Virus record (IMG/VR): IMGVR_UViG_3300027628_000010
Location: 1 to 64,000 of that record
DNA from: a virus
Taxonomy: Duplodnaviria > Caudoviricetes
Strand: one strand, 5' to 3'
Length of the DNA: 64,000 nucleotides
Of this stretch, positions 1 through 64,000 are shown in pieces; the stretch's first letter is position 1; the number at the start of each line of letters is the position of its first letter. Both the position numbers and the translations under genes were made by a program. The notes under the pieces are model-generated. The model saw only the letters and a program-made list of their open reading frames with translations, did not search any database and had not been told where the DNA came from.

Positions 1-164
1 CAGGTGCAGTAATTTCTAACGCAGGATATAAATTTACATGGGCATTATATAATCCAAACGGTAGCCTTATAAAGGTATATCCGGGCACAGCAGATACACT
101 AACAGTCCCTGCTACAGACGTTACAGGCACAGGAAACTTGATAGTAGATGTAGATAAGGCTTAA
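1..164 (+). CDS. 3' end of a tail/baseplate structural protein (partial)
   Basis: Open frame from nt 3 (GAVISNAGYKFTWALYNPNG...LIVDVDKA*), stop TAA 162-164; beta-rich, lies upstream of tail genes. Confidence 0.7.
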   Translation, partial: GAVISNAGYKFTWALYNPNGSLIKVYPGTADTLTVPATDVTGTGNLIVDVDKA

Positions 165-202
165 AGAGCTATAAGTGCTATAATATAGATAGAGACTATT
201 TT

Positions 203-236
203 AAGGAGAGCTAAGTGTCTAGCTCTCCTTTATTTA
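203..236 (+). terminator. Intrinsic terminator-like hairpin
   Basis: AAGGAGAGCTA-AGTGTC-TAGCTCTCCTT followed by TATTT. Confidence 0.6.
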
Positions 237-254
237 TAAAGGGAGTGAGTTATT

Positions 255-3200
255 TTGCCAAAACGAGTTGCTACGGCTAGTGTAACATTGATTGATATGA
301 ACGATATTACTTCATCACCAGTACAGCCAACTAATCCTACAGACGGTATGATCTGGATGGATACATCTAGTTCTCCATATAAATTCTACGTGTATAGAGC
401 TTCTACAGGCAAATTTGAGCCTACAGGACCTATTAACCTAGAACAGCTAGACCCAGATGCAGCGCAGCAAGTAGAGGACGCTTACAATGGGGTAAATGAT
501 TTAGGTGCAGATAATAAATTAACTAGATATGAACGTGCAGTAGTTCGAGGGGATTTAGCTACAATTGTCGGTAAATTCTTATTAAGTACAGAGTCTATGC
601 CTAACCTAGCTGCAATTGACGCAGGTGGGGTCGGAGAAGCCTACTCCATCCGAAAAGCTGCTCGAGATATCGGTATGAGTACAAGCAATACAGCCTATGT
701 AAACTTCGGTAACGCTTATACAGCATTGAATACATACCTTTCAGGGCTAAACCCTAAAGCATGGGATATTACGTCTACAGCAACTAATACGATCGTCCCT
801 GCGGATTGGGAAGCAGCATGGAATGAATATAAGCTAAGATTAAATCTATTGAATGTAGAAATCCAAAACAGACAACAAGACTATGCAGATTCAGTAGGGG
901 AAGGTTCTGTACAGGATGCTATTGAAGCGGTTAGTGCCTCAGATCAGTACGAGACAAAGACATTAACAAATCCTGTAACGATTACATCTCCTATTGCAAG
1001 TGTAGCTTTACCTGAATTTGAGGGAGCTCACGCTGATGGGTGGGAGATAGTAGGACGAAACTTAGTAATGAACTCATCTTTTGCTAATGGTAAAACAGGA
1101 TGGACAGGACAAACTAGCTCATACACTGTACTTCCAGCTGAAGACGATAAACCAAATAGCCCTATCGTACAAGTAGTTAAATCCGGGGCAACAACTAACG
1201 GATATCTTTCTCTATTCTCAAATTACTTTACTGCGGCTACAGGGGATGAGATTACAGCATCCGTAGATATAAAAATTGCTAACATAGCTGCGTATGATGA
1301 AGCTGCCCCGTTTTTCATTGAGTTCTACGATGCTACAAATACTCGAGTACAGTATAAAAACGTTTACTTATCAGACATGGGACTATCAGGATTACTAAGT
1401 GGAACATGGTACCGAGTTTCCTATAAACTGAAAGCCACTACAGCTAACATTGTTAGCGCAAGGGTACGTCTTGATCTAGTTAAAAATGGAGACGTTTCTT
1501 ACCGAGAAGTTAAAGCAGAGAGAAATACTTCAGTAGGGACTTACACTATTGCTCCTGAAGAATCAATAGGTTCACTTGGAAATCGTATCGTTCCTGTAAC
1601 AGCACCAAGCTTCACTTCAGCAGCCACTCTAACAATTAACGGCGCATTTTATGGAGACGGAACAGATAACGATACTTTCTCATGGAACACTCAAGGTCAA
1701 GCTGTGAAAGTTAAGAAGTGGGAAGATGTTAACTTAGATGGCTCTCTTAATTGGGCATTCCATAGCGACTACGGTGGCTTTAAAGGAGTTAAAGTAGTTG
1801 GATATTTTACTACGGTAGTAGATGCTTCAGTAAAAGCAGCTAAACATAATGGGAATTATCTTTCAACTATTCTTACAGGGCTCTCTACTGCCGACCAAAT
1901 TATCGGTAGAAACAGTGATAGTACTTTATACATCACTCTAGCGGATGCAGATACTGGATGGGGAGATTCTTACACTCCGACAACAGATGAGATTAAAGCG
2001 TACTTTAACGGCTGGAAGATGTGTAACGGGACGTTTGGTAGTCCATATACAGGAACAGGTAATAAGGTATGGCACCCTATCGGGGATAAAGATTTAAACC
2101 GTTCTACAGCAGTATCGAGTGGAGGGGGAATGTCTTACAACCCGGTACCAACAGAGGAGTCTATAGCGATCAAAGAGCAGGCTATTAACAAATACCAACT
2201 TGTATATAGATTAGTAGACCCTGTTCAAGAGATTGTCCCTTACGAAGGTATTTTACCACTGATAAAAGGTGACAACTCGATCTCTGTTTCGTACCCAGCA
2301 GGAACACCGGCGATTGTTAAAGGTAGTATCCGTTATGCTTTAAACTTAGCTACAGTAACAGATATCCTTAAGTATATCGTTCCAGTACTGCAAAAACGTT
2401 TATCTAATGCAGAGGAAGTTATCAAAGATGACTCTATCGTTAACACTGTAATGAACTCTGTAGAGTATACTTTTGCAATGAAAGAAAAACTAGGTCAAGA
2501 CGATATAAAAGATTTTGTTACAGGAGACGAGGTAGACGAAAAGGTTAAGAATGGTTTAGACTCTCTAGATTTTTCTCCTTATGTAACTTCTACCGAGTTA
2601 GAGCAAACAGCTACGAATATTACAGCTAAGTTCTCTGCAACAGGAGGTATGAACCTTCTTAAGAACAGTGTAGGCTTTGCTGGTCGAGATTTCTGGAACG
2701 ATTATTCTTCTACAGGGAAAGTTGTTGATACGATCAGCAACAACGAGTTGGATACTTTAGGGTTCGGTAGCGGATTTCAATTTAACGCAGACGGAAATCA
2801 AAAAGGTATTTACCAATTTGTTAATGTGATTCCGGGGCAACCGTATACATTATCGTGGTACTTGAATAAAAGAACAGGCGGCTCAGATTCAACTTATCGA
2901 TTTTTTATTCAGGTTCAGGAGAATGGAAACACTACTACACAGATTGCAGATAATAGCGCTGATACGACTGTAGGATATGCAGCTAATTATTTCACATTCA
3001 CACCTACAACCAGCCAAGTAAATATACGATTTATTGCGTACGGAAGTGTAGACGCAACCTTGACAGGGGCAATGCTTACAATCGGAGACGTGGCACTCCA
3101 ATGGTCATTAGCTACAGGGGAAATCTATAATACTAATATCCGTATGGATATCAAAGGTATCCGTGTTTCTCAGCTAGACGCAAACCGAAAGGAAACTGGT

Positions 3201-3404
3201 TATACTCAAATCACGCCGGATGAGTTCGCTGGGTATTGGAAAGACGGTAACGGGACCTTCCAGAAGGTATTCTACTTAAATGGAGATGAGACCGTTTCTA
3301 CCAAACTGAGGGCGCAACAAGAGATCACAATGGGAAGTGTTAAAGTCCTAAACATTAACTCTGGAGGATATAACGGATGGGCTTTTGTATCTAACAAGGA
3401 GTAA
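255..3404 (+). CDS. Tail fibre / tail protein with carbohydrate-binding-like modules
   Basis: 1049 aa, TTG start after GGGAG; ATASVTLIDMND N-terminus and two GxNLxxNS-type galactose-binding-like modules; tail gene context. Confidence 0.75.
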   Translation: MPKRVATASVTLIDMNDITSSPVQPTNPTDGMIWMDTSSSPYKFYVYRASTGKFEPTGPINLEQLDPDAAQQVEDAYNGVNDLGADNKLTRYERAVVRGDLATIVGKFLLSTESMPNLAAIDAGGVGEAYSIRKAARDIGMSTSNTAYVNFGNAYTALNTYLSGLNPKAWDITSTATNTIVPADWEAAWNEYKLRLNLLNVEIQNRQQDYADSVGEGSVQDAIEAVSASDQYETKTLTNPVTITSPIASVALPEFEGAHADGWEIVGRNLVMNSSFANGKTGWTGQTSSYTVLPAEDDKPNSPIVQVVKSGATTNGYLSLFSNYFTAATGDEITASVDIKIANIAAYDEAAPFFIEFYDATNTRVQYKNVYLSDMGLSGLLSGTWYRVSYKLKATTANIVSARVRLDLVKNGDVSYREVKAERNTSVGTYTIAPEESIGSLGNRIVPVTAPSFTSAATLTINGAFYGDGTDNDTFSWNTQGQAVKVKKWEDVNLDGSLNWAFHSDYGGFKGVKVVGYFTTVVDASVKAAKHNGNYLSTILTGLSTADQIIGRNSDSTLYITLADADTGWGDSYTPTTDEIKAYFNGWKMCNGTFGSPYTGTGNKVWHPIGDKDLNRSTAVSSGGGMSYNPVPTEESIAIKEQAINKYQLVYRLVDPVQEIVPYEGILPLIKGDNSISVSYPAGTPAIVKGSIRYALNLATVTDILKYIVPVLQKRLSNAEEVIKDDSIVNTVMNSVEYTFAMKEKLGQDDIKDFVTGDEVDEKVKNGLDSLDFSPYVTSTELEQTATNITAKFSATGGMNLLKNSVGFAGRDFWNDYSSTGKVVDTISNNELDTLGFGSGFQFNADGNQKGIYQFVNVIPGQPYTLSWYLNKRTGGSDSTYRFFIQVQENGNTTTQIADNSADTTVGYAANYFTFTPTTSQVNIRFIAYGSVDATLTGAMLTIGDVALQWSLATGEIYNTNIRMDIKGIRVSQLDANRKETGYTQITPDEFAGYWKDGNGTFQKVFYLNGDETVSTKLRAQQEITMGSVKVLNINSGGYNGWAFVSNKE

Positions 3405-3412
3405 CAAATATG

Positions 3413-3458
3413 GCACGTATTGTTTGTATGTTATAATAGAGATACAAACAATATGTGC
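3413..3458 (+). promoter_or_regulatory. 17-bp inverted repeat with a TGTTATAAT promoter element at the arm/loop junction and in the loop
   Basis: GCACGTATTGTTTGTAT-GTTATAATAGAG-ATACAAACAATATGTGC. Confidence 0.6.
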
Positions 3459-3508
3459 TCTTTCTATATTAAGATTAAAGACAACTTTTGAAATGGAGGA
3501 ATACACTT

Positions 3509-6094
3509 ATGGCATTAGCAGGAACTATATCGGTAGATGTAGCCTCTAACTATAAGCTGTCTATTGAATGGACAGCGACTCAGAATACAGTAGGAAATAG
3601 TAGTACAGTAACTGCAAAGATGTATTGGGAAGCAGATAGCTATGGATACGTGAACTCTACAGACACTAAAGATGGAGCTATTATTATAGACGGTTCTACA
3701 ATGACATTTAGTGGAGCTGGTTTAGCTGATCTAAATAAAGGACAGAAAAAGCTCATTGCTACTAAATCAAAAACAATTACACATAATGATGACGGTACTA
3801 AAAGCTTTTCAATTGATGGGTATTTCGATGCAGAGGTTACGCTTAGTAATAAATCGTATGGTCGAATTAACTTAGACGCTAAAACATTTACTTTAAACTC
3901 GATTCCAAGAAAGTCTTCACTATCTTCTAATGCTAGTTTTACAGCAGGTAGTGACTTTACAATTTCTATCTCAAGGTCTTCGTCTTCGTTCTCTCACGTA
4001 GCCTATATTGACGTGCAAGCGGCAGATGGAAGCTGGACTTATATTAAAAGTATAAACTTCTCAACTTCAGAAACATCTAAAAATTCTGAGTTTGATGAAA
4101 CGAGTAAGACGAGAATATTTACAGCTATTGGTGGTCGGACTTCTGCAACTTTCCGTATTAACCTGAATACGTATAGTGGTTCCGACAATTTAGGCTACAA
4201 TACTTATACAGGGACAGTCTCTGTACCTGCTGCCTCTATAGGAGAAATTACGAATGGAACCGCAGGAGCCGGTAATAAAGTGTATGTGGACCAAGATATT
4301 TATGTTGGTATCACACGTTATGATAGTGAGTTTACTCACACTGTAGCTATCAAGTTAGGGTCGTACACAAAGACTCTTACAGGCGTTGGTTATGGTACAA
4401 CATGGACTCCTTCAGGTACAGAGCAGACTTCCTTGTACAATGCCATTGGAACATCGGCTAGTAATTTAAAAGGGACAGTAACTACAACTACGTATTATAA
4501 CGGTGTACAAGTAAGAACTCCTGTAAGTAAAGATGTTTATTTCTATGTAAGACCAAGTACGAACGCCCCAACTTTTACTGTGACGGGAATTACATATGAA
4601 GATATCAACGCAGTTACTTTAGCTGTAACAGGGTCTAAAACGTACATCATTCAGAATAAGTCATCTTTACGAGTATCTATTCCTACAGGGTCTCAAGCGC
4701 AACCTAAAAATGGAGCCTCTATCATAAAATACGTTGTTACAATTAACGGGGTAGATAAATCAGCTAACTTCTCATCTAGTGCTACAGTCAATGTAGATTA
4801 TGGGTTAATTACTAACTCGGCAAATGTTACAGCTTCTATTGCAGCCGTAGATAGTCGTGGATTATCTACAACAGTGACATTACCTATTACTGTGGTCCCA
4901 TATTCACCGCCTACAGTAAATGCTAGCCCGAAACGTAGGAACAGTTTTGAAGCTAATATCGACATTCCTGTAAGTGGAACTTTCTCACCTATTACTGTAG
5001 TTAGTACACAGAAAAACGGATTACAAGCGATCAGTGGACAGACTTCTGCCATCCAGTATCGTTATCGTGAAAATGTAGCAGGGACTACGTTTCCTGATAC
5101 ATGGACTAATCTAACTTTTCCAGCACCTACAGGGGCAACTTATACAGCTACAACAGGGTTAGAGGTACTGGATAGTACAAAAAACTATGTATTTGAAATT
5201 AGAGTAACAGACAAATTGACTACAACTACGGTAACGAAAACGGTAGCATCTGGTAAACCTATTTTCTTTATCGACTCAGATAAGAACAGTGTAGGGGTAG
5301 GGATGTTCCCTCGATCAGAGAAGGCGCTTTATACACAAGGAGAAATTCATGTAGGAAACCCAACAGATGAGACACAAGAGATTTTCTTAGGTTTCTTAGC
5401 AGATCAACCTCGTATCCGTGTTGGAGGGAGCTCTAAAGGTTTACAGATTCAAGGTATGGGGGACGCTGTTTTAGCTCAAGTAGACAACAATGGTCTTTTT
5501 CAGACGAACCAGATTAGGGTTAAAGGTAGTCAGTACTTTACCCAAGGCGGCGGACTGGATATGCAAAACTCAGACATCGTAAACGCTAATGGTATTTACA
5601 TGGCGGATTCAGCAGATAGTGGTGCCGAAGGAATTAACTTCTTAAAATCTGGAAAAACACCGGGCTCTACTACTCAAGCAGACTATGATAGTCTTTGGGC
5701 AAAGGACGGTAAGCTACTATTCAATGGTACAGATATTGCAGCATCTGTAAAGCTAGCTACTGCCCCTAAGCAACCTACGTGGGCAAATAGTTGGCAGGCT
5801 TACTTTGGAGGGGCTTACTTTAAAACAGTGGAAGGTATAGTGTTTATGCGAGGTATGATGAGGCTCGGAAGTTTCGGTACAGGTACAGGTAGTGGTGCAA
5901 AGCTAGCTTTTACAATACAAGATGCCGACTGTAGACCAGTATCGAACCAAGTATTTTACGTTGTAAACGATGCAAGAGATATTATACGTCTTGATATAAA
6001 CACAGACGGAACAGGAAATATTTTCAATAATGCCGGGCTAAACGCTTCTAATGATTGGGTAAATCTTAATGGCATATACTGGACAACTACCTAA
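3509..6094 (+). CDS. Minor tail / tail-fibre protein (DUF859-like N-terminus, gp53-like C-terminal fibre tip)
   Basis: ATG 3509 after GGAGG (track start 3488 is probably too early); YKLSIEWTATQNTVGNSSTVTAKMY N-terminus; C-terminal YFKTVEGIVFMRG...RP...RLDINTDG...WVNLNGI. Confidence 0.7.
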   Translation: MALAGTISVDVASNYKLSIEWTATQNTVGNSSTVTAKMYWEADSYGYVNSTDTKDGAIIIDGSTMTFSGAGLADLNKGQKKLIATKSKTITHNDDGTKSFSIDGYFDAEVTLSNKSYGRINLDAKTFTLNSIPRKSSLSSNASFTAGSDFTISISRSSSSFSHVAYIDVQAADGSWTYIKSINFSTSETSKNSEFDETSKTRIFTAIGGRTSATFRINLNTYSGSDNLGYNTYTGTVSVPAASIGEITNGTAGAGNKVYVDQDIYVGITRYDSEFTHTVAIKLGSYTKTLTGVGYGTTWTPSGTEQTSLYNAIGTSASNLKGTVTTTTYYNGVQVRTPVSKDVYFYVRPSTNAPTFTVTGITYEDINAVTLAVTGSKTYIIQNKSSLRVSIPTGSQAQPKNGASIIKYVVTINGVDKSANFSSSATVNVDYGLITNSANVTASIAAVDSRGLSTTVTLPITVVPYSPPTVNASPKRRNSFEANIDIPVSGTFSPITVVSTQKNGLQAISGQTSAIQYRYRENVAGTTFPDTWTNLTFPAPTGATYTATTGLEVLDSTKNYVFEIRVTDKLTTTTVTKTVASGKPIFFIDSDKNSVGVGMFPRSEKALYTQGEIHVGNPTDETQEIFLGFLADQPRIRVGGSSKGLQIQGMGDAVLAQVDNNGLFQTNQIRVKGSQYFTQGGGLDMQNSDIVNANGIYMADSADSGAEGINFLKSGKTPGSTTQADYDSLWAKDGKLLFNGTDIAASVKLATAPKQPTWANSWQAYFGGAYFKTVEGIVFMRGMMRLGSFGTGTGSGAKLAFTIQDADCRPVSNQVFYVVNDARDIIRLDINTDGTGNIFNNAGLNASNDWVNLNGIYWTTT

Positions 6095-6112
6095 AAGGAT
6101 GGGTGAAATAAC

Positions 6113-6724
6113 ATGGAGTCAGTTAATATGATAAATATAGATGCAGATGGGTTAGTGTTGGATTTTATTGAAGTTCCTTTATATGATGAAGAGGGAAATC
6201 CTAATGGATTACTTAATAGTCCGTTCGTTGTTCCTTTATACGAAGAGCCATTTCATTTACCTAAGTGGGATTTTGAACTGAAGAAATGGATAGAGGGTAA
6301 CCCGGAGGAAGCGTTAGAAAGTGCAAAAATAAATAAGATTAACAGCCTCCGATATGGGTGCGATACTCATATCGAAGGAGGGTTTACCTATAACGAGTAT
6401 GAGTTTTTCTTTACTAAAGAAGACCAAAGGATATTTGATATGCAACTTACTTTTTGTTTAGCCTTTCCTGAAGATGATCAAGTACCTTGGAAAACGAAAA
6501 ATAGTGGGGTAGAGATTTTTACTCGAGATGAATTTTTCTTAATCTGTAGGGCTGCTAAAAATCATTACAGCGCAAATAAAGGAGCGCTATGGCAGTTAGA
6601 GGGGTATATTAACAACCTTCAAACTGTAGAGGAAATTAACCAATTAGGCTCTTTTGAAGATTGTCTTCATCTAATAGATCAAACAGGAGCAATCAAAAGC
6701 CCAGAACCTTCGAGTAATAGTTAA
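6113..6724 (+). CDS. Tail-fibre assembly chaperone-like protein (DUF4376-like)
   Basis: 203 aa directly after a fibre gene; PKWDFELKKWIEG and KINKINSLRYGCDTHIEGGF patterns. Confidence 0.6.
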   Translation: MESVNMINIDADGLVLDFIEVPLYDEEGNPNGLLNSPFVVPLYEEPFHLPKWDFELKKWIEGNPEEALESAKINKINSLRYGCDTHIEGGFTYNEYEFFFTKEDQRIFDMQLTFCLAFPEDDQVPWKTKNSGVEIFTRDEFFLICRAAKNHYSANKGALWQLEGYINNLQTVEEINQLGSFEDCLHLIDQTGAIKSPEPSSNS

Positions 6725-6762
6725 GTAGATAAGCTATATTAGTGGGGAGAGGAGGGGACAAT

Positions 6763-7242
6763 ATGGTTAAAATTGAACCCGGAGATGTTATATTCTATCG
6801 ACCTACTGGTTTTATTGGATGGCTAGTTAGTAAGGTTTCCAAGTCGGAATACAGCCATGTTTCTCTAGCAATAGATTCTTACAACATTGTAGAAGCGGAC
6901 AGGTTTATCAAATCTCGTATTTCTAACCTTTACTACGTGGAAGAGATTCATAAAGTGTACCGGCTTAGAAATGTAACTACAGAGCAGCAACATGCAATTG
7001 CACAAAACGCTCTAACTATGGTAGGTGTAAGCTATGACTACAAACAGATTTATGGGTTGTTTATGCGGTTAGTTTTTAAAAGAGACTCTACCGTTTTCAA
7101 CGCAGCCAATAAATATATCTGTTCAGAGATTATAGACTATGCTTTCCAAATGTCCGATATCCCTAGGCACGATGCCCTTAACGTAGGCGATATTACTCCC
7201 CAAGAGCTGCTAAATAAATATGTCTTAGAGAGGGTGGAATAA
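6763..7242 (+). CDS. Permuted papain-like NlpC/P60 amidase (YiiX/YebB family)
   Basis: PGDVIF...YSHVSLA (His) and KYICSEII (Cys) in permuted order; ATG 6763 after GGAGG. Confidence 0.75.
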   Translation: MVKIEPGDVIFYRPTGFIGWLVSKVSKSEYSHVSLAIDSYNIVEADRFIKSRISNLYYVEEIHKVYRLRNVTTEQQHAIAQNALTMVGVSYDYKQIYGLFMRLVFKRDSTVFNAANKYICSEIIDYAFQMSDIPRHDALNVGDITPQELLNKYVLERVE

Positions 7243-7265
7243 GGTAGGTTAAGCCTACCTTTTCT
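7241..7265 (+). terminator. Intrinsic terminator
   Basis: AAGGTAGG-TTAAG-CCTACCTT followed by TTCTT. Confidence 0.6.
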
Positions 7266-7294
7266 TATATTATTATAGAAAGGTGTGATAAACA

Positions 7295-8104
7295 ATGAGC
7301 GGAATGGCAGATGGGCAAGGCGTACTAAGAAAGATTGCATTTCAAATTGGTGATCGTTTCTTTCGTTTTGCAGTTAACCCAGAATCTATGGTGTATAGTA
7401 GACCACACCGAACAACGGCAGTCAAAACAAAAAGCCGTATCGTTATTGAGGATTTCCAAAGTGATATCCCTACTGTAACAATCGGTGGTACAACAGGTTT
7501 TAACCCTACAGGGGTAGCTAGTGATAGAGGTGTTAAAAAGATTGCAGAGCTGAAAAAATACCTAAAAGACTATGCAGCTATGGGCGGTAATGGAGCTAAG
7601 CCGGCAGAGGATTTCTACTTCCATGATTTTACCAACATGGAACATTACGTAGTCCATTTATCGGCTGAAGGGGTTACATACTCACAGGACGTTAACTCTC
7701 CTTTAACACATAGATATGAGATTAAATTCAACATTCTTCGTGAAGCTAGTGAACCGTCTGAGGATGATATTGCTTCTCCAGAGATCGGTAATCGATTCCC
7801 TTCACTTCCTATCGGTTCAGGAGGAATAGGTGGGGTTGCTGGTGATGGCTCCGGCGTAGGAGTAGGTTCAGGGGCTCAAGACAGTTCAGGTAAGAATGCA
7901 GGAGGTAATTCAGGGACTACCCCATACGACCCGTCTTCAGGCAGTAACGTTTATAATAAAGGTACACAGGGGCAGTACATTCCTTCTTACGATAATGAGC
8001 CCATTAACCCACAAGCACCCTCTCCATCGTCTTATTCATATGGACAAACTGGATTAGGTTATGCTATCGGTTACTACCTAAGACCGGGAGGAGTATTCAA
8101 ATGA
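7295..8104 (+). CDS. Baseplate hub / tube-initiator-like protein
   Basis: FRFAVNPES...TAVKTKSRIVIEDF...GTTG, typical of Herelleviridae baseplate genes; Gly-rich C-terminus. Confidence 0.6.
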   Translation: MSGMADGQGVLRKIAFQIGDRFFRFAVNPESMVYSRPHRTTAVKTKSRIVIEDFQSDIPTVTIGGTTGFNPTGVASDRGVKKIAELKKYLKDYAAMGGNGAKPAEDFYFHDFTNMEHYVVHLSAEGVTYSQDVNSPLTHRYEIKFNILREASEPSEDDIASPEIGNRFPSLPIGSGGIGGVAGDGSGVGVGSGAQDSSGKNAGGNSGTTPYDPSSGSNVYNKGTQGQYIPSYDNEPINPQAPSPSSYSYGQTGLGYAIGYYLRPGGVFK

Positions 8105-8619
8105 GTTATTCAAATGATTTAATTCGTTTTATTTCTGGGGTACCTGTTCTAGGTGATGGAACAATCCCAATGAATACAATCGATTCTGAACAGCCTTTTG
8201 CATCTCAGTTATATGACCCTGTTTACTCTTTAACAGTTATAGCTCGAAAGGTACAAGACTTAATCAGTCGTAATAAAATAGAAGTAGTGAGTGATACAGT
8301 TGATTCTAATACAATCGTGTACAAAGCATTGAATAGTGATTTAGCTTCCTACGCTCCAGATATTTATACTTTACTACGAGCAGTAGTACTAGAATCATTT
8401 TCTCTATTATACATGAGTGAAAATGCACCAGAGAATCTTCAGTACGTATCGTCTAGAGATATTAAGAATCACCGAACAAACTTAAATTATATTGCAGACT
8501 ATTTAAGTACAGAGACAAAATACTACCACATGATTGAGAGCTTAAGGGATATGAATATAGCATTTGGCTATATGCAAAATCAAATCGAAGTCATGATGAA
8601 TGAAGGGAGTGGGAGATAA
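8101..8619 (+). CDS. Conserved baseplate-region structural protein
   Basis: 172 aa, ATGA overlap, conserved position before gp25-like gene. Confidence 0.55.
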   Translation: MSYSNDLIRFISGVPVLGDGTIPMNTIDSEQPFASQLYDPVYSLTVIARKVQDLISRNKIEVVSDTVDSNTIVYKALNSDLASYAPDIYTLLRAVVLESFSLLYMSENAPENLQYVSSRDIKNHRTNLNYIADYLSTETKYYHMIESLRDMNIAFGYMQNQIEVMMNEGSGR

Positions 8620-9360
8620 TTGACTAAATTCTTACAACACATTGTCCGAGATGGAGATACACTACAGGGTATTGCTCAACAGCAGCTAGGAGATATGAAT
8701 GAATGGACTACTTTAGCTCAATTTAACGATCTCCGCTACCCTTATATTGTAGACACTGTAGAAGAGAAAATGCAGAACCCGGACCACCTAGTAACAATCG
8801 GGGACGTGCTACTTGTAAAAGTGGCACACGATGAGCAGTCTAATCTCATCCAGCAGCTTAAACGTACGACAGAATATGACCAAGAGGAGCTTTATGCGCT
8901 AGCTTTAGGTAAGGACTTAGATATCCTCCCTACACAAAGAACGCTTACCTCTGTAGGTCGAGATTTTGAAACGTTTGAAATGAAAGGGAACGATCGTGGA
9001 GGCATTGCTACTGTACGAGGAATTGAAAACTTAAAGCAGTCTCTATTTATTCGATTATCTACTCCTAGAGGGAGTTATGTGGGGCACCCTAGATACGGCT
9101 CCGAGGTACATACCTATATTGGTATGAAAGCTACAGAGGAGAATGCAGCACTAATTGATCTGGAGATTGAACGAACAATTAGAACAGATACTCGAGTAAC
9201 AGCATGCAGCCTCGTCAATCGAACGCTTTCAGGAAATACATACACAGCCTCTTTCAGCGTATCTACTATTACACTGGAACAGGCATTTGAGTTTGTAGTT
9301 TCTGCTCGACAAAACGGACCCATCGTATTATTAAGTAATTTTAAAGATTCCATAAATTGA
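8620..9360 (+). CDS. Baseplate wedge protein, LysM-like N-terminus + gp25/GPW-like domain
   Basis: HIVRDGDTLQGIAQQQLG; NLKQSLFIRLSTPRGSYVGHPRYGS...DTRV. Confidence 0.8.
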   Translation: MTKFLQHIVRDGDTLQGIAQQQLGDMNEWTTLAQFNDLRYPYIVDTVEEKMQNPDHLVTIGDVLLVKVAHDEQSNLIQQLKRTTEYDQEELYALALGKDLDILPTQRTLTSVGRDFETFEMKGNDRGGIATVRGIENLKQSLFIRLSTPRGSYVGHPRYGSEVHTYIGMKATEENAALIDLEIERTIRTDTRVTACSLVNRTLSGNTYTASFSVSTITLEQAFEFVVSARQNGPIVLLSNFKDSIN

Positions 9361-9373
9361 GAGGAGGGGCACC

Positions 9374-10420
9374 ATGCGACTTAAACGTATGTCAGAAATT
9401 TATTCTCGTCTAGTAGACTTCACAATTACGAACACCAATGAGTTAAATGACTTCTCTGTAGGTAGTGCTCTTAGAGCCATGTATGAGGCTTTCTCCATCG
9501 AGTTAGAGCAATACTATGTATTGACTAGGGAGAACATGACAGAGGCTATAGAACAGGGCGTATACGGCTCATTCAGCTTCGATAGAAAGAAAGCAGTTAA
9601 ATCTTACGGAAATGTTCAAGTGAGATTCCATAGCTCTACTCAGGATGATATGATTTTATCTAGGGGCTCTCGATTCAGCTCTAGCTTAGCAACATATCCA
9701 CAAGTGTATGTTACTCAAGTAGATTATCTTATCCCTAAAGGAAGTATTATGGCAGAGTTCGAAGTACACTGTGTAACGGCTGGTAGCGTAGGAAATATTC
9801 CTGCTAACGTACTAGATATTATGCAGTCCCCTATTGCTAACGTACAATCGGTTACTAACCCTGCTGCATTCCAGACAGGACAGGACCAAGAGCCTTTAGA
9901 GGAGCAACGTTCTCGTTTTGCATCCTTTATCAAGTCTTTAAGTCGAGGAACTATCCCGGCTATTGAATATGGGGCAAGAACTGTGGATGAAGTATCTGGA
10001 GTATTTATCGAAGAGGAAACGGGACGTATTAATGTATACGCTCATGACCGTAATGGTAATTTACCAGATGCAGTTAAAGCTAAAATCGATACAGCTATGT
10101 TTGAGTATCGTCCGGGTGGAATCCCAGTACGAATTTTCCCTGTAACTCGTAGAGCAGTCGATGTAACCGTAACAGTAACGCTCACAAATAAAGCAGCTAT
10201 TACAGAAACATTTAAGAAAAGAATTGCTGAAGAGATTTCAAGATATCTGAATAACATGAAAACTTCTCAAAGCCTTGTATTATCAGACCTATCGAGTGTA
10301 ATCAAATACATTGACAGACAGCTTATCTACGATGTACAGTTTCAAAATTTAAACGGCAATGTAAATCTACTTGGCTCTGAAGTAATTCGAGCAGGTACTG
10401 TAACAGTGACACTACAATAG
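9374..10420 (+). CDS. Baseplate J-like wedge protein
   Basis: 348 aa; DFSVGS, VHCVTAGSVGN, GQDQEPLEEQRSRF motifs. Confidence 0.85.
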   Translation: MRLKRMSEIYSRLVDFTITNTNELNDFSVGSALRAMYEAFSIELEQYYVLTRENMTEAIEQGVYGSFSFDRKKAVKSYGNVQVRFHSSTQDDMILSRGSRFSSSLATYPQVYVTQVDYLIPKGSIMAEFEVHCVTAGSVGNIPANVLDIMQSPIANVQSVTNPAAFQTGQDQEPLEEQRSRFASFIKSLSRGTIPAIEYGARTVDEVSGVFIEEETGRINVYAHDRNGNLPDAVKAKIDTAMFEYRPGGIPVRIFPVTRRAVDVTVTVTLTNKAAITETFKKRIAEEISRYLNNMKTSQSLVLSDLSSVIKYIDRQLIYDVQFQNLNGNVNLLGSEVIRAGTVTVTLQ

Positions 10421-10435
10421 GAAGGAGGAGCCTAG

Positions 10436-10960
10436 ATGTCATTTTTAAAGCATTTACTTCCGGGATGGCGTAGAAGTATGGAAGATAAATCAAAAGCCAA
10501 TGCAGCCATTCTAGATGCCTTAGACAGGGAGTTACAGAGTACAGAGCAGGATACAATCGAAACAAAGGCTCTACTGTCTCTTGACTCCTCTTCTGAGGAG
10601 TGGCTAGATCAGTACGGAAAACTATTTGGAGTAATGAGACAGGATAACGAAGCAGACGCAAACTATCGACAACGTATCAAAGACTATATGGTTCTTCGTA
10701 GAGGGAGTATCCCAGCAATCATTGACGCTATCCGATCTTTCCTACAGGATTATGAATCAGACATAGAAATTTACGAGCCTTATACGAATGTATTTATCTT
10801 AGGGCAATCTAAATTAAGCGGTCCCGATCATTTTCTAGGGGAATACTACACAGTAGCAGTTATCGATGTTAAATTCTCTCAACCATTCCCAGAGGGGATT
10901 ATCGATATTATTAACGAGTTTAAGCCGGCAGGTGTAACCGTACATGTATCAAGATCGTAG
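10436..10960 (+). CDS. Baseplate wedge protein (P2 gpI-like), short form
   Basis: WLDQYGKLFGVMR..NE.DANYRQRI...RRGS...INEFKPAGV, after baseplate J. Confidence 0.75.
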   Translation: MSFLKHLLPGWRRSMEDKSKANAAILDALDRELQSTEQDTIETKALLSLDSSSEEWLDQYGKLFGVMRQDNEADANYRQRIKDYMVLRRGSIPAIIDAIRSFLQDYESDIEIYEPYTNVFILGQSKLSGPDHFLGEYYTVAVIDVKFSQPFPEGIIDIINEFKPAGVTVHVSRS

Positions 10961-10984
10961 GAGCCATTAACAAGGCTCCTTTTT
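10959..10984 (+). terminator. Intrinsic terminator
   Basis: AGGAGCC-ATTAACAA-GGCTCCT followed by TTTT. Confidence 0.65.
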
Positions 10985-11018
10985 ATTGTATGGTATAATA
11001 AAGTTATGAACTAGGTAC

Positions 11019-11028
11019 TGTTATATTA
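11019..11028 (+). promoter_or_regulatory. Putative late promoter TGTTATATTA
   Basis: Exact match to the late-promoter consensus reported for Twort/K-like phages; upstream of a structural gene. Confidence 0.65.
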
Positions 11029-11059
11029 GTAATATACATAAACGAAGGAGTGGAACGAA

Positions 11060-14000
11060 TTGGCAGAAGTGAACTTAAATGAACCTCCATACAATGATCG
11101 ATTTGACCCGGAGAAAAACTATAATAAAATTCTATTTAAACCAGATACAGCATTGCAACCTTCAGAACTAAATGAGATGCAATCAATTAAAGATAATGAC
11201 TTACGACAACTTGGAGACAGCATCTTCTCAGATGGAGCTATGCAAACAGGTATGTCTTTCTCAATTGATTCAACTGCAAAGACATTGACTGTTGAAGATG
11301 GGCGTGTATATCTAGCAGGTAAAATCCGTGAATTTAAAAAGCAATCTATTCCATTTACAAGTGTAGGAAATGAAAAGATCGGTGTTAAAGTAATGCAGAC
11401 TATCGTTACATCGGACGATGATGAGACATTATTAGACCCTTCTCAGAACACACCTAACTATTTATCAGAAGGTGCAGACCGTTTGGTAGAAACTGTAGCA
11501 CTTACAATCAATGACGATAGCTCTCCTACTATTTACGAATTTAACGATGGGGCGCTATTCGTAGAACCAGCTCGACCAGAATTTACAATGATTAACGATG
11601 TATTGGCACAACGTACATACGAAGAATCCGGCTCTTACCAAGTAGAAGGATTTAAAATGTGGACAGAGAAAAGCCAAGACAATACGAAAGTAGATTTAGT
11701 CATTGACCGAGGAATTGGTTACGTACTAGGTTACCGTATTTCTAAACCTACGTCTACTCGTATTCCATTAAACAAATCTACAGAGTTTAAAAACGTTGCT
11801 CAAGAAACATATTCATATGATACAAACGTTCGTAAGAACCAAATCAGCAGCGCATACGTAAAAGAAGTTAAGCAAGTAATGGCACGTACTCTAAGCCCTA
11901 CAGGTGGAGTTACAATGGCTAAAGGTAGTGCAGGTGGACGAGATGGCTTACCAGCCCAATACACAAGCGTAGACCCTTCTACAGCTATCCTTTGGACTAC
12001 TTCTCCAGAAGTTTACTACACATACGGAGCAGACTTTACACTGATTGAAGACAGCGGAGTAATGTATGTAAACTGGGACACAGGCTTAAATGGTAAAGAA
12101 CCTGCTACAGGTACTTCATACAAATTATCATTTGAGTATGACCGTGTAATGCAGAACAACGTAGATTACAAAGTTACTTCAGTTCCGATCGATGGAGTGG
12201 CTGGCTGGACTACAACAGTAGATTTTAACGGATTATCTGGACTTAAGCCAAAAGATAAAAGTTTAGTTCGTGTAAGTTACGACTACTACTTAGCTCGAGC
12301 AGATATTATCACACTTAATAGTGCTGGACAATTTACAGTTATCCAAGGGCAACCAGACCGTTCTAGCTTAGTTCAAGCACCAGATCATCATGACCCATTG
12401 ACATTGAAAATTGGAGAGGTATTTGTTTACCCTAACTCAGATTCAGCTACAGCTTTAAATAACGGTGTATTCCGCCTAACAATGCCACAGCTTGCTAACA
12501 TTAAAGACCGTTTAGAAAACGTAGAATATAACCAAGCTATCGAGGCATTAGAGAACAAAGCTATTGTAACAGATGACCCATTAAACCTACGTGGAGTATT
12601 TGCAGACGGTTTCGTTGACTTCTCTCGTATGGACCTTAACCTTTCTTCAGTAGCAATGTCATTTGATGATGCTAGCATCACGCTACAGGTTAATGCTCCG
12701 GCAGATCAGATGAGAGCGCCAGAGTTTTCTAGTAACGCTTCAGTAGCTGCATCTTGGGGAAGACTTATCACAGCCCCATACACAGAGGTTAAAGAGATTA
12801 CACAGCCATTAGCAACAGAGGCTATGAACATTAACCCGTATGCAGTTTACAATAAGCTAGGAGTGCTTAAGCTATCTCCGGGAGCCGATAACTGGATTGA
12901 AGAAACTAAGGTTACCGTAAATAGAGAAACAACAGAAACAGTTCGTATGGACCGCTGGTGGGCACACGGTAGACAAACTTCATACTACAAAGACCTTCGT
13001 AAGTATGTAGATAATGTCGAGCTAGACGGAAATCAAAGCTGGGATATGGGATTAGGTTATCAATACGATCTTAAGAACGGACGTACTGGTACTCTTACAG
13101 ACGTAGCTACAACAGTCCGAAATACAGCGATTGAATTTATTCGTCAACGTGATATTACATTTGCTGCTAGTAATCTACAGCCAATGTCTAATAACTTGTA
13201 CTTGACTTTTGACGGTATGCGTATTCCTGTAACTCCTACTGGCTCCACTGTAAAAGGTGCAGAGACAGGGACGATTATGGCTAATGCAGCTGGTCAAGCA
13301 ACAGGTAAATTCACCATTCCAGCAGGTGTTCGTACAGGTATCCGTGAGGTAACTTTACAGAATGCTAGCAATATGGCTATCGCTACGTATACGGCTCAAG
13401 GGACATTGAAATCTACTGAAGAGGTTATTACAAAGACTCGAGTAACAATCAACCTGTATGACCCATTAGCTCAGTCATTTGTATTCCCACAAGATCGTGT
13501 AGTAACAAGCTTTGACGTATTCTTTGCTTCTAAGTCTACTACAGATAACATTATCATTCAAGTACGTGGATTATCAGAAGGTGGATTCCCGAACCAAACG
13601 GTATACGCAGAACGCATACTAACTCCTGCACAAGTTAAGACATCGGCAAATGCTTCTGTAGCAACAAAGGTAGCATTAGATGACCCGTTAATGTGTAAGG
13701 CTGGTCAAAGTTACGCTCTGGTAATGATTACAGACAGTAACGACTACACAGCTTGGATTAGTACGCTAGGACAAAACCGAGTAGATGCTCCAACACAAAA
13801 GGTAGTTTCTCAGCCTTACGTTAACGGTGTATTATTCAGTTCTTCTAATGCTCGTACATGGACAGTTCACCAAGAATCGGACCTTAAGTTTAATGTATAC
13901 ACAGCGCTGTTTAATGAAGATGCTGTAGTAGAGTTTAACTCAATGACCGATCTTAACTCTGATATGTTGCTGTTAATGGCTACTTACTTAACACCTGCAA

Positions 14001-14548
14001 ACACAGGATGTAAGTGGGAAATCAAGACGGTACCTAAATCGGATGTAGGGACTATATCTATCGATAGTGTTCCGTGGCAGCCGCTAGTAAACTACTTGGA
14101 GCAAACGACAGCAGGGACAGTTATCGGACTAGTTAAGCTTCGTGCAACATTCAAAGCTAATCGATATATCTCTCCAATGCTTACACTGGAAGATTTAACG
14201 TTTGTTAACTTCATTTCAGAAACGAGCGGAGACTACGTGTCACTAAATATCGATTCATCCGATGCACCATTCAATACGGTAACAATGTCTTACGATGCTT
14301 CATTGCCTGCTGGTACAACGGTAACGCCTAAGTACTCCCTAGATGGAGGACAGACATGGAACTCGTTCACTGCGGCTCCTACAGTGTCTGTACAGTCTAC
14401 AGAGTTTAGTCGCTATACGTTTACTAAGCAAGTTTCAACTACAGCTGTAAATAAGCAGCTTAAAGTTAAATTGGAACTTCGAGCAGATAATCGCTTCGTT
14501 CGACCACGGGTACGAAGATTTACAACTGTATTCAAAAATGAAGTTTAA
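11060..14548 (+). CDS. Large baseplate/adsorption protein (DUF4815-like)
   Basis: 1162 aa; NLNEPPYNDRFDP...ILFKP...LQPSELNEMQS; PLAQSF; size and position match the conserved Herelleviridae adsorption protein. Confidence 0.85.
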   Translation: MAEVNLNEPPYNDRFDPEKNYNKILFKPDTALQPSELNEMQSIKDNDLRQLGDSIFSDGAMQTGMSFSIDSTAKTLTVEDGRVYLAGKIREFKKQSIPFTSVGNEKIGVKVMQTIVTSDDDETLLDPSQNTPNYLSEGADRLVETVALTINDDSSPTIYEFNDGALFVEPARPEFTMINDVLAQRTYEESGSYQVEGFKMWTEKSQDNTKVDLVIDRGIGYVLGYRISKPTSTRIPLNKSTEFKNVAQETYSYDTNVRKNQISSAYVKEVKQVMARTLSPTGGVTMAKGSAGGRDGLPAQYTSVDPSTAILWTTSPEVYYTYGADFTLIEDSGVMYVNWDTGLNGKEPATGTSYKLSFEYDRVMQNNVDYKVTSVPIDGVAGWTTTVDFNGLSGLKPKDKSLVRVSYDYYLARADIITLNSAGQFTVIQGQPDRSSLVQAPDHHDPLTLKIGEVFVYPNSDSATALNNGVFRLTMPQLANIKDRLENVEYNQAIEALENKAIVTDDPLNLRGVFADGFVDFSRMDLNLSSVAMSFDDASITLQVNAPADQMRAPEFSSNASVAASWGRLITAPYTEVKEITQPLATEAMNINPYAVYNKLGVLKLSPGADNWIEETKVTVNRETTETVRMDRWWAHGRQTSYYKDLRKYVDNVELDGNQSWDMGLGYQYDLKNGRTGTLTDVATTVRNTAIEFIRQRDITFAASNLQPMSNNLYLTFDGMRIPVTPTGSTVKGAETGTIMANAAGQATGKFTIPAGVRTGIREVTLQNASNMAIATYTAQGTLKSTEEVITKTRVTINLYDPLAQSFVFPQDRVVTSFDVFFASKSTTDNIIIQVRGLSEGGFPNQTVYAERILTPAQVKTSANASVATKVALDDPLMCKAGQSYALVMITDSNDYTAWISTLGQNRVDAPTQKVVSQPYVNGVLFSSSNARTWTVHQESDLKFNVYTALFNEDAVVEFNSMTDLNSDMLLLMATYLTPANTGCKWEIKTVPKSDVGTISIDSVPWQPLVNYLEQTTAGTVIGLVKLRATFKANRYISPMLTLEDLTFVNFISETSGDYVSLNIDSSDAPFNTVTMSYDASLPAGTTVTPKYSLDGGQTWNSFTAAPTVSVQSTEFSRYTFTKQVSTTAVNKQLKVKLELRADNRFVRPRVRRFTTVFKNEV

Positions 14549-14561
14549 GGAGTGGAACTAA

Positions 14562-14729
14562 ATGCCATTAGAGAAACGTGACCCGAGCTCTAAAGCACGG
14601 TTGTTTATTCCTACACAAAGAGAAAGGTCTCTGGTAGAATCTCAGAGACTTCTTAAAGAAAATCTAGCAGACGTAGAAGCTTTGAAAAAAGAGTTACAGG
14701 ATTTACTAGATAAAGCAAAAAAGAAGTAA
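14562..14729 (+). CDS. Small conserved baseplate-associated protein (55 aa; missing from ORF track)
   Basis: ATG 14562 after GGAGTGG; MPLEKRDPSSKARLFIPT...KAKKK*; same position as the ~52-aa gene after the adsorption protein in relatives. Confidence 0.75.
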   Translation: MPLEKRDPSSKARLFIPTQRERSLVESQRLLKENLADVEALKKELQDLLDKAKKK

Positions 14730-14798
14730 CTTTGGCTATATTATAGGGGAGAGAAATCTTCCCTATTTTTATTTATTTAAAGGATTGGAGGCAACATA

Positions 14799-15761
14799 AT
14801 GGGAAACGTACCCCTATTTAGAGATGACATATACCAGAATATGAAGGACCTTGCACCGCAACTTGCCCAAGACCTTGCAGCCCTAGAGTTACGTGTACAA
14901 AAAACTGAGAATCAGCAAGGGGCAGCAGTTAAAGAGATTTCATTAACAGGAGATAATACAAAGAGTACACCTGTACTGAATATCCTTTCTACTAGTACAA
15001 CCAAACAAGGAATCTTCGTAAAGCAGCAGGCTACAGGGACTGTTACTACACATGCGCTAACTGCGTACCAAGCCTCTTTAGCTGGGGATGCTTCAGCTAT
15101 TAACGCTGTATCAGACAACCCAACTTTCTCTGCTGTACAGATTACAGGTAAAGAGTTAGATAAAGGTACTCTGAAGATAGCTCACGTAGGTATGGCAAAT
15201 GGTACAGATGCAGCGGCAGCCGCTATCTCTATCGATTTAAAGACAGCAGGTACAGCAGCTCAAGGTATCTTCATTACAGCCACGCAAGGAGCTACTACAG
15301 GGAATCTACTTACAATCCGTAACAATGGACGAGAGGACCTTGTACTAAAGGCTAACGGTCGATTAGGATTAGGTATGGCAACGGGCGGAACGCCAAGCGG
15401 AGTACTAGAACTAGTGCAGCCAGACGATACAGTTCCGGGTCTAGTCATTAAAGGACGCACGAACGGAACTAACTTAATAGAGTTCCGCAGACCTAGTGAC
15501 GGTGCTACTCGTACCCGTGTAACAAACACAGGGCAATTTGTGACTCAAGAAACAGCTTACTATACAGGTAATGGTATAATGGTAGGAGGGTCTAGTGCTC
15601 AGTTTGGTGGTGGTAGTGTAGGTATTATCGGTATTACAAACGCTACAACTATTCCAAATACTAACCCTACTGGCGGTATTGTAATGTATGTAGAAGGTGA
15701 CGTACTTAAATACAGAAAGCCAGACGGAACTATTGTTACACTAAATGGCGCAACAGCATAA
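14799..15761 (+). CDS. Tailspike with phage hyaluronate-lyase-like (HylP, triple-stranded beta-helix) domain
   Basis: SAINAVSDNPTFSAVQITGKELDKGTLKIAH...AAAAISID...GTAAQGIFI...TTGNLLTIRN matches remembered HylP SALNITSANEGGSAMQIRGVEKALGTLKITH...NAAALSID...GTAAQGIYI...TTGKLLRIRN. Confidence 0.75.
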   Translation: MGNVPLFRDDIYQNMKDLAPQLAQDLAALELRVQKTENQQGAAVKEISLTGDNTKSTPVLNILSTSTTKQGIFVKQQATGTVTTHALTAYQASLAGDASAINAVSDNPTFSAVQITGKELDKGTLKIAHVGMANGTDAAAAAISIDLKTAGTAAQGIFITATQGATTGNLLTIRNNGREDLVLKANGRLGLGMATGGTPSGVLELVQPDDTVPGLVIKGRTNGTNLIEFRRPSDGATRTRVTNTGQFVTQETAYYTGNGIMVGGSSAQFGGGSVGIIGITNATTIPNTNPTGGIVMYVEGDVLKYRKPDGTIVTLNGATA

Positions 15762-15777
15762 CGGAGGGAAATATAAA

Positions 15778-15933
15778 ATGGAATTAAACTTTAAGCTTAG
15801 TCAAGTAGAGGCGCAGCAGATTTTAAATGTGTTAGCAAAACAACCATACGATCAGGTGTTTGAAGTTATCGGAAAAATCCAACAACAAGCAAATGAACAA
15901 ATCCAAGAAAAGGTAGAGACTGAAGAAAAGTAA
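15778..15933 (+). CDS. Small helical protein, possible fibre chaperone (51 aa)
   Basis: ATG 15778 after GGAGGG; lies between two RBP genes. Confidence 0.6.
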   Translation: MELNFKLSQVEAQQILNVLAKQPYDQVFEVIGKIQQQANEQIQEKVETEEK

Positions 15934-16000
15934 CGTTCTTCAGCTATATTAAAGGGAGAGCAATCTCCCTATTTTTATATTATAGATTGGAGGCAACAAA

Positions 16001-18148
16001 ATGTCAAATAAACCTCTTGATAGAGATAATATGTATTTTAACTTAAATGACCCAACAAGCGATATAATTCAAGCAATCGTAGAGACACAAAAAGATGTCA
16101 AAGACCTTAAAGGGTTAGGACTAGGTAATATTGATTTTGGCGCTTATGCTAAAACAGCTGATGTAGATAAAAAAGCGGATAAATCTACTGTAGGTAACCC
16201 TGTTAGTATGTTAAGCTCTTTTACCTTCGCCTCTGTTGAAGATTGGTTAAATGAGTTAGAGAGACGTTTAGCTGCTAATACTGTAGACCCTATGAGTAAG
16301 AAATACATGGCATCTGGTTCATTAAATGTCTATGCAGGTTCCATTGTTAATAATAGCAATAAGCTTACGATCACTACAAGCTCTCACGATTTCAAAGTCG
16401 GGCATGGTATCGCTATCCGTACAAACGATGGAGCTAAAGAAGTAGAGACTGTAAAAGTAACAGCTGGAGCAACAACTAGCGGAGATGTTACTCTCAAGTT
16501 AGATGGAGTTACACTAACAATTACTGTAGCAGCAGGAGATACAGCTATTCAGGTAGCAGATAAAATCCGCAATGTAGCTAACAATGGTAATGGAGGTACA
16601 GTCACTCAAACTCTTTCTGGTACTGGGTGGAGTGTAGATACTAATGCGACAGGTTCAACAGATACATTAACATTTACTCACGCTAACCAAGGGGTAAAAA
16701 CTAAAGCTACATTTAGTGCAGGCTCTACAGGCGTAGCAGCTACTGTAACTGTAACAACAGCAGGAGCTAACATCTCAGAGTTTATTTCTAAGATCACAGC
16801 AATTAACGGTACTCAGTTTACTCTTAGAGATACATACACAGGAGCTAACTTAGCCAGTAAACGATTAGAACATGATGATGACGAAGCGATCAACAATGCA
16901 ATTTCTGATGCAGCTGACAACTACGGAACTGGAGCTATTGGTGGAGTAGTTTCTCTACCAGCTTATAGATTCCCTATTCGTCAAACCAAAATTAAGCCCC
17001 GTGTTATGTTTAAAGGTACTGGGTATGGCTCACGCCTATGGCAAAGAGGAAACACAAATAAAGATGCTCTTGTCCTGAATACAACTAGTGACGAGATGTG
17101 TATTGTAAGTGATATTTCTATAGACGGACAGAAAAACTCACAATCTTCTGGTCGAGGTATTAAAGTGGATAATACGGGTGGAAGTGGATTCTCTTTCTAT
17201 GACCCTCTTCACGTAATCAATAATGTACTTATTATGAACACTAAAGGTGACGGGTTCGTTATGGGGGGAACTAGGGAAGCTCGAGTAACTAATGTGTTTG
17301 TATTCCAAGCAGACGGTCATGGTTTCCAGTTAACTTCTACAGATTGTTTCTTCACAAACTGTACGTCCGCAGGAGCAGGAATGAATGGGTTTAACCTGAA
17401 TGCACCTAACACTCGTTTTACATCTTGTAAAGCGTATGGCTCAGGTAGACTTGAAGCTAGTACCTCTGGAGATGGATTTTTAATCGGCGGTACTCGACAG
17501 TTACTTACTAACTGTGAAGCGCAGGATAACGGAAGACACGGTTTCGATTTATATGGCAGTACTGCAAACCGTGTAGTTAACTGTTTAGCTGATTCTAATG
17601 GTAATAGATTCACTGGTAATTCTGCTGGATTCTCATTTGGTGGAGGTTCGACATACAATGTAGTGGAGGGTACAGCACTTAACCGTACTAACTACCAATA
17701 CCAGAAGTACGCATTATCAATCAACAGTGATTGTACAAACAACAAAGTTGACTTAGTTAGCCCGAGCGGAACAGACATTGCTAATAAAAATGGAGACATT
17801 TACCCGGGACAAGGTGCAGGTAACACAATTGTTATCAATAACTTGCTAGGTAACCAAAGTATAGCTTATGCTGCTACTATTACTCCAGCTGTGTACGATG
17901 GAGGCACAGTGTTCATCACTTTAACAGGTAACGTTACGATTGCTAACACGGTAAATGGACGTTATCATCCGGGAGCAGTAATGCGACTTGTTTTAACTCA
18001 AGATGCTACAGGAGGGCGTACAATATCTTTCGGTAGCCAGTATAAAACAAACTGGACTCCTGATACAACAGCCGGAAAAGTAAATGTCATCGAGTTCATC
18101 CACAACGGAACAAACTGGGTACAAATTGCAGCTACGGTAGGTATTTAA
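16001..18148 (+). CDS. Tailspike / depolymerase with right-handed beta-helix (pectate-lyase-3-like)
   Basis: DDDEAINNAI...GGVVSLP entry motif, repeated GxG-F / NC.A beta-helix rungs, C-terminal TLTGNVTI...LTQDATGGRTISF domain. Confidence 0.8.
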   Translation: MSNKPLDRDNMYFNLNDPTSDIIQAIVETQKDVKDLKGLGLGNIDFGAYAKTADVDKKADKSTVGNPVSMLSSFTFASVEDWLNELERRLAANTVDPMSKKYMASGSLNVYAGSIVNNSNKLTITTSSHDFKVGHGIAIRTNDGAKEVETVKVTAGATTSGDVTLKLDGVTLTITVAAGDTAIQVADKIRNVANNGNGGTVTQTLSGTGWSVDTNATGSTDTLTFTHANQGVKTKATFSAGSTGVAATVTVTTAGANISEFISKITAINGTQFTLRDTYTGANLASKRLEHDDDEAINNAISDAADNYGTGAIGGVVSLPAYRFPIRQTKIKPRVMFKGTGYGSRLWQRGNTNKDALVLNTTSDEMCIVSDISIDGQKNSQSSGRGIKVDNTGGSGFSFYDPLHVINNVLIMNTKGDGFVMGGTREARVTNVFVFQADGHGFQLTSTDCFFTNCTSAGAGMNGFNLNAPNTRFTSCKAYGSGRLEASTSGDGFLIGGTRQLLTNCEAQDNGRHGFDLYGSTANRVVNCLADSNGNRFTGNSAGFSFGGGSTYNVVEGTALNRTNYQYQKYALSINSDCTNNKVDLVSPSGTDIANKNGDIYPGQGAGNTIVINNLLGNQSIAYAATITPAVYDGGTVFITLTGNVTIANTVNGRYHPGAVMRLVLTQDATGGRTISFGSQYKTNWTPDTTAGKVNVIEFIHNGTNWVQIAATVGI

Positions 18149-18153
18149 CATAG

Positions 18154-18175
18154 AGGCATCCGAAAGGGTGCCTTA
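18154..18175 (+). terminator. GAAA-loop hairpin (terminator or processing site)
   Basis: AGGCATCC-GAAA-GGGTGCCT; short T tail. Confidence 0.5.
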
Positions 18176-18211
18176 TCTATTATAGTCTAAACACAGATCG
18201 GAGGAAAATTA

Positions 18212-19453
18212 ATGTCAAATCCATTTAGAGATATTTTATACGGGAATATTGAGGACCCTACTCTTAAATTAGCGAAGTTAGAAGGAATCCTTTTAGGGTT
18301 GACACAGCAAGCCGCAACAACTGATATGCCTAGCGGAGAGATTAACGTAAAGAGCCCTCCTATCCCTATGGTAGGCTTAAAAGGTAATGGTGTTGAAGAG
18401 GGGGAAGCTATTAAAACACTTTTAAATAGTATCTCAACTAACTACACTAAAGCAACTGTTCGATTCCCTTATGGAACGTACAAGAGTAACCAAGGGCTTG
18501 TTTTACCTAATAACCTGAATGTACTTGGACAGAATTTATCAAAACTTGACTTTTCTGGTGCCCCTTCTGACGTGGTAGCTATTAAACGCTCTGGTTCCCG
18601 TGCTCGATTTGAGGATTTCGAAATCGTTGGAAATGGGTTTAATGATGGAATTAAAGTAGGTAAGTCATCTATTGGACTAGATGTATATGGAGATCACCAC
18701 GTCTTTAAGAATTTACTTATTAAAGATTTTGAAACTCTTATAGACATTGCTCACACGGCAACATACTTGAACGGGTTCGAGGATATTTTCCTAGCTAATA
18801 GTACCTATTGTCTGTATGCTGATCTTGCAGCACGAAACGCTACAAACGCAGGAGAACGTATCACATTTAAACGTACAACATTCTGTAACAGTAAACTTTG
18901 TGTACGTGCTGAGCTATCTGCTCTTGACATCTATTTTGAGGGTTGCTCATTCGATTACAGTTCTGAATTACTGAACGTAGGTAATGGTATTTATTCGTTT
19001 ACAAATTGCCATTTTGAAAACACTATCAACAACCCGAACCGTGGTTCTCAATCACTGAATGATTGGTTTGTTACTACAACAAGCGGAGCTAGCTTACTAT
19101 TTACAAATTGTCTGTTTGACCTATACGGAATGAAAGCAATTATCAATCCAAACTCTTCACTAGGTACGGCGATCTTCAAGAACTGCCGAGCATACTTCCT
19201 AGCAGGAGACGGGACAAATAAGAACTTACACAGTGAACATCCTGTATATGTTGATATTAACAAATCAGCAGTTAGTATTTATAGTCCATATGTTTCTAAG
19301 ATTACGTATGCTACTGTGTTAGGTGCAACGAACACTGACAAGAAACAGATTCCACTTGACATTACGGTAGCAACTGACCTAGTAAATTATAAATACGATG
19401 TAACATTTGCTACACCTACAGCTGAACGTACATGGATTAAAGTCATGTATTAA
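18212..19453 (+). CDS. Tailspike / receptor-binding protein with pectin-lyase-like beta-helix
   Basis: GNGVEEGEAIKTLL...VRFPYGTYK; repeated F.NC.F rungs. Confidence 0.7.
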   Translation: MSNPFRDILYGNIEDPTLKLAKLEGILLGLTQQAATTDMPSGEINVKSPPIPMVGLKGNGVEEGEAIKTLLNSISTNYTKATVRFPYGTYKSNQGLVLPNNLNVLGQNLSKLDFSGAPSDVVAIKRSGSRARFEDFEIVGNGFNDGIKVGKSSIGLDVYGDHHVFKNLLIKDFETLIDIAHTATYLNGFEDIFLANSTYCLYADLAARNATNAGERITFKRTTFCNSKLCVRAELSALDIYFEGCSFDYSSELLNVGNGIYSFTNCHFENTINNPNRGSQSLNDWFVTTTSGASLLFTNCLFDLYGMKAIINPNSSLGTAIFKNCRAYFLAGDGTNKNLHSEHPVYVDINKSAVSIYSPYVSKITYATVLGATNTDKKQIPLDITVATDLVNYKYDVTFATPTAERTWIKVMY

Positions 19454-19480
19454 AGACATCCGAAAGGGTGTCTTTTTTTT
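19453..19480 (+). terminator. Intrinsic terminator ending the structural module
   Basis: AAGACATCC-GAAA-GGGTGTCTT followed by a long T run. Confidence 0.8.
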
Positions 19481-19710
19481 GTCCTATTTTGAACCCTTGA
19501 TACATAAGGATTCCTGACAAATTACTGCACTATTTTGTCCTATTTTATTTATGACTACTCCCTATATATTTATTAATATAATTATATATAATATCTTAAT
19601 ATTAATAGCTTATATAATATTATATAAATAATAATTAAATATATATATATAATACAGACCAACTAAAATTATAATAGGCGCATTCAGGGCTAAAATGTGA
19701 CAAAAACATT
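19477..19710. other. Candidate replication origin (AT-rich core with flanking repeats)
   Basis: 19563-19654 is ~92 bp with only 3 G/C; TTTTGTCCTATTTT at 19477 and 19533; GACAAAA inverted copy at ~19699; directly upstream of helicase/Rep genes. Confidence 0.55.
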
Positions 19711-19809
19711 GATGTATCAGTAGTTAAAAATATGTCATACTACTAGCATTGTCTGTAACTTTATGGTATACTAGAGAAGTACATACAGAATAGGAGGAAT
19801 GGTTAAAAT

Positions 19810-21582
19810 ATGAAAATTGTTATTGGGACAATGTATACCACTCTAGACTTTGAAGGGAATACACTACTCAGAGAAAAGATTCAGGATATGGCTCACCATG
19901 CATTAGGAATTAAAGAAGAAGGTGCTTTTTATTCAAGAGCATACAAGTCAGGCTTTTGGGATGGCATTACAGATTTTTATGACATGAAAGAAGATAAATT
20001 CCATACAGGCTTACTTGATCAGTTCCTAGAGGGACTACGACTGCTTATGGAAAAAGATAAATCATTTACATATGAAATCGTGGATTCAAGACCTAACCCA
20101 CCTGTCCACCATGACGCAATTGACGAAAAGATTGTATTAGGAAATGGAGATGCAGACCCTATTACATTGCATGATTATCAGTACGAGTCAGTTAAAAGCG
20201 TATTTGAACAACAGGTAGGAATTGTAAACGTAGCAACAAACGGAGGGAAAACAGAAATTGCCTCTGGAGTCATCCAACAGATTTTACCGTATATCAAACG
20301 TGGAGAGCGTATTGCATTCTTTACCCACTCTCGAGAAATTTTTGGACAATCTGCTGAGCGTATTGCCAAGCGTGTAGGATTAAAATTACGTGACGTTGGA
20401 TTCGTAGGAGACGGTAAATTCGATATTAAAAATAAAAAGATCGTATTCGTTATGGTTCCTACACTTGTATCTGCATTGAAGGACCCGAAGAAGGGAATTA
20501 AGTTTACACCAAACGAAACGGTTATTAAGCTGATTGCTGAAGAGATTACACCGAAGTTTAGAAATACAGTTAATACTCGCAAGCTCATTCAGAATTATTT
20601 GAAGAATCGAATTTGGAAGACAAAAGCGGAACTGTCTGCTGAAGAGCAATTAATGTATGTGGCTTACGATAAGAAATTTACGGACAAGTCGGCGCAGATG
20701 CATTTAAACAAGTACGTGGTCGAGTTTAATAAAATCATGGAGAAGAAGAATAAAAAGAAATTCCAAAAGTACAACGAGACAAAAGAGTTTCTTGACTCTA
20801 TCAAAGTAATGATTGCCGATGAGGTCCACCATTCCAAGGCGGATACGTGGTATACATCGTTATCCATGTGTGAAAATGCTATTTACCGTGTAGGTTTAAC
20901 AGGTACGGTAGACAAAAAGGACAAGATGGGCTGGCAGCGACTACAGGCTTTGTTTAGTCAAATTACAGTTAAGGTATCCAACGAATACCTAATCGACAAA
21001 GGTATCTCATCTAAACCGACAATTCGTCTGGTTCCCGTTCAGGAGCCACGTAATTTAGAATTGGCTAGCAATTTCATGGAGGCATATAAAGCCGGAATCG
21101 TAGAAAACGAGTATCGTAATAAGTTGATTACAGACTTAGTAGAGTCATATCGAAAACGTAGACCGGGTGGAGTACTTGTTAGTGTAAAAGAGATTGCACA
21201 CGGAGACGCTATCCTAGAAATGATTCGTGCTAGAGGGCTTGAAGCAGAATTTATTCACGGCGGCTCAGATGCAGACCACCGATCTACACAGCTTGAACGA
21301 TTCTCTAAAAGTGAGCTACCGATTTTAATTGCGTCAACAATTGTGGACGAAGGGGTAGACATGAAATCAATTGGCTGTATGGTACTAGGTGCAGGTGGAA
21401 AATCAATGCGCCAACAGTTACAGCGTATCGGTCGTGGGCTTCGACTAAACGGAATCGATGGGAACAGCGTAATGGTATTTGACTTCTGGGATGCTACGAA
21501 CAAATACCTGTTGAATCATTCGAAAGAGCGATTAAAACTATTCCGTGAAGAAAAATTTGACGTAAAGGTGCTTGGGAAATAA
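19810..21582 (+). CDS. Superfamily 2 DNA helicase
   Basis: ATNGGKT (motif I), ADEVHH (II), TGT (III), QRIGRGLR (VI). Confidence 0.92.
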   Translation: MKIVIGTMYTTLDFEGNTLLREKIQDMAHHALGIKEEGAFYSRAYKSGFWDGITDFYDMKEDKFHTGLLDQFLEGLRLLMEKDKSFTYEIVDSRPNPPVHHDAIDEKIVLGNGDADPITLHDYQYESVKSVFEQQVGIVNVATNGGKTEIASGVIQQILPYIKRGERIAFFTHSREIFGQSAERIAKRVGLKLRDVGFVGDGKFDIKNKKIVFVMVPTLVSALKDPKKGIKFTPNETVIKLIAEEITPKFRNTVNTRKLIQNYLKNRIWKTKAELSAEEQLMYVAYDKKFTDKSAQMHLNKYVVEFNKIMEKKNKKKFQKYNETKEFLDSIKVMIADEVHHSKADTWYTSLSMCENAIYRVGLTGTVDKKDKMGWQRLQALFSQITVKVSNEYLIDKGISSKPTIRLVPVQEPRNLELASNFMEAYKAGIVENEYRNKLITDLVESYRKRRPGGVLVSVKEIAHGDAILEMIRARGLEAEFIHGGSDADHRSTQLERFSKSELPILIASTIVDEGVDMKSIGCMVLGAGGKSMRQQLQRIGRGLRLNGIDGNSVMVFDFWDATNKYLLNHSKERLKLFREEKFDVKVLGK

Positions 21583-21770
21583 TGGAAAATAAAAGATCGT
21601 TTGAGAAAATGGTAGATGACTCTATTAAAGCTTTCCAACGGATAGACTTTATCTGTAGGAGAGCTCATACTCACGGTGTAGATATGGACGATATACGGGA
21701 AATCGAAGAGCAAGTAGATAAGGCAATGGGTACCGATAGACATGCAGGAAGAAAAGCAAGGAAAAAATAA
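21582..21770 (+). CDS. Hypothetical protein
   Basis: 62 aa, stop/start overlap. Confidence 0.6.
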   Translation: MENKRSFEKMVDDSIKAFQRIDFICRRAHTHGVDMDDIREIEEQVDKAMGTDRHAGRKARKK

Positions 21771-21836
21771 TTATTGTATATTGTACAGTTTGTGTTATAA
21801 TGTAATCAAACCTATATCAAGAGGAGGAACAGATGT

Positions 21837-23504
21837 ATGGAATACGGTGTGTATTTAGAAACATCTGTTGTCAATTTAAAGCCTAATGTTTTATCCTTCT
21901 TAACCAAAATGGTTGAAAAGGCTAAAGAGGTAAAAGACTTCGCTATCGCTTTCAAAAAGAAAGAGCTAGCAGACTTGGGCGGAAAAGACAGCAGAACAAT
22001 TTCACGTTACTTGAATGAACTAGAAGAAAAGAACATTATCCAAACGAAAGGTGTTCGAGGTCGTTCAGGGGGAACCGTGATTATGTTCAATACTGATTTA
22101 ATTCGGTTTGACACTTCGGACAAAGCATTAATCAACTCCGATGAACCTATCAGTATTGACGATGTAGTTGAAAAGAAATTACCTAAGAAGAAAAAAGAGC
22201 AGAAGAAACCAACTCGTAACAGACGTACGAAAGTACAGATGATGGAGGAGAAGCTGCTTAAAGGTGAACAGCAATCGAAGAATGATGAAATGAATCGTCA
22301 ACTTAAGGAATTAAGCGGAGTACCTAACTGGGAATGGTTTAAGCAAACGGATAATCCGGTAGGAAACTATCGTACATATTTACTATCCCGTCTGTATAAT
22401 AGATACGCAGTTTTATTTACAGACCGACATAATGCAGAAGCAGAGTACTTCGGAGAAGGTTCGAAAGTTAAGCCTGTAACGAATGACTACGATACACTAC
22501 CAGCCGATTTCTACGGCTCTTCTAAATGGGCGCACTTCGAGAAGTTCCGCAACTTCTGTGAAGAGAATGAAATTGACCCAGCAGTATACCTTTCTTCACA
22601 ATTCTCACGCTCTGTATTTACAGCAGCAGGTAAAAGCGATAAGAAGAAACTTCCGTTTGTAAATGCTTTAATTAGCGACTCAGCTTATGAAGTGTACAAA
22701 CAGTACTGCGCTTATCAAGTGAAGGCAAGTGTAACATATAAATCATATCAACAAATTCCTAAACAGTTTGCAGATGACTTCGTAGTAAGAGCGATCGAAG
22801 ATGCTTACGAAACAGCTAATGTTGGGGTAGGCTTGCTACAGTACCGACACGCTATTGAAGACTTCCTAAGTGGATTTGGTGCTACAGAAAAAGAAGAGCA
22901 CCTATTAAACTTCTACCGTCACACAGAAGATAAGCTGATTCAAAAAGGCGTATCGTTAAAGACAAGAGATACAATCAAGAAATTTGTATTGTTACAGTCA
23001 ATGATTTTAACAGGTGGAGTTACATCTTTACCGGGCTACTTCATTTTAGGCTCTGAACATACGCAAGTTGTTTTAGCCTCAATCGCTAAGCTTGGTAATT
23101 CAGTTCAAGATGTAAATGCGTTACAGAAGATAGCACTAGGAATGTTTGTATCGCCTAATGCAGATAGAGATACACAAGTCAAAGAAGGCGCAAAATACAT
23201 GTATCAACTTGAAGTACTTGACGAAACAAGACAAGTATTGAATCTGATCATGGAACGTAAAGGCTTACATTTAACGCTAGCTGATTTGAACGAAGCTTTC
23301 CGTGAGTACGGTAAAGAAAATATTCCATTAGATGACTACTCTATTATGGATATTGACCAAGTGATCTCTTTTATGGAAAAGCAACAGGAGATCGCAGAGC
23401 AGGTAGAAATCGATCACAAAGATATTACTACAACAAAGAATTACAACATCTCTGGAGAAGTTTCTACGGAAGCTTCTCGGGAGGATATGCTTAGTGAATT
23501 GTAG
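21837..23504 (+). CDS. Rep-like / winged-helix DNA-binding replication protein
   Basis: KKELADLGGKDSRTISRYLNELEEKNII HTH; conserved position between the two helicases. Confidence 0.65.
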   Translation: MEYGVYLETSVVNLKPNVLSFLTKMVEKAKEVKDFAIAFKKKELADLGGKDSRTISRYLNELEEKNIIQTKGVRGRSGGTVIMFNTDLIRFDTSDKALINSDEPISIDDVVEKKLPKKKKEQKKPTRNRRTKVQMMEEKLLKGEQQSKNDEMNRQLKELSGVPNWEWFKQTDNPVGNYRTYLLSRLYNRYAVLFTDRHNAEAEYFGEGSKVKPVTNDYDTLPADFYGSSKWAHFEKFRNFCEENEIDPAVYLSSQFSRSVFTAAGKSDKKKLPFVNALISDSAYEVYKQYCAYQVKASVTYKSYQQIPKQFADDFVVRAIEDAYETANVGVGLLQYRHAIEDFLSGFGATEKEEHLLNFYRHTEDKLIQKGVSLKTRDTIKKFVLLQSMILTGGVTSLPGYFILGSEHTQVVLASIAKLGNSVQDVNALQKIALGMFVSPNADRDTQVKEGAKYMYQLEVLDETRQVLNLIMERKGLHLTLADLNEAFREYGKENIPLDDYSIMDIDQVISFMEKQQEIAEQVEIDHKDITTTKNYNISGEVSTEASREDMLSEL

Positions 23505-23533
23505 AGCCTAATCATTAAATATGATACAGGCTC

Positions 23534-23562
23534 TTTACAAGCTGAGTTATACATGCTATACT
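23534..23562 (+). promoter_or_regulatory. SigA-like promoter
   Basis: TTTACA-N17-TATACT with TG extension. Confidence 0.6.
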
Positions 23563-23597
23563 TGTCAATGAAAATGTTACAAGGGAGGAAAAAATAA

Positions 23598-25067
23598 ATG
23601 TCAGTAAGCCCAATTCAACAACAGATTTTAAGAAAAGCAATCGAGTCAACTTATTTCTCGAAAGACATCTTACCAAAAGTGCCGCTAACGGTATTTGACG
23701 GTAATGATATTTACAAAGATTTATCGAATATGATTAAGCGGTATTATCAGTCTAATAGAAACATATTGACTGAAGATGCACTCCTTACACTTGCAGAAGA
23801 GAAATTAGACCGCATGAACAAGGACCCGGAAACACAGCAACGTTACTTCAGCGCAATCAATGAACTTTATGAAGTACGTGACAGCTCCAATGATGAAGTT
23901 ATCGATGAGAAGATCGAAAATTACATAAGGAAATACATGAATCTTGAGCTGGTTAAAAAAGCGGCTGTCAACTTAGAAAATGCTGCGGTAATGGATAAGC
24001 TCCACGAAGACTTCCGAGAAGTTATGATGCTAGACATTAGCGGAAGGCATCAAGAGATTATTAACGTACTAGATGATACAGAGTATAAAAGGCAGGCGTT
24101 ATCAACAATCTATGCCAATACAATTCCAACTGGTTTTAAATCCATTGACTATTTAAATGGCGGAGGATTAGCTAAAGGAGAGCTTGGTATTGTCGTAGCC
24201 GCTTCAGGTACTGGTAAAACATTAGTACTGACCAACCTAGCTACAAACTATACATGGGGTAAATATAACGTACTGTTTATCGCCCTAGAGGAATTAGAGA
24301 ATCGTATGATTCTAAAGTTTGAGCAAGCAATGTTACGCCGTAATAAAAGTGAAATTCTTACAGGTGCTGCTTTGAACGAAACTAACTTTGACAAGTACCA
24401 AAACTTCTATAAACAGAAACGTGATCAATTCGGTAACCTATACTTTGCTCGATACTCTCCACGAACAGTAACGCCAGCCAAGATTGAGCAACTTATCTCG
24501 GACGTTAAAATCAGACAAGGTATTATAATTGACGTAGTTATTATTGATTACCCGGAATTACTCCGTAACCCGTACGCAACAGGAAATGAGGCGGACGATG
24601 GCGGTAAGCTATTTGAAGAAATGCGTAGAATCGGACAGGATTATAATGTAGTTATGTGGACAGCCGCTCAGATGAATCGTACAGCATATAGCGCACAGAT
24701 TCGAACATCCGAACATATGGAAGGGTCTCACCGTAAGAAGAATGCCGCAGAGCTTGTACTTACAGTCAACCAAACACCTGAAGAATTTAAAGCCGGGTAC
24801 GTTCGTCTATTTGCGGATAAACTTCGTAACCCACCTGAAGGCTCTTTTGATAGAATGATTGGTTTAAAGGTTGTAGGTAGTGCTCAAACTGTCCGGGATT
24901 ACCGAACAGATGAAGAAAAGCGTGAACATGAGGCAATCGTAGAGGCGGCAGATAGCGCTAGTGAAATGGCTTTTAAAGGTAAGCGTAGAGAAAAGAATGG
25001 AGCTCCACCTCCTGATTATGTGAATGAAATCAATGCTTCCATTCAGAGAACGAGAGGAGAAGGCTAA
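23598..25067 (+). CDS. DnaB-like replicative helicase
   Basis: GGGLAKGELGIVVAASGTGKT; VVIIDYPELL; WTAAQMNR. Confidence 0.9.
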   Translation: MSVSPIQQQILRKAIESTYFSKDILPKVPLTVFDGNDIYKDLSNMIKRYYQSNRNILTEDALLTLAEEKLDRMNKDPETQQRYFSAINELYEVRDSSNDEVIDEKIENYIRKYMNLELVKKAAVNLENAAVMDKLHEDFREVMMLDISGRHQEIINVLDDTEYKRQALSTIYANTIPTGFKSIDYLNGGGLAKGELGIVVAASGTGKTLVLTNLATNYTWGKYNVLFIALEELENRMILKFEQAMLRRNKSEILTGAALNETNFDKYQNFYKQKRDQFGNLYFARYSPRTVTPAKIEQLISDVKIRQGIIIDVVIIDYPELLRNPYATGNEADDGGKLFEEMRRIGQDYNVVMWTAAQMNRTAYSAQIRTSEHMEGSHRKKNAAELVLTVNQTPEEFKAGYVRLFADKLRNPPEGSFDRMIGLKVVGSAQTVRDYRTDEEKREHEAIVEAADSASEMAFKGKRREKNGAPPPDYVNEINASIQRTRGEG

Positions 25068-25345
25068 TGAGGATACCTGAAAAATCTGCACTTGTTAAAA
25101 AGGCAGAAAAGTTTGTTAATGAACTAGTCGAAATCATTTATGACGTAACGGGTAAACGATTAGAAAAAGTTAAGGTAACTAAAGAGGAGTTTGCTGCAAT
25201 AGAGGAATACTCACGGCAAATGTATTATGCTCGAGGAGTAGATCGTGATGCACTTATGGAGAGCCTTGGTAGTGGGTACCAAATGAAATATGAAATCGTA
25301 ACAGCTTACGGTTGTGTAAGAGTAGAAGCGGAGGAAACTAAATGA
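25067..25345 (+). CDS. Hypothetical protein
   Basis: 92 aa, translationally coupled. Confidence 0.6.
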   Translation: MRIPEKSALVKKAEKFVNELVEIIYDVTGKRLEKVKVTKEEFAAIEEYSRQMYYARGVDRDALMESLGSGYQMKYEIVTAYGCVRVEAEETK

Positions 25346-26397
25346 GTAAACTTGTAGTATTTAGTGACTTTCATGCACATATATTTGAAGACTTTGCTAA
25401 GCCGGACCCAGAGTATGTAAATGATCGTTTCCGGGCTCAGATAGCAACATTGTACCAAGTATTTGATATTGCTAGACAACATGGAGCTAGAGTCCTTTTT
25501 ACAGGTGATTTGTTTCATAAACGAGCAAAGATTGACGATATTGTATTCAATACAGTATATGATGTATTTGCAGAAAATGAAGACGTTCCTGTATACATGG
25601 TCCGAGGTAACCATGATGCTCGTACAAATGCAACAGTTACAGAGCATTGGTTAAAAACATTTAGACACTTGAAACATGTCACAGTTATTGATACTCCTGA
25701 GGGAGTGTACGTACCAGATGAAGACGGAGACTATTTCATTTATGGCATTCCATACTCAGATGATACAGAGTACCTTAAGCAGAAGATCGTAGAATTTAAG
25801 CAGCATTGTGAGAGCCAAGACATTCCCGGAGTACTAGCTGCCCATATCGGAGTAGACGGAAGTGAAACGGGTCGTTATAGTCACAGACTAGAAGGCGCAT
25901 TTAAGGTAGGGGACTTATTCCCGGATGTATTTACTTATGTAGCACTAGGGCATTACCATAAGCGACAATTCCTAGCCGGTCTATTAAACACGTTCTATAC
26001 AGGGAATACGATTCAAACTAGCTTCTCAGATGAAGGGCAGGACAAAGGTGTTATGCTAATCGACTTTGAGAAAGGCGGACAGCCTGAGTTTATCCCAATC
26101 CTAAATAAGAAGTTTATTACATTAACAGAAGTGAATAAAGATACACAGCAGCTAGTCGATAATAACTACGTACGATTCGTTGTATCGAAAGATGTAGCGC
26201 AGGAGATTGAAGTGTTTAAGGAGGAGTCAGATAATATTCGTGTCGAAGTACAAAAAGAATATAAAACAGATACTCGTATCGCAATTGATATGGACTCTTC
26301 AGAGAAGCAGATCGTAGAGGCATATGCAAACGAGTACTACCCTGATTCTACTTCTATTGCATTAGACATTCTCCAAGAGGCACTAGCAGCAAGTTAG
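25342..26397 (+). CDS. Recombination nuclease, SbcD/Mre11-like subunit
   Basis: SDFH, GDLFH, GNHD, AH, LGHYH motifs. Confidence 0.9.
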   Translation: MSKLVVFSDFHAHIFEDFAKPDPEYVNDRFRAQIATLYQVFDIARQHGARVLFTGDLFHKRAKIDDIVFNTVYDVFAENEDVPVYMVRGNHDARTNATVTEHWLKTFRHLKHVTVIDTPEGVYVPDEDGDYFIYGIPYSDDTEYLKQKIVEFKQHCESQDIPGVLAAHIGVDGSETGRYSHRLEGAFKVGDLFPDVFTYVALGHYHKRQFLAGLLNTFYTGNTIQTSFSDEGQDKGVMLIDFEKGGQPEFIPILNKKFITLTEVNKDTQQLVDNNYVRFVVSKDVAQEIEVFKEESDNIRVEVQKEYKTDTRIAIDMDSSEKQIVEAYANEYYPDSTSIALDILQEALAAS

Positions 26398-26402
26398 ACT
26401 GT

Positions 26403-26462
26403 AGGGTTGTTCATATGAACAACCTTTTTTGTGTTGACATATTATAGAGGGTCTGTTATACT
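26403..26462 (+). promoter_or_regulatory. Terminator hairpin followed by SigA-like promoter
   Basis: GGTTGTTC-ATAT-GAACAACC-TTTTTT; TTGACA(26434)-N17-TATACT. Confidence 0.75.
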
Positions 26463-26503
26463 ATGGTTACAGACAAATAATAACAAGGAGGTCAAGAAAC
26501 TAA

Positions 26504-28420
26504 ATGAAAAACAAAGGTTTAGAATGGCTCAGATTAACAGTAACTAACTTTCTCTCCTATCAGTATTTTACACTAGACCTCGAAGATAGAGGCATTATAC
26601 TTGTAGAGGGGGACAATCTCACAAGCAGTAAATTTAAAAGTAACGGCTCTGGTAAGAGTTCATTAATGGAGCCGCTTGTATACGCTATCTACGATACTAC
26701 GTCAAAAGGTATTAAAGCAGATAAAGTAGTTAATAGACAAGCAGGGAAAAACACATCGGTCATTTTAGAAGGACGTAAAGGTGAAGACAAATATCGAATA
26801 GAGCGATACCGTAAGCACACCAAAAATAAGAACAAGGTTAAGTTCTTCATTAATGACAAAGAGGTTACAGCTAAATCAGTAGCCGATACAAACAAGATGA
26901 TTGAAGACCTAGTGGGGATTGACTACAACACCTTTGTTAACAGTATCATGTTTTCACAGGGTAGTGGTGCTGGACGCTTTGCAATTGCAACAGATAAAGA
27001 GAAGAAAGAAATCCTAGAAAATCTAGTAAACTTGCAGGTCTACGCAAATGCTCAAGAGATTGCTAAGAATAGAGTAAAAGCTAAAGAGGCAGAAATCTTA
27101 GCTAAAGAGCGTGAAGGTGAACGACTCGAGTGGGAGCTCTCACAGGTAGATACATTAGAGCAGCAAGATAAACAACATTATGATAATACAAAACGAATGA
27201 TAGAGCAAGAGCAGCTTAACTTGTCTAATACTCGAGAAGAAATGGACAACTACATACAAAGTAATTCAGCAGCTCTTTTACAGCTAATTGATGAGGTATC
27301 AAAGCTTAAGGAACAAAGAGAAACGCTTAATACATCAAAACCTAATCCGTATGCAGATGCGGTTAACACGCTAACTAAAGTAATCAATGATATTAGAGCT
27401 AAGAAACAGCAGCTAGAGTATCAAAAAGGGGAGCTGGTTAAGAAGTTCCAACAGCTTAAGACAAATACAAACTGTCCGATCTGTGGTAACGAACTTGATT
27501 CTACTCACCGAGATACAGAGATGACAAGCATTAGGGAACAGCTTAAACCTATCTTAGTTGAGCTAACTCAAACTATACCGGGAGAACTTGCTCACCATGA
27601 ACCAGCTTATGAAGAAGCTTATACACGTTACTCAGAAGAGAAAGCAAAGCAAGATAATATCGTAGCTGAGTATAGAGCCCTTACTTCTCAAATTGAAATG
27701 AAAGAGCAGCATCATCGTAGCTATAGTAAAAACCTAGACACATATAAAAGTAAGTTAGCTTCCATTCAGAATACGATTAACAAGCTTGAATCGGTCCCTG
27801 AGCCAGCTCCAAGAGATGCTGAAAGGAAAGCTATTAAAGATAAAGTAAAAGCCCAGAAAGAGGCTATACTGGCTTTAAAACAAGAGAAGTTACAGCTAGA
27901 AAATGCAGTGAAGATATTCTCCAATTCAGGAGTTAAATCTCATGTGCTCGACTTAGTAACTCCATTCTTAAATGAAAGAGCCAATAAATATTTAGCCATC
28001 TTATCAGGTCCAGACATGGAGGTTAAGTTCTCCACACAAACACCTAAGAAAGATGGAGAAATGACAGAAAAGTTTGACGTTCAATTAACGAATGCAGTTG
28101 GTGGAGAAGATTATCAGTCCAACTCAGAAGGTGAAAAGAAACGTGCAGACTTGTCAATCGCACTAGCATTACAGGACTTAGTAATGAAGAACGCTGATAG
28201 TAAAGTAAACTTTGCTGTATATGACGAAGTGTTTGACGCTTTAGATAGTGTAGGCGCAGAAAACGTAGTTACACTATTAAAAGAGAGACAAAAAGAGATC
28301 GGAACTATATTTGTTGTAACGCATTCAGAGCATTTAAAACCGCTATTTGAACAAGTAATTACCGTAACAAAAAATAAAGATGGGATATCCACTCTAGAAG
28401 AAGGAGAAAAAATGACATGA
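26504..28420 (+). CDS. Recombination ATPase, SbcC/Rad50-like subunit
   Basis: NGSGKS Walker A, CPIC zinc hook, SEGEK signature, YDEVFDALD Walker B, VVTH. Confidence 0.92.
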   Translation: MKNKGLEWLRLTVTNFLSYQYFTLDLEDRGIILVEGDNLTSSKFKSNGSGKSSLMEPLVYAIYDTTSKGIKADKVVNRQAGKNTSVILEGRKGEDKYRIERYRKHTKNKNKVKFFINDKEVTAKSVADTNKMIEDLVGIDYNTFVNSIMFSQGSGAGRFAIATDKEKKEILENLVNLQVYANAQEIAKNRVKAKEAEILAKEREGERLEWELSQVDTLEQQDKQHYDNTKRMIEQEQLNLSNTREEMDNYIQSNSAALLQLIDEVSKLKEQRETLNTSKPNPYADAVNTLTKVINDIRAKKQQLEYQKGELVKKFQQLKTNTNCPICGNELDSTHRDTEMTSIREQLKPILVELTQTIPGELAHHEPAYEEAYTRYSEEKAKQDNIVAEYRALTSQIEMKEQHHRSYSKNLDTYKSKLASIQNTINKLESVPEPAPRDAERKAIKDKVKAQKEAILALKQEKLQLENAVKIFSNSGVKSHVLDLVTPFLNERANKYLAILSGPDMEVKFSTQTPKKDGEMTEKFDVQLTNAVGGEDYQSNSEGEKKRADLSIALALQDLVMKNADSKVNFAVYDEVFDALDSVGAENVVTLLKERQKEIGTIFVVTHSEHLKPLFEQVITVTKNKDGISTLEEGEKMT

Positions 28421-29004
28421 AAACAATTATCGAAGAGGGAGCATTTGTCACACTAAAAGTAAAAACTACATCCAAAGGAATGAAGGAGATTAATCTACCA
28501 GCAGCTAATATTGAGCTATGGTACCCGTTCAACGTGAACTTTACATATCGATACACAGATGCTAAAGGCTATATGTACCTTGTAAAGGAAAGAGACTACA
28601 CAGGACCTAACGTTTATAACGTGGACATCCTTAAGAGAACTAAACAGCTTACAGAATTACGTGGAACACTGCTTCATCCAGCAGTAGCAGAAAGAAACGC
28701 ATACATCATTGGAAAAGCATTAGGATTAGGGATACCTACTATTGAACAGAAAGATTACACTCTAGAGGAAGTAGGGGAAGGCTTTAAGCGATTGGACCGC
28801 TTAATTAGTGTCGTGAAAGATGTAATCCAAGATCGTTACATCCGCAACTACCCTGAGACAACCTTTCCCCCGTCCATCCCTACTGAGGATTGGGACCGAG
28901 CGGTATACTTAGGAGCCACTGAAGTTGAGCTAACAGCTCTTCAGGAGTTTGGTGAAATGTACACAATGTTAACGCTTATGAGAAAAATTGCTGAAGGGAG
29001 ATAA
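28417..29004 (+). CDS. Conserved hypothetical protein (position of staphylococcal phage anti-sigma gp67)
   Basis: 195 aa between SbcC and primase; function inferred from synteny only. Confidence 0.45.
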   Translation: MKTIIEEGAFVTLKVKTTSKGMKEINLPAANIELWYPFNVNFTYRYTDAKGYMYLVKERDYTGPNVYNVDILKRTKQLTELRGTLLHPAVAERNAYIIGKALGLGIPTIEQKDYTLEEVGEGFKRLDRLISVVKDVIQDRYIRNYPETTFPPSIPTEDWDRAVYLGATEVELTALQEFGEMYTMLTLMRKIAEGR

Positions 29005-29009
29005 ATGAA

Positions 29010-30077
29010 ATGTTTCTAGACTTGTTACGAGAAGAGTTAGGAGCAGAAAAGTTAGCAGGAGCGCACACACGCTTCTGCTGTCCTTTTTGTGGAGAGAACA
29101 AATATAAATTCTACGTGCATAATACAAAAAGCTTGTGGATTTGTCAAAAGTGTAGGGTAAGAGGAAATGCTTTGTCCTTTACAAAGAAATATTATAATGC
29201 TCAATATGCTGAAGCAGTGGACATCCTTGCTACCTATGACCACGATGTAAACATAGATGGCGGCGGTGGTTATGACGATTCTACTTACTCCAAACATTTA
29301 ACAGAATCAGAAAAGCTACTATTATTTATTTCTCGTAAAGGTAAGCCGATTGAAGAGGATTCGAAAGTAAACTATAAATGCCCACCTACCCCAACAAACT
29401 GTAAAACATTAACCCAAAACTTTAATAACCCGGAGGCATTCCCCTTCTTTGCTTACTTACATAATCGAGGAATTACAATGGAGCAGATTCAGGAGCATAA
29501 CATTTCTTATGTAATTAATGGAGAAGTTGAATTGCTAGACGGTCGAAAGATGACATTAATAAATCACCTAGTCTTCTTTACATTTAATGATAAGCGCAAG
29601 CCGCTGTACTGGAATACACGTTCCATTGACCCGAACCCATATATCAAATCATTCAATGCACCGAGTAGAGAAGGGGAGTATTCAAAGAAGAATACGCTTT
29701 TTAATTTAAACAATGCAAACAATTCAGATCGAATTGTAGTTACAGAAGGTGTATTCGATGCTATGACTGTAGGACAAAGCGGAGTTGCTACTTTCGGTAA
29801 GATGATTACAGACCAACAAGTAGATGAACTATTACAGAAGACAAAGGATAATAACCTTCCTATCTATCTGTACCTAGATAAAGATGCATGGGAGTCAATG
29901 ATAGAGTCTGCTCGAAAAATAAAATCAAAAGATTCTAGTCGAGCAGTATACTTTGTAGCTAGTGGTAGCGACCAAGATGCCAACGAGCTCGGGACTGAAA
30001 AGGTTAATGAGCTTATTGATCAGGCATTCCCGGCAGATGCTGAAGGTGAATTGAAATTAAGTCTAATAAGTTTATAG
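29010..30077 (+). CDS. DNA primase
   Basis: CPFC...CQKC zinc finger; TOPRIM VTEGVFDA, YLDKDA, DANE. Confidence 0.92.
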   Translation: MFLDLLREELGAEKLAGAHTRFCCPFCGENKYKFYVHNTKSLWICQKCRVRGNALSFTKKYYNAQYAEAVDILATYDHDVNIDGGGGYDDSTYSKHLTESEKLLLFISRKGKPIEEDSKVNYKCPPTPTNCKTLTQNFNNPEAFPFFAYLHNRGITMEQIQEHNISYVINGEVELLDGRKMTLINHLVFFTFNDKRKPLYWNTRSIDPNPYIKSFNAPSREGEYSKKNTLFNLNNANNSDRIVVTEGVFDAMTVGQSGVATFGKMITDQQVDELLQKTKDNNLPIYLYLDKDAWESMIESARKIKSKDSSRAVYFVASGSDQDANELGTEKVNELIDQAFPADAEGELKLSLISL

Positions 30078-30084
30078 AAAAGGC

Positions 30085-30113
30085 TTGACTATATCAAGAC
30101 TGTATGATAGTAT
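30085..30113 (+). promoter_or_regulatory. SigA-like promoter
   Basis: TTGACT-N17-TAGTAT. Confidence 0.6.
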
Positions 30114-30147
30114 AGGATTATAGGAAATGAAAGGGAGGGAAAACAAT

Positions 30148-30387
30148 ATGTGGTTAGTAGTAGATGATACATGGAACGAAAATGTTATAAGAGAGTTTGA
30201 TGCAAAAGAAGAAGCAGAGGCTCATTACAAAGCAGTTAAAGGTGCTTCTGAGCTACGTCAAGCATCTATAAAAGGTGATGGATACCCTTATCACAGACCA
30301 GACTCAATTTATCTAACAGAAGTTAAACGAAAAGCATTTATTAAGTTCGATGACAAGGAGGAGACAAAATATAATGAAAGCAATTGA
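30148..30387 (+). CDS. Hypothetical protein
   Basis: ATG 30148 after GGGAGGG. Confidence 0.6.
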   Translation: MWLVVDDTWNENVIREFDAKEEAEAHYKAVKGASELRQASIKGDGYPYHRPDSIYLTEVKRKAFIKFDDKEETKYNESN

Positions 30388-31006
30388 TGTACTTTACCTA
30401 GAGGACAAGGATTTAATCGTACCAACACAAGGATATGAAGGTGACGTTGCATACGACATCTATGCATCTGAAGGGCGCTTAGTTCCTCACTCAACATTTA
30501 ACTCGGTTGTTATACCAACTAACCTAAAAGTAGCATTCGATTGGGAAAAAGCAGGCATGTTTGCTTCCCTAAGATCAGGTGCAGCATGTAACACACCGTT
30601 AATCTTATCTAACGGACCGGGAATCATCGAAGGTACATACAGAGGAGAAATCGGTATCATCTGCCGTAATACATTTGCTGATAATAGCTTAGTAGACTTC
30701 GTGTTTGATGTTAAAGGAAATAAAGTTCCATTAAATAAAGTTCCAAACGTAGTGAAGAAAGAAGCTCGTAAGTTCTTCGAAGAAGAGTCTGTACAATTAG
30801 GTTATAACTCTGTAGACGAAGGAAATGCTAGTCAAGTATTTAAGAAGGTAGTACCTCGAGGCACTATCTACGTTGAGAGAGGTACACGTATTGCACAAAT
30901 ATTCTTCCTAAACAAAATGGTTGCAACGTTTAAAGGAACCGATATTCTACCAGATTCAGTTCGTGGTGAAAACGGACGAGGTTCATCTGGTACAGACAAA
31001 AAGTAA
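30374..31006 (+). CDS. dut: Trimeric dUTPase-family protein (divergent motifs)
   Basis: VAYDIYA (I), LRSG (II), GIIEGTYRGEI (III), GTRIAQ (IV), RGENGRGSSG (V). Confidence 0.8.
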   Translation: MKAIDVLYLEDKDLIVPTQGYEGDVAYDIYASEGRLVPHSTFNSVVIPTNLKVAFDWEKAGMFASLRSGAACNTPLILSNGPGIIEGTYRGEIGIICRNTFADNSLVDFVFDVKGNKVPLNKVPNVVKKEARKFFEEESVQLGYNSVDEGNASQVFKKVVPRGTIYVERGTRIAQIFFLNKMVATFKGTDILPDSVRGENGRGSSGTDKK

Positions 31007-31016
31007 GGAGGCAGTT

Positions 31017-31331
31017 ATGGGAGATAACAAGCTTAATGAATTTATCGATAACATGATCTACTTCAGAAAGCATAAAGATGATGAAGGGATGCTGGCTCTC
31101 CTAGAGGAAGGGCAGTCACAACATGTGACTGTCACAGAAGCAGCAGAGACTCTAGTAGCTATGGTAGATGATTTAATAACGTACATAGACACTGTACAGG
31201 CTACAGATGAGGTAAGGCTCCTAACAGTTATTAAATCCTTACCTGAAGACATATACAGAAAGATCGAGAAAGAATTTAATGAAGATGAAGACGATTTACT
31301 AAAACCAGAACCTGAAGGAGAGAACAATTAA
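31017..31331 (+). CDS. Hypothetical acidic protein
   Basis: ATG 31017 after AAGGAGG. Confidence 0.6.
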   Translation: MGDNKLNEFIDNMIYFRKHKDDEGMLALLEEGQSQHVTVTEAAETLVAMVDDLITYIDTVQATDEVRLLTVIKSLPEDIYRKIEKEFNEDEDDLLKPEPEGENN

Positions 31332-31333
31332 CC

Positions 31334-31771
31334 ATGAAAAAACATTTTACTCAAGAGCCAATTAAAACAGAACATTTATACGATTTCCTAGAGTGCGTAC
31401 TTAACAAACAAATTAAAGATGAAGCAACAGCAAAGCGTGTTAAACGTTTAGCAAAATACACTGTAACCCTTCAAGATGTAGCAGTGGTAGTAGAAGCTAT
31501 GATGCGTACACATCAAGCAATGCAAGAAAAGGTTATTGACAATCAACAAGTAATCCAAGGAGTGCTTATGAAGTTAGGCGCTACACCTGAAATGTTCCAA
31601 GAGGCTGAAGTAGAATACAATCAGCAGCTTGAAGAATTTAAGAAACAATTTGAAGCAGCTAAAGAAGAGCTAGCTAAAGGTAAAGAAGGAGACATGCAGT
31701 CCGCAGTAGATAAAATTACTGAAGAGATTGCTAAAAACGAAGTAGAAATTCCCGATACGGAGCAGAAGTAA
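31334..31771 (+). CDS. Conserved hypothetical coiled-coil protein
   Basis: 145 aa after GAAGGAG. Confidence 0.6.
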   Translation: MKKHFTQEPIKTEHLYDFLECVLNKQIKDEATAKRVKRLAKYTVTLQDVAVVVEAMMRTHQAMQEKVIDNQQVIQGVLMKLGATPEMFQEAEVEYNQQLEEFKKQFEAAKEELAKGKEGDMQSAVDKITEEIAKNEVEIPDTEQK

Positions 31772-31968
31772 TGAAGCCAACACATGCTCTTTGTCTCCGA
31801 ACAGTAGAGGATGATTTAGGCGTATATAACATTAAAGGAAAATGTTATGAAATATATGAAGATCATGGGGATACACTTGTTATAGAATCTGAGGACGTTG
31901 AGGATGTACTAGACATACAGATTAAACGAGATGACCCAAGCTTTCTCCTAGTATACAGAAGGGATTGA
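31771..31968 (+). CDS. Hypothetical protein
   Basis: 65 aa, stop/start overlap. Confidence 0.55.
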   Translation: MKPTHALCLRTVEDDLGVYNIKGKCYEIYEDHGDTLVIESEDVEDVLDIQIKRDDPSFLLVYRRD

Positions 31969-32534
31969 TTATCATAGGTAAGTACAGTAAAAATAAAGGT
32001 AGCGGCTACGAGTTAAAAATAGCTAAATACATGTCTGCTTGGTGGGGTGGGAACTTCTCTCGAGTTCCTGCTTCAGGCGGATTACATTGGAAAGGTGACC
32101 AACGTGTAGCAGGTGATATTATCCCTCCTATCGGTATGGACTTCCCTTTCGTGATTGAATGTAAGAAGAGGGAAGAATGGAGTATCGAACATATTCTACT
32201 TGATATCGGTCAGCCTAAAGAATGGTGGAAGCAAGTAGTAGAAGATGGACGAAGAGTAAACCGAACACCTTTACTAATCTTCTCACGTAACCGAGCTAAG
32301 GACTTCGTAATGATTCCATACGAGGAGAGCATGTATTATCGTATTGCAGGAATTTCTCATGAGTACCTTCGAACGACTGTAACAATTAAAAATATTCGAG
32401 ATGAAGTTCAAATCTTCGATGTTATTGTTACTACACTTGATACATTCTCAAAAATCCCGACTTCTACCTTAGTTGACTTCGGGAAATCAATAGATTGGGA
32501 CCCATATGCGGACCAATACCGGGAGGACATTTAA
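31965..32534 (+). CDS. Holliday junction resolvase (Hjc-like PD-(D/E)XK)
   Basis: KNKGSGYELKIAK...RVPASG...GDI...IECKK. Confidence 0.85.
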   Translation: MIIIGKYSKNKGSGYELKIAKYMSAWWGGNFSRVPASGGLHWKGDQRVAGDIIPPIGMDFPFVIECKKREEWSIEHILLDIGQPKEWWKQVVEDGRRVNRTPLLIFSRNRAKDFVMIPYEESMYYRIAGISHEYLRTTVTIKNIRDEVQIFDVIVTTLDTFSKIPTSTLVDFGKSIDWDPYADQYREDI

Positions 32535-32962
32535 TGACCAAGATAGTTAGAGGACGAATTAGTATAGATTGGCAAACAACATTAGCCATTGTTGCTCGAG
32601 GTCAATATGATGTTGAACAACGTTGCTGGTTACCTAAGTTACCTGAAGGAGTAACTGCACGATCTGTCCATAATAACTACGTAAGTGGCAGCTTTGATTA
32701 CATCCTAGAGAGTGAAAAGCCTGTAGAAGGGTGGACACAAGAGGTTGAAGAAGGTACTGAGGTTCCCCTATCTCAGTCATGGGCTATGATGTGTAAAGTT
32801 GTACACACAGCAAAAGAGCCAGAGAACATTATTAAGACTATGACTCTACAAAGGCTGCTGATGAACATTAACAATGATCTTCGAGAGGATGCGGATTCAG
32901 GTATTAAAATGAGCATGACGATCGAAGAATACCTTAACAACTTATATAACGAAACGGAATAA
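32534..32962 (+). CDS. Hypothetical protein
   Basis: ATG 32534 after GGGAGG. Confidence 0.6.
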   Translation: MTKIVRGRISIDWQTTLAIVARGQYDVEQRCWLPKLPEGVTARSVHNNYVSGSFDYILESEKPVEGWTQEVEEGTEVPLSQSWAMMCKVVHTAKEPENIIKTMTLQRLLMNINNDLREDADSGIKMSMTIEEYLNNLYNETE

Positions 32963-33057
32963 AAAACTTTTCCCTACAATGTAGTTACACAAACACTATA
33001 TGTAGGGAAATTTTTTAAGTTTTTAGACTGTACAAACCCTATATTGTGTGCTATAAT
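32961..33057 (+). promoter_or_regulatory. Long terminator hairpin plus SigA-like promoter upstream of nrdA
   Basis: ~16-bp stem TTTCCCTACAATGTAGT/ACTATATGTAGGGAAA + T run; TGTACA-N17-TATAAT. Confidence 0.6.
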
Positions 33058-33112
33058 ATACTTACAGCTTAAATAAAAGCAGCTTATAACCTAGAGAGGA
33101 GTTACATATAAA

Positions 33113-35464
33113 ATGACAGAAAAGCAAATCGTTAACCGAGGAAACACAATTGAGTTTTACGACCCGAAAAAAGTGGAGGCTTACCTTAATCGGTACGTAC
33201 CAAAAGGCACAGATGTTAAAGTAGTCGTAGACAACATTACTGAATACGTAGAGCTAGAGGACAAAGTAACTAGCCTTAAAATCCAACAAGAATTATACTC
33301 TGTAGTAGAAGGCTTAATTTCTACTAATGAATCATTCTGGCAAAACGTAGCAGGATGTATCAAAGCAGATATCTTCCGCAAAGAGGTTATTAATAACCGT
33401 GGATTCGAAAAAGGAATGAAGAAAGTATTTGAACTAGGTTATGAGAGCAACCAGTATACAGACTTCTTCAAGAAATATACAGACGAAGAAATTGCAGAAC
33501 TACAAGAGGAACTAGATAATGAACGTGATTACTACGTAAACCATGCAGGCGTACATATTGCATACAACCGTTACACTACAGTCAGTCTTCAGAAAGAAAT
33601 GGTAAAAGGAAAAGAGATTGTAGTGGGAACTAAAAAGATTGAAACATTACAAGAGCGCTATATGGCTATTTCGATGTTCTTACATCAAAATGAAGTTGTG
33701 GACCGTATTAAGAAAGTCAAAGCAGGTTACCTACATATGAGTGGTAAGGAGATCGCAGTAGACTTTACAGTAGCAACTCCTACATTTATGAATGCAGGTA
33801 GACCTAATGGTAACTTATCAAGCTGCTTCGTAGGTATGGTAGGAGATAGCATTGACGATATCTACCGTGAAGCTGAACAGTTTGCTAAAGTATCTAAAAA
33901 TGCTGGAGGTTACGGATTATACTTCGGTAAAGTTCGTTCGTTAGGTTCGAGCATTCGTCAAAAGCCGGGACTATCATCTGGTTCAGTACCATTTATGAAG
34001 TTGTTTGATGTAACAGCAGGTACAGTCGATCAGCAAGGTCAACGTCCGGGAGCTGTAACTATTACTCTAGATGCTTGGCACCGTGATTTAACAGACTTCC
34101 TTAAATCACCATTAAACAATACAACATTAGAGAAGCAATTAAATAAAATCTTCTTAGCCGTATCAATGCCAGACTTATTCTTCCGTAAGTTACAAAATGA
34201 AGAAGATTGGTACCAATTCGACCCTAAAGAAGTACAAGACATTATGGGATGGGCTCTAGAAGATAGCTACGATGAAACATTAGAAGGCGGAACATTTACA
34301 GAGCGCTACGAAGCTTGTATTCAGGCATATAAAGACGGTTACTTACAATTAGTATCAATCGTTGACCCGTGGGATGTATTAGCGGAAATTAACAAAACAC
34401 GTATTGAAAAAGGACATCCATTCTTATTCTTCCGTGATACAGTTAACCGTGACAACCCTAACGAAGGTATGATCTACTGCTCGAACTTATGTACAGAAAT
34501 TACAATCACAATGTCATTACCTGAAGTTGAGTCTAAAATCATGGAGATTAATGGAGAGCAAGTTATCGCTGAGTTCCTTAAACCGGGTGACACGCCAACT
34601 TGTAACCTATCGTCTATTAACATGGCTAAGATTGCTAAGGTACGTATGGCAGGTGGAGATTGGAAACAACACATTGCAGATGTAGTTAAAACTCAATACC
34701 GTATGCTAGCAAACGTTATCGAACTTAACTCTCACGATGAAATGGAACAAACGAAGATCAGTTCTTTCCGTAAGCGTGAAGTAGGATTAGGTGAGATGGG
34801 TAATGCTCATGCTCTAGCTATCTCTCACATTGCTCCAGATTCAGAGGAAGCAATTGAATGGTTAGACGAAGTAAACGAAGAGATTACTTATAACATTGTT
34901 AAAGCTAGTATGGAGTTAGCTAAAGAACGAAACGATGTTGCTCCAGCATTTGCAACTTCTAAGTGGGCAGATGGCAGCTATATCCGTGATAAGTTTATTC
35001 CTTACAGCCGAGACAAACAACGTTGGGAAGAGCTTAACCAACAAGTAATTACACACGGTATGTACTCTCTAGTATTACGTGCTACAGCTCCGACAGAAAC
35101 TATTTCTTATGTAGCTAATACTACAGCAGGTGCGGACCCGATTTATGGTAAAGAGTACACATTAGAGAAAGCAGGACTTAAAACGAATATGGTAGCTCCT
35201 GATATTGCAGTAGATAACTTCTTCTACTACAAAGATGCTTTCATCGTTAATAAAGAAATGTTCTTGAAGACTGTAGGACGTAGACAGCGTTGGATTGATC
35301 AAGCTTCTTCTACTAACCTTTACTACATCAAAGATAACCTAGAAGCTTTAGACGTTGTTCAAGACTATATTACAGCTTGGAAAGAGGGAGTAAAAACACT
35401 TTACTACCACCGTGGAGAGAGCTTAGAAGCTTACGAGGCTGCTTGTGAGGCATGCAGTGGCTAA
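33113..35464 (+). CDS. nrdA: Class I ribonucleotide reductase alpha subunit
   Basis: ATP-cone-like N-terminus; LSSCF, CSNLCTEI, TCNL, TLYY, C-terminal CxxC (CEAC). Confidence 0.95.
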   Translation: MTEKQIVNRGNTIEFYDPKKVEAYLNRYVPKGTDVKVVVDNITEYVELEDKVTSLKIQQELYSVVEGLISTNESFWQNVAGCIKADIFRKEVINNRGFEKGMKKVFELGYESNQYTDFFKKYTDEEIAELQEELDNERDYYVNHAGVHIAYNRYTTVSLQKEMVKGKEIVVGTKKIETLQERYMAISMFLHQNEVVDRIKKVKAGYLHMSGKEIAVDFTVATPTFMNAGRPNGNLSSCFVGMVGDSIDDIYREAEQFAKVSKNAGGYGLYFGKVRSLGSSIRQKPGLSSGSVPFMKLFDVTAGTVDQQGQRPGAVTITLDAWHRDLTDFLKSPLNNTTLEKQLNKIFLAVSMPDLFFRKLQNEEDWYQFDPKEVQDIMGWALEDSYDETLEGGTFTERYEACIQAYKDGYLQLVSIVDPWDVLAEINKTRIEKGHPFLFFRDTVNRDNPNEGMIYCSNLCTEITITMSLPEVESKIMEINGEQVIAEFLKPGDTPTCNLSSINMAKIAKVRMAGGDWKQHIADVVKTQYRMLANVIELNSHDEMEQTKISSFRKREVGLGEMGNAHALAISHIAPDSEEAIEWLDEVNEEITYNIVKASMELAKERNDVAPAFATSKWADGSYIRDKFIPYSRDKQRWEELNQQVITHGMYSLVLRATAPTETISYVANTTAGADPIYGKEYTLEKAGLKTNMVAPDIAVDNFFYYKDAFIVNKEMFLKTVGRRQRWIDQASSTNLYYIKDNLEALDVVQDYITAWKEGVKTLYYHRGESLEAYEAACEACSG

Positions 35465-35554
35465 GCTTGTGACTAGCCTATAAGTTAGAAGTATGTTATA
35501 ATAGGTATAGAGGGTAAAACCTCTATACTTTACTTATAGCGGAGGGCAAGCAAA

Positions 35555-36253
35555 ATGGAAAATTGGAAAGATATAAAAGACTTTGAAGATTATTATGAGG
35601 TATCTGATTTAGGGAATGTACGAAGTAAGGTAAGCCAGCAGATTCTAGTTCCTTTTCTCAACAGCAGAGGTTATCTACATGTCGATCTGCATTATGTTAA
35701 ACCATACAAGAGGGTTGCAATACATAAACTAGTTATGGAGACATTTAATCCTGAAGGATACTTTAAGGATGCAGACATCGACCATAAGGACGGTAATAAG
35801 CAAAACAACGCTTTTACTAATCTAGAATATGTAACGCATGCTGAGAACGTATTAAGACACTATAGAGGGAAAGCAGAACCTATGGTAGCTGTATCCCCTA
35901 CAGGAGAAAAATATGAGTTCCTAGTGATCTCTGAGTTTGCTAGAGAGCATGGACTAGAATTTAGACATGTATCAGCTTGCTTAAAAGGGAAACTAGCACA
36001 TCATAAGCAATGGGTATTCTATCTTAAATCAGAAGGTAAACCTAAGCGTGAAAAAGAAGAAGGCGTTAAAAGTAATAAGCCGAGAGTCTTTATCGCTACC
36101 TCTCCTGAAGGAGAAGTGTTAGAAGGTATCAACCAACGTATATTTGCAGAAGAGCATGGATTGTCGAGAAGGCAAATTAACGCCTGCCTAAATGGTAGAA
36201 TGAAAACACATAAAGGCTGGGCATTTAAGTTTAAGGAGGAAACTAATGAGTAA
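35555..36253 (+). mobile_element. Free-standing HNH homing endonuclease (NUMOD4-HNH-2x NUMOD1, I-HmuI-like)
   Basis: WKDIKDFEDYYEVSDLGNVRS; IDHKDGNKQNNAFTNLEYVTHAEN; duplicated C-terminal SPxGE...FAxEHGL...ACL.G...HK.W.F. Confidence 0.9.
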
Positions 36254-36434
36254 ACATGAAATCTTATTTTCAGTTACAGAGGATTCCCGAGACGGTATTA
36301 ACTTTCAGGTAAAGGGTAGTGAGGTAGGTTTCATCTTAAAGCATAAAGAAGACGTACTTGCAGTTATGGAACGTTTGAAAAATGCTTTAATAAATGAAAC
36401 TTACCCATTTACTGATCATAGTAAGAAAAGCTAA
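36246..36434 (+). CDS. Hypothetical protein
   Basis: 62 aa after AAGGAGG. Confidence 0.6.
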   Translation: MSKHEILFSVTEDSRDGINFQVKGSEVGFILKHKEDVLAVMERLKNALINETYPFTDHSKKS

Positions 36435-36458
36435 TATAAATTAGAGGAGTGGAAATCA

Positions 36459-36701
36459 ATGGAGTGTAATAATAAACATTGTTTATGGAACGCTTTTAAT
36501 TCTTGTTGTCATGAGGACCCTGAGAAAGCAGATAAACACGCTACTCCCAATCAATTAGATTGCCCCGTATCATTACGGGGAGATTTCACTAGACAGTTAT
36601 ACGCATTACTTCATGAATGTGAAACGATGCTTGATCGAAGAAACATGAAAGAGCTTATGCAGGTTAGAGACTTTATGAAAGCTCAGAGGAAGAAACAATG
36701 A
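36459..36701 (+). CDS. Hypothetical Cys-containing protein
   Basis: CNNKHC...CC...CP; RBS GAGGAG. Confidence 0.6.
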   Translation: MECNNKHCLWNAFNSCCHEDPEKADKHATPNQLDCPVSLRGDFTRQLYALLHECETMLDRRNMKELMQVRDFMKAQRKKQ

Positions 36702-36907
36702 GTGAAAGATATTTTGACATGACAGATGCTATTGCAGCTATGATGGAAGGACATACTACTTCTGTAACTAATGGTAGCTTTGATTACTATATAATTGATA
36801 GTAATAATATGTTACGGGGCATGGCTAGCTGTGACCCGGAGCATTATGAAATAAGCCGTGAAGAGTTAACAAAGATCGCTCAAGGTGATTGGTATTTAAT
36901 AGATTGA
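36698..36907 (+). CDS. Hypothetical protein, remote DUF2829/Tad2-like pattern
   Basis: FDMTDAIAAMMEG...GDWYLID; weak pattern only. Confidence 0.5.
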   Translation: MSERYFDMTDAIAAMMEGHTTSVTNGSFDYYIIDSNNMLRGMASCDPEHYEISREELTKIAQGDWYLID

Positions 36908-36917
36908 TAAAAGGGAC

Positions 36918-36946
36918 TTGTTTTCTAAGCAGGTCCCTGTTATAAT
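36918..36946 (+). promoter_or_regulatory. SigA-like promoter for nrdB
   Basis: TTGTTT-N17-TATAAT with TG extension. Confidence 0.6.
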
Positions 36947-36982
36947 AAAGACTGTAACATACAGAGAAGGAGAGAAAATCAA

Positions 36983-38113
36983 ATGGACGTAAGTAACAGA
37001 CGCACAATCAAATTATTGCAACCGAAGAAGGACACATTATACCCAACTCGTATTCTAGACAACGATGGAGTTAATTCACTCAATATCAACGATACACGAT
37101 ATCCACAGTTCATCAAGTACTATCACAACATGTTAGAGCGTTTCTGGAGACCAGAGAGCGTTAAAATGAATAAAGACAACCTAGACTTTAAGAAAGCTTC
37201 TAAACAGATACAAGAGGCGTATAAGCTGGGATTAGGTAACTTAACAGCGATCGATGTTGTACAGACTCGTATGGCTCGTATTCTAGCAGTAGTAATCACA
37301 GACCCGGCAATCAACTCTGCATACGCTGTAGCAGGGCAGCAAGAGGCAGTACACGTACAATCATACTCGTATGCTATCTTAGATAAGTTGCCAATTGCAG
37401 AACAAAATGTTATGCTTCGTGAAGCTGTACGTAACGAGATGGCTCAAAAACGTAACAGCTTAGTTATTAAAGTGTTGGAAGAAGTAGAGGACGCATTCAA
37501 GCTCTATATCCTAGGAGAAATGGATGTAAAAGATTTTGCTAAGATTCTAGCTCGAGGCTTAGTATCAATGTCTGTACTAGAAGGTATTAACTTCTATTCT
37601 ACATTTATGATGTTCTATCATATTCAACATAAGTTTCAAATCTTAGATGGAACGATTTCACTTATTCGTTACATCCATAAGGACGAGTTCCAACATACTT
37701 ACTTGAATGGTCATACGCACCGTGCATTATTAACTGACTATCCTTTAAGCCAAGATGAAATGAAAGAACATATCGATTGGTCATTGGATTTCATTAAAGA
37801 AAATGTTAAGCGTGAAATTGCATACGGACAAGACCTGTTCAGTACAATCGGTGTACGTCCTTCAGAGATTGATACATACATTCACTGGTTAGGTAACATC
37901 CGTGCTCAATCATTAGGATTACCGCTACCATTCCCGGATACAGTCTTTAAAGCACAAGAGAATCCGATTCCTTGGATGAAGGCGTTTGACGATAGCCGCT
38001 TAGACTCTGGGCAAAAGATTGACTTCTTTGAATCGTATAACAACCAATATACAAAAGCAGATTCGAAGAATACAGAAGTAAATAAAGATGATCGTAGAAA
38101 ACTTAAGTTCTAA
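36983..38113 (+). CDS. nrdB: Class I ribonucleotide reductase beta subunit
   Basis: FWRPE; di-metal ligands AIDVVQ, QEAVHVQSY, LEGINFY, DEFQH. Confidence 0.93.
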   Translation: MDVSNRRTIKLLQPKKDTLYPTRILDNDGVNSLNINDTRYPQFIKYYHNMLERFWRPESVKMNKDNLDFKKASKQIQEAYKLGLGNLTAIDVVQTRMARILAVVITDPAINSAYAVAGQQEAVHVQSYSYAILDKLPIAEQNVMLREAVRNEMAQKRNSLVIKVLEEVEDAFKLYILGEMDVKDFAKILARGLVSMSVLEGINFYSTFMMFYHIQHKFQILDGTISLIRYIHKDEFQHTYLNGHTHRALLTDYPLSQDEMKEHIDWSLDFIKENVKREIAYGQDLFSTIGVRPSEIDTYIHWLGNIRAQSLGLPLPFPDTVFKAQENPIPWMKAFDDSRLDSGQKIDFFESYNNQYTKADSKNTEVNKDDRRKLKF

Positions 38114-38128
38114 TTGGAGGAAAACAAC

Positions 38129-38386
38129 ATGGCAAATCAATTAATCAAATTAGAGAAACATCACTGTAGATACTGCGGAGAGCTAGATAAGCATTTAAAG
38201 GCTCTAGAGCTCCCGTACACGGCTTATAATATGGATGACGAACCAAAGTATGCTACACAATATGGCGTTATGAGCGCCCCGGTACTTATCTTAGCGGACG
38301 AGGAAGGAAATGCAATTAAACAAGTTAATGGATTCTTCAGAGATCAAATTGACGAGTTAATTGAAGAGTTTCAGAAGGGAGAGTAA
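38129..38386 (+). CDS. Thioredoxin/glutaredoxin-like protein
   Basis: CRYC; YGVMSAPVL cis-Pro loop; after nrdB. Confidence 0.85.
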   Translation: MANQLIKLEKHHCRYCGELDKHLKALELPYTAYNMDDEPKYATQYGVMSAPVLILADEEGNAIKQVNGFFRDQIDELIEEFQKGE

Positions 38387-38387
38387 C

Positions 38388-38594
38388 ATGAAGACAAATA
38401 TGGAAGTAGTTAGTGGGACGTTAGTAATTACATCCCTTGACGGTGAGTTCTATGCAGAGGTAGATGTTGAAACAGGAGTAACAGAAATAACTAATCACGG
38501 AGACATTAATAAGCTCTACGCCTTTGTAAATGCTGTTAGAAATCGTTACAGAAGATTTCTTAATAGTAAGGCAGCTGAGGATTTTCTAGAGTAA
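38388..38594 (+). CDS. Hypothetical protein
   Basis: ATG 38388 after GGGAGAG; followed by terminator. Confidence 0.55.
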   Translation: MKTNMEVVSGTLVITSLDGEFYAEVDVETGVTEITNHGDINKLYAFVNAVRNRYRRFLNSKAAEDFLE

Positions 38595-38649
38595 AGAGGC
38601 TAAAAAAGCCTCTTTTTTTGTTGACAATATAGTTATAGTATGGTAAACT
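38594..38649 (+). promoter_or_regulatory. Terminator plus SigA-like promoter
   Basis: AAGAGGCT-AAAA-AAGCCTCTT-T run; TTGACA(38621)-N17-TAAACT. Confidence 0.7.
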
Positions 38650-38686
38650 CTGTATATAGCTTGTAACATATGAGGAGGAAAATTAA

Positions 38687-39085
38687 ATGAAGAGTAAATT
38701 ATTTATCGCAGTTTTGTTTTCAGTACTATTAGCGTTATCAGGTTGTTCAGAGGCAGACACAGTTTCAGAGAATCTATCAAAATCAGCGGATTCATTCAAA
38801 GTACAGAGACGAGTAGTATTCTTTAACGGAATTACAGACAAATATTTACTTACAGTTGAAGGACGTTGCGCCCTTAATACAGACAGCGCAAAGAAATTAA
38901 CGGTTACTTGTAAAACTGGAAAAGGTAAATACAAGAAACACTACCTTGGATTAAGTGACAACGTAAGCTACTTCGTGGAACAGACAGATGCAAAGTATGA
39001 AGATGCTTACCATTATAAAGTATTGTTCAGACCAGAAACAATTATCCCGGATGTAGACTTACAAACAAGTAAAGACGAAAACTAA
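38687..39085 (+). CDS. Conserved phage lipoprotein
   Basis: Signal peptide with lipobox LSGC; own promoter and terminator (39097-39128). Confidence 0.7.
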   Translation: MKSKLFIAVLFSVLLALSGCSEADTVSENLSKSADSFKVQRRVVFFNGITDKYLLTVEGRCALNTDSAKKLTVTCKTGKGKYKKHYLGLSDNVSYFVEQTDAKYEDAYHYKVLFRPETIIPDVDLQTSKDEN

Positions 39086-39194
39086 TTTTATTAACTAAGT
39101 AGAGGGCTTTTCTAGCCTCTACTTTTTTATTTTGTGGTATAATAAAGATATACATAATATTCTGAAAATTCTAAAGAATGGAAGGTAAAAGAAA

Positions 39195-39953
39195 ATGACA
39201 CGAAAGAAAAGTCTTAACATACACAATACCGACAGGTTGTTTAATCTAAATTTAACTACAAAGCAGGATGAGGCTAATTTTATTAAAGTTACACGTATTA
39301 ATGAAAAAGCTATTGAAAGAGAGATGGACCAGCTAAAAGCCAAGTCTACTCGTTTTAAAAAGCGCAATAAGAAGCATTATCTACTATATAAAGAGCGTTA
39401 TGGTAATGATACAATCCAAGATAAAGTGTTTGATCATGGTGGACACATCTATTACTACACAACAGACCGAGTTCCTGTTCCGATTATTAATAAGCTTGCA
39501 GCAGTACCGCAGTCAGAAGTCGTTTACTTTTGTAAGAAAGAACATACATTAGAAGACGTTCGAAATGTTCAGCTTGTATCGATGGCTACTAAAGTCTCTA
39601 TCGATGTACCAATCGTACTCCCGGATATTAATATTTACGATTATCTCTTTTCACTGTACCCGTTACGGTACCATGTAGACAAAGTAAAAATTTCTTTCCC
39701 TGCATTAAGTGAAAAAGAAATCCAAGATCGTCACAAACCATACTATGTATTCTACAATGGTATGTATCACTTAAAATCTAAATACAAATACCTATGCTTT
39801 CAGTACCTACAGGAGCCGCTATCCACTTGGAAAATGAATATTTGGCTAATTTGTGACTCTAAGAGAGATATGGCTATGGTAGAGGAAATGGTGATTAAAG
39901 ATAACAAACGTTTCCGCAAAGCAACATCTATCGATGAAGGGAGTGCGGAATAA
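39195..39953 (+). CDS. Conserved hypothetical basic protein
   Basis: 252 aa; conserved position before HU-like gene. Confidence 0.55.
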   Translation: MTRKKSLNIHNTDRLFNLNLTTKQDEANFIKVTRINEKAIEREMDQLKAKSTRFKKRNKKHYLLYKERYGNDTIQDKVFDHGGHIYYYTTDRVPVPIINKLAAVPQSEVVYFCKKEHTLEDVRNVQLVSMATKVSIDVPIVLPDINIYDYLFSLYPLRYHVDKVKISFPALSEKEIQDRHKPYYVFYNGMYHLKSKYKYLCFQYLQEPLSTWKMNIWLICDSKRDMAMVEEMVIKDNKRFRKATSIDEGSAE

Positions 39954-40258
39954 TGGCTGTAAATCGTAAAGAGCTAGCTAGACGCATTGCCCATCGAGGC
40001 GGATTTAATATCGGAGATGTAGAAAAAGTACTTGAAATATTTGAAGATGTTATAGTAGATACACTTAACGAAGGGGATTCAGTAAAGCTAGGTAAGCTGC
40101 TGAAGCTATTTCTAGAAGAGCTCCCCGAAAAGAATGCGTTTGATGGACTTAATAAGCGTTATTTCATTCGAGAGGCTAAACGGGTCCCGAAGGTAAAGCT
40201 ACTAACCAGACTCAGTAATATTGAACTTCCTGCCGAGAAGAAAGATACAGAGGGATAA
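39953..40258 (+). CDS. HU/IHF/TF1-like DNA-binding protein
   Basis: NRKELARRIA...VEKVLEIFEDVIVDTLNEGDSVKLG. Confidence 0.85.
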   Translation: MAVNRKELARRIAHRGGFNIGDVEKVLEIFEDVIVDTLNEGDSVKLGKLLKLFLEELPEKNAFDGLNKRYFIREAKRVPKVKLLTRLSNIELPAEKKDTEG

Positions 40259-40304
40259 TATCCCTCTTTTTTATGTTGACAGGCTCCGTATGATATAGTA
40301 TTAT
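40249..40304 (+). promoter_or_regulatory. Terminator plus SigA-like promoter of DNA polymerase
   Basis: AGAGGGAT-AAT-ATCCCTCT-T run; TTGACA(40276)-N17-TATTAT. Confidence 0.7.
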
Positions 40305-40337
40305 TATAGACACGGATACAAGGAGGAGGAAGGTTCA

Positions 40338-41432
40338 TTGGTAAATAGTAAACGAAAAGTATTATTTCTTCAAGAGCATTTAAGAGAAGACCATGTGAAG
40401 ATGACTGATCAATACGGCGGATTCAAAAACGTGTTCTTCCAAACAAAAGGCGGTTCCATTCTTAAGAAACTAGTCGAACAGAAAGATGGACTTGGACTTA
40501 AACGTGGAGAATACTATATCGATTATGCCTATAGTTTAATTCCTACTGTAACGGCTCGTAACAAATGGAATAACAAAGCTTCAAAATACAAGCCCGTTAC
40601 ACAGAAAGAAGCAAACCCAGAATACGAATTTTTGTATGAGCGGATTGTAAGAGAAAAGCCAGACATTATTATTCCCACAGGTAAGCTTGGATGTAAAGCC
40701 TTAATCGGTCAATCGTCTATTTCTACGTTACGTGGGGTGCCTCAAAAAGTCACCATTACTTCAAACAGAGTAGCAGAACAACCACAAGCTCCAGCACCTA
40801 CAATGGACGGGGAAACTTACGCTAAATTACAGCAACAGATGGCAATGCTAGAGGAACAAAAAGAAGCATTCCTCAGCGCATATGGAGATCGTATAGAAGG
40901 TAGTAATGGTCTTAAGAAAGAGTATGGAGCCATTGTATCTCAGATTGAACATTTGCATAATCAAGTAATGGCTAACCAGCAACAGCCGGAGCCGACAGGC
41001 AATACACATGAATGTTGGGTACTCCCTATGTACAGTATGGAGTATATGCTTGTGAATCCAAATATCCAAAACTTAATTGAAGCGGACTTTGGGACTCTTC
41101 AGAAGTATCTTGAACAAGGGGATTCAGCGTTTATAGCTGCTCCAGTAGAGTACGAGCATGTAGAGTCAATCGAACGTGTTAGAGAAATCTTTACACAAGA
41201 GATTCCAAAAGCACCTATCGTTGCATGGGATTTAGAGACAAACACATTAAAACCAGAATTAACAGGCGCTAAGCCTCTTGTAATATCTCTGTCTTGGGAA
41301 GAGGGAACAGGTGTTACAATCCCACTAGAGCATAAGGAGTTTACGTGGTTACCGGGACATCTTGCAGAGATTTATAACTACATAGAAGAGTTTGTCGGTA
41401 ATGAAAACATTATCAAAGTCGGACACAACATT
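40338..41432 (+). CDS. DNA polymerase (family A) exon 1: UDG-like domain and start of 3'-5' exonuclease
   Basis: EKPDIIIPTG...ISTLRG...WVLPMYS UDG-like fold; WDLET (ExoI); ends GHNI at the 5' splice site. Confidence 0.9.
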
Positions 41433-42223
41433 TAACACAATGGGTGTTGTAAAATCCCTCTCATAACGGTGGACGCTAAGTCGAAAGATACGCCAATACC
41501 GTGCCTACAGTACTGGTGACAGTAGCTGGGGTGTAGAGACTGATTCGAGCCTTCGTAGGGCAAGATGAGAAGTGGTGTAGTGGCTCCAAAAGGAGGTAAC
41601 TACTATGAAAATATGTACAAAATGTCAAGTACCTAAAGATGAGAGTGAGTTCAATAAAGGCAATAAAAGAAAAGACGGTACTCGTCCTCTAGTAGCTCAA
41701 TGTAAAGCTTGCCTATCAGCGTATAAGCGTAAGCATTATGGTAATAACAGAGCTAAATACTTAGATAAGGCAAAAGCTCAACGAGAGAACAACCCGGAAG
41801 AGCTTAAAGCCTATTGGAAAGAGTATCATCAAAAGAACAAAGATAAACGGAATGAACAGATGAAGGAATATGCACAAACAGAAGAAGGCAAAGCAGCTAG
41901 ACAGAGAGCTCAAGAGAATTACAGACGCTCCGATCAATACAGCTTAAAGCAAAATGCCCGTAAAAAAGTCTTACGAGCTTTAGATGCTGGTAAACTACAG
42001 AAACCTTCTAAGTGCAGTATTTGTAAATGTGAAGTTCCGTTAGAAGCTCATCATAGGGATTATAGTAAGCCATTAGAAGTAGAATGGTTATGTAAAACTT
42101 GCCACGAAAATGTACACCACTTAAATGAGGGACATGAATCTGTATAGGTATCTACGAAAAAACCTATTGGAAATGGTTCATGAAGGTATAGTCCACTCCT
42201 AACCGAAAGGTTAGGGTAAAGTG
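41433..42223 (+). mobile_element. Group I intron (IA-like), 791 nt, in the polymerase ExoII motif
   Basis: Exon ends in U, intron ends in G; splicing restores GHNI-QFDI; P1 ACAACAUU/GGUGUUGU; P7 AGAGACUG/UAGUCC (GTAGAGACTG, AAGGTATAGTCC); P9 CCTAACC-GAAA-GGTTAGG. Confidence 0.92.
41605..42147 (+). CDS. Intron-encoded HNH homing endonuclease with zinc ribbons
   Basis: CTKC...CKAC; CSIC...EAHHRDYSKPLEVEWLCKTCHENVH. Confidence 0.88.
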   Translation: MKICTKCQVPKDESEFNKGNKRKDGTRPLVAQCKACLSAYKRKHYGNNRAKYLDKAKAQRENNPEELKAYWKEYHQKNKDKRNEQMKEYAQTEEGKAARQRAQENYRRSDQYSLKQNARKKVLRALDAGKLQKPSKCSICKCEVPLEAHHRDYSKPLEVEWLCKTCHENVHHLNEGHESV

Positions 42224-44452
42224 CAGTTCGATATTCGTTTCCTTCGATTAACAAAAGGATTTACTAAGTTTGTCAATCATCGTGATACGAAGGTTATGTA
42301 CTATCTACTAATCAATCAGGAAGTTGAGTCTTCTTTACGATTAAGTGATATGGCATACGAGCTTACAGACATGGGTGGATATGACCGAGCTTTAGAAGAT
42401 TACAAAAAGAAATATTCAGCAGACTATATTGCTAAAGAGAAAGAGCGTATTAACAATTGGAAAGCTGAACATAAGAAAATGGTTTCTGAAGCAAAGGCAA
42501 AACATAAAGCAGAAGTAACCGAGCTTAAGAAACATTACCGGGAGTTAGTTAAGGCAGAGAAAAAGCTTGCTAAGGTAGAAGAAAGAGAGCCTAACTATAT
42601 TCCTGAGCCAGTTCTTCCAGAAGCGCCAGTGTTTGAAAAGCCAGACTTCGGTGAAGCACAAGCACCAAAGAATGAAGTGGACCAATCCGATTTTAACTAT
42701 GAGTGGATTCCATTAAAAGATATGCTTTCTCCTTATGCTAGTGGAGACGTAGATTGCTGTTTACGTATCTATAACAAGCTAGACGTTGTAGGGAAGAAAT
42801 CGGAGAACGAAAGAATCCGTAACTTATATACAGGACACTTTACACAATTGACTGCTAGCTTAGCAGAAATCGAAGCAAACGGCGTTATGATGGATGTAGC
42901 TTATACTCAAAGCCTTGTAGACGCATATACAGAGGAAGAAGATCGAATTGTACAAGAACTTCGAAAATTCCCGGAAGTACAGCGCCTAGAAGCAGAGCTA
43001 ACAACTCTGTATCAAAGAGGTATTGAAGAGTGGGCTAAGCCGCCAGCAGAACGTGATGAAACAATCGCTAAGTTACGAGATAAATATAAAGATGGCAAAA
43101 CGATTTTTAGTCCAAACTCTTCAGAGCATAAGAAAAAGGTTCTTTTTGAATACACGGGAATTAAACTTCCTTATAACAAAGAGTTCCTAGTCAAATCAGC
43201 TGTAGAAGATGGACTACCTGAAGATCAAATCGAATGGTACCACTATAAGACGGATACAAAAGCAGCACTTCCATACTTAGTAGAGAACCATGAAGAAGTA
43301 AAAGAACTAGCAGAAATGCTACTTACCCATTCATTAGTTAAGACACGTAAGCAAAACTTTACGTACAAACTATTGAAGATGATTGACCCTGTAGGAAAAC
43401 TGCATGGGGGATTTAACTTAACAGGGACTGCAACATCTCGTCTGTCATCACAAAATCCAAACTTACAGCAAATGCCACGTAAAACAGGTGACGTTACACG
43501 ATTCGACTATAAGCACCCGATTAAGCGTATGTTTGTTACAAGCTTTAAAGGCGGAGCATTGCTACAGCTGGATTACAGTTCCTTGGAGTCTAGGATTCTT
43601 GCTTTAGCCGCTAAAGATGATGAAATGACACAAGCCTTTTTAGATGGGGCTGATATCCATAAGGAAACTGCATCTCTAGTATTCGGCGTACCAATCGATC
43701 AAGTTACAGACGATATGCGTTCTAGTGCCAAGAGTACAACGTTCGGTATCGCCTACGGGGAGACTCCATTTAGTTACTTCGCTAAGCATGGTATGACATT
43801 AGAGCAAGCTGAGAAACTATTTGAAGACTTCTTCAGAAACAAACCACGTATTAAAGCGTTTATCGATGAAATCCATGCATTTGTTAAGAAACATGGATAC
43901 GTAGAGTGTATGCAAGGCTTTAGACGTAGATTACGTGACATTTACTCACAAGATAATTCTAAAAAGAACTCTGCACTACGTCAATCAGTAAATACAGTTA
44001 TTCAGGGTACAGGTGCATTCTTAACGAACTCATCTGTTATTCATATCAATAACTTTATTAAAAAGAATAACTTCCGTTCTAAAGTTATCCTTACCGTGCA
44101 TGACTCTATCGTACTTGATTGTCCACCTGAAGAGATTCACGTAATGGCTAAGGTAGCTAGACACATCATGGAAAACTTACCGATTGATTGGCTATATATC
44201 GATTGGAAAGGTGAGCGTTTACGTTACCCAATCGCCGCTGATATCGAGATCGGCGTGACGTACAATGATATGGTGGACTATGACGTAGAGGAGCTTAACA
44301 CGTTCCAATCCGTTAAAGGATACTGTAAGTTCCATTTAGACCTGAAGAAGGTTAAGAACTACCGAGAGTCTAAAGTTATAGACAAAGAGAAAGAAGAGCA
44401 GCTTAAAGAGGCTATTAAAGCCAAGAAACAAGCATATCAAATGGTTGTATAA
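42224..44452 (+). CDS. DNA polymerase (family A) exon 2; spliced product ~1107 aa
   Basis: YASGDVD (ExoIII), TATSRLSSQNPNLQQ, LDYSSLESR (A), RSSAKSTTFGIAYG (B), TVHDS (C). Confidence 0.95.
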   Translation, partial: QFDIRFLRLTKGFTKFVNHRDTKVMYYLLINQEVESSLRLSDMAYELTDMGGYDRALEDYKKKYSADYIAKEKERINNWKAEHKKMVSEAKAKHKAEVTELKKHYRELVKAEKKLAKVEEREPNYIPEPVLPEAPVFEKPDFGEAQAPKNEVDQSDFNYEWIPLKDMLSPYASGDVDCCLRIYNKLDVVGKKSENERIRNLYTGHFTQLTASLAEIEANGVMMDVAYTQSLVDAYTEEEDRIVQELRKFPEVQRLEAELTTLYQRGIEEWAKPPAERDETIAKLRDKYKDGKTIFSPNSSEHKKKVLFEYTGIKLPYNKEFLVKSAVEDGLPEDQIEWYHYKTDTKAALPYLVENHEEVKELAEMLLTHSLVKTRKQNFTYKLLKMIDPVGKLHGGFNLTGTATSRLSSQNPNLQQMPRKTGDVTRFDYKHPIKRMFVTSFKGGALLQLDYSSLESRILALAAKDDEMTQAFLDGADIHKETASLVFGVPIDQVTDDMRSSAKSTTFGIAYGETPFSYFAKHGMTLEQAEKLFEDFFRNKPRIKAFIDEIHAFVKKHGYVECMQGFRRRLRDIYSQDNSKKNSALRQSVNTVIQGTGAFLTNSSVIHINNFIKKNNFRSKVILTVHDSIVLDCPPEEIHVMAKVARHIMENLPIDWLYIDWKGERLRYPIAADIEIGVTYNDMVDYDVEELNTFQSVKGYCKFHLDLKKVKNYRESKVIDKEKEEQLKEAIKAKKQAYQMVV

Positions 44453-44480
44453 GTTTTTTAAAAAAGTTTGTACTTTATAC

Positions 44481-44509
44481 TTGCAATACAGACAAGGTTA
44501 TAGTATTAT
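44481..44509 (+). promoter_or_regulatory. SigA-like promoter
   Basis: TTGCAA-N17-TATTAT. Confidence 0.55.
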
Positions 44510-44565
44510 AGATTATACAGAGAGGCGATACAAGCCTCTCAGTAACCAAAAGGAGGAGGAACTGA

Positions 44566-45087
44566 ATGGAAATCAAGATTGATTCATTCGACTTCGATCT
44601 TCTAAGACTAGTAGATGAAACTGGGCAGTACATGGAGTACAATCTCCGGGATGAGCTGAAAGTAAATGAGGCTAACCTAGAGATAGAGATGTTGAACCAG
44701 CCAGCCAAATTCATTTACTGGGCTTCCATCTTGGAAAAGCTTAAATACTTCCAAGAAGCTAAAGAGCTCGAAGCAGAGCAAGTTACAGCTCGAGTAGATA
44801 CAGAAGCTCGAGACAAGTACAAAGGTACAGAGACAAAAGCCACGAAAGATGTAGTAGAGGCATATCGGAAACAGCATGAGGACTACATAGCGATCATGAT
44901 GGAGTTACAAAACTATAACTACATTGTAGGGCGTATTGCTCGTATCGTAAAAGCCTTTGAACAACGTAAGGACATGTTACAGTCTTATGGTAAGCAAATC
45001 GCTGAGCAGAAGATGTTCGGTAGAGGTGCTGGTTCCACATTACACGATGGCGGCTATAACAATATGACTCCGGGAGGAGGGTATTAA
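44566..45087 (+). CDS. Recombination mediator UvsY-like protein
   Basis: Helical; EMLNQPAKFIYWAS...IVKAFEQRKDMLQS; near SSB and RecA. Confidence 0.55.
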   Translation: MEIKIDSFDFDLLRLVDETGQYMEYNLRDELKVNEANLEIEMLNQPAKFIYWASILEKLKYFQEAKELEAEQVTARVDTEARDKYKGTETKATKDVVEAYRKQHEDYIAIMMELQNYNYIVGRIARIVKAFEQRKDMLQSYGKQIAEQKMFGRGAGSTLHDGGYNNMTPGGGY

Positions 45088-45303
45088 GTGACTAATGTAG
45101 TTAAAGTAGCGTGTTGGTATTTATTCTTCTACATTACACTATTTGTTGTATGGCTTATTATATCTGATTGGTTGTTTGGAGGGATATACGTTTCAGAAGA
45201 ATGGACACCAGTTGCTGTAGGTGCCGGAGCATTTTTTACCTCACTGTATCTAGTAGATGCATTAAATAAAAGAAAGCAGGGGAAAGCAAATGGAGAAAAG
45301 TAA
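45088..45303 (+). CDS. Small membrane protein (2 TM)
   Basis: Two hydrophobic segments; GTG start after GGAGG. Confidence 0.6.
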   Translation: MTNVVKVACWYLFFYITLFVVWLIISDWLFGGIYVSEEWTPVAVGAGAFFTSLYLVDALNKRKQGKANGEK

Positions 45304-45496
45304 TTTACGATATTCATTTGAGAAGATGCATTCAGGTAAGCATAATTACCAAGTACGTATTAATGGTCAATTCATTACGTATGCAGATAAGAAAGACTCT
45401 GCATTGCTAGATAAAGAGTTAGCTGAGTTAGGCTATACATCTCGTAAAGAGGTCTATGACGAGTGTGTAGAAGCAACTATGAATATGCAAAAATAA
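45290..45496 (+). CDS. Hypothetical protein
   Basis: 68 aa. Confidence 0.55.
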   Translation: MEKSNLRYSFEKMHSGKHNYQVRINGQFITYADKKDSALLDKELAELGYTSRKEVYDECVEATMNMQK

Positions 45497-45520
45497 TTAA
45501 AAAAAAATGTTATAAAATGC

Positions 45521-45550
45521 TTGACCATAACATACAGTCTATGTTATACT
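45521..45550 (+). promoter_or_regulatory. SigA-like promoter
   Basis: TTGACC-N18-TATACT with TG extension. Confidence 0.65.
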
Positions 45551-45621
45551 GTTAATACAGTGAAGGAAACGAACTTCACTAGTAAAAAAAATACTTTAAT
45601 ATTCTAGGAGGAAAAGTACAT

Positions 45622-46974
45622 ATGTCATTCGCTGATATCATTAACCAAGAAAGCAAGAATTTAGAAAACAACAACGGTGGAGATAACGCCAAAGTAAAAT
45701 ACCCGGAGACAAAACACAAACGTTTATTCTTCGCTAAAAACGAGCGTGAGTTATTAATTCAAGTACTACCGTCTGCTAATCTAGTAAGCGCATTTGCAGC
45801 TCCAGTTCGTAAAATCTTCTTAAGTGCAAAAAGCTCACAAGGTAAAGACATTAACTCGAACTTCACATTAGATGCTGACCCAAATCCGGGCTCTATCTTA
45901 GAGCAAAAGATCGCTGAATGGTCTGGTAAAGGATTGATTCCTAACGGATTCGGTGGACAACAATCACCTAAACGTGCGTTCCTAGTAAACGTAGTTAAAA
46001 TCGTACAGAACCCAGCTAACCCTCAACAATGGTTACAAGAGCGTGACGAGCACGGTAACTTAGTGGTACGAGTATTTGAAATGCCACAATCGGGCTATGC
46101 TAACTTAATTCGTAAGTTACAAGACCCATTCATGAATAACTCAGGTTCGGAGCTATCATTCTTAGACCCTAATAAACCAGCTCCTATTAAAATCTCAAAA
46201 CCTGCTAAAGGTCAAATGGAGTACCCAGTGGATGTTTACACTAACTTCCCATTACCTGCATTAGGTCAAGGATGGGAAAACCAATTAGAAGATTTACAGG
46301 CTCAAGCAGTTCCTACAGAGCGTTTAGAGAACGGGTTACAGTGGGTACAAGCGTTTATCGATATGAAAGAAGGACGCAAACCAACTCGTAATAACGATGA
46401 TAACCAAGGACAGCAGCAGCAGCAAGCTAATCCTTACGCTCAACAAGGACAATCACAACAAGCTAACCCGTTTGCACAGCAACAACAGCAACAAACACAG
46501 GCAAATCCATTTGCTCAACAAGGACAAACACAACAAGCTAACCCGTTTGCTCAACAAGGACAAACACAACAAGCTAACCCGTTTGCTGGTCAACCACAAG
46601 GACAAGGTAATCCTTTTGAAGCGACTCAACAGCAACAGCAAGCTAACCCATTTGCAACGCAGCAACAACCTGCTCAACAACAGCAAACACAAGCTAATCC
46701 GTTTGCTCAACAACCACAAGGGTTACAGCAAGATCAATTACCTGACAGTATGGGCGGTGGAGTTGACCAAGCGTTAAACAACTTGCCACAAGCACCAGCT
46801 GAACAAACACAGCAACAACAACAACCAATGCAGCAGTCACAACCGACTGTACCTGCTCAGCAATCACAACCAACAATGCCACAACAAAATGCACAGCCAA
46901 CAATGCCAGCACACGCTAACAACAATGGCTTAATGGACATTGACGCAATGCTTGACCAAGAGTTAGGTAACTAA
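45622..46974 (+). CDS. Single-stranded DNA-binding protein (gp32-like) with Q-rich low-complexity linker
   Basis: Position before recA; acidic tip MDIDAMLDQELGN; Q/NPF repeats. Confidence 0.65.
   Translation: MSFADIINQESKNLENNNGGDNAKVKYPETKHKRLFFAKNERELLIQVLPSANLVSAFAAPVRKIFLSAKSSQGKDINSNFTLDADPNPGSILEQKIAEWSGKGLIPNGFGGQQSPKRAFLVNVVKIVQNPANPQQWLQERDEHGNLVVRVFEMPQSGYANLIRKLQDPFMNNSGSELSFLDPNKPAPIKISKPAKGQMEYPVDVYTNFPLPALGQGWENQLEDLQAQAVPTERLENGLQWVQAFIDMKEGRKPTRNNDDNQGQQQQQANPYAQQGQSQQANPFAQQQQQQTQANPFAQQGQTQQANPFAQQGQTQQANPFAGQPQGQGNPFEATQQQQQANPFATQQQPAQQQQTQANPFAQQPQGLQQDQLPDSMGGGVDQALNNLPQAPAEQTQQQQQPMQQSQPTVPAQQSQPTMPQQNAQPTMPAHANNNGLMDIDAMLDQELGN
46510..46587 (+). repeat. Two perfect 36-nt tandem repeats (+6 nt) inside the SSB linker
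   Basis: TTTGCTCAACAAGGACAAACACAACAAGCTAACCCG at 46510 and 46546 (FAQQGQTQQANP). Confidence 0.9.
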
Positions 46975-47051
46975 TTGTAAGCAGAGAGTAGTAGCCTAGT
47001 TAATCGCTAGGCTCTACCTTTGATATAAACTCAGATTAATAGGAGGAAATT

Positions 47052-47414
47052 ATGGAAAACAAAACTGTTAAGGTATCTCATCCATTACTTACTGAAAAGT
47101 ATACAAAGGTTTATCACGAAGCAGAACCTAAGTTTAATGCACCTCACCACTTTGATGTTACAGACACTGAAGGAAATCTATTAGCAGGAGTTAACTTCCA
47201 AGAGGGACCTATCCTCGAGGCAGGCGTTAACGGAGTCTGTAATGAAGACTTACTTGTTATGGTTCTACTTCGATTACAAGGATTCCAAAACAGCCCATTC
47301 AGCTGTAAAGAAAATGCTATGGCAATTACAAAGATTGAAGAAGCTCTCCTATGGTTACGTAAGCGTACAATGGGACGAGAGCAAAAAGGTATCGAAGGCA
47401 CTCACAAGCTTTAA
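47052..47414 (+). CDS. tad1: Tad1-family anti-defence sponge protein
   Basis: FQEGP...[39 protein letters not shown]...R...I.GT aligns with remembered Tad1 FQKG...GV.D.DLL.IV.DRL.SFQ.GPFS.REN..A.T..EEAL.W..RR...R...V.GT. Confidence 0.85.
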
Positions 47415-47475
47415 TCTCTATCATACTTAAAACCTACATTAAAAATTCTAGTTACATATACGGAGGGAAATTAAT

Positions 47476-48687
47476 TTGGCTAAAAAGAACAGTAAATTAA
47501 ATATTAATCCAGTAGATATCGACTTATCAGCATTAGGAAGTGAAGCAGGTCTAACAATCTTACATGATTCAGACTATGCAATGGTATTTGACCGCTTACC
47601 TCTTTTCTTACCGAAAGTAGACAAGGCAATCGGTGGTGGACTTCCATTTGGAAGAATGATCGAGGTCGCAGGTAAGAACGCAGGTGGTAAATCCACATTA
47701 GCTTTCCATGCTGCTCGAGTAGGTACTGCACTAGGCTGTATCGTAGTATTAGTAGATGTAGAGGGTACAGCAGATCGTATCCGACTAGCTCACCTAGGAA
47801 TCGATACACGTAAAATCTTAGTTAAGCAGCCGGACCCAGAGCAAGGTATTAACTTAACGGTAGAAGAAATTGGACGAACAATTGAAGATACATTAGAAAT
47901 CTTCAAAAAGAAATATCCGGGTGTACCTGTTATCTTTATCTGGGACTCTGTAGGTCAAACGCCTTCTAAAGTCGAGCTAGATAAAGATTACGGTGACCAA
48001 AACGTAGGTGCTCGAGCAAAAGCAATTACTCAGTTCATTACGAAGGTTGCTCCACAGATTTCAGAAACGAAGTCTATGTTAATCGCAATCAACCAAATTC
48101 GTGATGACATCGGCGGAAATCCAATGTTCCAAACGATGAAAGTACCGGGCGGTAAAGCTTGGGAGCATTACGCTTCACTTCGTATCGAGATTAAAAAGAA
48201 AAATGCAATCAAAAAAGGGCAAGACAAGATCGGTCATATCATGGGTGTTAAGGTTAACAAATCCAAAGTATGCCGACCACATCAAGAGGCAGATGCTTAC
48301 TTAATCTCCGACAACGGATTGGATTACGAGTACAATATCGCTAAAATGGCTGAGGATGCTAAAGTTCTACCAGCTCCGGGTCAAAGCTACGATTATGTAG
48401 ATGCAGATGGCGTACAACATAAGATGAAGAAAGATTTATTCATCGAGTTCTTACGTACACCTGAAGGACAACAAGTACGTGAGGAATTACTTAACAAGCT
48501 AGTATCAGTAGAGTTTCCAGAAGGTTACGTTGCCCTTACCAATGCTAACCTAGATATCTCAGGCTGGATGGATACAGTCCACGAAGCAGGGTTAACACCT
48601 TTAGATGAGATTGGAGACCTACCTGAACAAGGAGCTGACGATCTCGTTAAAGAGATTGAAGAAGAGATTAGAGGAGAGCAGGAGTGA
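47476..48687 (+). CDS. recA: RecA/UvsX-like recombinase
   Basis: GGGLPFGRMIEVAGKNAGGKST; IWDSV; INQIR; PGGKAWEHYASLR. Confidence 0.92.
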   Translation: MAKKNSKLNINPVDIDLSALGSEAGLTILHDSDYAMVFDRLPLFLPKVDKAIGGGLPFGRMIEVAGKNAGGKSTLAFHAARVGTALGCIVVLVDVEGTADRIRLAHLGIDTRKILVKQPDPEQGINLTVEEIGRTIEDTLEIFKKKYPGVPVIFIWDSVGQTPSKVELDKDYGDQNVGARAKAITQFITKVAPQISETKSMLIAINQIRDDIGGNPMFQTMKVPGGKAWEHYASLRIEIKKKNAIKKGQDKIGHIMGVKVNKSKVCRPHQEADAYLISDNGLDYEYNIAKMAEDAKVLPAPGQSYDYVDADGVQHKMKKDLFIEFLRTPEGQQVREELLNKLVSVEFPEGYVALTNANLDISGWMDTVHEAGLTPLDEIGDLPEQGADDLVKEIEEEIRGEQE

Positions 48688-49091
48688 TTCCTGCTTCTTC
48701 TTTCTACAGTAGAAGGGTGGGTAGTGGAGTGCAAAAAGATAGTCATGGTGAACTAGTAGCTAATACGTTACAGTATTATAGAGAGCGTACAAAAAGTGTA
48801 GATAAATCTGCCCCTAAACCTTACCTTAGTATCAAGCAAAAGCTCCAACAGACCGTTAGTGAGGGAAAACGAGTCTTAATTGACATCAAGGATTCCTACA
48901 GCGTTCAAACAGTAGTTGTACGCTTCGAGTATGTGAGTGACCGCTGGGCAATGGGAAAATCAATTTGCTACCTAGAAGGTGAAGAAGTAGAAGTACCTTA
49001 CTCCATTCATTTTTCAGACATCCTATGTAAACGCCTTAAAATTAAGGTAATTACGGAAGGAGAGAATCCTTTTATAGGAGCCAACAAATGA
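48684..49091 (+). CDS. Conserved hypothetical protein
   Basis: 135 aa between recA and sigma, as in relatives. Confidence 0.6.
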   Translation: MIPASSFYSRRVGSGVQKDSHGELVANTLQYYRERTKSVDKSAPKPYLSIKQKLQQTVSEGKRVLIDIKDSYSVQTVVVRFEYVSDRWAMGKSICYLEGEEVEVPYSIHFSDILCKRLKIKVITEGENPFIGANK

Positions 49092-49720
49092 GAAATCCTG
49101 AGAAGGAGCAAGAACAGATACTAAATGGAAACCGTTTCGTAGTGAATACCAATGAAGCAACAGGGGTATTCCTACGGGATGTTGATAAGCTAATGCACCA
49201 ATACCGTAACTTACGGTTAAGCGTGTATAATAGCTTTAAAGAATACTTACCAGACCCTGTATCACAAGCAGAATTAATGAGCTATATAGACGAGCAATTT
49301 GTTCGTTTAGTAAAGGAATATGATATTAACGGTCCAGTAGACTTCCCCGGGTATATTAAAACAAAGTTAACATACAGAGTGAAACACTCCTATATCAAAG
49401 GAGAGTACCGGGACCGACAAAGAGTATTCCTTCCAAAAAGTGAATTTGACGTATCTAATCTGATTGAGCGCAGCCCTGTAAGAGATGAAGAGCTCGACTA
49501 CTACGAAGTGCTTGAATACACTCTTCAGGATGTAAAGCTTACAGCATTGGAAAAAGAGATTCTGTTCTACCTATTACAGGAGATGACAGACCCTCAAATC
49601 GAAAGAAAAGTCAAACAGAACCATGCCAATTCCAAGATCAGTTCCGCAGTCATTAGAGACTCTTTAAAGCAAATGCAGATATTCCTTAAGACTCGATTAA
49701 ACAATGCTTTAGAGTCTTAA
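49088..49720 (+). CDS. Phage RNA polymerase sigma factor
   Basis: AELMSYIDEQFVRLVKEYD...FPGYIKTKL (region 2-like); region-4-like C-terminus; after recA. Confidence 0.75.
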   Translation: MRNPEKEQEQILNGNRFVVNTNEATGVFLRDVDKLMHQYRNLRLSVYNSFKEYLPDPVSQAELMSYIDEQFVRLVKEYDINGPVDFPGYIKTKLTYRVKHSYIKGEYRDRQRVFLPKSEFDVSNLIERSPVRDEELDYYEVLEYTLQDVKLTALEKEILFYLLQEMTDPQIERKVKQNHANSKISSAVIRDSLKQMQIFLKTRLNNALES

Positions 49721-49721
49721 G

Positions 49722-49731
49722 TGTTATATTA
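49722..49731 (+). promoter_or_regulatory. Putative late promoter TGTTATATTA
   Basis: Exact consensus upstream of holin. Confidence 0.65.
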
Positions 49732-49761
49732 GAAGGAGAACTTACAGAAAGGATGGGTAAT

Positions 49762-50073
49762 ATGGCTAACCAAAATAAACCTGTACGTACAATAGTTCAG
49801 AGTGTAGAAGTGCCTGTGGAAGCGCCAAAAGTTAGTGCAAAGCTAATTGCTGTCACTATCTTTTACCTAGCGGTTATCTTCAATACTGTATCAGACCTAA
49901 TGGGCTGGGGATTCCATTTTAAAGCAGACGAAAACAAGATTTACGAAGCTGTAACTGCTATTTCTACAGTAGTTGCTATTGCTTTAGCTGCTTATAAAAA
50001 CCATAACTACACAAAAGAAGCACGTATTAAAGCTGTTGCTGCAAAGCAAGTAGAAACTGAAATTAAAAACTAA
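49762..50073 (+). CDS. Holin (SPP1-family-like)
   Basis: Two TM segments; AAYKNHNYTKEAR resembles the WKNN.FT..A family motif. Confidence 0.75.
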   Translation: MANQNKPVRTIVQSVEVPVEAPKVSAKLIAVTIFYLAVIFNTVSDLMGWGFHFKADENKIYEAVTAISTVVAIALAAYKNHNYTKEARIKAVAAKQVETEIKN

Positions 50074-50096
50074 GTAGCTGAGAGGAGCTAATTGAA

Positions 50097-50552
50097 ATGA
50101 AACTATCTGAATTAATGAAACAATCAACTGTAACACTTACTGCTGGAGATTACTTAGTAGCCAATACAGCGGCTGCTGGCTACCTTCCGACACACCGAGA
50201 AACATCTGCTTTACACAGCGGACGTTATATCTTTAAGATCGTATCTGGAGGCGGAGCAGGTAAATTTAATATTATCCCTATGCTGATTACTGAAGATCAA
50301 AAAGGCTATGCAGAAGCACCAGACAAACCAATCGTACTAGTAGAGCCAACAAAGGTTACATATGTTACAACTCGTAACCACCCGGACCGTAAAGATGTTT
50401 ACACTTCTTTCAAGTATGATGTTGTAAAAGGCATTAAAGCTGGAGAAGAAGCTCGTCATGCTTTAGCTGCTTTCGTTGCTTTCACAACTAGCGAATATTC
50501 ACTAGGAGTTAACGACTTCCGAGTAGAAGGCGAAGACTATTTAGACGCTTAA
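50097..50552 (+). CDS. Putative late/structural protein
   Basis: 151 aa on the late-promoter transcript; terminator 50576-50609. Confidence 0.5.
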   Translation: MKLSELMKQSTVTLTAGDYLVANTAAAGYLPTHRETSALHSGRYIFKIVSGGGAGKFNIIPMLITEDQKGYAEAPDKPIVLVEPTKVTYVTTRNHPDRKDVYTSFKYDVVKGIKAGEEARHALAAFVAFTTSEYSLGVNDFRVEGEDYLDA

Positions 50553-50664
50553 TAGGAACTGTACAAGGATAATCAAAGAAGAGGGGTTTTTCATACCCTC
50601 TTCTTTTTTATTTAAACCAATTTTAACTTTTTGTAAAAAAACTGAAATAAAACAAACTTTATTG

Positions 50665-50693
50665 TTGACTATTACTCTATATTTTGGTAGTAT
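50665..50693 (+). promoter_or_regulatory. SigA-like promoter
   Basis: TTGACT-N17-TAGTAT with TG extension. Confidence 0.65.
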
Positions 50694-50734
50694 GTATATA
50701 GGGAGTTACAGACCCCTAGAATAGGAGGCTGGGC

Positions 50735-51688
50735 ATGAGTAAGGAAAAAGAGAAAAGAAGAGTTAGAGTATTCGTCCCCACTACTTTTGAAGGAGTGACT
50801 AGCGTAGCCATTTTGGAGGAGCTAACCAAAGGCTCTGATGAATTGGAACTAGATATAGAGTACACTAGTCATTTGGACTTCCGGGACCACCAGAAATTTA
50901 CCGATATGGACATTGTACTCGTTATCGGCTTACCGTACAAAGGATACGCTTTACCGACTGAGTTCCAACTAGGTGTAGACGTTCCATTCATGGATTTCAT
51001 TCATGCAGCTACGTACGGGGAAGAGATCGAGGGAGAGAACATCATTTCAATGGTGGACCCAGATAAGGACCCAATTAAACAAATCGCTGATTTCTTAACA
51101 ACGCTGCCGGAGTCTAGCTTATTATCCAAATATGTTGAATTTACGGACAAAGCGTGGTACCTTATTCAAGCGGTAAATGACTATCGCATTTGGAACTGGG
51201 AGAATAACAACATAACCCGTATGCTGCTTGCGTTATACCAAGCAAGCCATAAGTGGATGCCACGTTTAATGAGAGGTCTAACATTAGAAGAAATCATTAA
51301 ACGCAACGCACCAGTTATTCAGGGTCAAATGGAGAAAATGAAAGATTACATTGAGTTGAAATTGAAAATGACAAAGAGATATAATGTTGTGGTAGAAGGA
51401 CAAAGCTGCTTACTGAAAGTGGTATTTGCAGATCAGTACATAAACGAATTGGCTAATAAGTTACTCACCGAAGAACAGACAGCTTTACCAGTGATTGTTT
51501 GTGTAGGCAGACCTACAAAGTCGAATGATATGTTTTCTATTCGGACTACGGTAGTGAACGCCGGGAAGATCGCTTATATGATTAACGAAGGTGGAGGCAA
51601 GGAAACTGTAGCAAGTGTCTTCACAGGAATAAGTTATGCAGAACTAATGGGGAATGGTATCGTTACGAAACTAGCTCAAGGAGAGTAG
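50735..51688 (+). CDS. DHH/DHHA1 (NrnB-like) protein with degenerate catalytic motifs
   Basis: VNDYRIWNW, DYIELK, VFADQYINELANKL, FSIRT...GGGK parallel NrnB-type motifs. Confidence 0.65.
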   Translation: MSKEKEKRRVRVFVPTTFEGVTSVAILEELTKGSDELELDIEYTSHLDFRDHQKFTDMDIVLVIGLPYKGYALPTEFQLGVDVPFMDFIHAATYGEEIEGENIISMVDPDKDPIKQIADFLTTLPESSLLSKYVEFTDKAWYLIQAVNDYRIWNWENNNITRMLLALYQASHKWMPRLMRGLTLEEIIKRNAPVIQGQMEKMKDYIELKLKMTKRYNVVVEGQSCLLKVVFADQYINELANKLLTEEQTALPVIVCVGRPTKSNDMFSIRTTVVNAGKIAYMINEGGGKETVASVFTGISYAELMGNGIVTKLAQGE

Positions 51689-51727
51689 TAGCGGTGCTTT
51701 TATGTTACAATTAAGGGAGGAAATTAT

Positions 51728-52006
51728 ATGGAACAAAACATTAACGATTTTGTAGGTGCTTTTGGGGTTACGACAGATGAAAATTTCGGACAAATCACAA
51801 GCTTACTAGCTGAGCAAGGTAAGGTATTAAAGGAAGAAGAGGCATATGCCAAAACACCAAAAGCAAAGACAGAGCTAATTACTACGTATTATCAGGTTGA
51901 AGATAGAATCTACCGACTATGGTATCAAGTAAAAACACCTCACGGAACTAAAGGAGCAGCGTTAGCATTCAGCTTTGATAAAATGCCAGCTGACTTTAAA
52001 TTATAG
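51728..52006 (+). CDS. Hypothetical protein
   Basis: 92 aa after GGGAGG. Confidence 0.6.
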   Translation: MEQNINDFVGAFGVTTDENFGQITSLLAEQGKVLKEEEAYAKTPKAKTELITTYYQVEDRIYRLWYQVKTPHGTKGAALAFSFDKMPADFKL

Positions 52007-52020
52007 GAGTGAATAACTAA

Positions 52021-53331
52021 ATGGGCAAAGAAAATTTGACGAATGAAGAGTTAACACGATTAAGTACAGAGGAAGGCGCTTTTGCAGCAGTCATGGGCTA
52101 CTTGAAAGCAGAACGGGGCAAAATTGCCCCCTCTGTTTTTAATAAATTGATAGCTGAACTGGGTTACCCTAAACAAAGAAAAGATGACCTAGTAAAAGTA
52201 GCTTCAATGATTAATAGCAGTGAAACCCTTTCAAGTCTTTACGACAAAGCATTTGAGCGTAAAATCCGCCTAGAGGATATCCCGAACGCAATTGGCGATA
52301 CAGAGAGCCTAGACGAAGACGATCTATTTGCTCAAGTAACAAGCTACATGATCATGAATGAGGATAACAATGAGCGTTTACGTGAGTTACGTCACTTACA
52401 ACGTCAAGGCGTATACATGAAACGTTTAATGGACAGCTTGAAGAAACACCTATTTGAAGAATACAAGGGAATGCCTCGAGCTAAATACTTACAAACACCT
52501 AAGCCAGCACCTAAAAAAGGGGACCGCAGCTTAATCTTAGCTGTATCAGATTGGCATGTTGGAGCTTTAGTATACAATCAAGATACGGGTGGATATAACT
52601 TCGTTAAGCTTAACCGCCAAATTCAAGGGCTTATGGAGCAGGTACTAAGCTTAATCGAAGAGCTAGACATTAAAAATTTATACGTATTCCATATTGGAGA
52701 TATTATTGAGCACATTTCAATGCGTAATGTTAACCAAGCGTTCGAAGCAGAGTTTAACCTTGCACAGCAAATTTCTAAATCGTATCGTTTAGTTGTAGAC
52801 ATGCTTATGACTCTATCAAAACATGTTCATGTAACGTTTGGAATGGTATCAGGTAACCACGATCGTTTAATCGGAAATAAAGCAGACAAGGTATATAACG
52901 ATACAGCAGTATATGTAATGGTAGACCTGTTGTTCCAAGCTCAAGAAGTATTTGGACAATTACCAAATGTCACGCTAATTGACAACCGAGAAGATACATA
53001 CGAATTTATGGTGAAGGTTGCAGGTAAAAACATAAAAGTTAAACACGGGGACCATGAGAAGAAGAAAGACGATCAAAAGATTCCTAGTCACATTAAGGAA
53101 GAGCCGATCGATTATCTCTACTTAGCTCATATCCATACAACTCGTATCATTCAGGAAGATTATGCTCGATTCCATATCTACGTAAGCAGTCCGATGGGAG
53201 GCAATTCATACGCCAAAGAGCATGGGTTCCCTACTACATTTGGTTCACAGATGCTTACGGTATTGACAGAAGGCAGTTCGACTCCTTGGTTTATTCCAAT
53301 GATGTTTACAAAAGGAGGGGAAATCGACTAA
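52021..53331 (+). CDS. Calcineurin-like metallophosphoesterase
   Basis: SDWH, GDIIE, GNHD, HGD, AHIH intact. Confidence 0.85.
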   Translation: MGKENLTNEELTRLSTEEGAFAAVMGYLKAERGKIAPSVFNKLIAELGYPKQRKDDLVKVASMINSSETLSSLYDKAFERKIRLEDIPNAIGDTESLDEDDLFAQVTSYMIMNEDNNERLRELRHLQRQGVYMKRLMDSLKKHLFEEYKGMPRAKYLQTPKPAPKKGDRSLILAVSDWHVGALVYNQDTGGYNFVKLNRQIQGLMEQVLSLIEELDIKNLYVFHIGDIIEHISMRNVNQAFEAEFNLAQQISKSYRLVVDMLMTLSKHVHVTFGMVSGNHDRLIGNKADKVYNDTAVYVMVDLLFQAQEVFGQLPNVTLIDNREDTYEFMVKVAGKNIKVKHGDHEKKKDDQKIPSHIKEEPIDYLYLAHIHTTRIIQEDYARFHIYVSSPMGGNSYAKEHGFPTTFGSQMLTVLTEGSSTPWFIPMMFTKGGEID

Positions 53332-53705
53332 TGTTAACAGTTGTACTTGTTTCACTAGCATTTGTTATCCTGTGTACGTTCTTAGCTAGTTTAGGTAATT
53401 CATTGTCAACAAGCAGCCAATTAAAAGCAGCAGGCAAAAAGCCCCTATACGGTCAAAACATTACGACCGTAGCTGTGGCGGCACTTGGAGAAGTTTTAGT
53501 CGTTGGGTTAGTCTTTTACTTAATCTTCGGCGCTTTCCATGTATCACAGAACGCTTCGACTATATCAGTAGCTTTCATGTTTGGGTATCTCCTACGTAAT
53601 GTTGGTAGGTACTATGGAACAATAATTACATGGTCTGTATTCTTAAGCATTGGCAAACGTAAGATGAGAAAACAACTAGAGGAAGAGAATAAGACAGCTT
53701 TGTAA
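53331..53705 (+). CDS. Membrane protein (3 TM)
   Basis: Hydrophobic segments; ATG 53331 after GGAGGGG; terminator 53691-53719. Confidence 0.65.
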   Translation: MLTVVLVSLAFVILCTFLASLGNSLSTSSQLKAAGKKPLYGQNITTVAVAALGEVLVVGLVFYLIFGAFHVSQNASTISVAFMFGYLLRNVGRYYGTIITWSVFLSIGKRKMRKQLEEENKTAL

Positions 53706-53744
53706 GCTGTCTTTTTTTTATAAAAAAAAAGTTTTAAATAATAG

Positions 53745-53774
53745 TAGACAAGGAGACTGTAACCATGCTATAAT
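53745..53774 (+). promoter_or_regulatory. SigA-like promoter
   Basis: TAGACA-N18-TATAAT with TG extension. Confidence 0.6.
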
Positions 53775-53830
53775 AAGCTTGTAACATACAGAGAGCACAA
53801 AATAATAAAAGAATAAGAGGAGGAAACAAA

Positions 53831-54142
53831 ATGTTTGCAGAAAAGAAGATTAACATTTTTGACAAAGAAAAGGTTACGATAGGGTCCTTCATTACCTTCT
53901 GTATACTTACAAAAGATTACGATGACGGAGCAATTGTATGGGATAAAGGTATACCGATGAACGGAATTATCAACATAGTAACTGAAACATACCTTGAAGT
54001 CCGTACAATCAATGAAACATACCAGATTTACATGCATAGACTTCTAGGTTCACCTGCTTTTGATGATCGAGCTCAAGGACCTTTCTTCCATATATACGGG
54101 ATTGCAAAGAATGTCAAAGGAGGAGGACCGGCAGATGTTTAA
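53831..54142 (+). CDS. Hypothetical protein (paralog 1)
   Basis: Shares FD...G.FITFC...NG...Y.IY...SP.FD...I.G with next gene. Confidence 0.65.
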   Translation: MFAEKKINIFDKEKVTIGSFITFCILTKDYDDGAIVWDKGIPMNGIINIVTETYLEVRTINETYQIYMHRLLGSPAFDDRAQGPFFHIYGIAKNVKGGGPADV

Positions 54143-54437
54143 GCCAAGAACAGTTTATGACTTTGATACAGACGTTTTTAAAGAAGGTGCTTTTATAACA
54201 TTCTGTAAAATGGAAAAAGTTCTCGAAGATGAGAGTGGAAATTACGAGTGGATAGAAAGTAAACACGTTAATGGTTTAGTTACTTGTGCAGACTTTGAAA
54301 ATATTACTATATTGACTGCTATGGGAAGATCGTATTCAATATATGCAAACGAATTAGTAGACTCTCCAATGTTTGATGAAGGTGTATCAAGGAACTATAA
54401 AATATTAGGAGTTATTCATAGCGCTATCAAGGAGTGA
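54135..54437 (+). CDS. Hypothetical protein (paralog 2)
   Basis: ATG 54135 after GGAGGAGG. Confidence 0.65.
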   Translation: MFKPRTVYDFDTDVFKEGAFITFCKMEKVLEDESGNYEWIESKHVNGLVTCADFENITILTAMGRSYSIYANELVDSPMFDEGVSRNYKILGVIHSAIKE

Positions 54438-54441
54438 TCAT

Positions 54442-55053
54442 ATGGCAAACCAAGAGTGGGAGAACTTAATAACTCCCAAAACAGATTTACTACGGTATAT
54501 TAGAAAAGGAGTCCTCATCGTTCAGAAAAAACCTTTCTACATCGTAGAGCTCATCAAAGAACAGAATACAGCCTATGTTATAGTGTACAAGGTCCATCCG
54601 GGTACCGATGACAACCCTCAGAAGCTTGCTGTAGAGGAGAAAAAGAGAATCAATACCTTTAGTACTAATACTCTACTAGGTAACCTAGCAAACCGTTTAA
54701 TACCCGGAAAGATGTCTCGTAAGTGGGTCCCTAAGCCACCAGTGTTCATAGCTCCAGTAGTGCTTAACCAAGTAGATACATTCACTGGTAAGAGAGAAGC
54801 AGGGTTCTTTGAGAGAGAAGAAGATCGAGTAGTCGTAGAGGCTGGAGAGAAGAAGTTAAAGAGAGGAGATAACACTGGAGTATTTATCGGTCTATCTTCT
54901 GTCACATGGGATGATAAAGTTACAATCCCTACAGAGTCTCTAGTAAAAGCACTCATTCAGCATAATCAAGGTAATGACTTCTTCGACTTAGAAGGGACCA
55001 ATGAAGACAAATCAAATCCACTATCAACTTACTTTAATGGAGGGAAATTATAA
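54442..55053 (+). CDS. Conserved hypothetical protein
   Basis: 203 aa after AAGGAG. Confidence 0.6.
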   Translation: MANQEWENLITPKTDLLRYIRKGVLIVQKKPFYIVELIKEQNTAYVIVYKVHPGTDDNPQKLAVEEKKRINTFSTNTLLGNLANRLIPGKMSRKWVPKPPVFIAPVVLNQVDTFTGKREAGFFEREEDRVVVEAGEKKLKRGDNTGVFIGLSSVTWDDKVTIPTESLVKALIQHNQGNDFFDLEGTNEDKSNPLSTYFNGGKL

Positions 55054-55054
55054 A

Positions 55055-55333
55055 ATGAAAAGAAAATTATTAGTTGGTACATTACTTATAGGAATGATGG
55101 CAACTTCAGTAGGATGTCAACAAGCAGCTAAGCGATTCGGTGGGTCTGTTACAGTAGACTTACCGAAAGGAGAGAAACTAGTTAACATTACATGGAAAAA
55201 TGATAGCTTATGGTATCTAACTCGACCTATGACCAAGCAGGATAAAGAAGAAACGTACAAGTTTAAAGAAGATAGTAACTTCGGCGTTCTGGAAGGTACA
55301 GTAATCGTTAAAGAACATAAGGAGGGAAAATAA
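55055..55333 (+). CDS. Small phage lipoprotein
   Basis: Signal peptide with lipobox SVGC. Confidence 0.65.
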   Translation: MKRKLLVGTLLIGMMATSVGCQQAAKRFGGSVTVDLPKGEKLVNITWKNDSLWYLTRPMTKQDKEETYKFKEDSNFGVLEGTVIVKEHKEGK

Positions 55334-55335
55334 AA

Positions 55336-55623
55336 ATGGATATTATGTTAGGGAACGACCACAAATTAACTTCTGATACTCACAATGTTATTTTAAACAA
55401 ACGTACAATGGAGAAAGGTGATAATGGGGAGTTAATCCCTAGCGATACATTCCGACCTATCGCATTCTACCCAAACATTACACAAGCTTGTAATGGACTG
55501 CTAGACAAACAAATTAAAGGATGTGATGCCACTACTATCGAAGAGCTAAAATACTTTGTTCAAGAGACAGAGGAGATGATTACAGCAGCTATTAAGAAGT
55601 ATGCAAAAGGAGTAACCAGATGA
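55336..55623 (+). CDS. Hypothetical protein (DUF5405-like)
   Basis: ILNKR...FYPNI.QA...LL...I....ATTIEEL pattern. Confidence 0.5.
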   Translation: MDIMLGNDHKLTSDTHNVILNKRTMEKGDNGELIPSDTFRPIAFYPNITQACNGLLDKQIKGCDATTIEELKYFVQETEEMITAAIKKYAKGVTR

Positions 55624-55844
55624 ACATAGAACCATATAACCCGGAGGACCTTAATTTCATCGAAGAAGTACATAATGTCGAAACATATACAGGGGAAACT
55701 TCTAAACAGTTTCCCGGGCATACCTTTGTAAGAGTAGAGTTAACTATCAGTAGAGGCTCAACAGGAGCTACCCAGAAACTGTATCGTATCTGGACTGCTG
55801 ATAGATGGAACGTAATTAAAGAACGAGGATACTTTATCCAATAA
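55620..55844 (+). CDS. Hypothetical protein
   Basis: 74 aa, ATGA overlap. Confidence 0.55.
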   Translation: MNIEPYNPEDLNFIEEVHNVETYTGETSKQFPGHTFVRVELTISRGSTGATQKLYRIWTADRWNVIKERGYFIQ

Positions 55845-55862
55845 GGAGGAAAATATTAAAAT

Positions 55863-56330
55863 ATGAAAAAATTACAATCGTTCGTTCATGGTGCAAAACA
55901 GATTATACCGGGTGTTATTCTAATCGGTTTCGGTATCGGATTCATTGTTGGAGCTTTAATGTTATCACATTGGGTAGGAGAAGTAGTAAAGGCTAAAACA
56001 AATGCAGGGTGGGGAGTACTAGCTGATTGGGGAACTTACATCTCTCTAGCCTTTGTGTATATCGTCTTCTTTGACCTATTAAAAGTTCGTTTAGAGAACG
56101 GAAAGTGGGATTTTAAATCAGCACTCAAAACAGGTGTAAGAGACTTCGGTAGATTCCTTAAACTATTTGTAAAAGTAGTAGTTGTAGTAGGAGCTATAAT
56201 TGGTATCTGTTATTTAGGCTTTAAAATCTTTGTTGCAGGCGGTATTCTAGTTCTATTACTAGCAGTTATTATCGCTATCCTAATTGCTATCCTAGTCTTT
56301 GTTATCCTTATCTTCGCTATGGTATGGTAA
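55863..56330 (+). CDS. Membrane protein (4 TM)
   Basis: Strongly hydrophobic. Confidence 0.65.
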   Translation: MKKLQSFVHGAKQIIPGVILIGFGIGFIVGALMLSHWVGEVVKAKTNAGWGVLADWGTYISLAFVYIVFFDLLKVRLENGKWDFKSALKTGVRDFGRFLKLFVKVVVVVGAIIGICYLGFKIFVAGGILVLLLAVIIAILIAILVFVILIFAMVW

Positions 56331-56331
56331 T

Positions 56332-56532
56332 ATGTGGGATTTATTTATAACTGCGGCAATCAGAACAGTAGTGATAATCGTAGTTGTAGCAGCAATCATA
56401 GGGCTAGCCATTGGGCTAGCTCAAGCTGTTATAGCTACTTATTTTTGGTTAGGGTGGTCAGGCATTATCATCCTTGCAGTAATTTTTGTATTTATAATTG
56501 TGTTAGTAGACACATATATTGATCTTAAGTGA
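56332..56532 (+). CDS. Small membrane protein (2 TM)
   Basis: Almost entirely hydrophobic; ATG 56332. Confidence 0.6.
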   Translation: MWDLFITAAIRTVVIIVVVAAIIGLAIGLAQAVIATYFWLGWSGIIILAVIFVFIIVLVDTYIDLK

Positions 56533-56544
56533 GGAGGGGTTATA

Positions 56545-56724
56545 GTGGAGTATATAGTTAATGCTTTAATGTTTGTATTGGCGGTAGGGTTGTTTACTGT
56601 TTGTGCTGGGATTATTGTTTTCTCCCTCATGTGGGTAGAAAAGAAACTTAACATGTTCTGGTCCATAGCGCTCATATTTGTTTATGTCTTCCTATTCGCT
56701 ATATTAGCACAAATACTAGCGTAA
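56545..56724 (+). CDS. Small membrane protein (59 aa; missing from ORF track)
   Basis: GTG after GAGGAGG; MEYIVNALMFVLAVGLF...AQILA*. Confidence 0.6.
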   Translation: MEYIVNALMFVLAVGLFTVCAGIIVFSLMWVEKKLNMFWSIALIFVYVFLFAILAQILA

Positions 56725-56735
56725 AGGGTGGTTAG

Positions 56736-57452
56736 ATGAAGAAGTTCTATGAGGCAGACATAAAACAAGTTATTTTAAATAAGAAGCATATTTTTGTCAA
56801 GAATGCAGATAGTAGAAATACTGTATTGTTTGAAAAAGGGATTGTAATAGGCTCTACGATAGCCGACTGCTTGATATTCGATTCTGAGCAGGGTATAATA
56901 GGCGTAGAGATTAAGACCGAGTACGATACGACCCGGAGATTAAATAAGCAGCTAAAGAACTACAGTATCTTTTGTGACAAGGTTTACGTTATGTGCCATG
57001 ACAACCATGTAGAGAAGACAGAGCATATCCTTTTTAAGAATAATCATCATCATGTGGGCATCATTGCATATAGTGAGTTTAGAGGGGATGCTATACTCGG
57101 CGTGTACAAAGAGCCAATGCGCTCTCCCTTTAAAAACGTTAGGATGGCATACAATGTTCTTTGGAAGGAGGAAATATCTAACTTGTTAGGAGGATTTAAA
57201 CGCCAGATGAAAACTCTGGAAGAACAGGGAATTAAAGTGGATACAGCTGATTCACGGTCAAACGGTTTACACGGGCTCTATACCCGATCTAACGCCTCTA
57301 CAAAGTATTTGAAGAAGAGTCAAATGATAAACATGATAGTAGCAAGGCTTGGTGAGGAAGAGTCTAACCGATTATTGTGTGATATCTTCATTAACAAACG
57401 AATGAATCCTGAGAAAAACCTACGTTTTTACCATTTTCGAGAAAAGAATTAG
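56736..57452 (+). CDS. PD-(D/E)XK nuclease-like protein (sce7726-like)
   Basis: IADCL...GVEIKTEYDTTRRLNKQL..Y...CDKVYV. Confidence 0.65.
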   Translation: MKKFYEADIKQVILNKKHIFVKNADSRNTVLFEKGIVIGSTIADCLIFDSEQGIIGVEIKTEYDTTRRLNKQLKNYSIFCDKVYVMCHDNHVEKTEHILFKNNHHHVGIIAYSEFRGDAILGVYKEPMRSPFKNVRMAYNVLWKEEISNLLGGFKRQMKTLEEQGIKVDTADSRSNGLHGLYTRSNASTKYLKKSQMINMIVARLGEEESNRLLCDIFINKRMNPEKNLRFYHFREKN

Positions 57453-57591
57453 CAAATAGAGGAATTTGCATTCATAAGTTACACTGTGATATAATACTCA
57501 TATAGAGAGCCGACAAAGTCCGTTCGAGCTCTCTAACCATTCAAATTAATACGGGAGTTAATTACAAACAAGAAAAAGGAGTTGTCTGATC

Positions 57592-58152
57592 ATGAACAAA
57601 GAAACCAAAATGAGTTTAGTGAAATACGCAGGAGATTTTTGGGTAACATTGGCAGACTATACCCAAACTAGAGACACAGAGGGGTATAGTGATCATGCAT
57701 CTGTTAAATCAGCAATTAGAACATTTGTTGTAAAACAAAGTCCAGATAAATACATTGCATTCCGTGGTGAAATGCAACTTAAGAATATTGTACAGGAAAA
57801 TAAAAATAATACCATGTTTAATCCAGAGGATTTTCAAGGCACTCGTACAGCTTTAATACACTGGTCAATGTTAGATAAGTTAAACGAACGCTTTGCTGTT
57901 GATAAGTCTATAGAAACAACCTTTAATACTTTTATGGAAGAAGCGGAAGACTTTATGGAAGGTAACACAACTAAGGAAAGTGAAACTGTAGATACTGATT
58001 CTTCTCTGTTAAGTGGTAGGTCTACAGTATTACGTCAACTACGATCTGAGTTAAGCCGCTTAGATAAACAAGTCGAAGTTACTCTAAATAACCGTGAGAA
58101 ATTACTACAAGCAATTAACGCTATAGAGAGTCTGGAAATAGAGGAAGCATAA
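57592..58152 (+). CDS. Hypothetical protein with C-terminal coiled coil
   Basis: 186 aa; own promoter-like element (TGATATAAT ~57487). Confidence 0.55.
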   Translation: MNKETKMSLVKYAGDFWVTLADYTQTRDTEGYSDHASVKSAIRTFVVKQSPDKYIAFRGEMQLKNIVQENKNNTMFNPEDFQGTRTALIHWSMLDKLNERFAVDKSIETTFNTFMEEAEDFMEGNTTKESETVDTDSSLLSGRSTVLRQLRSELSRLDKQVEVTLNNREKLLQAINAIESLEIEEA

Positions 58153-58222
58153 AAAATTATGATATAATAAATATATAGTGAATCGGGGGTGACATTTTTT
58201 AAGAAAATGTTCCCTTTTTTTA

Positions 58223-58251
58223 TTGACTTTATTCGCTATATGATATACACT
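58223..58251 (+). promoter_or_regulatory. SigA-like promoter
   Basis: TTGACT-N17-TACACT. Confidence 0.6.
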
Positions 58252-58273
58252 ACATACATAGGTGGTTACAGAA

Positions 58274-58804
58274 ATGGGCAAACATAACGATTACAACAAT
58301 GTACAAAGAAGTTTAGCAAGGGGCGCAGGGGCTAGAGGTACAACCGGGATTAACAATAACGGTAAAGATGCTTATAACCAATCGCTGAAAAGTAATAAGG
58401 GTCATTATCGCATTCAGTTCACACGAACGTTTGAGAATATGACCGAAAAGGATATAGAGCTACGTAAAACATATGCTCTAGACTTACTGTCTGAAGATAT
58501 AGCGGTCCCTTCCGATATGATCACTCTGAAAGCAAAGAAGCAGACCGGGGAACAGACTCTAACCTGTAGAGATGAAGTATTCTACGTTAAGGTAGGAGAT
58601 GTTAACTACGGTAAGCTCTCTATACGCACTCAGAGGCTTTGGAAGAGCACAACCCTTATCTTTATATTCCAGAAGAAGAAAAACGCTATAAAACCACCAC
58701 AGAAGGCTTTCAGCCGCAAGGTAGGATTCAAGAAACAAACAACAAGTCAAAAAGCAGAAGCAAAACGAAAATCGTATAGAACTCGAAAGGATGGGAAATA
58801 TTGA
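58274..58804 (+). CDS. Conserved basic hypothetical protein
   Basis: K/R-rich C-terminus. Confidence 0.55.
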   Translation: MGKHNDYNNVQRSLARGAGARGTTGINNNGKDAYNQSLKSNKGHYRIQFTRTFENMTEKDIELRKTYALDLLSEDIAVPSDMITLKAKKQTGEQTLTCRDEVFYVKVGDVNYGKLSIRTQRLWKSTTLIFIFQKKKNAIKPPQKAFSRKVGFKKQTTSQKAEAKRKSYRTRKDGKY

Positions 58805-59025
58805 GGATATTTGATGTTCATTACAATGATGCAGATAAAGCTCAACGGGTTCACCAGCTCAGTCTAATTGTAGAGTATATTAACTCCTACACTAAAAACG
58901 ATGAGCATGGGGAGCCACCAGACAACGATACACTGTTGGAAGCACTACAGCTCCCAGACAACTATGACTCAATCATCGACAAAGCTTATGAACTTTACTA
59001 CTCAAGGAGGAAAACAAACAAATGA
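58801..59025 (+). CDS. Hypothetical protein
   Basis: 74 aa, TTG start, coupled. Confidence 0.5.
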   Translation: MRIFDVHYNDADKAQRVHQLSLIVEYINSYTKNDEHGEPPDNDTLLEALQLPDNYDSIIDKAYELYYSRRKTNK

Positions 59026-59879
59026 AAATCTCAGCAGTGAAAGAATATGAAGGCAGCTTAAAGAAGTTAAGCAATTTATTGGCAGACAGCAACAAGAAAG
59101 TACAAGGGGTGTTTTATACAAACACATTCTTCTCTAAGCGTTACCTTTCTCGAGCAAATAGTGTTGTAGAAGATATCGACTTAGCAGAGAACTTTGTTAA
59201 GCTTACAGTAGCTACCCGTTTAGAGCCTGTAGGATTACTAGAAGTAGAGAATACGTTAGATATGTTAGTAGAGTTTGAGGCAGGGGACATTCCGGGATTC
59301 GTTCAAGCAGGTTTACTTGATGGGTCCGATATTGAGCCGCAGCCTCTAACACCTGAAATTGTAGCAACAACAAAAGGTCTATACACTGTAGACATTTTAC
59401 TTAACATGAAGGAGCCGAAAGTTACATACCAAGAATTTAAGATCGCTGGCGTTCCTTTTACACTACTAAACTTACACCAAGAGCTTGATGAGGACTTCGA
59501 CCAGACTGTAACATTACTATTCGGTCCGGCAGAAAAGCTTTACTTCTTCTCTAACTTCTATGACAAGGAATTAAACAACCGTGATACGAAGATCGTTCTC
59601 GATTTAATTATGGACGAGAATATCACAGGTAAAGTAATTAAGGCAGTTAAGCTAGAGACTGATTCAGCTCACACAATGCTACACCCTTATGAAGAACTTA
59701 TCAGCTCTTATATGACAATCGATGGCGCTTATGTATTCGGTCATGGCTCAGGCTATGTACGTATCAGTCGAGAAGAGATTAGCAAATACAAGATGACTCT
59801 AGAGCCTCAAGGAACTAGCGGCAGATACATGTTACGTTTAAGCAATGGTAAAAGTGTTATTCGTCTCTATATGGAATAG
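59022..59879 (+). CDS. Conserved hypothetical protein
   Basis: 285 aa after AAGGAGG. Confidence 0.6.
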   Translation: MKISAVKEYEGSLKKLSNLLADSNKKVQGVFYTNTFFSKRYLSRANSVVEDIDLAENFVKLTVATRLEPVGLLEVENTLDMLVEFEAGDIPGFVQAGLLDGSDIEPQPLTPEIVATTKGLYTVDILLNMKEPKVTYQEFKIAGVPFTLLNLHQELDEDFDQTVTLLFGPAEKLYFFSNFYDKELNNRDTKIVLDLIMDENITGKVIKAVKLETDSAHTMLHPYEELISSYMTIDGAYVFGHGSGYVRISREEISKYKMTLEPQGTSGRYMLRLSNGKSVIRLYME

Positions 59880-59891
59880 GAGGAAAATTAA

Positions 59892-60170
59892 ATGGATAAA
59901 CCTTTGTTACGAGGGATAAGCCACTATAAAGTAATGGATATCCCTGATAGTATTTCTAAGTCTTTCGAGTCTTATAAGTTTAACGGTACCAATCCTGAAC
60001 CGACTAGTTGGGTTCAGGAGGAAATAAAAGACCTTACAGCTTATTTAGAGAAAGTACTATTTTACGACTATGTAGGTAAACCTAATACTTCTGAGACTAG
60101 AGCAGAAATGTGTAAAACGATCGATGAGCAGCTGTATGCTAAGCTAAAGGGAGGAAAATTAAATGCCTAA
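59892..60170 (+). CDS. Hypothetical protein
   Basis: 92 aa, RBS GGAGG. Confidence 0.55.
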   Translation: MDKPLLRGISHYKVMDIPDSISKSFESYKFNGTNPEPTSWVQEEIKDLTAYLEKVLFYDYVGKPNTSETRAEMCKTIDEQLYAKLKGGKLNA

Positions 60171-60405
60171 ATTTTTTCAATACTCCCCAGTTCGATATTT
60201 TATAGGGGCGCAACATGTTCGTAAAAGTCGAGCGCTAGCTTCAAGTATATGGAATATTCCAATCCCAACAAATGTGTACGCTAAACCGCCCTACGATGCT
60301 ATAGAGCATTTTAAAGATTGGGTTAAGCTACCTAAAGCGCCTATAAGCTGCCGTATGTTTATCAATGGTATAGAATGGTTTCCAAAAAAGGGAGGAAAAC
60401 AATAA
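60163..60405 (+). CDS. Hypothetical protein
   Basis: 80 aa, RBS GGGAGG. Confidence 0.55.
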   Translation: MPKFFQYSPVRYFIGAQHVRKSRALASSIWNIPIPTNVYAKPPYDAIEHFKDWVKLPKAPISCRMFINGIEWFPKKGGKQ

Positions 60406-61367
60406 TGTTAGCACCTGAAAAGATGACGTTCTATTGTAGACCAAAAAATGATCAAGGAATCTACCACGCTTTCCCGGTAGACTCTAAAGGTTCACATGAA
60501 GTGGCAAAGAGCTGGGCTACGAACGGAGGTAAAAGCTGGGGCGGTTCTGGCTGGGTCTATAAAACAAAAGACGGGTCCGATGTTATCTCCTTTGAATTTG
60601 ATAATAAAGGTTTCGATCATGTAACCATTACAGAGCTAGACTATCGAGGGAACGGCGGTAGAGCTTATCAAGCTATTCTTGAACATGAAGGTAATAAGTT
60701 TAGAATAGACCTTCGTGAGAAGACATTAATGGACGTTATTCGTCTTAAAGGTATAGAGGCAGGAGGTAAGCTTAACGGGACTTTCTGCTTCGTTAAAGAG
60801 GCTGCACAGACTAATATCATACTAGAAGGTACAAAAGAGCATACAGCAGCTGTAGCAGAGCGTGAGAAGCGTGAGACGTTTACTAAGAAGATTAGTAACA
60901 AAGATTTAAAACCGGGCTACGCTTATGAGACTGTAACAGGTAAATCATCTATTTTCTTAGGCTTTGTATACACCCAAGCTTTCGATAGAGACGAGTATGA
61001 TCTATCTAATCCTCGTAAGGCTATGTTATTTGCTAATTGTTCAGAGGAAATTAAATCGTTCCTAACTACAGGTGAAGTACCTCAATACGGGGTTTATAGT
61101 TGGACGTTTAGTGTAACGAAGTCTCATTCATTTAAAATTGAGAAAGATAAAGTCCTAGATATACCTTTGTCAGATGCTTTAGGGCATATAAATAATTACT
61201 TTCAGCAAGAGTACGCTAGAATAATGGATATGCAGAGATACAGTTATGATATTAACGACTTCTTCAAGGTGTATGAACTTGCTAATATTAAAGAAGATAA
61301 AACAGATGTATATTTTAACAGACAAGAAATAAAAGACATGAGCTATAAAGCAAGCCGTAGATACTAG
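60405..61367 (+). CDS. Hypothetical protein
   Basis: ATG 60405 after GGGAGG; terminator 61373-61405. Confidence 0.6.
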   Translation: MLAPEKMTFYCRPKNDQGIYHAFPVDSKGSHEVAKSWATNGGKSWGGSGWVYKTKDGSDVISFEFDNKGFDHVTITELDYRGNGGRAYQAILEHEGNKFRIDLREKTLMDVIRLKGIEAGGKLNGTFCFVKEAAQTNIILEGTKEHTAAVAEREKRETFTKKISNKDLKPGYAYETVTGKSSIFLGFVYTQAFDRDEYDLSNPRKAMLFANCSEEIKSFLTTGEVPQYGVYSWTFSVTKSHSFKIEKDKVLDIPLSDALGHINNYFQQEYARIMDMQRYSYDINDFFKVYELANIKEDKTDVYFNRQEIKDMSYKASRRY

Positions 61368-61413
61368 TAACTAAGGTGAGGAAAATTTCCTCACTTTTTT
61401 TTTTATTTATTTG

Positions 61414-61443
61414 TTGACAGTATGATACAGGCTATGTTAGACT
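61414..61443 (+). promoter_or_regulatory. SigA-like promoter
   Basis: TTGACA-N18-TAGACT with TG extension. Confidence 0.6.
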
Positions 61444-61487
61444 CTAAATATAGCAAGAGATTAAAAGAATTTGAGGAGGAACACAAA

Positions 61488-62201
61488 ATGACAGAGAACA
61501 AGAAAATCGACATTTTAAACGACTTTACAGAAGAAGAGGTAGCAGTATTTTCACCAACACCTGCAATGGACAATGAGGATATTTCAGAAGCAAACAGAGT
61601 AGCAGCAATGTATAAAGCTGGCTTATCTATTAAAGACATCCTTACAGCAAACAATATCTCTACGGGTCGTATGTATGAAATCCTTAACCGTAAGCAAGTG
61701 CCGCTACGTAAAGGGCGTAAGGTAAATACAGAGTCTGCTAGACGCATTCTTATGATGACTGCTAAACAAAAGCAAGATGTTATCATCGACTACCGAGATG
61801 GCGTAAAGGTTAAAGACATTTTCAAAAAATATGACATTAACAAACACGGACTATACTCTATCCTAGATGAACATAACGTACCACGTAAGGACAACCCAGA
61901 ACTACATACAGGGCATCACCACAATAACAGCAACCGTTTGACAAAAGCAGAAAAAGAAGACATGCTTAAAGAGATTGAAGAGGATGATATCTTCGCTCCG
62001 CTAGATACACTCGTACGAGCTAAAGAAAATAAGCTTGACGAAGAAATCTATGCAACTATGACAGAGGGTAAGGCTGTAGAATCTGTTACGTTCCGTAAAG
62101 AAGGCGATATCCTTTTCATCGATGTAGAGCTATTCGAAAATCATCCATTAGATAAAGTCTATGTAAATGTTAGTCTAGCTAACCCAGAGGAGGAAAAATA
62201 A
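61488..62201 (+). CDS. Protein with two tandem HTH-like repeats
   Basis: YKAGLSIKDIL..NNISTGRMYEILNRKQVPLRK / YRDGVKVKDIFKKYDINKHGLYSILDEHNVPRK; ATG 61488 after GAGGAGG. Confidence 0.65.
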   Translation: MTENKKIDILNDFTEEEVAVFSPTPAMDNEDISEANRVAAMYKAGLSIKDILTANNISTGRMYEILNRKQVPLRKGRKVNTESARRILMMTAKQKQDVIIDYRDGVKVKDIFKKYDINKHGLYSILDEHNVPRKDNPELHTGHHHNNSNRLTKAEKEDMLKEIEEDDIFAPLDTLVRAKENKLDEEIYATMTEGKAVESVTFRKEGDILFIDVELFENHPLDKVYVNVSLANPEEEK

Positions 62202-62202
62202 T

Positions 62203-62799
62203 ATGAGTACTTTTACACAAAGCATGCGGTATGGTAAAGAAATGTCGGCTACTGAATTTATTCTAGGGTGGGCTAAGCTCCGAGGCGGATTAGCGCATAT
62301 GAGAGAGGAAAGCTTAGATGCTCCTATCCGTATGTGTGCTGTATCTCCTTATAGAGAGGCTAGCATAAAACGTGCAGAACGAGAGTTACAGCGTTATAAG
62401 AATATGACTCTAGAAGAAGCAGCAGAGCTTGTAGAGGACGATTATAACCGCTCTATGAAACACCAAGAGAGCATGAATGAGCAACGAGACGCACAAAAGA
62501 AGATGTATGAAGAATTACTGGCAGAAGTTGAGAAGTGGGAGCCTCCTACTGAGAGACATTTAACTATTAAAGAAGACGCTATTAGCGATTTAAAATCCGC
62601 TATCAAAGATTGTGAATACTCTACTATCGAATACAAGAAAGAGGACCCACAAGAGTATATCAACATTTGGGTTAACTATTATACAAACGATCTTGAGAAA
62701 CAAAAAGAGCGTCTAGAAGACGAGAAGAGAGCTGTAGCAGAGCGTAATCAGTGGATTACAGACCTACTTTCTTCGTTGGAGAAAACATATGAAGATTGA
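62203..62799 (+). CDS. Conserved phage hypothetical coiled-coil protein
   Basis: 198 aa. Confidence 0.55.
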   Translation: MSTFTQSMRYGKEMSATEFILGWAKLRGGLAHMREESLDAPIRMCAVSPYREASIKRAERELQRYKNMTLEEAAELVEDDYNRSMKHQESMNEQRDAQKKMYEELLAEVEKWEPPTERHLTIKEDAISDLKSAIKDCEYSTIEYKKEDPQEYINIWVNYYTNDLEKQKERLEDEKRAVAERNQWITDLLSSLEKTYED

Positions 62800-63133
62800 C
62801 GTAACTAAGTTAGCTATTGTATTAGACTATATGCAACGTGGGGGAGAAGTCTTCTACGAAGGGCGCAGGCTTGTATGGCTTGATGAACATACGGTAAGAG
62901 AAGATGAGTCACACCGATGGGTCGTAGACGGTTTAGCTATTAAGACTAAGAAGCTTAGTGCTGCCGACTGGTTAAAGTATGGTGGAGATGACCCTAACGT
63001 TGGGGAAACCTACTATATGGGTCATGACATGTCTGTAACTCAGTTTGGGGAGTTTATTAACAAGATGTCCCCTGTAGAGTTTCAGCGCATTGCAAGAGAG
63101 CTGGTAAAATTAAGAAACAAAGCAACCGTATAG
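62789..63133 (+). CDS. Hypothetical protein
   Basis: 114 aa. Confidence 0.55.
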   Translation: MKIDVTKLAIVLDYMQRGGEVFYEGRRLVWLDEHTVREDESHRWVVDGLAIKTKKLSAADWLKYGGDDPNVGETYYMGHDMSVTQFGEFINKMSPVEFQRIARELVKLRNKATV

Positions 63134-63140
63134 ATAAAAT

Positions 63141-63234
63141 GTTACAGGGTAAGTTATAGCCATAAACAAATTTAATTTACTCTGTAACTTTTTTAATAAA
63201 AACTGTTGACTTAAAGTTAACCGCATGCTATACT
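63141..63234 (+). promoter_or_regulatory. Long terminator hairpin plus SigA-like promoter
   Basis: GTTACAGGGTAAGTT...AATTTACTCTGTAAC + T run; TTGACT(63206)-N17-TATACT. Confidence 0.6.
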
Positions 63235-63267
63235 TGGTTCATAAGATAACAAAAGGAGGAACACAAG

Positions 63268-64000
63268 ATGGCAAAAGGAAAACGAGTTGGCAGCTTAGCA
63301 GAAGTAATCGGTGAGTCATTAGGGTTAAACAATTACAAATCTGAGGAGGAAAACAAAATGAATAAACAAGTTAAATTAACAGCAAACAATGAAACAGCGG
63401 TAGTTACAGAGGTATCAGGAGTAGTTCAAGTAGATCGTGGAGGTCAAGTAACACCATTTAAACCAGAATTTACGTTCGAAGGTGTAGTAGAAAAATTCAA
63501 GGAATATGGATGGCAAGTAGTGGAGCCAGAGCCAGCTCCAGAACCAGAGCCGGAGATTAAAGTAGTAGCAGCTCACTCAGGCGGAGTGGAAATGGAAGTA
63601 GCGAACATGGCATTTTCACAAAACATTACAATTGCAGCACAGAAGGCAACAGACAAATACCTTGAGTTACAAAAGCAAATTGCTGAGCTGAAGAAGGAGC
63701 AAGACGAGTATAAAGCAGATATTCGTCAGTACATGGATGACAATGGTGTTAAGGCGATCAAAGGCACATACGGTCAGGAAGTATACTTACAAGATGCTAA
63801 AAAGTCTAACAGCACTTCTCGTTACACTGACTATGAAATGGAAGATGTAATTCCATTATTAGATGAAGAATTAGTTCGTCAAGTAACAGAAACTCGTATC
63901 AATGCAGAGAAGCTTGACGCATTCCTTAAAGTAAGCAAGTTGCCGAAAGAGCGTAAAGATGCAATTAAAAAGACAAAGATTGCAGTAATGGGCAACCCAC
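63268..64000 (+). CDS. Hypothetical protein, 3'-truncated by window, two in-frame starts
   Basis: ATG 63268 (AAAAGGAGG) and ATG 63358 (GAGGAGG), 90 nt apart; PEPAPEPEPE linker; coiled coil KYLELQKQIAELKKEQDEYK. Confidence 0.7.
   Translation, partial: MAKGKRVGSLAEVIGESLGLNNYKSEEENKMNKQVKLTANNETAVVTEVSGVVQVDRGGQVTPFKPEFTFEGVVEKFKEYGWQVVEPEPAPEPEPEIKVVAAHSGGVEMEVANMAFSQNITIAAQKATDKYLELQKQIAELKKEQDEYKADIRQYMDDNGVKAIKGTYGQEVYLQDAKKSNSTSRYTDYEMEDVIPLLDEELVRQVTETRINAEKLDAFLKVSKLPKERKDAIKKTKIAVMGNP

Follow-up and report, generated by a model that had tools for sequence, protein, structure and literature searches.

The stretch of DNA analysed here (64,000 nucleotides; hereafter the window) was assigned from its sequence to a phage of the Bastillevirinae (Herelleviridae) close to Bacillus phage Goe8. 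It carries three adjacent spike genes, designated RBP1, RBP2, and RBP3, with unrelated bodies: one HylP-like and two formed by different beta-helices. The genes, together with neighboring baseplate genes and intergenic elements, are listed in Table 1. The N-termini and upstream strings of the three spikes quoted in an earlier sequence-only reading were all present at the coordinates given there.

Table 1. Genes and sequence elements at the spike locus and in the adjoining baseplate region.
Feature	Position	Strand	Characteristics
Arm-scaffold homologue, 174 aa, reduced to wedge part	10436..10960	+	Armless-baseplate context
Tripod protein, DUF4815, 1162 aa	11060..14548	+	PF16075, 528.6 bits; candidate docking platform
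Small 55-aa protein after tripod gene	14562..14729	+	Conserved; phrog_1074; putative chaperone in A511, Deep-Blue, Vp4; marks canonical spike locus
Promoter-like box GCTATATTA 5' of RBP1	14735..14743	+	GYTATATTA match
Terminator-type hairpin and T run	14743..14775	+	Stem-loop 14743-14766
GGAGG ribosome-binding site of RBP1	14787..14791	+	Sequence
RBP1, 320 aa	14799..15761	+	Residues 1-36, class C tag (MGNVPLFRDDIYQNMKDLAP...); body HylP-like triple-stranded beta-helix
51-aa gene accompanying HylP-like spike	15778..15933	+	True start at internal ATG with own GGAGG
Second junction copy	15943..15993	+	GCTATATTA 15943-15951, hairpin 15953-15970, T run, GGAGG 15989-15993
RBP2, 715 aa	16001..18148	+	Residues 1-36, class A tag (MSNKPLDRDNMYFNLNDPT...); body right-handed beta-helix
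Third junction	18153..18204	+	Hairpin 18153-18174, degenerate box CTATTATAG 18177-18185, GGAGG 18200-18204
RBP3, 413 aa	18212..19453	+	Residues 1-30, class B-like tag (MSNPFRDILYGNIEDPT...); body predicted beta-helix
Terminator closing spike block	19452..19475	+	Near-copy of 18153-18174 hairpin (88% over 24 nt)

Spike bodies and the common N-terminal module

RBP1 belongs to the HylP family (PF07212, 168.6 bits against a gathering threshold of 27), and it matched PDB 4ufq (E-value 1.5e-40). In a sequence search of PDB, RBP1 matched HylP hyaluronidases only, and RBP2 and RBP3 had no match. RBP1 was 65% identical to the tagged protein P59_105, encoded at the same locus in P59. The 51-aa companion protein was 60% identical to P59_106 (E-value 5e-18) and had no family match. 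An identical RBP1 is also encoded on a full-length genome of 149 kb.

RBP2 has a beta-helix fold according to its match to PF13229 Beta_helix (35.8 bits, threshold 25.9). Its residues 61-715 were 69% identical to a chromosomal protein of Priestia megaterium with a different N-terminus, and RBP2 was 52% identical to the 678-aa spike of f2b1, which has a class C tag. RBP3 was under the threshold for PF12708. Its AF2 model had a mean pLDDT of 61.7 (moderate confidence), with 65-89 across residues 60-330, and Foldseek matched this model to the RbmB, Sf6, CBA120, and HK620 spikes with a probability of 1.0 and a TM-score of about 0.35. Residues 58-413 aligned with residues 161-517 of the siphophage Slash tailspike at 48% identity; the N-terminus of that tailspike is a BppU_N domain, unlike the RBP3 tag. 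The model, its Foldseek matches, and the Slash homology point to a beta-helix as the body of RBP3. The three bodies are therefore different, as had been claimed: HylP, Beta_helix, and the modeled beta-helix of RBP3. BLASTP revealed a common stretch of RBP1 and RBP2 in residues 1-34 only and no shared stretch between RBP2 and RBP3.

All three proteins start with a common module, in which an amphipathic helix comes after the core h-x-R-D-x-h-Y-x-N-h-x-D. When the whole 80.4-kb contig was translated in six frames, the pattern P[LFIVM]x0-1RDxxYxNxxD occurred only at the starts of RBP1, RBP2, and RBP3, once in each. A profile HMM, for which 29 tags of relatives but no window sequence were used, picked only these three among 230 ORFs (E-values 7.5e-19, 1.6e-8, and 2.8e-6, respectively); the next-best ORF had an E-value of 0.5. 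The matches spanned residues 1-38 of RBP1, 1-36 of RBP2, and 1-23 of RBP3. A motif of about 20 aa common to the three spikes had been proposed; pattern and profile recovered the motif in exactly these ORFs, and its length had to be corrected to a module of about 35 aa, comprising the tag and the helix. Arginine, aspartate, and tyrosine of the tag are invariant, and asparagine is near-invariant.

A search of solved structures with the tag profile yielded no relative of the tag, the helix matching designed coiled coils only. Searching a phage collection by tblastn with the RBP1 tag alone gave nothing, and a profile was required. In an AF2 monomer model the tag had a pLDDT of 30-40. The 55-aa small protein, which has a PLxxRD-like start in common with the tag, was considered as a distant paralogue and rejected (hhalign probability 0.9%); relatives with tags and relatives without them both have this protein.

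Distribution of the tag in related phages

A profile search for the motif at the head of proteins with variable bodies had been suggested as a check, and its outcome agreed with the expectation. Among 1.84 billion (1.84e9) representative proteins, the tag profile had 16 hits, 15 of them at the extreme N-terminus (residues 1-42); these proteins measure 60-1223 aa and differ in their bodies, which include GH113, Beta_helix, pectate-lyase-like, and unknown folds. Complete related genomes carried one to five tagged genes: four in Goe8, five in Moonbeam, and one each in Mater, Goe3, and L019. Those of Goe8, a phage that can be grown on B. megaterium DSM 319, are at 71258, 42256, 135407, and 139173. 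None was found with the profile in five B. cereus-type and SPO1-type genomes. The tag heads at least 15 unrelated bodies, and the bodies of RBP2 and RBP3 are found elsewhere behind other N-termini, which bears out the idea of a portable N-terminal module on swappable spikes.

The gene immediately following that of the small protein was compared across about 35 related loci; it was class A tagged, with a body of 60-745 aa, or it was absent. In phages of the Bacillus megaterium group, the canonical locus (in the order tripod, small protein, spike, helicase) holds a single tagged gene, of class A, and additional tagged genes, of class B or C, stand alone in other parts of the genome. The tags of RBP1, RBP2, and RBP3 represent three sub-classes located at different loci in relatives; these sub-classes may correspond to different docking sites. 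Mater, Goe3, and L019 keep stubs of 60-184 aa consisting of the tag and a coiled coil only, which suggests a structural role for the module itself.

Junction DNA and mosaicism of the locus

The upstream regions of the first two spikes, described earlier as near-copies, were 77% identical over 99 nt (14735-14833 vs. 15943-16035, E-value 4e-12), and only a looser variant precedes the third gene, also as described. The repeat crosses the start codon, covers about 35 nt of coding sequence, and contains a terminator-type stem-loop. The upstream box, the hairpin, and the GATTGGAGGCAA ribosome-binding site are common to all tagged genes. GYTATATTA had six matches in the window, all on the plus strand, vs. 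2.7 expected. The looser [CT]TATATTA had 11 plus-strand sites in the contig, six of which were followed 26-63 nt downstream by a GGAGG-type site and a start codon; two further sites precede a start codon for which the search flagged no ribosome-binding site. The GYTATATTA box is located 5' of every tagged gene of Goe8 and also 5' of untagged genes, e.g., the tripod gene. No -35 element was seen by eye upstream of the box at the examined sites. The hairpin is kept as a structure with different stem sequences, pairs in Goe8, Moonbeam, Eldridge, Goe3, and P59, and is annotated as a terminator in Moonbeam. It has the structural features of an intrinsic terminator, namely a GC-rich stem-loop, a T run, and conservation of the structure. 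We infer a promoter role for GYTATATTA and a terminator role for the hairpin.

With its promoter-like box, terminator-type hairpin, and GGAGG, the junction appears to be regulatory DNA; it is ancestral in relatives and duplicated here. The left half of its first copy and the right half of the second copy are both 92-93% identical to the single junction of Goe8. The repeated flanks had been suggested to act as recombination handles for cassette exchange. This part of the earlier proposal was not upheld: the flanks consist of the box, the hairpin, and the ribosome-binding site, and relatives have them at the junction too. Homologous exchange at the junction is a by-product of conservation, and the flanks are no dedicated recombination handles.

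The breakpoints relative to Goe8, P59, and L009 lie inside the repeated flank and the first 9-25 codons: at codon 9 of RBP1, and in RBP2 at codon 15 relative to Goe8 and at about codon 25 relative to L009. Homology to all three phages restarts at the final terminator. The tripod C-terminus is 94-99% identical in the window, Goe8, and L009, yet the cassettes are wholly different. Probably, two additional tagged spikes were brought into the canonical locus of the window phage. The upstream addition would be a P59-type HylP cassette plus the 51-aa companion gene, and the downstream addition would be the spike that shares its body with siphophage Slash, every cassette opening with the same putative regulatory junction. 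Homologous recombination would join new bodies to the backbone at the junction and the tag codons because both are conserved among phages.

Proposed docking of the spikes and alternative explanations

The tripod protein has a full-length match to the tripod of phage 812 (PDB 9euf) and shows no feature specific to tag-bearing phages beyond phylogenetic differences. From the arm scaffold, only residues 3-175 are encoded in the window phage, and the part beyond residue ~176 is missing. Neither the contig nor the complete genome of Goe8 has the arm-segment gene, which was detected in Mater, Goe3, and L014 as positive controls. The lineage of the window phage and Goe8 lacks baseplate arms of the kind that hold the receptor-binding proteins of phage 812. 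Pfam and PHROG scans of baseplate-J, the arm-scaffold stub, the tripod, the small protein, and the spikes named no adapter or T4gp10-like domain.

N-termini of receptor-binding proteins attach spikes to the virion. The best reading of our data is that the ~35-residue tag is most likely an attachment peptide by which sugar-cutting spikes dock on the virion. The module, made up of the short peptide with its conserved Arg, Asp, Tyr, and Asn and of the amphipathic helix, which is probably a coiled coil, would hold the trimeric spike on a conserved part of the virion, and everything beyond residue ~40-60 would be an exchangeable enzyme or receptor-binding body. We infer the docking as well as its partner, for which the tripod is a candidate. 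Neither a paper on Goe8 or on tailspikes of B. megaterium Herelleviridae nor a proteomics study of the group was found.

A broader version of the docking reading is tentative and, in our opinion, possible rather than probable: the RDxxY tag could be a general plug-in address that loads three to five unrelated depolymerase spikes on a Herelleviridae virion that has lost the baseplate arms of phage 812 and A511, the sub-classes A, B, and C either marking distinct sites or competing for one site, with mixed virions as the result. If so, there would be an undescribed attachment platform on the tripod or wedge, and a handle of ~35 aa able to mount foreign spikes on Bacillus phages.

The docking site could also be the neck or head instead of the baseplate. 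Docking on the tail sheath, head, or neck, in the form of decoration fibers or free-standing depolymerase whiskers, would fit several observations: phrog_18412 'minor head protein' is the PHROG family matched by the short tagged proteins, which also resemble coiled-coil fibritin and neck appendages; class B genes adjoin tail-tube, portal, or early genes; and the arms are missing in the Goe8 lineage. We consider such docking unlikely, since the class A gene follows the tripod and small protein genes, where A511 and 812 encode baseplate receptor-binding proteins, and PHROG labels are untested annotations.

It is rather improbable that the tag is no docking peptide and acts as an intramolecular nucleus of folding and trimerisation, an N-terminal coiled-coil cap common to unrelated trimeric spikes. 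A helix with matches to designed coiled coils always follows the tag, the stubs are composed of tag and coiled coil, and the conserved Arg, Asp, and Tyr could make inter-chain contacts, but in Slash and in the P. megaterium protein these bodies fold with a different N-terminus, HylP and beta-helix spikes rely on the body for trimerisation, and such a cap would not be limited to one phage lineage or split into locus-specific sub-classes.

A constraint on DNA or RNA only, i.e., a shared late promoter, 5' UTR, and translation-initiation region reaching into the first codons, would agree with the elements common to all tagged genes and with a nucleotide repeat spanning the start codon, but is very improbable, because the box also precedes untagged genes, protein-level conservation reaches 35 residues, and the invariant Arg, Asp, and Tyr are encoded across 25 genes by 5 (AGA, AGG, CGT, CGA, and CGG), 2, and 2 synonymous codons, respectively, and selection therefore acts on the protein.

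Comparison with known systems and significance

Conserved N-terminal peptides as short as 7, 11, or about 29 aa have been described in receptor-binding proteins of K1-5/SP6 and KP32-type phages; the hepta- and undecapeptides of K1-5/K1E/SP6, the ~29-aa peptide of the second receptor-binding protein in KP32 group A, and those of the Menlow and PhiK64-1 groups dock on an adapter or T4gp10-like domain (PMC6872550). As in the window, a short conserved N-terminal sequence is carried by enzymatic spikes with unrelated bodies, several per phage, whose exchange changes the host range. Unlike these peptides, the window tag, which has no sequence similarity to them, includes a coiled-coil helix and belongs to Herelleviridae myophages of Gram-positive hosts, in which the tagged genes lie dispersed across the genome and are each preceded by a promoter-like box, and the scans described above found no adapter or T4gp10-like domain. 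The motif had been considered undescribed. We found no paper on the RDxxY motif of the window, so that this holds for the motif itself, but not for short N-terminal docking peptides as such.

The arm scaffold protein carries the tripods and the antenna domains of RBP1/RBP2 in the baseplate of A511 and of phage 812, a Kayvirus (PMC13433997; PDB 9euf and related entries). The window phage belongs to the same family, with a homologous tripod protein and the same position of receptor-binding protein genes after it; however, its spikes had no match to RBP1/RBP2 of 812 in PDB sequence and tag profile searches, and the scaffold arm part and arm-segment protein bound by the latter are missing, as in Goe8. 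The branched tailspike systems of CBA120 (TSP1-4, Ackermannviridae) and G7C (gp63.1/gp66) have several different depolymerase spikes per virion held through conserved N-terminal parts, as the window phage would; their N-terminal domains are folded, about 100-250 aa long, and form spike-on-spike branches, whereas no branching domain was seen in the window module of about 35 aa. The close relative Goe8 (vB_BmeM-Goe8, MN043729) shares 92-93% identity in the backbone as far as codon 9-15 of the first spike and has the same junction and the same class A tag. Its locus, however, pairs one tagged with one untagged gene, and three more tagged genes, of class B, lie in other parts of its genome, vs. 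three tagged genes in tandem in the window.

What is new here is an example, in phages of Gram-positive hosts, of the known swapping of host-recognition parts. Much less is understood about host range in phages infecting Gram-positive bacteria than in coliphages and Klebsiella phages. In this phage group, every spike is marked by a short tag that is defined by its sequence and cleanly separable from the enzymatic body. The tag therefore provides a simple rule for finding receptor-binding protein and depolymerase genes anywhere in these genomes, as well as a well-defined site for fusions in engineered Bacillus phages. With the arms absent in this lineage, the place where spikes and tripods are attached becomes a directly testable question.

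A shared N-terminal tag ahead of different spike bodies

The window was assigned to a Herelleviridae (Bastillevirinae) phage, with Bacillus phage vB_BmeM-Goe8, a phage of B. megaterium DSM 319, as the nearest record. The contig, i.e., the whole record, is 80.4 kb long, and its completeness was estimated at ~50%. Three spike genes, RBP1–RBP3, lie between the genes of a conserved 55-aa protein and a helicase; RBPs are likewise encoded after the tripod protein in phages A511 and 812.

Features of the spike region and TATATTA boxes, in window positions
Feature	Position	Strand	Remarks
[CT]TATATTA boxes shortly upstream of gene starts	3464, 6734, 7265, 11021, 14736, 15944, 49724, 56699	+	
Baseplate J	9374-10420	+	
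Arm-scaffold stub	10436-10960	+	174 aa
Tripod protein	11060-14548	+	DUF4815; full-length homologue of phage 812 tripod, PDB 9euf
Conserved 55-aa protein	14562-14729	+	
Hairpin, junction 1	14743-14766	+	terminator-type, with T run
RBP1	14799-15761	+	
51-aa gene	15778-15933	+	own GGAGG; 60% identical to P59_106
Hairpin, junction 2	15953-15970	+	terminator-type, with T run
RBP2	16001-18148	+	
Hairpin, junction 3	18153-18174	+	terminator-type, with T run
RBP3	18212-19453	+	
Closing hairpin	19452-19475	+	terminator-type
Helicase	from 19810	+	

The sequence-only reading had described a common N-terminal motif on three unrelated bodies, and all strings quoted in it are present in the window. When the contig was translated in all six frames, the pattern P[LFIVM]x0-1RDxxYxNxxD turned up at three places only, the starts of RBP1, RBP2, and RBP3. 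An HMM built from 29 tags (the ~35-residue module of core peptide and amphipathic helix), taken from relatives only, matched the three spike ORFs at their first residues (E 7.5e-19, 1.6e-8, and 2.8e-6); the next-best ORF reached only E 0.5. The bodies do differ: that of RBP1 is HylP-like (PF07212, 168.6 bits; PDB 4ufq, 1.5e-40), RBP2 has a Beta_helix domain, and the AF2 model of RBP3, of moderate quality, matches beta-helix lyases and tailspikes. By BLASTP, residues 1–34 were the sole part common to RBP1 and RBP2, and no match was found between RBP2 and RBP3. Among 25 tagged genes compared, the invariant Arg was encoded by five codons and the invariant Asp and Tyr by two each, which indicates that selection acts on the protein.

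A set of 1.84 billion representative proteins was screened with a profile of eleven tags (36 columns) at E ≤ 1e-3. In 15 of the 16 matches the tag lay within residues 1–42, at the N-terminus of differing bodies (GH113, Beta_helix, pectate-lyase-like, and unassigned sequences among them) in proteins of 60, 77, 150, 313, 362, 495, 529, 535, 557, 567, 576, 681, 683, 716, and 1223 aa. The sixteenth, a TPR repeat protein, was a false positive. In scans of whole genomes, Goe8 had four tagged ORFs (at 71258, 42256, 135407, and 139173) and Moonbeam had five; Mater, Goe3, and the relative L019 had a single one apiece, and the genomes scanned of B. cereus type (three) and SPO1 type (two) had none.

The core common to 32 aligned tags is h-x-R-D-x-h-Y-x-x-h-x-D-P, with three sub-classes. 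Class A (PLDRDxMYxNLxD[PA]T) belongs to the canonical locus of tripod, 55-aa protein, spike(s), and helicase; class B (LFRDNLYxxFPDPNKKIEEL) to scattered loci adjoining tail-tube, portal, endolysin, or early genes; class C (FRDxIYxN[IM]KDL[TA]P) to a 678-aa protein of phage f2b1 and the protein P0113. In ~35 related loci, collected with the tripod C-terminus as query, the 55-aa protein is followed by one class A gene or none, with a body of 60 aa (Mater) to 745 aa (Moonbeam); two or more tagged genes at this position were seen in the window alone. In Goe8 (locus L001, 10916–12484) and in locus L009 (12527–13750), a second, untagged spike-like gene lies 3' of the class A gene, abutting it in L009 with a one-base overlap of start and stop; its product may be attached via the first spike or be a free enzyme. 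The f2b1 record (MN940411) lists Staphylococcus aureus as host, which looks doubtful since the backbone and three tagged spikes are of the B. megaterium-type Bastillevirinae.

Body exchange and the spike junctions

Residues 58–413 of RBP3 are 48% identical to residues 161–517 of the tailspike of siphophage Slash, which begins with a BppU_N domain. Over residues 61–715, RBP2 shares 69% identity with a chromosomal protein of Priestia megaterium that has a different N-terminus. The identity of RBP2 to a class C-tagged f2b1 spike, whose gene lies close to that of the portal, is 52%. RBP1 is most closely related to the tagged P59_105, whose gene occupies the canonical locus of phage P59 ahead of a homologue of the 51-aa gene; more distant HylP-like relatives (e.g., metagenomic P0010) have no tag, and their homology begins at residue ~38. 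Bodies found behind other N-termini indicate that the exchangeable unit starts 40–60 residues into the protein. The 51-aa gene, without a family match, always lies 3' of a HylP-like spike and may encode an assembly factor; a longer ORF call from 15745, overlapping the RBP1 end, is probably wrong.

The upstream regions of RBP1 and RBP2 are near-copies, as had been noted (14735–14833 vs. 15943–16035; 77% identity, 99 nt, E 4e-12). Every junction contains a GGAGG site, and GCTATATTA stands immediately 5' of the hairpins of junctions 1 and 2. Six copies of GYTATATTA, each on the + strand, were counted in the window against 2.7 expected; in Goe8 the box stands ahead of each of the four tagged genes. 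For the looser [CT]TATATTA, the contig has 11 sites on the + strand; at six, a GGAGG-type site and start codon follow after 26–63 nt, the untagged tripod gene included, and at two more a start codon for which the RBS search gave no match. The tripod ORF has a TTG start with a GGAG site ahead and a GTTATATTA box 39 nt before it; the annotated Goe8 tripod matches it in length and N-terminus. We read the [CT]TATATTA box as a candidate phage promoter −10-like element, presumably resembling the SPO1 late −10 GATATT; by eye, no obvious −35 element was seen at these boxes. Since the box directly abuts the hairpin at the spike junctions, transcripts might begin inside the stem.

Goe8, L009, L010, L012, Moonbeam, Eldridge, f2b1, Goe3, and P59 all retain box, hairpin, and RBS in the interval from the 55-aa gene to the class A gene, and the stems of relatives diverge in sequence with pairing kept. 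The supposed cassette flank is thus an ancestral regulatory junction, duplicated here. Goe8 is 92% identical to the window over 14000–14825, ending at codon 9 of RBP1; its single junction matches again at 15943–16045 (93%, up to codon 15 of RBP2), and homology restarts at 19453. P59 is colinear over 14000–15900 and again from 19473, and L009 is 87% identical up to ~codon 25 of RBP2, where it switches to a GH113 body. Among backbones with tripod C-termini 94–99% identical, the cassettes thus differ entirely. These breakpoints fit homologous exchange inside the junction and tag codons. The flanks are probably not purpose-built recombination handles; a better description is a crossover zone formed by a conserved regulatory junction together with the tag codons.

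Near-identical terminator hairpins bracket RBP3 (18151–18174 and 19451–19474; CATCCGAAAGGGTG core, 88% over 24 nt), as if its cassette had been inserted through duplication of the terminal terminator. Just 3' of the spike block, 19476–19593 is 76% identical, inverted, to the stretch that precedes the gene of the 678-aa f2b1 spike (L034, ~3302–3421).

Proposed docking of the tag and the armless baseplate

In phage 812, RBP antenna domains and tripods bind arm scaffold segments beyond residue 176 (PMC13433997), whereas the scaffold homologue of the window and Goe8 ends at residue 174 (1019 aa in 812 TmpF/ORF63, 506 aa in Moonbeam). In the window, weak scaffold homology runs on past the stop codon (10436–11060; cf. 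L001, L035, and L036). The arm-segment gene (812 ORF64/A511 gp105) was absent from the contig and the complete Goe8 genome in a search that detected it in Mater, Goe3, and L014. Although these arm parts are missing, the tripod gene is intact. Because Goe8 has four tagged spikes and no arms, the docking site should be common to armed and armless relatives; the tripod, the wedge, or a non-baseplate site should be considered. RBP1 carries a class C tag, RBP2 class A, and RBP3 a class B-like one, so the equivalent sites proposed for the three spikes are not a given. We infer that docking is the best supported explanation of the tag, and a reasonably probable one.

Interchangeable spikes held by a conserved N-terminal peptide or domain are known from K1-5/SP6 (7 and 11 residues), KP32-type phages (~29 aa), G7C, and CBA120 (PMC6872550). 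In sequence, the present tag is unrelated to these systems, and it belongs, unlike them, to myophages infecting Gram-positive bacteria, with tagged genes scattered through the genome. The literature search found no paper on this tag. Conserved N-terminal attachment of interchangeable spikes is itself an established principle.
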